From Patellaria atrata CBS 101060 (taxonomy: Eukaryota), in assembly GCA_010093705.1 (NCBI GenBank), contig MU006108.1, positions 148,098 through 184,663 of the forward strand: 36,566 nucleotides of DNA, in the 5' to 3' direction. Both the position numbers and the translations under genes were made by a program. Below are positions 1-36,566 of the stretch, in pieces. The notes under the pieces were generated by a model that was given only the letters and a program-made list of their open reading frames with translations, ran no database searches and was not told the origin of the DNA. Numbering within the stretch: the first letter of the stretch is position 1; the number at the start of each line of letters is the position of its first letter.

Positions 1-107
1 GGGTTTGTGGGGTTGTTCATAATATACGTAAAAGAGTCGTAGAAGGGGTGTAAATTTTTTTGTGAGGTGCTAACTGAATATGCGGCCACAACGTGACCGC
101 ACTACGT

Positions 108-1574
108 TCATCGTGCAGCAGCTTCAAGCTGACTGGGTGTAGGGTTGGGAGCTCTATTGCCATCTGTGGCAGCTTGGGAGGAGGCGTTATGGTTCCATCC
201 GAAAAGGTTGACATTTGGTCTGGAAGGAAGACGGAACCTATCCCGCCAACTGCTGTGATTACCATCATTGTTGTGTGTGGTACTTGGTTGGATATTTGAT
301 CGGCTCCGGATACGGGAGGAATAAGGATTGGTCCTATCATAACGTTCCCGAGGATCAAGGAATAGTCTGTTGTTGACAACGTACATACGGGGACGAGCAA
401 AGACGAAACCACCACGTCCACCTACCCACACCGGCTGGGGAACTGAAGGGCCTCTGAATCCTTGCGAACGACGACCAGTTGCACCATTAGCATCTTCACC
501 TTCAGGCTTGGGTTTGGGAATGTAGTAATCGGCCTTGCAGAGAGGACAACATGCACGACGGCTGGTCAACCAAGGATCGACACAGCCAGCGTGGAAAGCA
601 TGTCCGCAAGTCAGCCCTCGAACATCATCTTCATCCTCAACGGTGTCGAGACAGATTGCACACGTATCACCGGGAGCAGCAAGCATTTCTGGGGGAACAG
701 CAGTCCGGATAGGGTCGTCTTCGTCTTCCTCCTCTTCAACGTGTGGCTTGGGTGGAGTGGTCTCCTTGGCATCTGCAGTCTCCTTACGGTCCTTTGGATC
801 TTCAGGTATGGTGGAGGCGACTGTTTCGATCTTCTCAAGCACGGTGTGTTTCTCATGATCGTGCGACGATGCGGGTACGTCGAAAGCCTTGTTGCCAGTG
901 TTGACAGCATGATCTTGTCGAGCGATTGATAGGGCCGTTACGCTCTTCGTCGAATCGGTTGAGTGTCGAGGTTCATTTGTTTCTCCTATCGCAGCTTCCA
1001 CTTCTTTCACGCTTCCTGGTCTGCTTGGAGGAGCTGTAATACCACCAGCAGCAGGTAAGCCTTCCTCCTCCCGTGCAGCGCGCCACGTCTTGTACTTGAT
1101 CAAAGGGAAACGTTCGTTCACTTCGTCCATTGTCATCAACTTCTTCTCCCTTCTCCTGCGATGTGGTCGTGGCATTGATGCCATGTCGATGTTTTCACCG
1201 TCTGCGTTCTGTCGCAACTGTCTATTGCGTTGATTGTACCTGAAGCAGTACTTGACACCGACAATGATCCTAGAGGAGGATACAGTAAGCATCCGACGAT
1301 TCTATTTTTATTTATTTATTTTTCTCTTTCTCTTTCTTTTTCTTTTGTTTTTTTTTTTTTTTTTTCTTCTTTTTTCCTCTACGATGCAGTCTGCAGTCTG
1401 CAGTCTGGGTGAATGCGGTGCGAGGCTGACTTACCATAAGTTGGTGAACACTACACCGAATCCAAGTGCAACGAAGAAGAGTAAGGGGGAACTTGTGGGT
1501 CCACTTCCACCGCCACCTCCTCCGGTATTTGAACCTGTTGGCCCTGGAGGAGCGGTTGGTGTTGACGTTGACAT
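108..1574 (-). CDS. Single-TM RING-H2 E3 ubiquitin ligase; exons 1574-1435, 1269-108
   Basis: ATG at 1574 (MSTSTPTAPP...LLFFVALGFGVVFTNLW) joins in frame through a GTAAGT..CTAG intron (1434-1270) to IIVGVKY, forming a TM helix. RING-H2 motif CAIC..LTCGHAFHAGCVDPW..CPLC. Confidence 0.9.
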
Positions 1575-2402
1575 CGTTGTCGAATATTACGAGTGAATTT
1601 GTCGTGGTGCTAGAGCGGTCGCATTCAGCGAAGTCTGATGGCGAAAAAGGTCCAGGTCAGCTCGCTTGGGTGGAAAAAGGATAGGTGGAACCTGCCACTA
1701 CAGGAGTAAGATATGAAATGCTTCCAAATCAAAACAAGAAGTGAAAGATTCTACTGTTTTAAGAAAACAGAGAAGTTGATGTCGATCGATCAAATGTGCC
1801 GCTTAAGCATCGGGTCCAGGTGTGGAAGTGGACACAAGAAGTTGAAGTGGCGAGGAAGAGTCGGCTGGGAGTGCAAGCAAGGTAAAAGTGAACCTGCAGC
1901 GAAAGCAAAAAGGGCTTGGAGAGAAGCCTTTTTCCAGTCACGTCTCGAACTGAACTGTAGAAACAATAGGCTTCATCAGGTGATTGCTGCATCCAAGAGT
2001 CTTGACTTCTGTTAGGAACCTGACCGGCGTGAAGCTGTTTTCTGACAGACAAGAATGATGGCTTTACGATGGATGACGGTTAGATGTTGGAAATAATGAT
2101 GGGCTGGAGAAGGCAGCGAGTTGGTTGTTTAGTGGCGATGAAGAGTGCGGAGAGACGTGGGTCGATGGGAGGGGAGCTTCGGCTCTAGCTCGAACTGGTC
2201 AAAGTCTTTTAGGATTCTTCTCCTTCTCCCTGGCAGGAAATGCGACAAGGAGCGAGCGAAAGAAGGGGATTATTGGTTAGGATAAGCAAAAGCAAAGGCA
2301 AGTGAGACGGCTCCCTTACCCGGATCACCACCAACTTTCAAAAGGTTCTCGTTCGATCACGTCCCGTTAAAGGCAATCTATATGACTTTTTAACAACTTC
2401 TT

Positions 2403-2505
2403 TGCCTTGCTTTTAGACTGCCTTGCTTTCAGACTGCCTTGCTTTCAGACTGCCTTGCTTTCAGACTGCCTTGCTTTCAGACTGCCTTGCTTTTAGACTG
2501 CCTTG
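2403..2505. repeat. 16-bp minisatellite TGCCTTGCTTTYAGAC x ~6.4
   Basis: Six full units plus a partial; one C/T variable position. Confidence 0.95.
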
Positions 2506-2506
2506 G

Positions 2507-2538
2507 TCTTCTTCTTCTTCTTCTTCTTCTTCTTCTTC
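2507..2538. repeat. (CTT)n microsatellite
   Basis: Read directly; abuts the 16-mer array. Confidence 0.95.
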
Positions 2539-2916
2539 ACTACTTTGCTTCTAGAACTACTGAGCCACATCCAAGTTTACTTGTAGCCGAAGATACTTTT
2601 TAAGAGATACTTTTTAAGAGATGGTTCCTTGGAAAACTTCAAAGCGGCTTCGAATTGTAATTTCTACAGTGCGCTGCGAACGGGCTTTCACAGGCTGCTC
2701 GGGACCCGCGACAAATAAAGTGTTGATTTGCAACATACATATGCACCCCCAGTTGTGCAGGATGGGCTGGAGCAGCAGAAGAGCTTGACCAGCAATTCAG
2801 CAACTTATCACTCCCTAATACATTATTTATCAACAATAATAACAACTTCACACCAGAAAGTTTGTAGATGATAACACTGCTATGGGATGTCAAGCGCGTG
2901 ACGACAGAGTTTAGAG

Positions 2917-3075
2917 ATGTTGATGATGATGATGTTGTTGTTGTTGTTGATGATGATGATGATGATGATGTTGACGATGATGATGATGTTGATGATAATA
3001 ATGATGATGTTGACGATGATATTGGTAATGATGATGATGTTGACGATGATGATGTTGATGATGATGATGATGATT
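2917..3075. repeat. Compound (GAT/GTT/GAC/AAT)n trinucleotide tract
   Basis: ~160 bp of GAT-based triplets; source of the poly-D/M/I/H ORFs. Confidence 0.95.
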
Positions 3076-3708
3076 ACAACAGTATTGCGCAAAGTGGTAC
3101 TCCCGCATCAAAGAAAGCTGGGCAAAGCCTAAAAACAAGCCTTTTCTCAAAAAGATCCAGGATGTTGAGTTGCCCGCGGTCAATAGTCGGGATTCCTTCG
3201 CTGAGCAAGGAGAAAAGGCAGATCTTGGCCACATCGAGCGCCGATAGGCTAAAACAGATGCCAGATGCCAGATGCCAATATCATCACGCGACGCTGTTCC
3301 GTATCGTGGGGTAAAGTGGTAAAGTGGTAAGGTGGTAAAGAGAATTACAATCTGCAACAGTTTTATCTTTCCAGTTACACCACAGGCCGGGACCTTCTTT
3401 TTTCAGATGTCTTCCAACATGTGTACAACTTCCCTAAATATATGCAAAATTGGGGTCGAAGGTGATGAATCAGCAGAACATGAACAACCTATCCAGATTT
3501 GGAAGCCACCCAAAAGATGATTTGCATTTGACCTCCACAACCCTGGGCCTTCCCGTTCAACGCTCGCCAAGCGTCCCTTTGCAAACCAGACCCGACATCA
3601 ATCGGCCAACGTCTCCGTTTCGTTCTCTAAATCTGAAAATCGTGCATCATCTGTTACATTTCCCCGTAATACAGCATTAATCTCAGCGCGCTAACCACAG
3701 ACCCAAAA

Positions 3709-4481
3709 ATGGCCGCTCCAAACGGCAACCCAGTAGTTTTCTTCGACATCACCCTAGGAGGTGAGATCAATCCAACATTGCAACACACGTGACCTTCCCC
3801 TTGCCCTCCCCTTGCCCTCCCCTTTCCCTCCCCATCCCTTCCCCTTCCTCTCCCCTTTCCCTGCTAATAATCATATGGCGGAATAGGGGAGTCCTTGGGT
3901 AGGATAAAGATGGAACTATTCCAGAACACCGTGCCGCGGACCGCCGAAAACTTCCGCAAATTCTGCACCGGCGAGACGAAGAGCTCCCAAGGGCGGCCAC
4001 AAGGCTACAAGGGGAGCAAATTCCACCGGGTGGTTCGTTTTTCCCCGGTTTTTTCGTTGGCTATTTGGCAATGTTTTCGAGTAACACGGCGTGTAGATCA
4101 AGGAGTTCATGATCCAGGGCGGTGACTTTCTGAACGGCGATGGGACTGGATCTATCTCTATCTATGGCACTCGATCGTTTGCGGATGAGAATTTCGACCT
4201 GAAGCATGATACGCCTGGTCTTCTTAGTATGGCCGTGGGTATACCTCGCTGGAGATATGTGTCGGACAACGTTGACTGATGTTGGATAGAATTCTGGGCC
4301 CAACAGCAATGGTAGTCAGTTCTTCATCACGACCGTGCCTACACCTTTCCTGGACAACAAGCACGTTGTCTTTGGAAAGGTGATCGATGGTATGGACGTT
4401 GTGAAGAAGATTGAAAACACGAGGACCATCAAGGATAAGCCGACTCAGGATGTGGTCATCAGTCAGTGTGGCGAAATGTGA
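3709..4481 (+). CDS. CYP3: Cyclophilin PPIase, PPIH/Cyp3 (U4/U6 snRNP) type; exons 3709-3760, 3887-4032, 4097-4234, 4290-4481
   Basis: [74 protein letters not shown], and C-terminal CGEM typical of PPIH. Three GT-AG introns keep frame. Confidence 0.92.
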
Positions 4482-5244
4482 TGGAAGTGCGGTACTAGAA
4501 TCGATCAAATTATCCGATAGGAAGCAACTCATCGTTCTTCTTTGGAAGGTTAGCTTGAGGTGTAATGTCTTCCTCACAGTCTCCCGTTGAGATGGAGCTG
4601 ATAAATAGTCTGGAAGCCGGTCAGGTAAGGTCTTCCGAGGAACAGCAGCATGAACCATGGTTAGGATAGCAGGACTGAGTAGCATATGCCTGGATATCAG
4701 AAGTAGTATCGATTAGACATTCGAGATTGAATGGTGAAGCATGACAATAAAAGCCGTTCAAGTATCTCTTATCTCAAAAGTGCAACACCATGACCGTGGC
4801 CGTTATTGGGCCAACAGGTGTAAATAAGCACATTGCGACTACTTGAAAATGTATTTCCTATGTCTAAAAATCACATCCTAGAGTATCCAAGTCATATCCT
4901 GGCATCCGCAATTCTTAAAAATTACAGTCACGGAAAGTCATATCCAGCATCTACACTCACATCTATATCTACATCATGCACATCCATCGACAGTCATCAT
5001 AACACATCACATCATTTCAAATCATATCTTTGTTCGTGAGATCAGTCTGAGAAGAGAGAAAGAGCTTTGATTACTATGTATAAGATATCAGACGACACGA
5101 TCATGATAATTACAGAAGTAAAGCCAAAAACCTCCAAACCCGAATAACAAGCATGAGAAAAGCCAATAGGGCATAATAGCCATGACTCGGGAAAAGATAA
5201 TAGGCATCCAACATCAACACCACAACGATCGACTTAGCACTTAC

Positions 5245-5967
5245 GTCCGCATACGCCAGACTGGCCGAGCTCATGTCGAAGATGGAGAGATGAGGAGCAA
5301 AAATGATAATCAACAATCTGCTCACGCTCTAGAAGAGATGTTAGTACAGTAGAGAAGATGTGACGAAGCGTTGAACTTACTAAGACCCTGAGGCTAGCGC
5401 ACCACCATCCAACCAACCCATCAACCCCCAACTTCAAAGATCCATCACCGCAAGTCCAGTCGTGGATTGAGATCGTCGTGCTGATCTTGGGCCTTGCCTC
5501 CACAACCGGACTTCCAACCGGACCCCACAAAAGTCTACGAGGGTCAGCAAGAGCAAGGAAGAGTGAGGGATTGTTTGCCTTACGTTTTTTTTTGGGCAAA
5601 AGCCCGCCACCATCCACCACCTGGCCGGGTTGCCACTCTCCCTGACGGTGCCCCCTATGTGAACTTGATAAGAACAAAGAGTCAGTAGAGCTTAAAGATA
5701 AAGCGGGTTTGGTGATGGTAACAAACATCAACTCGTCGTGCGCTGACAAAGATCTTGGGATGTTAGTATGGTTACGATACGATGATGATGTTGAACTCAC
5801 GATTTTTTGAGCAAAAGCCCCGCCACCATCCACCGCCTGGCCGTGTTGCCACTCTCCCTAACGATGCCCCCTATATGAACTGAAAGGAAAGAAAGAGTTA
5901 GTAAAGAACGGTAATGGGATGGGAAGCGGGTAGACTTAGCTCTGGTGATGATTGACAGACAACCTAC
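5245..5967 (-). ncRNA. Multi-exon non-coding segment (spliced 3' UTR of the 6249-6965 ORF, or a lncRNA); introns 5967-5880, 5800-5754, 5726-5664, 5583-5535, 5380-5329, further donor at 5244
   Basis: Donors GTAGGT/GTGAGT/GTTTGT/GTAAGG/GTAAGT; branch points TACTAAC x3, TACTGAC, TGCTGAC; acceptors CAG/AAG/TAG; intron lengths 47-88 nt. Confidence 0.65.
5596..5906. repeat. ~95-bp imperfect direct repeat (5596-5690 and 5811-5906)
   Basis: GCAAAAGCCC..CCACCATCCACC..TTGCCACTCTCCCT..GCCCCCTAT..GAAC present twice, 215 bp apart. Confidence 0.9.
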
Positions 5968-6082
5968 CCGATCCTTCCCTTGACCAAGTATCCGCGTCGA
6001 CGCCAGATCCTTCTCTTGAAAAGCCTTCTTTTAAATGTTGAACCGAGAAAGAAGACCACGTATCAAGAGTCGATCTGGTCGT

Positions 6083-6165
6083 TGGAACCTTCCGCCTTAC
6101 CAGGGGGTTGTTTCGTTGGGTTTTCCTTCCCAGTGTGGAACCTTCCGCCTTGCCAGGGGGTTGTT
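6083..6165. repeat. 30-bp direct repeat TGGAACCTTCCGCCTTRCCAGGGGGTTGTT (6083-6112, 6136-6165)
   Basis: Two copies, one mismatch. Confidence 0.9.
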
Positions 6166-6248
6166 GAAAAGAGGCGTGCTGGAGTTTTCCTTCTCACGGC
6201 AGTCGGAGAGGGAGAGAGAGAGAGCTGTGTGTCAAGGAGCGTCGAAAC

Positions 6249-6965
6249 TCAAGTGAAGTAAACGTCGAATGATAGCCAGGGCTTGAGTTCAATCATCTTT
6301 TCCGCATTATACCGTCCGACGACACCAGCATAGAAATCATGCCCTCGGGCTAACGCTTCCGGCCCGTAGCGGTTTAGTCCTATGATCTTAGCCCAGATAG
6401 GGGTCATATGGAGATTCCACACGGTATTGCGGATAGCCTCGTCAGTACAAGCATAGGCGCGAACAGCTGCTTTTGGAACCGATTCTTGATTTTGCGGGAC
6501 GGATGTACGATCGTAGAAATCACCGGGGATGCAATCTGCGCACGTCTCCAATGGCCTCGGCTCGCGGAAGGGTTCGTCGATATAAGACACATCGACCCAC
6601 CCAACTGACTTGACGGGACCGCGGGCGGAACCATTTTTCCTAAGGATTGGAGGGTGGAGCTCTGCAGGGTCGTCGATATCCATGGGGTCTCCCGCATCCA
6701 TAAGTCCGGCAGGGTCGTCGATATCCATCGGCTCTGGAACATAAGGCTTGATTCTGATCACTTTCAGGAGCTCCAGTTCAAGAGGCTCTGGAGGGGAAGG
6801 GAACGCCAACTTGAAAGTGGACTTGAGTATAGCGAAAACTGACTTGAAAGCGAACTTGAATATAGCCATGATGATTGGCTTTATTACGTCCCAATGGTTA
6901 GAGATGAGGACACTCAGGAAGAAAGAGAGGAGGGTGTAATGGCAATAGATGTTTTCGGCCGGCAT
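6249..6965 (-). CDS. Hypothetical orphan protein, 238 aa (start may be the Met at 6869)
   Basis: Uninterrupted ORF with in-frame internal duplications (33 and 45 nt), a CT-rich leader and a TATA-like TACATAAATA at 7146-7137. No family recognised. Confidence 0.6.
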   Translation of the reverse strand: MPAENIYCHYTLLSFFLSVLISNHWDVIKPIIMAIFKFAFKSVFAILKSTFKLAFPSPPEPLELELLKVIRIKPYVPEPMDIDDPAGLMDAGDPMDIDDPAELHPPILRKNGSARGPVKSVGWVDVSYIDEPFREPRPLETCADCIPGDFYDRTSVPQNQESVPKAAVRAYACTDEAIRNTVWNLHMTPIWAKIIGLNRYGPEALARGHDFYAGVVGRYNAEKMIELKPWLSFDVYFT

Positions 6966-7136
6966 CGTAACGATGGTTAGAGGGATGAGAGATAGAGGTG
7001 TTGATGAGGATGGATGCTAGTAAACGCAAGAATGTGTGTGTAATGTGAGTATAGATTTGTGTGAGTCTGTGAGCAGGAGAAACCAGTATGGTGTAGAGGG
7101 GAAAAGGAAGAGGTGGAAAGGTTGAGGCGGGAGCGG

Positions 7137-7146
7137 TATTTATGTA
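7137..7146 (-). promoter_or_regulatory. TATA-like element upstream of the orphan ORF
   Basis: TACATAAATA followed by pyrimidine-rich sequence on the minus strand. Confidence 0.35.
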
Positions 7147-7409
7147 CAGTGTGAGAGGTGGCACGGAGCAACCACAACAACATAAACATAAACAATGGAT
7201 TGTTTACAGAAGGCGCGAGGCGGGAAAGTGCGTGTGACTATGCGAGAGTTGGGAGGCATCAGGAGCTGTTACGTTGGGTCATGAAGCAGAACGAGCACGT
7301 GAGGTTTTTGGTGAATGTCAGAACTCACATTTTCTGCGGGACATATTACATCGGACCTTCATTCGAGGAGGCGCTTGAACATTCACATCGCATTGAGCAA
7401 CTATGAACT

Positions 7410-10002
7410 CTATCTCTTACTCTTTCGCATCCGCTTGATTCTTTCATACTCATTCTTCTCCCTTCCCTCCTCCCCCTGAATCTCAGCCACGAGTTTCTTA
7501 TACTTAGCCTCATAAGCTTGATCTTTCTCCTTCTTCTCCCTGAGTCTTTCACGAGCTATGAAATTGGCATCTTTACGCAATTCCCGCATAGCTCCTTTTC
7601 GTTCGCGCTTATACTCAGCCTTGAGTTTGCTCGCTTCTGCTCGATCTCGGTCGGGATCGTAGTGTTTGTTGGGATTGAAACCTTCCTCGAATTTAGGAAT
7701 TGAGGTCTTGATGGCGAGCGGGCGATGATGGTGGAGTTCAAGAGGCCGGCGTGCGAGGCGCGACTTGGATATTAGGAGCCGTAACTGGTGAGCATGCTTC
7801 TTCTGGGTTGGTATGGTAGAGAGTAGCTCAAGTGCAGGATTGAAAATCTCAATGAATGCTGATTTCGCAGCCCAAATATTGCTCATCTCTACCAGGTTCT
7901 TGACATGGACATCAAACAAATCAGGACTGATTGTATGGAATTTTATCGATAAGATAGTAAAGCGAACCGCCTCTGGTATGTATCGTTGAGCTAGATTTTG
8001 GTACTTCAAACACAATGCGACCAGGACAGCGCCAGAGGATATCACCTCAGTTGAATCTGGACGTGTCAACCCAAGAAATCTGCCCATTAGTGTGATAGCA
8101 GGTGTTACGACTTGATGAAAGTGATCTGATGTCGGATATATTGTACCAACTGCTGTAAGGATGATCAGGTCTCCGGGCTGGGGGAAGGGTTTGTCGTGAA
8201 GCTGTTCTAGATAAGAGCGGAATGCACGGGCAATTTCGCTCGTATATGTTCTCGAAAGTGAATGTATATGGCGTATCAAGGACTCCATGGTGCATAAATC
8301 GACTTCTGAGCCACTATTACCAAGGTGGTATATGTGGTTAACAAGTACTGTTGAGAAGATAGCAAGTTTATGTTTATTGTCTGCATGCAATTGAGGATGG
8401 TACAATGCTCGAATGCGTTGTACCACTGTAGAGACTTCTCGGGGTGGAACATTTTCAAGTACTTTAAGCAGTTCGGTATGATTCTGTGGACAGGAGTAGA
8501 TGAAAGCGATTTCCGAGGAGTTTGTGTTTTTGGAGTTCAGATTATTAACATATTGATCGATTCGCTGCCCGTTGTCCTCAGAGAATATATCTTGAATAAA
8601 CTCGGCGTCCTCGATATCTTGTATGGGATCTTCCACGGAAGCATCGGATTCCTCCGATGTTCCCTCCGACCACTCGGGGTCGACATCAGTCTCATCGGCG
8701 ATGAGATCTTCTTCTATAATGAAGTCATCTTCGTCGTCTATCCCCAAAGGTCTTAGTCCATGTTGATTGTTGAGAAAACCAAATTCCGCAGCATCGTCGG
8801 GGATGATATCTTCGTCCCCTTGCGCATTTGCTTCATGAGAAGTTTCCGCAGGCTCATCTTCACTCTCATCCTCACCTCTCATCCTACGCAGACGCTTCTC
8901 TTCTAACTCTTTCAACCTGCTAGCTTCCAGTGCAGCTTTCTCCTCTTCTGTTTTCGTCCTCTCTGTCGGTTTTGACTTTTTGTCAAACGCCATTTCCCTA
9001 ACCCTCGTATCATAGTCTTTCTCGTACTGTCCACCGTTCAGTCCCTCTATAAGGGCTGCTCTTTCAGGATTGATCGTTATTTGTCGATTTTCCGATACAG
9101 ATAGTACTACGGGTTTCTCCGGTTTGGGTTGGCCTCTTAGGATCGCGAGCAGATCTGGCATCCCCTTATCAAGTGCTTCCCTTAAATCTTCATCTTCTTC
9201 TTTGGCTTGCTGCCGCTCGTATTTGTGGAACTTCGACTTAGAGATAACTTCCTTCATCACCTCCGCTTTCGTCTTCTTACGCTCGAGTTGATTGTCTTCT
9301 TTGGGGTTGTCCTGAAAATCATCGTCGATAGGGAAACCACGTTTTCTTTTCAAGCTCTTAGTACTCCCATCTTCATCACTGCCCAATATATCACCATTAA
9401 CAGCGTCAAAATCATCGTGAGCATCTACACCAATTTCGAAGGACAGGGTTCGACCCAAGTGAGTCAATTGTTCCCCGCCGTCTCCTTCCTCCAAATCAAA
9501 GAGCGACGCTCCTTTTCTCCTAATTTTCTCCCTTGTAAAACGCTGTAACGCTCTCTCCTCCGGTGTCATTGTTGGATCGTTTTCTCCAATACGTCGGTCA
9601 AGAATACCACCTGCTTTATTTCGTTTATTCATCTCGAGTAGAAGCGTTTTCTTTCGCTATATGGCCATCATATTAGCAACATATCCGCAAAGCAACGGCG
9701 ATACGAAGAGAACGTACCGCTTCCTCCCCCATGCTTTTTGAGACACCTGGCCTCCCAACCATACTCTTTGCTAAGGGGCCAATTGCGAGCTTGTTGCCGA
9801 ATGATTCGAACTTCTGTGGTCTGGAAAGTGACTTGACATCGAAAGGGTTCAAACTGTCCCTAATATTGGAAAGAGCTGCATTTCTCTGTACTCTTTGCTC
9901 CGGAGTTGACCCTTTCTTCTTCTGCTTCTTAGACTTCTGAGGCCCTGTGATACCTTGCTCTCTCAATGACGCCTTCAGGCGTTTTAGTTGGGAAGGTGGC
10001 AT
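7410..10002 (-). CDS. NOP14: Nucleolar protein Nop14 (SSU processome); exons 10002-9718, 9656-7410
   Basis: NPFDVK, GRPGVSK, GGILDRRIGE, LTHLGRTL, KTKAEVMKEVISKSK, DHFHQVVTPA, KRERKGAMRELRKD. GTACGT..GCTAAT..TAG intron in frame. Confidence 0.95.
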
Positions 10003-10363
10003 GGCGAATACCCCTTGAAAGAAACTATGGCGCTTTTAATTGAAGTGCAAATATCAGAACTACTGCTCCATATAGTCCGGTAGCCGATAAGAGACTTTGT
10101 TTTCGAACACTGCCAATCTCTTTGGCTGCGGTTCATTTGACGCTAAGATAATTTTTGCCAAGATTTCGACATTGTGCCGAAGGCGGTCAAAGACGCGCTT
10201 TCGCTGAACCGAAAATCCTAAGCAAACACGTCAAACAGAGCACCGCTGCTACGAAAACATACTTCCGTTTTCGTAACTTGCCCACTTCTTCCCCACGTAC
10301 TGCATTATTCCTCACCCACCCCGCGACCAACGAGATCTAATTCACAGGAAAATACCGTACACG

Positions 10364-12404
10364 ATGGCGATATCATCCCCGAGCTCCACGTTGACCTCCT
10401 CTTTCCAAGGGATGCGAATAGAATCCAAAACGAGAGTGACCTCACCAGAAGAAGATAACTTCGACGACGCCAAGTATGCGAACGATATGCGTTTTAAGTC
10501 TACATTGGAAGACATATTTAAGAGGTACACGGAAAATTATACTGAGGAGGATGATGAAATTGATCTAGAGACTGGGGAGATTGTCGTAAACAACGGTCGG
10601 ATTGCGTCGTTACCAGACGTGCCTAGGAACGGTCTATGGGCTGAGCTTGACGATCAGGAGGCTGCAAGTTCTAGTCTACTCGACCTTTACGGTGTCGATA
10701 CGGATACCAGTGTAGTCAATGGCGCCGGGAATGAGACCGATGATGAAAGTGAGCAGTCTGCTCCCGAAACACCAGATGTATATACTACCCGCCCAATATC
10801 ATACCTTCTACTAATGACGGGAAATCTAGGATATTGTTTGCACAAATAAATACAGAACATACTCCGGTAGGTATCTGGTCGACTCTCCAATAGATGTTCA
10901 AGTATCGGACAAATTAATGCAATCTCATGGCGATTTCGTAAAGGGAAATGAGCATCTACGGGTAGAAAATCACGTAAAGGAAAATGCCCGGGATAACGAG
11001 ATATGGAATAACATCCCACATCTAGATACGTTGAGTTCCGTTGAGAACATAAGAGAAAGCTTAGAACAAGCGATTCAAGCGCTCAGCAAGCACTTGAGCA
11101 TATTACAGAAGCAGCACCGAGATCTGGATCATAAAAGCCCAAAAGCCACCTCCGCATCCCAAACTCCTGAAGAGAGTCCACGATACGAGATACCAGAGAC
11201 CCCTTTTACGATCTATTCTAGATGTCTCGAGAGTCCTGCATCGAGTTCAGTCCAAGGTTTGCCAGCAAACAGTCCTTCGAGTCTGAAACGCAAGCACGAG
11301 AAAGTACAGCAAGCAACCTCTCCATCTCTTGCTCGGCAGATATCTAGTACCAGTCAACGATATTCTACTACAAGCAATGGATCTCCGACTAAGAAGCTGT
11401 ATCGTAGTCCTAGAAGCCCGCTTTCAAATGATGACGATGACAGTCCTGATGAATTGAGCAACTCAGGAGGATCGTCACGGGGTGGAACAGTGCGACAATT
11501 CCAATCAAACGTACAGGACCGACTCAAACCACACCACCCAAATCCAAGAGGGAGACGGGGTTTCAGTGCTATCGATAGTCCCAAACGCCCTACTACTACC
11601 GCAACTCGTATTATCCCTATAACTCCACATAGGATTAAATTTGAACCGAACTTCAACCTGTCGATTACACCATCTCCCTCACGAACCGTCGCCGAGACCC
11701 CCCAAGGAGTTTCTCCAATGCCAAGGGCGAAGAATCCTGCCCCACGAACACTCGGGTGCACAAATACTCTAAACATATCGTCGAATGCATCTCCAAAACC
11801 TCTAGTATCTGATAGGTCTACAGTTCCGGAATATAAGCCACAAACAGCAAATTCTTCTCCGGTAACCATCACAACCACACCGCTTAATAACGAGAGGATG
11901 ATTAAGGACTCGTTTGAGTTCACTGTTCGCGCCGTCACCAAGTTTCAAACCCCCTCCAGATCTTATAAAAGTCCTCTACTAGAGAAACCCCGCCGACTCC
12001 CTGTCACAGCCCCGATTCATAAGACCGTGTCCTTCTCGGTAGACACGATGGACGATAGCAGAGATGACGATACCGAGGATGATGATAGTTATGAGAATTA
12101 TGACGAGGCAGATAACACGGACCATGACGACGGTGATGATGAGGACGAGGGTGAATATCAGGACGAAGGCAAGGAGGGAGACGAAGATGAGGACGAAATA
12201 GCCATCACACCTATCAGGATAGGTAGTGCGCGCAAACCGAGTCCGGAGAAGCGATATCTCACTCCACGAAGCATGAGTAGAAGCTCTTCGCTTAGTACAG
12301 CGAGCAGAAGTTCTTCGCTCGTGACCCCAACACGAAAGATTACCGCGCTACTTGGTATAGAGTCGGAGAGCAATGAGCTGTCCTTGGTACCGGACTCAGT
12401 GTGA
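10364..12404 (+). CDS. SCM3: Scm3-domain (CENP-A/Cse4 chaperone-like) protein; exons 10364-10777, 10830-12404
   Basis: RFKSTLEDIFKRY..DDEIDLETGEIVVNNG is the Scm3 motif. The GTATAT..ACTAAT..CTAG intron joins the 161-aa and 495-aa ORFs in frame. Confidence 0.78.
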
Positions 12405-12985
12405 GAAGGCTCTGGATTGCTAGCGTGGAGTATCACGGAGGGGGCGTTAGCTGTTTTTTACCGTCTTTCATTATACCACTTGTGTTTCTTTTTTGATAAC
12501 TTTTGGAACACGTCTCGACTTTAACGCTATGATAATACAATTAAGTTGATTGGAATACGTAAAAATTCAACCCCTATATTCTTCTCTGCCGGTTTCCTTC
12601 ATCCCCTTGCATGGCAAGTAGAACTCAAACGAAAGAGTATTACTTAGGTAAACAGCAGATTTGGAATGAGATTTCGCACTCGTCCTGGTAGCAAGAGAAG
12701 ACATAACTCTCTTGGTGGAAAGCTGGAAGTATAAAAATTTCATAAAATTGAGCTACGTGATAAATAAATTCCAATATCTGCTGCCGAGAAACATCAAACG
12801 TCCGAAAGAACTGTAAAACCAGTCTCCGGTTATCGTACCTCCATTGAACTTTTTAAATCCGTGCTCCAAGCCAACCTTATATACAAAACACCATGCTTAA
12901 AGAAATCATGAAACTTGAGGGATTAGAATGGAAAGAAAGCACACCGTAGCTTGTAGATACGTAAAGACCTAACTAAGATGACAGT

Positions 12986-15900
12986 CTATATCTGATTTCC
13001 CTTGGTGAATTCCCTCCAGCTGCGGACCTCAGGCGGGATTCCCTCCTTCCGGGGCAGTTTCTCGCTCATGCACTGTGAAAATAAAAGAGCCGTCTAAAAC
13101 AAAAGGCGAGATATTAGCATCATATATAAAACGCTAGAGTAAGGGATTTAGCAAAGCTTACCTTCGGCTCCATGAACAACGGGACTCCAAAATCGACCGC
13201 ATTCCTCCTCATGACATAATCTTCATCCACTAAGCTGCTCGCCCTAACCTTCGCCAAGTTGAAAACACCCCTGATATCATATTTCTGAAAAGCTTCCCTC
13301 AAGGCCCTCTTATCCTCCTTCGGGAACTCAATAACTTCGACGCTCACACTTCCATCTTTAGAGCTTTGCTCAAGATGTTGTTTTATTTGATCGTTAGCCG
13401 CGTAGAACCTGTAACCCAGCGGTGCCAGATAATCTACGATCTTCGCAAGTTCAGGCTTCTCGACGTCGCCACCGAATAGAAGACCCTCACCGGGCTCTGG
13501 CACGCGAAAGTTCATCATCGACTGTACGGATGTCCAGTACGCCTCCACGATATTCTTACCGAAACACGCCATCTCCCCCGTACTGCTCATTTCGACGCCG
13601 AGGAATGGGTCTGCGCCCGCCAACCTGGTCCATGAGAATTGCGGTACCTTTGTCGCGACAAAATCTCTCTCGACAGCCATCAAATCGACGGGTTCTGGGA
13701 CTTCGCGGCCAACGATGGCCTTCGTAGCGACGTCAATGAAGTTGACTCCTAGGACTTTGCTGCTGAAGGGGAAGGAGCGCGAGGCACGGAGATTGCATTC
13801 GATCACTTTGAGTCTGTCCTCACCACCTTCGGGGTCTGCTGCCTTGATGATTTGCATGTTGAAGGGACCAGTGATGCTCCATGCTTCAGCAACCTTACCC
13901 GCAATCTCTTTGAGGCGCTCTTGCGTGCGCGCATCGAGGTTTACTGGGGGTAGGATTAGAGTGGCATCTCCGGAGTGAACGCCGGCATCTTCGACGTGTT
14001 CGCTGATAGCGTGGACTAGAAGTTTGCCGTTGGATGCAACAGCGTCAATATCGATTTCTTTGGCACCTTCGATATATTGCGTGATGACAACTGGGTGATC
14101 GGGAGAGACCTCGCTCGCTGCGAGGAGTTTGTCCTTCAGCTCATTCTCACTTCGGATCACAGTCATCGCGGCACCGGAGAGAACATAACTAGGCCTTACT
14201 AGCACGGGATATCCGACTGAATCCGCGAACTTCTGTGCTTCTTCATACGATGTTAATTCTTTCCAAGCTGGTTGATCAACTCCAATCGAGTCCAAAATCT
14301 GTGAGAATTTGTGGCGGTCCTCCGCCTTATCAATATCGTTAGGATCAGTACCAAGAACCTTGGCCTTTCCGGTCTCCTGAAGCTTTAGAGCGATGTTTTG
14401 GGGTAGTTGGCCTCCAACGGAAACCACAACACCACTAGCGGACTCCAGTTCGTAAATGTCCATGACACGCTCATAGCTCAGCTCCTCGAAGTACAGTTTA
14501 TCAGCGACGTCAAAGTCAGTTGAGTACGTTTCCGGATTATAATTGATCATCACGGTCTTCTTCCCGAGCTTGTTGAGCGAAAGAGTAGCGTTGACGGCAC
14601 ACCAATCGAACTCAACAGAGCTGCCAATTCGGTAGACGCCGCTTCCTAGAACCATAACTCCATGGTCATTAAAGTCCACATCGTGCGTGGATGCGTTGTA
14701 AGTAGTGTAGAGATAGTTGGTGTTTGCTGGGAACTCTGCCGCAAGTGTATCGATCCTCTTGACGAATGGTTTGACACCGAAACCCTTTCGTCTAGCACGA
14801 ACTTCGTCTTCAGTGCTGTTCACTGCTTTAGCGATTTGTTTATCCGAGAAACCCATCTTCTTGGCCTTCGTGATCAGCTCTTTCTTAAGACCGAAAAGGC
14901 TGCCAATCTCCTCCATTTCACGTGTGCAGTCTACAATATTTTGAAGCTTGTGCAAGAACCATTTGTCGATCTTCGTTAAGTCGTGAATCTTGTCGATGGA
15001 GTAACCCTCATGGAACATGGCTTGACCGACGGCAAGCCACCTCCTATCCGTAGGGTTCTTCAAAGTGTCATCAAGATCCTCGAATTTATCTCCTTGAAAG
15101 CCGAGGAACTTGGGGTCGACTTGCCTGCAAGCTTTCTGAAAAGACTCCTCGAATGTCCTTCCAATTGCCATGACCTCTCCGACTGACTTCATGGAGCTAC
15201 CGATCTCTCGCTTCACGTTCTGGAATTTACTCAGATCCCATCTGGGCATCTTAGTTACGATGTAATCCAAGCTTGGTTCGAAATTGGCCGTAGTAGTCTT
15301 CGTAACTGCATTGGGAAGTTCAGGAAGCGTGTGTCCAAGTCCAATCTTCGCCGCGGTATAGGCAAGGGGATATCCCGTCGCTTTAGAGGCTAGAGCAGAT
15401 GAACGAGATAGACGTGCGTTAACTTCAATAACCCTATAATCCAACCCATCGGGTTGTAAACAGTACTGCACATTACATTCGCCAACAACACCGAGATGAC
15501 GAACAATCTTGATCGATGCAGATCTAAGCATATGGTATTCCTCATCACTGAAGGTTTGACTGGGCGAGACGACAATGCTGTCTCCAGTATGAACTCCGAG
15601 GGGATCGAAATTCTCCATGTTACAAACAGTGATGCAGTTGTCACTAGCATCTCTAACGACTTCATACTCGGCTTCCTTCCATCCTTTCAAGGACTTTTCT
15701 ACGAGAATTTGAGGCGAGAGCGTCAATGATCTGGCTGAAAGATTTCGAAGTTCCTCAGGGTTATGGGCAAATCCAGATCCGAGTCCACCAAGTGCGTAAG
15801 CTGCGCGAACAATGATAGGATAACCGATGTCTTCCGCAGCCTTGAGTGCCTCATCGACAGAGCTAACGGCTAATGATTGCGCAACTGGGATGTTGATCTC

Positions 15901-16675
15901 ATTCAATGCTTTTACGAATAAATCGCGGTCCTCACTCGTCTCCAGAGTCTTGATACTTGTACCTAATACTTTGACATTATACCTTTCAAATATGCCCATC
16001 TTATTCATTTGTACTCCTAAGTTGAGCGCGGTTTGCCCGCCAAAGCTAAGGAAGATTCCATCTGGTCGTTCTTTCTCAATGACATATGTCACATATTCCG
16101 GAGTGACTGGTAGATAGTAGATATCGTCCGCGAGCACATGAGAGGTTTGGATAGTGGCAATGTTAGGATTTATTAATATTGAATGTACGCCAGCCTCTTT
16201 CAAAGCTTTTAGAGCTTGAGAACCTATATAACACCAATGAATCAGCAATGTAGAATACCAGGGAAAGTTTTCAGAACTCCTCTCTCGATAAATGTGCAGT
16301 TACGCAGCACTAAAGAGATAACTTACCTGAATAGTCAAATTCTCCTGCCTGACCAATACTTAGCCCTCCACTACCGATGACAAGCACTTTTTTAACATCC
16401 ACCAAATCCCTCCCACCAGCAATTGAACCGCTATCCAGGAATGGCTTTGCCTTAGGCGCCTCCGCGCTTTCTATGCATATTCTCGCCGTTGGCGAATAAG
16501 CTCGAATATGCTGAGCATATTTTTGGGACCCATAGACCTTGGGGCTACGCGCACATAGTGATGCTGTAGGTGCTGCCCGAGTAGATATACTGCGAGAATT
16601 TACTGACAATGACGCAGAATGACATTGGCGAAGTAAAGATGGAGTGCGGGCGATAAGCCTTTGGCTGAGGGCCAT
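12986..16675 (-). CDS. CPA2: Arginine-specific carbamoyl-phosphate synthase large chain, with mitochondrial presequence; exons 16675-16327, 16223-13162, 13093-12986
   Basis: [30 protein letters not shown], two ATP-grasp halves ([21 protein letters not shown]), MGS-like tail. R/S/A-rich N-terminus; no GATase, DHOase or ATCase domain. Confidence 0.96.
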
Positions 16676-16856
16676 TGCTGATTATTGTCAGATAGAAAGA
16701 AGAGGAAGGAGCAATTGACCCTCAAGGGTCCCGAAATCGACCTCTAGAGGCTGCGTGGAAGAAATTTGGAGCTCTAGAAATTTTCTGTGACTGGAGCTTT
16801 TTTTTTTTTTGGTGATTTGGAAAAATGTCACTCTGACACACGACACAGGCTAACCG

Positions 16857-16947
16857 CGATAACGATAACGGATCTCAGATCGGAGGCGGTGAAAAGTTCA
16901 ACAACTGAAGCTAAAATTAATTAAACTTGATAATAAGCAAGTTATCT
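16857..16947. promoter_or_regulatory. Cluster of GATAA sites upstream of CPA2 (AreA/NIT2-type candidates)
   Basis: CGATAACGATAA (16857-16868), TGATAA (~16928), TTATCT (~16942). Confidence 0.35.
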
Positions 16948-17485
16948 TTGTTAATGAAACAGAGACGGTACAGAGTACCATGTTGTACAGCAGTACCAGC
17001 TGCGATTTCGCTGGACGCGACGAAAATTTAAAAATGATTTTGTGATGCTAAAAAATTTCATCATTGCTTTTCGTCTGACGGTGCTGGAGAAGGCATGCAC
17101 TATGCGTTCTGATCATCCACACCTCTCATGCAGACGCACCTAAAAATTTCTGTCTAACATGCTGGTTGTTAGAATTCTACCGTCCAATAATGGCTTAAGA
17201 GTGAGCATACAGGTGGTTCAAATAAACGAACAACTATAGTCCACTACCGCATTGGCTCTGGGTGAAGAGGCTAGGGACCTACACCTTTTCCTGTTCAAAT
17301 GCTTCCCTTGCCGGATCACAAAGACATTAGAATAAGCAATGAGGTAAGCTGGGTGCTTAAAGCAAGCCTATGTATCACCCACTCCTATAAGGACGGATGC
17401 CGTAACCCCTTTGAAGGATATCCAGTTGTCTATGCTTGGTTCATAATGCTCTTATATTAACAAGTGAAAGATGGGCAAGTCATCA

Positions 17486-18386
17486 TTAGGATTTTTCACT
17501 AGATTTTCTCGTAGACACTGTCTTCTTTGCCTCTTCCTCTGTAGCCATCATTCTATTCTTGAACTCTCTCGGAGACTCCGACTCCTTGCGCTTCTCGCCC
17601 AGAACTCGTTGTATAAACGACGGTTTCGACCATAGACCCAGCTTAGCTCTCTTTGCGTTCTCCTCTGCTGCTCTGTACTTCGCCTCAAATTCACCAAACT
17701 CAGATCCCGTCTTGGCTTCGTAAACGGTAGCCAGTCCAGCTTTCAGCATCTGTAATCCCACATCTCTTCTAATGAACCACTTCCGCACAAATACCGTTGC
17801 CACTACGCGTTCATACTGGTCTCGACGATATACGTATGCTCGAACGTGATGACTCAGGATATAGTCTTTTAGCCAATTGAGTGCTTCCTCACCATAAGGC
17901 TGGCCTGGGCGGCCAAAATGGGGAAGCTCTGGCGCATCAATGCCCGCAATCCTAATGTGAAGCTGATACAACAAGTCAGCACGCTCAGGGTTCTATGAAT
18001 GTGTGGGACATTGACCATACTGTTTTCTCTTTTAAACCCTCCCTCTTGCTGGGCACGACTCTTCCTGGGAACCAACCCCATCCCGCCAATTTTCCTCCAG
18101 GAGTATGAAATAAGCGGAAGTTATCTCCATCTCCTACGCTAGTGACCTTGCCAAAGACGCTACGCCGTCGAAAGAAGCTCGGTTTCATATGCTCGGCGGT
18201 AGGTATGCGCCGTAGATATGTCTTATACCCGTGTATGAGTGTTAAGGTTGTGAGAGTGAGGAGGGCGGTGGGAACCCATTGTCGTGGTTCAGTATAGTAG
18301 GACCAATTAGTCGAGTTCAAATTGTCTGCCCATGAGCTCTCATGCTTGGAATTTTCCTCATCTTTACGAGAGAACGGGAAGCGCAT
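17486..18386 (-). CDS. LCL3: Staphylococcal-nuclease-like endonuclease Lcl3; exons 18386-18021, 17962-17486
   Basis: [48 protein letters not shown]-terminal hydrophobic segment. GTATGG..GCTGAC..CAG intron. Confidence 0.92.
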
Positions 18387-18755
18387 TTTTGCGCGACCAC
18401 GAAGTAAAACGGGTCCCGTTGAAGAACATCAACACTATGCGCAATACAACCGAAGTTTCCCCGGTCAGGGGTACGATTACCTTATCAGTCAACAAGAGAC
18501 GCTTTACATTTCGAAAAAGTACTTGGGTTCTGAACGTAATTATATTGGAGTGAAAGATATTGAATTCAGACGGGAATCAGTTCCTTAACAAGAGTTATAA
18601 CTCCTCGGTCCCGACATCTAGTCAGGATCCTAGTATCATTGCTTACATCCCTATGCAGAGCTGAGTTCTCCCAATACCACAAGATATATTTTGACAACCC
18701 TGCCATGCTCTTCAATCAGTAGCAAGTTATGCAGTTGGACTGATTTTGTAGAATC

Positions 18756-20031
18756 TCATCCTTGTACCCTGAAAGTACGTCCACTTGCTGTCTTTCTTTC
18801 TTTCTCTTCGTTTTCCGGCCTTGCTCTCCGTAGTACTACGCCTGGTTAGTATCAACTAGACTAGAAAGAGAACCAATCTTACCTTGAAGGAAATCTGCGG
18901 TCCGCCTTCGCATTCGAGAGTGGATGTATGCCTAAAGTATTGCTGATTAATTGAATTATCATCAAAGATATAGGCAAGAAATTACCTTTGATGCTTTGAT
19001 GTGGTAATGGAAGTAATCACGGAAAGTCTGGATATGGGATATCACTTCTTCTCTTCGTTGCTTCGTGAGATGTCTCGGGAACAAGACTAAAGGCACATTA
19101 GCCCGAGATACGAACGCTAGAATTAGAATGTTTAGTACCAAATGTGATATACCCTACTTCACCACGTCCACTCGCGAGACCGGGGACATTCTGCAATTCA
19201 AGCGGTGGATCATTGCGGAAAAGAACCTGCGGAGCATTTTGAATCGCTCTCCGTCTAGCATCAACGAATTCCTGTTCAAGCAGAATGGTCAGGTATGCAC
19301 AAAGACAAGATAAGTCATATACATACCTGTAGGAAAACCTTTCCAAATATTCGATCCGTCTCTTCTCTGAAGATGGTACTGAATATGACTGTAACTCTGT
19401 CATGACTCGCCTTGATGTAAATAGCTTCCTCCTCCCGATAATGTATCGCGCGAACTTCTCCCCCCTCTCTGACTCCCTGAGGAGCTTGCTCGGATGTAAA
19501 TTTCGATGCTTGTTCTTGTAACTGTGCAAACTCGTCGAATGCTTGTTCAAATGGTGCGGCCATAGCATTCCGCTTCAAAAGTGAAATCCTCCGAATGAGG
19601 TCGTCCCGAGCATCTACGGAAGAGTGTCAGCTAGATGCTCTCAGTATCGTGTTAGTCCAGGTATCTCATATGTACCTTGTTCTGCCGGGAGGTTCTCAAG
19701 ATCCACTTGTATTGAGAAATCGAAACCTTGTTCTGGGGATACGATGTACGGTCCATATTCTCTTTCAAGGACTTCCTGCGCGCCGTATTGAACTAGTTCC
19801 TTGAAGCACTTTACTGATATGGAGACGAGAATCTTTGTCTTAGATTCCGGTGTAGAAATATGGAATGTTACCCCATCGAAATCGGATACAACTTGGTCGA
19901 TTGACACTGGTGGTGCACTGTTGATATTGTTAAATACGCCCCGGTTACTTGAAATCAAACGGTGCTTACCCTGAAAAGCGGTCCTTTAACAACGACTCAA
20001 TCAACACATTTTGATAGTCTAGTAGAAGCAT
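18756..20031 (-). CDS. ARC35: Arp2/3 complex 34-kDa subunit; exons 20031-19970, 19917-19676, 19613-19327, 19271-19139, 19086-18986, 18931-18883, 18835-18756
   Basis: MLLLDYQN, DFDGVTFHIS, LKRNAMAAPF, DRVTVIFST, FRDYFHYHIKASK|AYIHSRMR, KTASGRTF. Six introns keep frame. Confidence 0.95.
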
Positions 20032-20225
20032 AATGAACACCCAGTAGGCAAGATAAGGGTGTTCTAGTGGTATTGTGGTGTACTTCGAGAGAATCAGCTA
20101 TTGAAGCTGTCAACGTCGTGGTGCGTGTGGGGCCTGCGGGATGGACATCACCCCCGCGCAGAGCCGCTCCGCTACCAAAAAAAAAGTTTTGGCCGCAGAT
20201 TAAGCTCGCATTCAACTACAAAATA

Positions 20226-23192
20226 ATGGTTCGATCATATATGTGAGTTCTCACAACTGTCTTACTGTCATTAAAATTAATTGCTAATTTTGAAAGTAAA
20301 TACGAACACTCTCAAACTCTTGGAATCGTCACATCAGCGACCTCGAACGTAGTTTGGATTGCGGATGCTAGAACAGATGCCTTGAATAGAGCTACCGGTG
20401 CGGGTCGTGCGTATGTGGGCGCGAATGAAGAAGTACTATCCTGGGATGTGAAGAAGGGGGAACTTTTGAGTAGATGGCGGGATTCTACATGCAATTCAGA
20501 GGTCACGGTGCTAGCAAATAGCAAAGCAGATCCTGATGTTTTCGCCGTAGGATACGCCGATGGGAGTATTCGAGTGTGGGACTCAAGAATAGCGACCATA
20601 ATCGTCACTTTCAATGGCCATAAATCTGCTGTCACTACCTTGAGTTTCGATAAGTCGGGAGTACGTCTTGCAAGTGGTTCGAAAGATACAGATATCATTA
20701 TCTGGGATCTCGTAGCCGAAATTGGTTTGTTCAAGCTCCGAGGTCACAAAGACCAAGTTACAGCTGTTCATCTCGTCAGTCCTCCAAGTCCAGTCTTCAA
20801 TGAAGAAGAAAGTTTAAAAGAGTCGGACTCTGTTGACTTGGTTGACTCGGATCAATGTTTTCTTCTGTCATGTAGCAAAGATTCTTTAATCAAACTTTGG
20901 AACATCAACACGCAACATTGTATCGAGACTCACGTAGGTCAATCCAATGGCGAATGTTGGGCGATGGGGCTATCTCCAGAGTGTGACGGGTGTATAACCG
21001 CTGGCAATGATGGGGAACTAAGAGTATGGGCAATTGATATAAACGGTCTCCGAAGATCGAAAAGAATAGGAAATGACCCTGAGAGAACTCATTACTTACA
21101 TGACCGGGGAGTTCTATATCGTCAAGCAAAAGATCGGACGATTGACATCAAGTTTCATCCCAACGGCTCATACATCGCCGCCCACGGATCTGAGAAAGCC
21201 GTGGAATTATGGCGTATCCGTAACGAAGCAGAAGTCGTAAAAGCGCTGGCACGAAAACGCAAGAGACGACGAGAGAAAGAGGCCGCTACCGAAAAGACGG
21301 GGGATACAGAAATGACTGATAGACGGGAAAATGTTGATGATATTTCATTAGCAGAAGTGACCGATATTTTCGTCCCACATGTAATTGTACGGACAGGAGG
21401 AAAAGTCAAATCAGCAGATTGGTCCCCCACAACGTCTAAGAAAACGTTACAGCTTCTACTGGGCACAACCAATAACCTGTTAGAAGTTTACCATATACCG
21501 ATGAAGGACAAGTCAAAGAAGAGCGAAGACGCAGCTGATTACAACCGAGCATTCAGTGTAGAAATACCTGGGCATCGATCCGACATCCGGGCTGTAGCTC
21601 TCAGTTCTGACGACCGAATGCTTGCAACTGCATCCAGCGGCGCCCTTAAGGTCTGGAACGTAAGGACACAGAGCTGTCTACGGACTATTGAATGTGGTTA
21701 CGCACTCTGCTGTGCCTTTCTACCAGGAGACAAGATTGTTGTAGTTGGCACGAAGAGCGGAGAATTAGAACTCTTTGATATCGCCTCTTCCGAGCTTATA
21801 GACCGAGTCGCAGCTCATGAAGGATCAATATGGACGCTACAAGTCCATCCGAATGGGCGCTCCGTCATTACAGGGAGTGCAGACAAGTCCGCGAAGTTTT
21901 GGAACTTCCAAATCGTCCAAGAGGAGATACCGGGTACCAAACGAACATTTTCACGGCTAAAACTCGTTCACGCCCGTACACTTAAGGTCAATGATGATAT
22001 CCTTAGCATCTGTATTTCCCCTGATTCCCGCCTACTAGCCGTTTCGACTTTGGACAACACTGTTAAAGTCTTCTTCCTCGACTCCTTGAAGTTTTTCCTC
22101 AACCTCTACGGCCACAAACTCCCTGTTCTTAACATGTCTATATCTTCTGATAGCAAACTCATCGCGACCTGTAGCGCTGACAAAAATATCCGCCTCTGGG
22201 GCCTCGACTTCGGTGACTGCCACAAAGCTTTCTTCGGACACAACGACAGTATCATGCAAGTAGCCTTTATACCACACCCTGTCTCAAAAGAAGACGTCCA
22301 CACCTTCTTTAGTGCAAGCAAAGACCGGATCATCAAGACATGGGATGGTGACAAATTTGAACAGGTCCAGAAGATCGAAGGTCACTTTGGAGAGATATGG
22401 GCTATGACTGTTAGTAAGGCTGGAGACTTCTTCATCACGGCTTCCCATGATAAGAGTATACGAGTGTGGAGCCAGAGCGATGAACCAATCTTCCTTGAAG
22501 AAGAACGGGAACGGGAACTGGAAGAACTTTACGAGTCTACTTTAACCACAAACTTGGAGGCCGACGCCGAAGACGAGGAAGGGGAAGGGGAAGCAGGAGA
22601 AGTGGCAGCCGCAACGAAGCAAACTATCGCCACTCTCACAGCCGGTGAGAGGATTATGGAAGCGCTGGAAGTTGGATACGCGGATCTGGAACTCGTTCGC
22701 GTCTGGGAGGAGCAGAAGAGGGTAAATCCGAACATCGCGCCTCCACAACGAGATCCATTATTTCTGGCTCTTTCAAATATCAGCGCAGAGCGTCATGTTT
22801 TAAATACAGTTGCGAAATTGCCCGCGTCTCAATTGCACGATGCGCTACTCGTACTCCCATTCTCTGTCCTCCCTCAATTCTTTGCATTCATCCGCATTTG
22901 GGTGGTCAGACAGTGGAACATTCCGCTTACGTGTCGTGTGCTTTTTTTCATGCTTAAGACACATCAGCGGCAGATCGTTGCTAGTCGAGAACTCATGGTC
23001 CCGTTAGAGGAGATTAGGAAGGGGTTGAGAAAGACATTATCTGAGACAAAAGATGTCCTAGGTTTCAATCTCGCAGCGCTTGGTTTTGTGAGCGAACAGG
23101 TGAGTCAGGGTAAGGTGACGACCTTAGAAGCTTACGATGAACTACAAAAGAGAACTGGGAAGAGAAAGAGGGCTTTTGCACATGTTGCATAG
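20226..23192 (+). CDS. DIP2: U3 snoRNP WD40 protein Dip2/Utp12; exons 20226-20242, 20297-23192
   Basis: MVRSYI|KYE micro first exon (GTGAGT..GCTAAT..AAG), WD repeats (AVGYADGSIRVW, LYGHKLPVL, WGLDFGDCHK), C-terminal Utp12 domain. Confidence 0.95.
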
Positions 23193-23489
23193 ATCGATCT
23201 TGACCGTAAAGCACTATAACTGCGCAAGGACATTGTTTGTAATCTGCATATTCTACAGATCTTCCATGCAGCTGACGATGGCCGACATCATCAATGCTAT
23301 TGATCCCTTATGGATGGGATAATTCAAAGATAAACTCCTCACACCGTTACCCACTATAGCACGCCCCTTCGCCAAGTAGTGCAAAGAATCCATCCAAACA
23401 TTCGGACCCAGTAGGAGTAGATGTTAACGAACAACAGATTAGAAGTAGGTAGTTATAACAAACCCACACCAAGCTGACACTGGGATGGC

Positions 23490-24460
23490 TCAAGAGAACT
23501 TCCAGCGATGTCCACAGTTCATGCACTCGCAGAAAGTCGTCATCGGTTCGTCAGCACTCCTTGTCTGTGCCTGACTATAGCTGACCTTCTTTTGACCGCA
23601 CTTGCCGCACTGCAGACTAGCACTGATACTCTTCTCCGCCTGCGCGACCATTGCGTTGTTCATGTTTTCCTGGTTGATCTTTGCGTCCTCAGCTCTCTGC
23701 TTGGCGGACTTGAGCTCTTCGTGGGACATGCGCACGAATTGATACGGTGTGATGTCCCCAGATAGCACACGTTTGCGCAGGTCAGGGTTAGACTTGCTCT
23801 TCAGGTTCTGGAAGAGTGAGCGCATTTTGGATTTGTAGGGTTCGCTTGTTTCGGGCTGGTAGGCATTGAAAGCCGCGAGCTCGACTTCACGAGCCATGCG
23901 CAAGACATCATCTGGAGCTATTCCGGGCGAGTCAGTCACCCTGAGTTGCTTTCTCGTGTGCTAGTATTCTTTAAAAACTTACATTCCTCCGACATGTGTG
24001 CCAGGCCATTGTACATCAACTTCAAGCAGTTATCTCTTGTCACGTTGCCCGTGAGCTTGTAGTCGATCCCGTCGGTCTTGCAATCGCGCTGCTCGGGGGG
24101 CACGCTAAGTTTGGCCTTCACCTTCGGCTTTGGAGGTACGGGGGATGGCGCGGGGGATGCTGTCGCGGTTGCAGTAGTCCCATTGCTTGACTTGGGGGTA
24201 GATGAACCTGTTCCCGACTTGCGTACGTCACCTCGCCATTTCGACACAAGTTCGCTAGCTTGACGCGCAATTGCAGGATCCTTGTGTTGCTTCAATTTGT
24301 TAACCGTGACACCGATACGAGTGGAGCGCAGAAGTTCCTCTGAGGCCACGACTCCTTTGCGAAGTTCCTCGAGTTGATTCAGGATGGTCGATGAAGGTTC
24401 GCCGCCGGAGAAAGCCTTGGTGATGGCTTTGCCTCTGAGTTCCACCTCCTTTGAATCCAT
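23490..24460 (-). CDS. DST1: Transcription elongation factor TFIIS; exons 24460-23983, 23917-23490
   Basis: LLRSTRIGVTVNK domain I; Zn ribbon CGKC..QTRSADEPMTTFCECMNCGHRWKF. GTAAGT..ACTGAC..TAG intron. Confidence 0.96.
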
Positions 24461-24770
24461 GGTACTGGGAGACAACCCGGATGTGGATACCTGAGAGAGT
24501 AAGACCAATTCAGATATTATCTGGGTGGTGTTGAACTTGGGTTGAGTGTCGTGTGGCAGTTTGATGCTCAAGGAACTAAAAGGTTGGCGTTCGCGGATTT
24601 AAAGTTTTAAGCCGCATTTTTTGGGTGGAGCGGCAACGACCGCGTTCTGTAGCTCTTTCTTCACACTTAAGTTATCCTCCATATTTTTACCGTTGTTCCT
24701 TCAAACGCCAGAAACATACACCCACCGCAATTCCCTTTAACCACGTCTTCAAGTTTACAATTTGAACATA

Positions 24771-25448
24771 ATGGCGGAAAATGCTCCCCCGGGTACCAAC
24801 GGTGCTAACGGCACTTCAGATGCAGCGCGTGGTCAGCCATATTATGAAAAGTTACGACGTGATCTACGTGATGCTATCCAGAAAAAGCGAATATTGGATC
24901 AAAATATGGTAAGAATGCTCCGATATCACCTCAGAGTCATGTAACCTAATTTCATCACCTCTAGGCAAACCTAGAAGATACCATATACAAAATCGAATCA
25001 TCTTATCTTGAAGAAGCCAGTGCAGGCAACATAATCAAGGGATTCGATAGTTATATCAAAGGATCAACAGGAGGCATTGCCGGTGGGACTGGTGGTGGAA
25101 CTGCAACACGGAGGAAAGCCACTATAAGCGATGCTGATCGAATATTCAGCCGAAGCTCCGCGAGCTTTAATAATGTAAGATGGATGAGGCTGAGACTCAT
25201 GGTCGACAGAGGTTGACATACGTGTCTAGGATTCTCCAGCAGCAACTTCAGCTCAGACGACACCATCACATGCTCCAACACCGACTTCATCCTTTCCAAG
25301 TGCACGGGAAAGCAATCAACCAACACCCAGCAGTAGTGCACCAAGCAAAACTGCCGGGAACAAGAAGAAGAAGTCCATAGATAAGGACGAGGATGATACA
25401 GATACAAAACCAGCAAAAAGGGGCAAAATTACGTACGGGCGGGATTGA
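24771..25448 (+). CDS. EAF6: NuA4/NuA3 subunit Eaf6; exons 24771-24908, 24965-25174, 25230-25448
   Basis: LEDTIYKIESSYLEE..GNIIKGFDSY..DRIFSRSS; two GTAAGA..CTAG introns in frame. Confidence 0.92.
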
Positions 25449-28400
25449 GATCATGTATCTGAGGACCTCTCCCGACACAGCGAACCTGGAGGAGAATTAT
25501 TCTTCGTCCGGGGATCACAGAGTGAAGGTATCTTGGTGATAATGCGATTGGTAGGTCATGCTTATTCATTCGTAGTAGTAGCTCGAAGGTCGATTTCGAA
25601 CCCATAAAGAGCCCACAAATAGGCCGCAAAAGATCGTCAAAAGATCGTCAACGGCCATCAAAAGAGCAACCAGGACGTGTCCACAGATAGCAATCTGGGT
25701 GTTGAAATAAGCTCAAAGACGGGTGGTGCGAACATACGGGAGCTAAAGGAAGATGTCGGTGATCGTTGTGCGATCAACGCAGATCAGAAAGGTACTTCGA
25801 CGTATTGTTTACGTACTTTGTACACAACTCTTAAAGACTCAAGCATTTAAGTCAACAAATTCTTATACGAAAGTTTACTGCTCGTCTTTCTACAAAGGTC
25901 TAAGTCATTCTGCTGTTGATTATATTGTACCTATATATGTATAGAAGCACTTAGGGAACATTCAGTTTGATCTTACATTGTGAATCATTCGCATGGACTA
26001 TACCTTTCCTCTCTCGTCCGTGTTATTATAGCAAGCATATCTCGATTTATGTGAGACAACTCGCGTCGAACACACCTCTTCTAGCTCTTCCAGGTTATAT
26101 ATATCACGTTTTACACCACGAGAACGTGCAACCACTATGATTTCAAGACATGATCCCAATGGGTGGATCCCAGTTCTTTAAGGTCTACCGTTCTATTCTC
26201 AGTACAAACTGTTTCTACACCCGCTCCTTGAAGAGATAATAGTCTGTCAGCAATAGCAGACCTCATTCAAACCAACCCCGACTAGCGCAGAGGAGACCTA
26301 CACCATGACGCTTATGTAACAGACGACAACTCCCACAAAATCACCGTGCTTCGAGGAACAGAACAACTCAACCTTACATGCAGATATGTACGGCCATCCT
26401 CTCAGAGACACCCGCTCGTATCTTCTTACCGCGCTTCTAAGGTAAGTTTCGAGAAGGGCAGAAAAGGGCAAAAGCATGCGCGCAAATAGAAGGATCCCGG
26501 TAACAGATTCCGGCGTACCGCAGCACCGAAGCAAGCCGTGAACCGAACAACCTTGGACATAAGGATGCAGCTTCCCGTCTCCACTGTCCAACCTCCTCAT
26601 TATTCCCACCACCACCAGAGTGGTATTCGAAGCAGCTATATCATCGTACAGGAGGGGGGATAGGCATAGGAGTGAGAAGTAGTAAGAAAGTGATGCCAAC
26701 TGTCAACTACCGCGTCGTACGGACTCGGGAACAAAAATCGCACATCTTGACCTCATCCCCTGCCTGATGCTGGGAACCTGGAGAAGGCTGCCTTACAGTA
26801 CTGAAGACGGAGGGAGCTGTACCGGTAGTCTGTTCAGTTACTGTAGCCCAAACGCACCCCTAACCGTTGACATCACATCCCCAACCCAAAAACCGCCGAT
26901 CCGCTTCCTTCCCGTCGAGAAGTTTCAAGTAGTTGAAAAGCTACCTACGTAAGCCTTTCCGGGTGTAAGTCACCAGAAAAAGACTGAGGGACGGTCACGT
27001 GCCTATGACATAAGTATCCACGTACCCGCGCTCCCTTAATTTAGAGAGAGCGGCAAGTGTGAAGGTCGATCAGGGTCTACGCTAAAAAAAGCGCCACCGA
27101 CGCCATAAGAGTCTTGGCGGTGGGTGGGAGGAGGGGTGCGTTAGAAGGGTAATCCTGGTTATGAGAGACCGGGTCGTTGATGGTTCGTTGTTTGGTGTCA
27201 AGGGTTATTTATTATTGAGCACTTTTCGGGGAGGGAGGGAGGTGCATCGGCCTTACGTATGAAAGTTTTGTTGTCACTGTTGTCACTCGTTACGGGGTGG
27301 GTGTTTTGGGTTGTGTTCATCATGTCGGGTCTCTGAATCCTAAGGTAAGATGAGATATGAAACATGGCTCATAGGGAGATTCAATTCGTAGTAGTGATTC
27401 GAAAATGAAGACTCTCTCTATCCAAAACGTTCCGTATGGTAATATCTCCTTACCTTTAGGATACGCATGTACGAACAATTGCACGCCTTACCTGAGAACT
27501 TGCATGTTCGGCCCCCTTTATCCTGACGTCCCACTGATATTAACCCGACACAGCGAAACACAGTACTCCGTACCTTTAGTTCTACAGCTGCTATGATGCT
27601 ATAGTACGTACTATAGGTAGATAACGATACAGTACTTGGGACACGTCAAAGTGGAGGTAAACAACTTTAAACCTCCGGGATATTCCCTCTCCCGCAACCA
27701 AAAAAAAAGAAAGAAAGAAAGTCGCACTGTAACCCTAACCACGCCTTTCCCGTTCGGCACCTCCCATCCGGCATGTCCAAGCTCGTTGCGCTGCGCTTCG
27801 TCCCATCCCCGCTCATCTCAACACCCTTCCATTTCCACCTCCTATCTCGGGAGAAAAAGGTTGAAGAATCCAAGGAGTTCCAAAGCTTTTGGTGAGTTTA
27901 AGGTGTCTAGTGGGGGAGATATCCGGATCGGAACTCTCTAGGTAAGATGAAAAGTAGAGGTAGTCTCTGCTGCAAGGTGAGCAAATCGTAGTTTACACTC
28001 TTCTGCGGTAAGGCGACGCAAGGCGTAACCTTATCTCAATAATCTTGTCAGACGCGGATTCGGCGTGAGGATTCGTGGGACGCGCAGGGTCGTACATGAC
28101 GAAGGTGTCCCCTCGTGCGGGACGGACGGCCCAAAATTTAAGGGGAAAAGGTAAGGTAGGTTATACAATGGAAGTTCATGATCGTGTTAAACAGTTCAGC
28201 ATCAAGGGGCGACAATAGCGGTCAGAAATGATAGGTACAAACAGATCTATTGTTCAGGTCACTTCTAACAGCTGAAATGAGCGTTTCTTGCTTGCGAAAG
28301 CAGTAACAGTCTAGCTATTCGTTCGGTTATCGCCGAAGCCAGTAGTAAGGTGATGATCATCAACCTTCCAAAACAGAGTGAGCGGGTCCATAGCTCATCA

Positions 28401-28957
28401 ACCTTCTTCCTATCGTACACAGATACAATCGCCCTGCGGACCTCAGAGCGAGAAGGAGCGTCTAATATAATGTAAAACTCAGACCGTTGATATGGTCAGC
28501 CGCCCCCAAGCCCCACCCAATTCAAGATAAACAAGCAATCGCTATGAAACCCCAGGTTCCCATTATCAAAGTCGTCAAAAAATACAATGGTAATACAACA
28601 TCGAGTGTGAGAAGTGAATATTGTACGAACGCCCGCTTGCCGATCCCGGAACGCCATACTTACACATGGGCCAGTCCACGTGCTGAAAGGGATATTCGTA
28701 ACGATCGTAGAGAATTAAATAAATAAGGTAATCCGATCCCAAGAACTCTTTCTGTCCAGAAAGAAAATGAGGCCCCAGTCTAGAGATCGCCCGAGAACAT
28801 AATGCAAACAACGGGGAAAGGATATCTCGAATGAGCACGCTGGAAAAGAACTGCTGAAAAGGGATTGCCGAGTCTGGAAGCGTGAAAGGATGGCGAATTA
28901 CTTTTAAAAAGGCAATATTACAACAGAAAAGACGTAAACAAATCATCATCGGTAGAT

Positions 28958-30140
28958 TTACATGTCGTCCGGTGACGGTGGGTCTCGTTCGCCCTTGTGC
29001 ACCTTCCTATGTCGTCTAAGGTTTGATACGACAGAGAAGTGGCGACCACAACCTTCAACTTCACAAGCAAATGCTGGAAATGGTGTCAGTAAGGTATTCC
29101 AAAAATTACATAGTGAAGAGGGTACTTTAAAACTTACGCTTTTCGCCTGTATGACTGTACATATGTGTCTGCAGAGAGCTTGGGCGGGTGAATCGCTTAT
29201 CGCAAATCTTGCACTTATGCTTTTTCTGAGAGCTTGAGGACACCTTTGAACTGAACTGACCCATCATGGACTGAGGTGCAGGTGGAAGATTGGTACCCAC
29301 AAGAGCGTTCGGTCTTGGTAGAGTTCGGGAGTTCATGGCGTCAACGGATTCGGAAGCCGAGCTATAATCTGTCACGGAACCTTCGCCGACAGAGCCGTTA
29401 TAGTACGAAGGGTACGTGCTCGCTGAGGAGATGGAAGAATGAGCGGAGTGAGTCGACGGGAAGCCGTAGGAGTCCGTCGAATTTCGGGGATTCATGTTGC
29501 CGTAAATATTCCTGGGGGTAATATCTTGGCTCATTGCAACCATTCCTCGTCCAGCGTCAATGGCTTCGCTGAAGCTGTTGCGCTGTGATTGAGTCTGCAG
29601 TCTGTTTAAGTCAACTAACGAGTTCTGGCGTTGTTTTAGGGTATCAAGGGGACCGAGGAAGGTTGCTGAGGTTACTGACGGGTGCGATGAACGGCGTGAA
29701 GTATTCTGGCCGTAATTATAGGAGCTGGTCCGAGTATTGTCGTAGTCCACAGCATAATGTGGCGCCGATGTAGGTGCAAAAGTGGATGAACTCGGCGACG
29801 TCGATGTATACGAGCTTCCGTACGCAGGCCTTGAGGGATTTAAAAGATCTTGCGAGGTTGCCAGTGAGTTTTGTGCTTCGTAGAGTCCAGATGAGGGATT
29901 CATACTTGCTCCTAGAGAGGGTCCTGAGACAGGAACGCCAGGGAAAGGAATCGACATTGTTGTTGATCTTGTTGATTCGGAATGCGGCGCGACAGAAGAT
30001 GAATAGACTTGCGACGGATTCTGCGTTGAAGGTGCGGAGACCCACGGATTCGTGAACTGAGGTGGCTGTGGATATCGTAAATGATCGTAACCGAGGCCGC
30101 TTAATTGAGACTGTTGTCTGTTGTCTACTGATAGAGCCAT
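28958..30140 (-). CDS. flbC: Two-finger C2H2 transcription factor, FlbC/FLE1-like; exons 30140-29138, 29073-28958
   Basis: KKHKCKICDKRFTRPSSLQTHMYSHTGEK|PFACEVEGCGRHFSVVSNLRRHRKVH at the C-terminus of a ~370-aa S/Q/Y-rich protein. C2H2 call is firm; FlbC orthology is from recall. Confidence 0.75.
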
Positions 30141-33100
30141 TGAGATATCTGAGCTGAACAATTGCTTCGAAGCATGTACTCCTTTCGAAAGTTCAACGTT
30201 TCTCACAATCGGTGAGATGGACTGATGTGTACAAGAAAACGTGGGGTCAGACGATCAATCGCGGTCGACGTGCGGATCAGCGATATTTTAGAGTTGTGAG
30301 AGGTCTTCCGATCGAAGTTCCAGTGATAGGGAGAACTGATAAAGGGTCACGATGGCGGGTTGCTCAGCCTGCCGATCTTGAACGTTTGGAGATTATGCAA
30401 GCCTGCGAGACGGTAGGAACCTGAATCTAATTATTGTGCCCTGATCGTGTGACGGAGAAGGCGCTGGAGCTTGTGTTTCAGGAGGGCTGCAAATAATAGG
30501 AACAGCACTTGGAGAGGAAAGAAGAGACGGTGGCCAACGATAGCTGTATGGGTAGATGGCGAAGCGGACGATCCACGAGAGGATGGATGCGGAGTAGTCT
30601 TGAGGAAGTAGTGATATTCGGACGCTTTGATATATCTGTGGTTGATGTTCAGGTGACAAAGTTGCTAGCTTGAAAAGGCGGTCTAGGATTGGCTATTACA
30701 GTTGGGTAGATATGGGGTAGATTTGATGTTGATCACTGGAGAGAGGAGTGAAAGGATGAGAGTGGAGAGGGAGAGCGGACGATTATGTATCAATCAGTCG
30801 AAAACGAATCAAGCCTGAAGTCTAGGATGAATTGAGCGGAGAGGGGGGTAGAATGAACATGACAGAGGTGACAGAAATGGCGCTTTGGACATGATGACTT
30901 CCTAACAGACCCCATGCACCGGCACAGAAAGTAGAAAGTGAGGATGATGGAAGACGTTGTTGGCTTGAGCGCACCAGTTAGTGCTTGGGTGGATTAAGTT
31001 ACGTCGTTGCCATCATAGCGCTGCAATGGCTTGAAGCCACCATTTCTTGGGTGACAGGCCTATCCTTGAGTCCCCCGTGTTCTCTTTGCCTAAGCCGTAC
31101 TAGCTCATTTTAAGGGCTTTTTTGAGGGGGGGCAGGATTCTTAGCTGCATTTTACTGGGGAGAACTGAGCTAGGGGCATCTTTTGGGGGGACAATCCGCA
31201 CATATGCCGTGTATACTCTGTATACTTGTACAACTAGTAAATACAAGGCTAAGGGGGTTCAGGGCTTACCAGGATTTGTGATTGACGGAAGGCTTTTCGG
31301 TGCTTTGTTCACAACTTTACAGAGGCCTCTCATCCATGGGCCCTGGGTTGTTGCTTGGCTGTAAATTTGGATCAAGTATTGAAGCTTGACCTTAGCTGGA
31401 GGTTACTGTTTCTGACGGCCGCCCAACATGTCTCCATACTACTGGTTTAACAAAATACCGTACTGGGGGTCATTTCAGCTGCTAGCTTGACTCTTGGGGG
31501 ACCTGAAAAAAGTTGGAAAGTACTGAACAAAACCCGTCCAACCAGAAATACCACGCACCGGCCGACAAAGAAGGCAGGTCTAATGCCCATACGGTACGGT
31601 ACTCTTGTTCGAGCACTAGAGGTTCTCGAAAGATAGTCTGCAGGAATAAAGATGTGTTTTGCAGCAAAAGAGAGGGATGGATGGCCAAGATACCAACATC
31701 TAGCGGACAGGGTACGGTAAGCATCCGCATATTGACACAAGTTGACTGGTTGTCAACGGTCAAAGGGTGGGATAGCTGTTATTCGTACAAAAGTACCAGT
31801 CCTGTCGATGAGGTAAGATATCGACCTTCGAGAAACATCCCCGCCAACAGATAACCCGGTTTGCGAAGTTGCCGGCCTTTTGTTGCTAGGTAACTCTCTA
31901 GTTCTTTTTCCCGGTACTGTCTTATTCCACTTTATTTTATCAATTCTTGTGGCAAATATTCTTGTCTAGTTCTCTCTTGATATTTAAGAGTTGTCATCAT
32001 ATTCATCATCATTTCATCTATAATTCTACTTTATGGTATCGAGATTAGGCCAGGAATTACGGTAGGGAGAAATGCGTTCATCCCTCCCGCACGGTCGTCA
32101 CTGTTGGCGGCGTCGGCGGCAGAGCCAAGGGCACACGCTGACGAAATTTAGTCAATCAACTCTCATCAAATCAGCCTCCTCAAGCTTTGAGAGATCTCAC
32201 AAAGTATGTACACCGCTAGCCTCAGAACTTGAGCAAGTGCTCATCCATTTTCGGATTAGTTTTATGGCGGCATTCCTCTTTGAGATAGCCCTCTCAGTCC
32301 GGATTCTGCACGTTTCGCCGCCACGATATTCAGTACATCCACAGTCAAGAAGCCTAACTTTAGTCTTTTTCATCCTGTGAGCCATGACCGTATCTTCTTT
32401 TTAAATCTCCGCCACGATCATTCCTCTTTGACAGAGGTTGACATCTGGCTCCCGTTGAGTCCAAGGTCACACACGCCGTCACGCCGTCTCCATGTGCTAG
32501 GAGCTTCAGTGATTCCTATTTGCAGCCAAGCAACCTTTCTTATCTCCAAGTGAAGCTATTTCTTGACGTACTGTACAAGAGAACTTACGAAGCGGCTCTA
32601 ACAGAACAAGAAAATCTGGTAGATATACATTTACCGTATGCTAGCTCTTCTAGCGTCCTCTCTCCGCTTCATGAACATAAGTTTATTATTATTGGCCGTG
32701 ACGAGGAGATACATATTGACTTGCAGCAGTTCTGCACCTCTGCAATGTCCCTCTGCCGTGCGGTCGTCATTATTGGGCGCGTCAACCACAGCGGCAGCCC
32801 AATCCTCTAGCCTCTTCATTATTACAGTAGATGACCCCTGATGCACCCGCAAGTGCTGATTAGCGTACTGGAAAGCACACCAGTGTTTGATCACCATCAC
32901 CATTACCTGACTAGGCCTCTTACATTTCCCTTCCCCACGAGCAGGCTGGATGGATCTTCATCATCTTCCGAAATCTTTCTCAGACAGCGCAGACACAGGC
33001 TGTAGCCCTTCAAGGGTCTAACCGTTCAACGATATTCAAATCTCTTTCTTGCAGGGAACTTGAATATGTGACGAAACTAAAACTTTTCTGGAATGCTGCA

Positions 33101-36100
33101 ACGAATCAGGATAACGGTAGGGGAATTTTCTTGAGGAAATAAGTACACATGCGATTAAGATGTACAATTTCCGGTATCTTCTTTATTATTATTATTCGAT
33201 ATGCAGTGCGCGATTGATACCTCGCAGATGTTGCAGTCGCATTATCGGATCTGCTTCAAAAAACGTCCAGACAAGCTCCGTACGGTTATCAGTCTAGAGG
33301 ACGATAACAAACTTCAAATTTGGAAGAAGCGGCGGTGTGTTTACCATTAGGTCTTGCATCGTCACTAATGTACTATCATCGTGATATCTTGCAAGAGTTC
33401 CGTTTTAGTTATATCTCTACACCAGGAAAGCGCGCAAGACCAATCATTAATTTCATATTCAGGAACAAAAAAAAGGGTCGCAATACGCGGCCCATATATC
33501 TGCTGTATTGCATATAAGGATGCTCCGCAAGGGTCCAATAAGATATGATATGCCGCTATACTCTAAAGAGCCGCCACGAACCAGTGATGGGGAAAGCGGA
33601 TATACAGTAGATTTTGACCCACATTCTGTCCGAGTGACTGAATATCATTCGCGCGTTTTCTGACAGGGAGATAAAACATTTCCGTTACTGAGTGCACGGA
33701 AAAAAAAAATATATCATCATCAGCCGTAATAGCCAGCTTGGTGTTGTCCCAAGCTATCCGATTTGTGGTGTCGCGCGTCGGAACAAGTGCGGAGATCGAA
33801 GTTCCGCCCCGATGCCTTTTGACTTTCCGCCGAGCGAAATAAGTGGCTACGGCACGGAGTACTCTTTGAACAACAAAGGGAGTCACAGGAATTTGGCGTC
33901 ATCGTACATGTTTATGGTACCGAGACAACGGGCGCTTTTATCAACTAAAAACATTAATTTCTTTCAATTGTGCAGGTCCTAAGTCGGAGTTCGATGGACC
34001 AGGGAAACGAAGGCGGTTACTGAATCGCTGATAACTATTGCTTTGTGAGCTCTGTACGACACACAATAATTGCGGAAGTTGGGGACAGCCTACATAAGCT
34101 CCTATGTCGTCAGTCTGCACTTGTACAGCCTGTTCTCGAGAGATGATCGGACATCAGCACTCAAGAGCAATTCATCGTCAATTCATACCAGATACAGGGT
34201 ATTGTGAGAAGGTATTGTGAGAAGACATTCCTTATAATAGCTAACAGTGGCATGGATGACATCGATGTCCACGCCGTCTATCTTGCTAATGCTCTACGAC
34301 TGTGGCTATGAAGGTATATGACAGCTGAACTGAAAGTCACCTTTTTGCAGCCTTCAACGAGTTCGATGTAACCCACAAATGTGTCTGCCGCGGATACGCT
34401 TGAAATGTCCGTTGCCGCCGAAACCTTGAATTTTCCTCCAGTCTCCAGTGCTTCTTCACGCCACGGCAGAAAGCAGTTGAGGTAAGTACTGGTCATGGTG
34501 TCCAGTAAGGTGAACGGGCGGATACTTTTCGAGAATTCAGGCAAAGAGCAACCCCGGACGGCTTGTCGGCTTGGTAGATTCACTCCATCGCGATGATGCA
34601 TTCGCCAAAAAAGCCACCATGCCAGTGTTCAGGCCCTCGTACCAAATCAAGCCGCACTTTTGTCCTTTCCTGAAGTCCCAACCAGTCAAATATGATCTTT
34701 GGGAACAAGCCTCACAGTTGTCCCTGCAGCCAATTGCTACAGAGCACATCCCAGATGTCAAACAATTACAAGTACAGCGTTTATCTATCTTTACAGACAA
34801 ATACGAAGAACCCCTTGGCTACACAACAAGGACGCTATTTTCGAAGAACAGAGTGAGTTACTGCAGCGAAAATGACTAGGAGTTTCATCAATGACTGAAT
34901 CTTGAAAAGAAAAGAAAAGGAAAGACCAAAAGATTATAGTTAAGTTTGGATTGTGTCAGTTGCGGTCAGAACAAAGATGGAAATGATCACCGCTCACCCG
35001 CTGAGGTCCGGGTATACATTGAATTATCCGTCTGATTGGTCTATCGGGTCTATTTCTCCCACATTCAAAAGCACGAGCCCTATCAGCCTACCACATCTTA
35101 AAATCGTTCATCTCCAAATTCCCGAGTCAGTGTCACGCAGCAGCAAAGAATATTTTCGTGAGCCTGGTGAGCAATATCTGAAGAGATTCAAGGGAAACCG
35201 TGACCCCCTCGGTACCCAAGCCTCTGAAAAACCAATCACAAAGTTTGTTATGAAGAACCTTAATCCAGGTTCGCATCTAAAGTTCTCCACGGAATGCTCA
35301 AAGAGACACGAAAGGGTCCTGCAGACCTGCAACTCCCACAAAAGAGTCAAAGCACGTTCCGTTCAGATCTCCCAAGATTGACCAGCCACGCCAGCGCAAG
35401 CACGTCGATGAGAAAGGAAGGACGCTGTGTCCGAAACTCCAAATGCAATGTCAGCTTTACTTCCAACCAATCAGATGAGATGCCGTAGGTAATGATCGGA
35501 CACTGGGTTCCTGACACGGCAGACACGCAAAGCTGATGAACAGATGTGATGAACTTCCGCAGACCGTAACGGTCAGCTAGCCCAACAACGAAAGGAATCT
35601 CTCGACAGCATCATTTATCTGCAGAAAACACTAAACCCTTTTTGAACAGTAAACACTCAAGGTACTAACTTCCTAGGAACATTTAGCGCGGGTGTAATTG
35701 TAGGCAGAAACCTACTGTACATAGGGGTTTTTTTTTGGTCAAAGCTCCGGTTCAATACCTCATAACGCGGCATCTCATCTTTAATGTTTAATTCAACATC
35801 GACGATTCAGTTTAGGTGCGTTTCAGGTGTCCGCAAGCTATTTTGACCCTCTGCTTACGGTTGGGGATACTGTTGATTCGTTGAATCTCATCAAATCAAA
35901 CAATTTCTCCTTTTCTCTATCTGCAAATGCGAAAAACGGTCCTTTTACCGCCTTTCCAAAACCCCATGTAAATCACATCCCTAAGCTCTTACAGGCTTTA
36001 GGAAACAAGGAGAAATTAGCAGCATCGTTCGGACACCGAACTCACTCCGAAAAGAGTTTATCGGAACTCTATTATTGACAATATTATCTCTATCCTGTGG

Positions 36101-36566
36101 GATTGCTCTCAATTGCAGAGGGATAATGTACAGATAACGCGTCCCGACACGTTACCTTAACCTGTGACTTTTCACTATTCCACGTTTCGTCCGCAGGAAG
36201 CAATTGCTTATCACAACCTTCACAGCAACGGAAAATCCAGAACCTTATAGTAGAATTATAACAGGAATTTTAATATCACGCAGTGTGAACATGTAGAAAC
36301 AGCTGCATAGATACCACACCCCAACCTCCTCCACCCGCAACCATCGTTGACAAATCTTAGCTTTGCCGATCGCTATCCCCTTTTTCCTCAACGATCCTCG
36401 TAAAGGGTCCAAAGCTTCCAACGACCGACAAGTGACACAAGCTGTCAAGCACAGGTACCCGCCCATCTTTTCTCAAGAGAGGAATGATTTCTGCTCAGAC
36501 CGAGATTTCCTATCTGGATCTCCCTCGCGGTCCGTCTGCTGATCTGATCGGCAGGAAATGAGCCGG

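Follow-up and report, generated by a model that had tools for sequence, protein, structure and literature searches.

A candidate multi-intron, non-coding 3' region with duplicated exons downstream of an orphan gene of Patellaria atrata

The orphan gene and the splice signals behind its stop codon

The window analysed is the whole stretch of 36,566 nt taken from contig MU006108.1 of Patellaria atrata CBS 101060. Within it, a plus-strand cyclophilin gene (Pfam Pro_isomerase on 3871-4481, with the CDS end at 4481) and a minus-strand orphan open reading frame (ORF) converge on the region described here. The composition of the ORF is coding-like, with a codon score of +0.099 per codon and a hexamer score of -0.018, both within the coding range. 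It has no Pfam family, the ESM Atlas returned no usable match to the ORF part, and its single public relative is P0001, a hypothetical protein of 366 aa (M501DRAFT_988815, Patellaria atrata CBS 101060) that comes from the same locus with an identical translation and is referred to below as the public model. Neither the ORF nor the C-terminal extension added to it by this model has a homologue among 1.84 billion representatives, save P0001 itself, and by these searches the orphan gene appears to be species-restricted. The features of the locus, read along the minus strand, are as follows.

6249..6965, minus strand: orphan ORF, ATG at 6965, 238 codons, TGA at 6251-6249, intronless
5968..6248, minus strand: exon 0, from the stop codon to the first strong donor, with stops in all three frames
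5880..5967, minus strand: intron 0, 88 nt, GTAGGT...TACTAAC...CAG, PWM score 17.7, used by the public model
5801..5879, minus strand: exon 1, 79 nt, duplicated exon copy A, carrying the first ATG (5829)
5754..5800, minus strand: intron 1, 47 nt, GTGAGT...TACTAAC...AAG, PWM score 18.3, donor 5800 used by the public model
5727..5753, minus strand: exon 2, 27 nt, with weak similarity to the end of exon 0 (5992-5968), left out by the public model
5664..5726, minus strand: intron 2, 63 nt, weak donor GTTTGT...TACTGAC...AAG, PWM score 13.7, copy of intron 0
5584..5663, minus strand: exon 3, 80 nt, duplicated exon copy B, skipped in the public model
5535..5583, minus strand: intron 3, 49 nt, GTAAGG...TGCTGAC...TAG, PWM score 17.8, acceptor used by the public model
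5381..5534, minus strand: exon 4, 154 nt
5329..5380, minus strand: intron 4, 52 nt, GTAAGT...TACTAAC...TAG, PWM score 22.1 (the top score of the set), used by the public model
5245..5328, minus strand: exon 5, 84 nt, final coding piece of the public model
5074..5244, minus strand: probable sixth intron, 171 nt, GTAAGT...TCTGAT...TAG, with an in-frame TAA (5073-5071) directly after it
4700..5073, minus strand: AT-rich tail, GC 0.365-0.39, facing the 3' end of the plus-strand cyclophilin gene

The five minus-strand exons proposed in the initial annotation, together with their GT, branch-point and AG signals, were located exactly where it had put them (exons 1 to 5 above), and the three TACTAAC motifs and the sixth GTAAGT at 5244 that it reported were found as well. 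Introns 0-4 measure 47-88 nt, which are short lengths of the fungal type. For the sixth intron three acceptor options occur, at 5074, 5186 and 5047, with PWM scores of 19.8, 14.3 and 15.5, respectively. In the region of exon 0, a CT-rich tract occupies about 6230-6205, and a 30-nt sequence is directly repeated (6083-6112 and 6136-6165) at 97% identity. At the level of sequence, the first predicted junction (5968|5879) lies 281 nt past the TGA and is followed by four or five more downstream. The GC content is 0.45-0.525 from the orphan stop to about 5100 and drops to the level of the AT-rich tail beyond, a profile that is as expected for a transcript running on past the stop; the tail is likely the 3' end zone of such a minus-strand transcript, and the 3' end itself may be placed within it.

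The strength of the splice signals was evaluated with a PWM trained on 12 introns located elsewhere in the window and validated by ORF continuity; the scores listed above compare with 17.9-25.3 for the training introns, the latter being scored by their own matrix. The TACTAAC motif occurs six times on both strands of the 36.6-kb window, with three of these occurrences on the minus strand of this locus, against a mean of 2.4 in whole-window shuffles. A same-strand chain of five candidates (score at least 17.5, within 700 nt) appeared in none of 150 dinucleotide shuffles and a chain of four in 5 of the 150. Introns 2 and 3 duplicate introns 0 and 1, so that the five introns are not independent, and the chain statistic is weaker once the duplication is discounted. 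A looser intron motif (GTRNGB + CTRAY + HAG) was not above chance, with 64 matches in shuffles vs 49 in the real sequence and a chain of four in 44 of 200 shuffles, and was dropped as evidence. On the plus strand there is no candidate intron between 4319 and 7751. The intron signals are real sequence features that occur on one strand alone, and their density of about six introns per 1.2 kb is the maximum of the window. The earlier count of at least five canonical introns overstated their independence, since two introns and two exons come from one tandem duplication, and the donor GTTTGT at 5726 is weak.

These figures bear on the reading in which the exons are non-functional and maybe unspliced, either what is left of a once longer gene in decay or splice-like motifs that a local duplication multiplied and gene finders threaded together. 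With the duplicated signals set aside only three or four independent ones are left, and chains of at least three candidates were present in 71 of the 150 shuffles; high-scoring intron-like combinations are also frequent by chance, with a mean of 41.6 per shuffled window vs 52 in the real one, and the exons have no homologue, family or other copy in the searches made. Against this reading, all the signals are on one strand and delimit short introns of 47-88 nt, the GC level runs on from the ORF through the exons, and no searched frame resembles a known protein, so that nothing points to a pseudogene derived from a known family. The behavior of the duplicated signals, described next, also speaks against this reading, which we regard as unlikely.

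The tandem duplication

Exons 2 and 3 and their introns derive from the tandem duplication of a block of approximately 216-238 nt that comprises the tail of exon 0, intron 0, the 80-nt exon and intron 1. The two copies of this exon (exons 1 and 3) are 84-87% identical and differ in length by 1 nt, whereas the flanking introns have diverged to 49-67% identity (49% between introns 1 and 3; Fisher p=5e-5 vs the exon copies). A weak similarity between 5992-5943 and 5754-5710 (70% over 50 columns) is non-significant alone (E=14) and collinear with the main repeat. The local duplicate is the sole similarity of this kind, with no other copies within the 36.6-kb window and no matches (0) of the conserved exon core in metagenome contigs; introns 1 and 4 have only their ends in common (69% over 45 nt, E=0.73).

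In spite of the diverged intron bodies the duplicate keeps full sets of donor, branch point and acceptor. When neutral decay was simulated with 20000 copies each, a score of at least 17.8 was held by 13 copies of intron 1 (51% divergence), and one of at least 13.7 by 706 copies of intron 0 (35% divergence). This retention of splice signals in both copies, while the introns around them diverged strongly, argues against a non-functional remnant.

The duplication lengthens the mature RNA by 107 nt, which shifts the frame, and the earlier observation that the duplicated exons (79 vs 80 nt) fall in different frames of the fully spliced product was confirmed. An arrangement of mutually exclusive duplicated exons is not indicated, as the 79 and 80 nt copies shift the downstream frame and a signalled 27-nt exon stands between them. 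A precursor of repeated peptides was considered and rejected by eye, the exon copies being in different frames and a signal peptide being absent.

Tandem duplication accounts for under 1% of the gains of single introns according to the available text of PMC4457414, so that the route at this locus would be a rare one. The introner-like elements of Dothideomycetes described in the same source resemble the present case in that new, fully signalled introns arise by copying, and in the class named for the public model; they differ from it in that the locus holds two copies only, adjacent to each other and without a further copy in the window.

The public gene model and the coding potential of the exons

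The initial annotation presented the transcript as hidden, a description that does not hold: in the public model, exons 1, 4 and 5 are already present with these boundaries, as CDS joined to the ORF, and the donor at 5244 is used as well. Its translation is reproduced exactly from the window by removing introns 6312-6096, 5967-5880, 5800-5535 and 5380-5329, and it reads exons 1, 4 and 5 as a C-terminal CDS extension and omits exons 2 and 3. The model ends exactly at 5245, and the sixth intron (5074..5244) is presumably part of it. The ORF and the exons are connected in this model by one additional feature.

6096..6312, minus strand: joining intron of the public model, 217 nt, donor GTATAA, no CTRAY branch point, acceptor ...GGTAAG, PWM score 3.8 vs 17.9-25.3 for the training introns

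Its removal excises the last 21 codons of the ORF (score +0.154) together with the stop codon. The other introns are 47-126 nt long, against 217 nt for this one. The paper that describes the genome states, in its available text, that the JGI pipeline served for annotation, and that text is without locus-level or RNA detail for this species (PMC7082219); a literature search for 'M501DRAFT' found no paper.

Under the public model, the exons would encode a C-terminal extension of 149 residues (366 aa in total) by means of splicing of 6312-6096 and skipping of exons 2 and 3, and the stop codon, placed after the last junction, would allow the message to escape NMD. Several features are consistent with this. 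The CDS is exactly reproduced with GT-AG introns, 149 codons can be read without a stop across exons 0, 1, 4 and 5, the acceptor at 5074 is strong and has an in-frame TAA immediately after it, and one frame common to exons 1 and 3 is free of stops in each copy. The shape of the model, with a weak and long intron, two well-signalled exons skipped and a stop probably right after the last intron, looks transcript-derived rather than ab initio and so suggests transcript support; if the model is transcript-derived, then one or more isoforms would lack the TGA and be read as coding.

The composition of the extension points the other way. Its codon score (-0.103) is below the 5th percentile of true coding windows (-0.081) and its hexamer score (-0.430) is just above the corresponding percentile (-0.461), the means of the coding windows being +0.073 and -0.141, respectively; both scores match the level of open wrong-frame controls, in contrast to the coding-like ORF upstream in that gene. 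The remaining frames and the fully spliced frames scored negative as well, and the small-ORF products of the exons gave non-coding scores. The test is of modest power, with a coding-window sd of 0.095 and just four stop-free wrong-frame controls at 150 codons, and a young coding extension would look non-coding by composition too; a codon score restricted to synonymous choices had no discriminating power in this genome. AlphaFold2 on the single sequence of the public model was confident only for the N-terminal helices (1-54) and gave pLDDT <50 for residues 91-366, so that it carries no information in either direction. With these qualifications, the earlier view that the exons appear non-coding is borne out by non-coding scores in every frame tested downstream of a coding-like ORF.

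Homology adds nothing in favor of an encoded product. No Pfam family was detected at E<=0.1 in seven stop-to-stop frames over 5042-6965, and a 207-codon unspliced frame has no homologue. A match of the exons to a known protein or transposon, which the initial annotation had named as grounds for abandoning its proposal, was not obtained in the searches that covered these seven frames in Pfam, the 207-codon frame, copies in the window and the exon core in metagenomes, a selection rather than every frame having been compared with large protein sets. The coding reading has neither homologues nor a Pfam family on its side; in addition, it relies on a joining intron that scores 3.8 vs at least 17.9 in the training set and is 217 nt long, it discards 21 ORF codons with a positive score, and it has to pass over two exons that kept their splice signals through the duplication. 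On balance, we regard it as doubtful.

Nature of the transcript and comparison with known systems

The reading we tentatively favor, at somewhat less than an even chance, is that the stretch is a spliced, non-protein-coding, multi-intron 3' part of the transcription unit of the orphan gene, and that it is predicted to be NMD-sensitive. Translation of the 238-codon ORF would end at the TGA (6251-6249), and the RNA would continue for about 1.2 kb across five or six short spliceosomal introns to end in the AT-rich zone near 5000. The tandem duplication would have supplied two exons and two introns of this array, a frameshifting insertion of 107 nt being tolerable in a non-coding region. A message terminated at its own TGA would have five or six junctions behind the stop, the first of them at 281 nt, and as such is a predicted substrate of exon-junction-dependent NMD, which would hold the orphan protein at a low or conditional level. 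The sequence itself shows the anatomy, the duplication and the composition contrast, and the searches show the absence of homologues; we infer transcription, splicing in vivo, the presence of ORF and exons on a single RNA, and NMD.

In favor of this reading are the strong signals on one strand, their retention after the duplication, the composition contrast between the ORF and the exons, and the weak 217-nt join of the public model. That model, which assigns exons 1, 4 and 5 to the same gene as the ORF and uses the same splice sites, also supports the linkage, and the lack of relatives, the different frames of the duplicated exons, the GC profile and the precedent of 3'UTR introns are further points on this side. 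Against it stand the open frame of 149 codons, the transcript-derived look of the public model and the modest power of the composition test. The CT-rich tract after the stop and a long stretch without ATG also count against it, as they would fit a separate promoter and leader equally well.

The latter features lead to the possibility of an independent spliced lncRNA that starts just past the orphan stop, possibly with a small ORF from the ATG at 5829, and converges on the cyclophilin gene. CT-rich tracts mark fungal start sites, and here one is found right after the stop codon. The initial annotation had stated that the spliced frame lacks an early ATG; this is only partly right, as the first post-stop ATG of the minus strand lies at 5829 in exon 1 and opens a 78-codon frame ending in exon 4. 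The minus strand is free of ATG from 6296 to 5829 (467 nt), which is locally unlikely (P ~0.003) and consistent with a leader; it is unremarkable window-wide, a gap of at least 419 nt being present in 230 of 300 shuffles. The identity of the 80-nt exon in its two copies (84-87%, against 49-67% in the flanking introns) suggests a role at the level of sequence, and both copies fold into the same two hairpins with stem differences that are G-U/G-C exchanges, as seen in two sequences only. The fold z-scores are just -1.1, and those from RNA folding of the exons ranged from -1.3 to +1.9, none being significant. Novel intergenic transcripts that are spliced are common in a related class, 968 of the 1732 reported for Podospora having introns (PMC9801653, available text). 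Further points against an independent transcript, which we regard as rather unlikely, are the absence of an Rfam match, the public model, which links the exons to the ORF, the lack of an AT-rich 3'-end zone between the stop and exon 1, and the non-coding scores of the small-ORF products.

Non-coding snoRNA host genes are multi-intron and NMD-sensitive, and the locus resembles them in the number of its introns, in exons that are poorly coding and in its predicted NMD sensitivity. The suggestion in the initial annotation of a host for intronic small RNAs is not upheld: a search of 4400-7200 against Rfam 15 had 0 matches at E<=1 for the two strands, and introns of merely 47-88 nt are too short for a snoRNA.

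The favored reading, a spliced untranslated 3' part, has closer parallels. In Podospora, 344 genes (~3%) carry at least one 3'UTR intron, and NMD acting on 3'UTR introns in filamentous ascomycetes is cited from Neurospora work (Zhang and Sachs, 2015), both according to the available text of PMC9801653. The locus is similar to such NMD targets in its predicted same-strand introns located more than 50 nt past the stop, their short fungal type and the NMD sensitivity to be expected from them. It differs in that five or six introns are present here, vs the "at least one" counted in PMC9801653, whose available text gives no per-gene distribution, in that the array is part-duplicated and in that the introns are predicted from sequence. 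The multi-exon lncRNAs and novel spliced intergenic transcripts of the same source share with the locus short exons, canonical introns, and the lack of a conserved ORF and of homologues; the present stretch differs from fungal multi-exon lncRNAs in that it abuts a coding ORF and may be continuous with it. Taken as a whole, the case is plausibly that of an ordinary spliced untranslated tail, and its components belong to known kinds, namely 3'UTR introns, spliced non-coding RNA and over-extended gene models.

Two bolder ideas can be formulated. In one, which we consider distinctly improbable, the orphan gene would switch between two endings: termination at its own TGA would lead to NMD, and splicing of the weak 217-nt intron with skipping of the duplicated exons would yield a stable message with its stop directly after the last junction, in other words a C-terminal extension born de novo from an intron-rich 3'UTR, with weak-site splicing as an expression gate. 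In the other, a bold reading, the 80-nt exon, which kept 84-87% identity while its flanks decayed, may be a functional RNA element.

The 149 C-terminal residues of the public model are doubtful, and threaded models of this type inflate the counts and lengths of 'unique' genes in fungal surveys. If RNA evidence confirms the predicted structure, the locus would represent an unusually intron-dense 3'UTR for a filamentous fungus, with five or six introns, in which two new introns and two new exons were visibly created by tandem duplication, a rare route as far as the available text of PMC4457414 indicates. It would then offer a natural test case for exon-junction-dependent NMD acting on a lineage-restricted gene, as well as for the recruitment of non-coding exons into a coding frame.

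Gene context and public model of the locus

The DNA of the window is fungal, and three genes frame an intron-rich stretch of 1.2 kb, which lies between the stop codon of the orphan ORF, a species-restricted reading frame, and an AT-rich zone facing the cyclophilin gene.

Features of the locus
7410-9656, minus strand: long exon of the Nop14-family gene
ATG at 6965, TGA at 6251-6249, minus strand: orphan ORF, intronless, 238 codons, after the Nop14-family gene
6248-5968, minus strand: exon 0
5879-5801, 5753-5727, 5663-5584, 5534-5381, 5328-5245, minus strand: exons 1 to 5
5967-5880, 5800-5754, 5726-5664, 5583-5535, 5380-5329, minus strand: introns 0 to 4
end at 4481, plus strand: cyclophilin gene

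The orphan ORF is internally repetitive (6664-6735 and 6798-6875, minus strand), with two 27-nt repeats (93% identical) carrying an acidic PMDIDDPA-type motif and three 33-nt repeat units in its N-terminal hydrophobic part. Just 3' of its stop lie two 30-nt direct repeats (6083-6112 and 6136-6165; 97% identical, 53 nt apart). Elsewhere in the window, a long low-complexity tract (2639-3314) reads as Asp/Val runs if translated from the plus strand, and as Ser/Thr or His/Gln runs if translated from the minus strand.

Exactly one relative of the orphan ORF occurs in a set of 5.8 billion proteins, the 366-aa P0001 (source name: hypothetical protein of Patellaria atrata CBS 101060), and a phmmer search against 1.84 billion representatives returned P0001 itself and nothing else. 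The AlphaFold prediction for this protein has confident helices at residues 1-54 and is not confident elsewhere; the locus tag prefix M501DRAFT is named in no paper in the literature. Removal of introns 6312-6096, 5967-5880, 5800-5535 and 5380-5329 from the window yields P0001 letter for letter. The initial annotation had called the transcript hidden, which is wrong, as P0001 already reads exons 1, 4 and 5 as protein. This model removes the last 21 codons and the TGA of the orphan ORF, leaves out exons 2 and 3 and ends at 5245, its 149-residue C-terminal extension consisting of 6095-5968 followed by exons 1, 4 and 5.

Splice signals and duplicated exons

The five exons and their flanking splice signals were found where the initial annotation had placed them, together with the GTAAGT at 5244 claimed as a sixth donor and a further intron ahead of exon 1 (5967-5880). 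The donors of the five introns are GTAGGT, GTGAGT, GTTTGT, GTAAGG and GTAAGT and the branch points TACTAAC (three times), TACTGAC and TGCTGAC; these three TACTAAC, also claimed, are half of the six present on both strands of the 36.6-kb window. Donor, branch and acceptor matrices (PWM) were built from 12 other introns of the window, validated by ORF continuity and scoring 17.9-25.3, and gave 17.7, 18.3, 13.7, 17.8 and 22.1 for the five introns. The description of these signals as good as or better than those of nearby genes holds for four introns, which match those of neighbouring genes in quality, and fails for the weaker GTTTGT intron. The second intron of the cyclophilin gene (about 4037-4096, plus strand), as read from the intron scan and Pfam coordinates, has an apparent GTTCGT donor and an AGTAAC-type branch; since this gene itself appears to use such a donor, weak splice signals seem to work in this genome.

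An intron candidate at 7328-7238 (minus strand; GTGAGT ... CATAG, PWM 22.0), about 80 nt past the Nop14 exon end (7410) and about 270 nt ahead of the orphan ATG, could belong to the 5'UTR of the orphan, whose transcript would then start very near or within the Nop14 3' end. Introns 1 (5754-5800) and 4 (5329-5380), both on the minus strand, have like ends beyond the consensus (69% over 45 nt, E=0.73), both opening with GTRAGTTCAAC and both having TACTAACATC around the branch, and the candidate at 7328 likewise begins GTGAGTTC; the likeness is a hint of intron copying that does not reach significance.

Comparisons with chance give a mixed result. Among 150 shuffles, none contained five candidates chained on one strand within 700 nt, and 5 contained a chain of four; a loose motif definition was not above chance against shuffles, high-scoring candidates are frequent in shuffled sequence (mean 41.6 vs 52 in the real window), and, two of the introns being copies, the five do not count as independent. 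No candidate intron lies on the plus strand between 4319 and 7751.

A 104-nt direct repeat (5803-5906 with 5587-5690) takes in the entire 80-nt exon together with an acceptor and a branch point, and weaker collinear likeness continues upstream (5992-5943 vs 5754-5710, 70% identity, not significant alone) and downstream through the donor and next intron. This pattern is most simply read as a single tandem duplication, about 216-238 nt in size, of a unit that began in the tail of exon 0 and ran on through intron 0, exon 1 and intron 1; exons 2 and 3 and introns 2 and 3 would be its products. Identity is 84% between exons 1 and 3 (87% by BLAST), 67% between the 3' part of intron 0 and intron 2, and 49% between introns 1 and 3, an exon versus intron contrast with Fisher p=5e-5. 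Full splice signals are kept in both copies; in neutral-decay simulations the score was kept in only 13 of 20000 copies for intron 1 (51% divergence) and in 706 of 20000 for intron 0 (35% divergence). This retention after divergence is the best internal evidence for real splicing of the introns, now or over a long past period. We consider them very probably genuine, and a dead or unspliced relic is the least probable of the readings weighed.

Coding potential of the extension

Six long ORFs from the window, together about 4000 codons, served as the training set for codon and hexamer scores, and the controls were scored leave-one-out.

Coding scores of the orphan ORF, the P0001 extension and controls
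238-codon ORF: codon +0.099; hexamer -0.018
P0001 149-codon extension: codon -0.103; hexamer -0.430
True coding windows (150 codons), mean: codon +0.073; hexamer -0.141
True coding windows (150 codons), 5th percentile: codon -0.081; hexamer -0.461
Stop-free wrong-frame stretches, mean: codon -0.07; hexamer -0.37

The 238-codon ORF is within the coding range. Measured against the 5th percentile of true coding windows, the extension falls below it by codon score and just above it by hexamer score, both at the level of the wrong-frame controls, in a composition test of modest power in which a young coding extension would score alike. Fully spliced frames are negative on hexamer and synonymous measures, and 23 of 24 exon-by-frame codon scores are zero or negative, the exception being exon 2 in frame 0 (+0.09, 9 codons). 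Exon copies 1 and 3 differ by 1 nt in length, and inclusion of exons 2 and 3 adds 107 nt and so shifts the frame. The intron 6312-6096 that joins the extension to the ORF scores 3.8, and its weak acceptor falls within the second 30-nt repeat copy. A candidate 171-nt intron (5244-5074) scores 19.8, with an in-frame TAA immediately after it; it would complete P0001 and probably belongs to that model. The public coding model appears unlikely.

A 207-codon stop-free unspliced frame (5234-5857, minus strand) runs across exons 1-5 and four introns; it scores as non-coding (hexamer -0.454), and no homologues of it were found. This strand is poor in stop codons overall (about 12 per about 420 overlapping trinucleotide positions, hand count from translations), so long open frames are weak evidence of coding. 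Searches of the ORF, the extension and the stretch for families, homologues, folds and RNA families found none.

A possible spliced 3' part of the orphan transcript

The reading tentatively favoured is that the stretch forms the 3' part of the orphan's transcript, non-coding and with several introns, because GC is continuous from the orphan ORF to about 5100 and falls only below that, no AT-rich end zone follows the orphan stop, and P0001 joins the parts. An independent spliced non-coding RNA, somewhat less probable than the coding model, would fit the conservation of the 80-nt exon, the CT-rich tract and the 467 nt that lack an ATG. In an RNA continuous with the orphan ORF, the first exon junction would lie 281 nt past the stop with four or five more behind it; an arrangement of this type triggers exon-junction-dependent nonsense-mediated decay (NMD), and such an RNA is thus a predicted NMD target. 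One paper states that this pathway operates in Neurospora and should do so in Podospora, in which a 3'UTR intron is present in about 3% of genes (PMC9801653); another puts tandem duplication at under 1% of intron gains (PMC4457414). Each phenomenon considered here is of a known kind, be it NMD acting on introns in 3'UTRs, splicing of intergenic RNAs, gene models that extend too far or the gain of introns through tandem duplication. What would be unusual is how many introns follow a stop codon, together with their visible origin.
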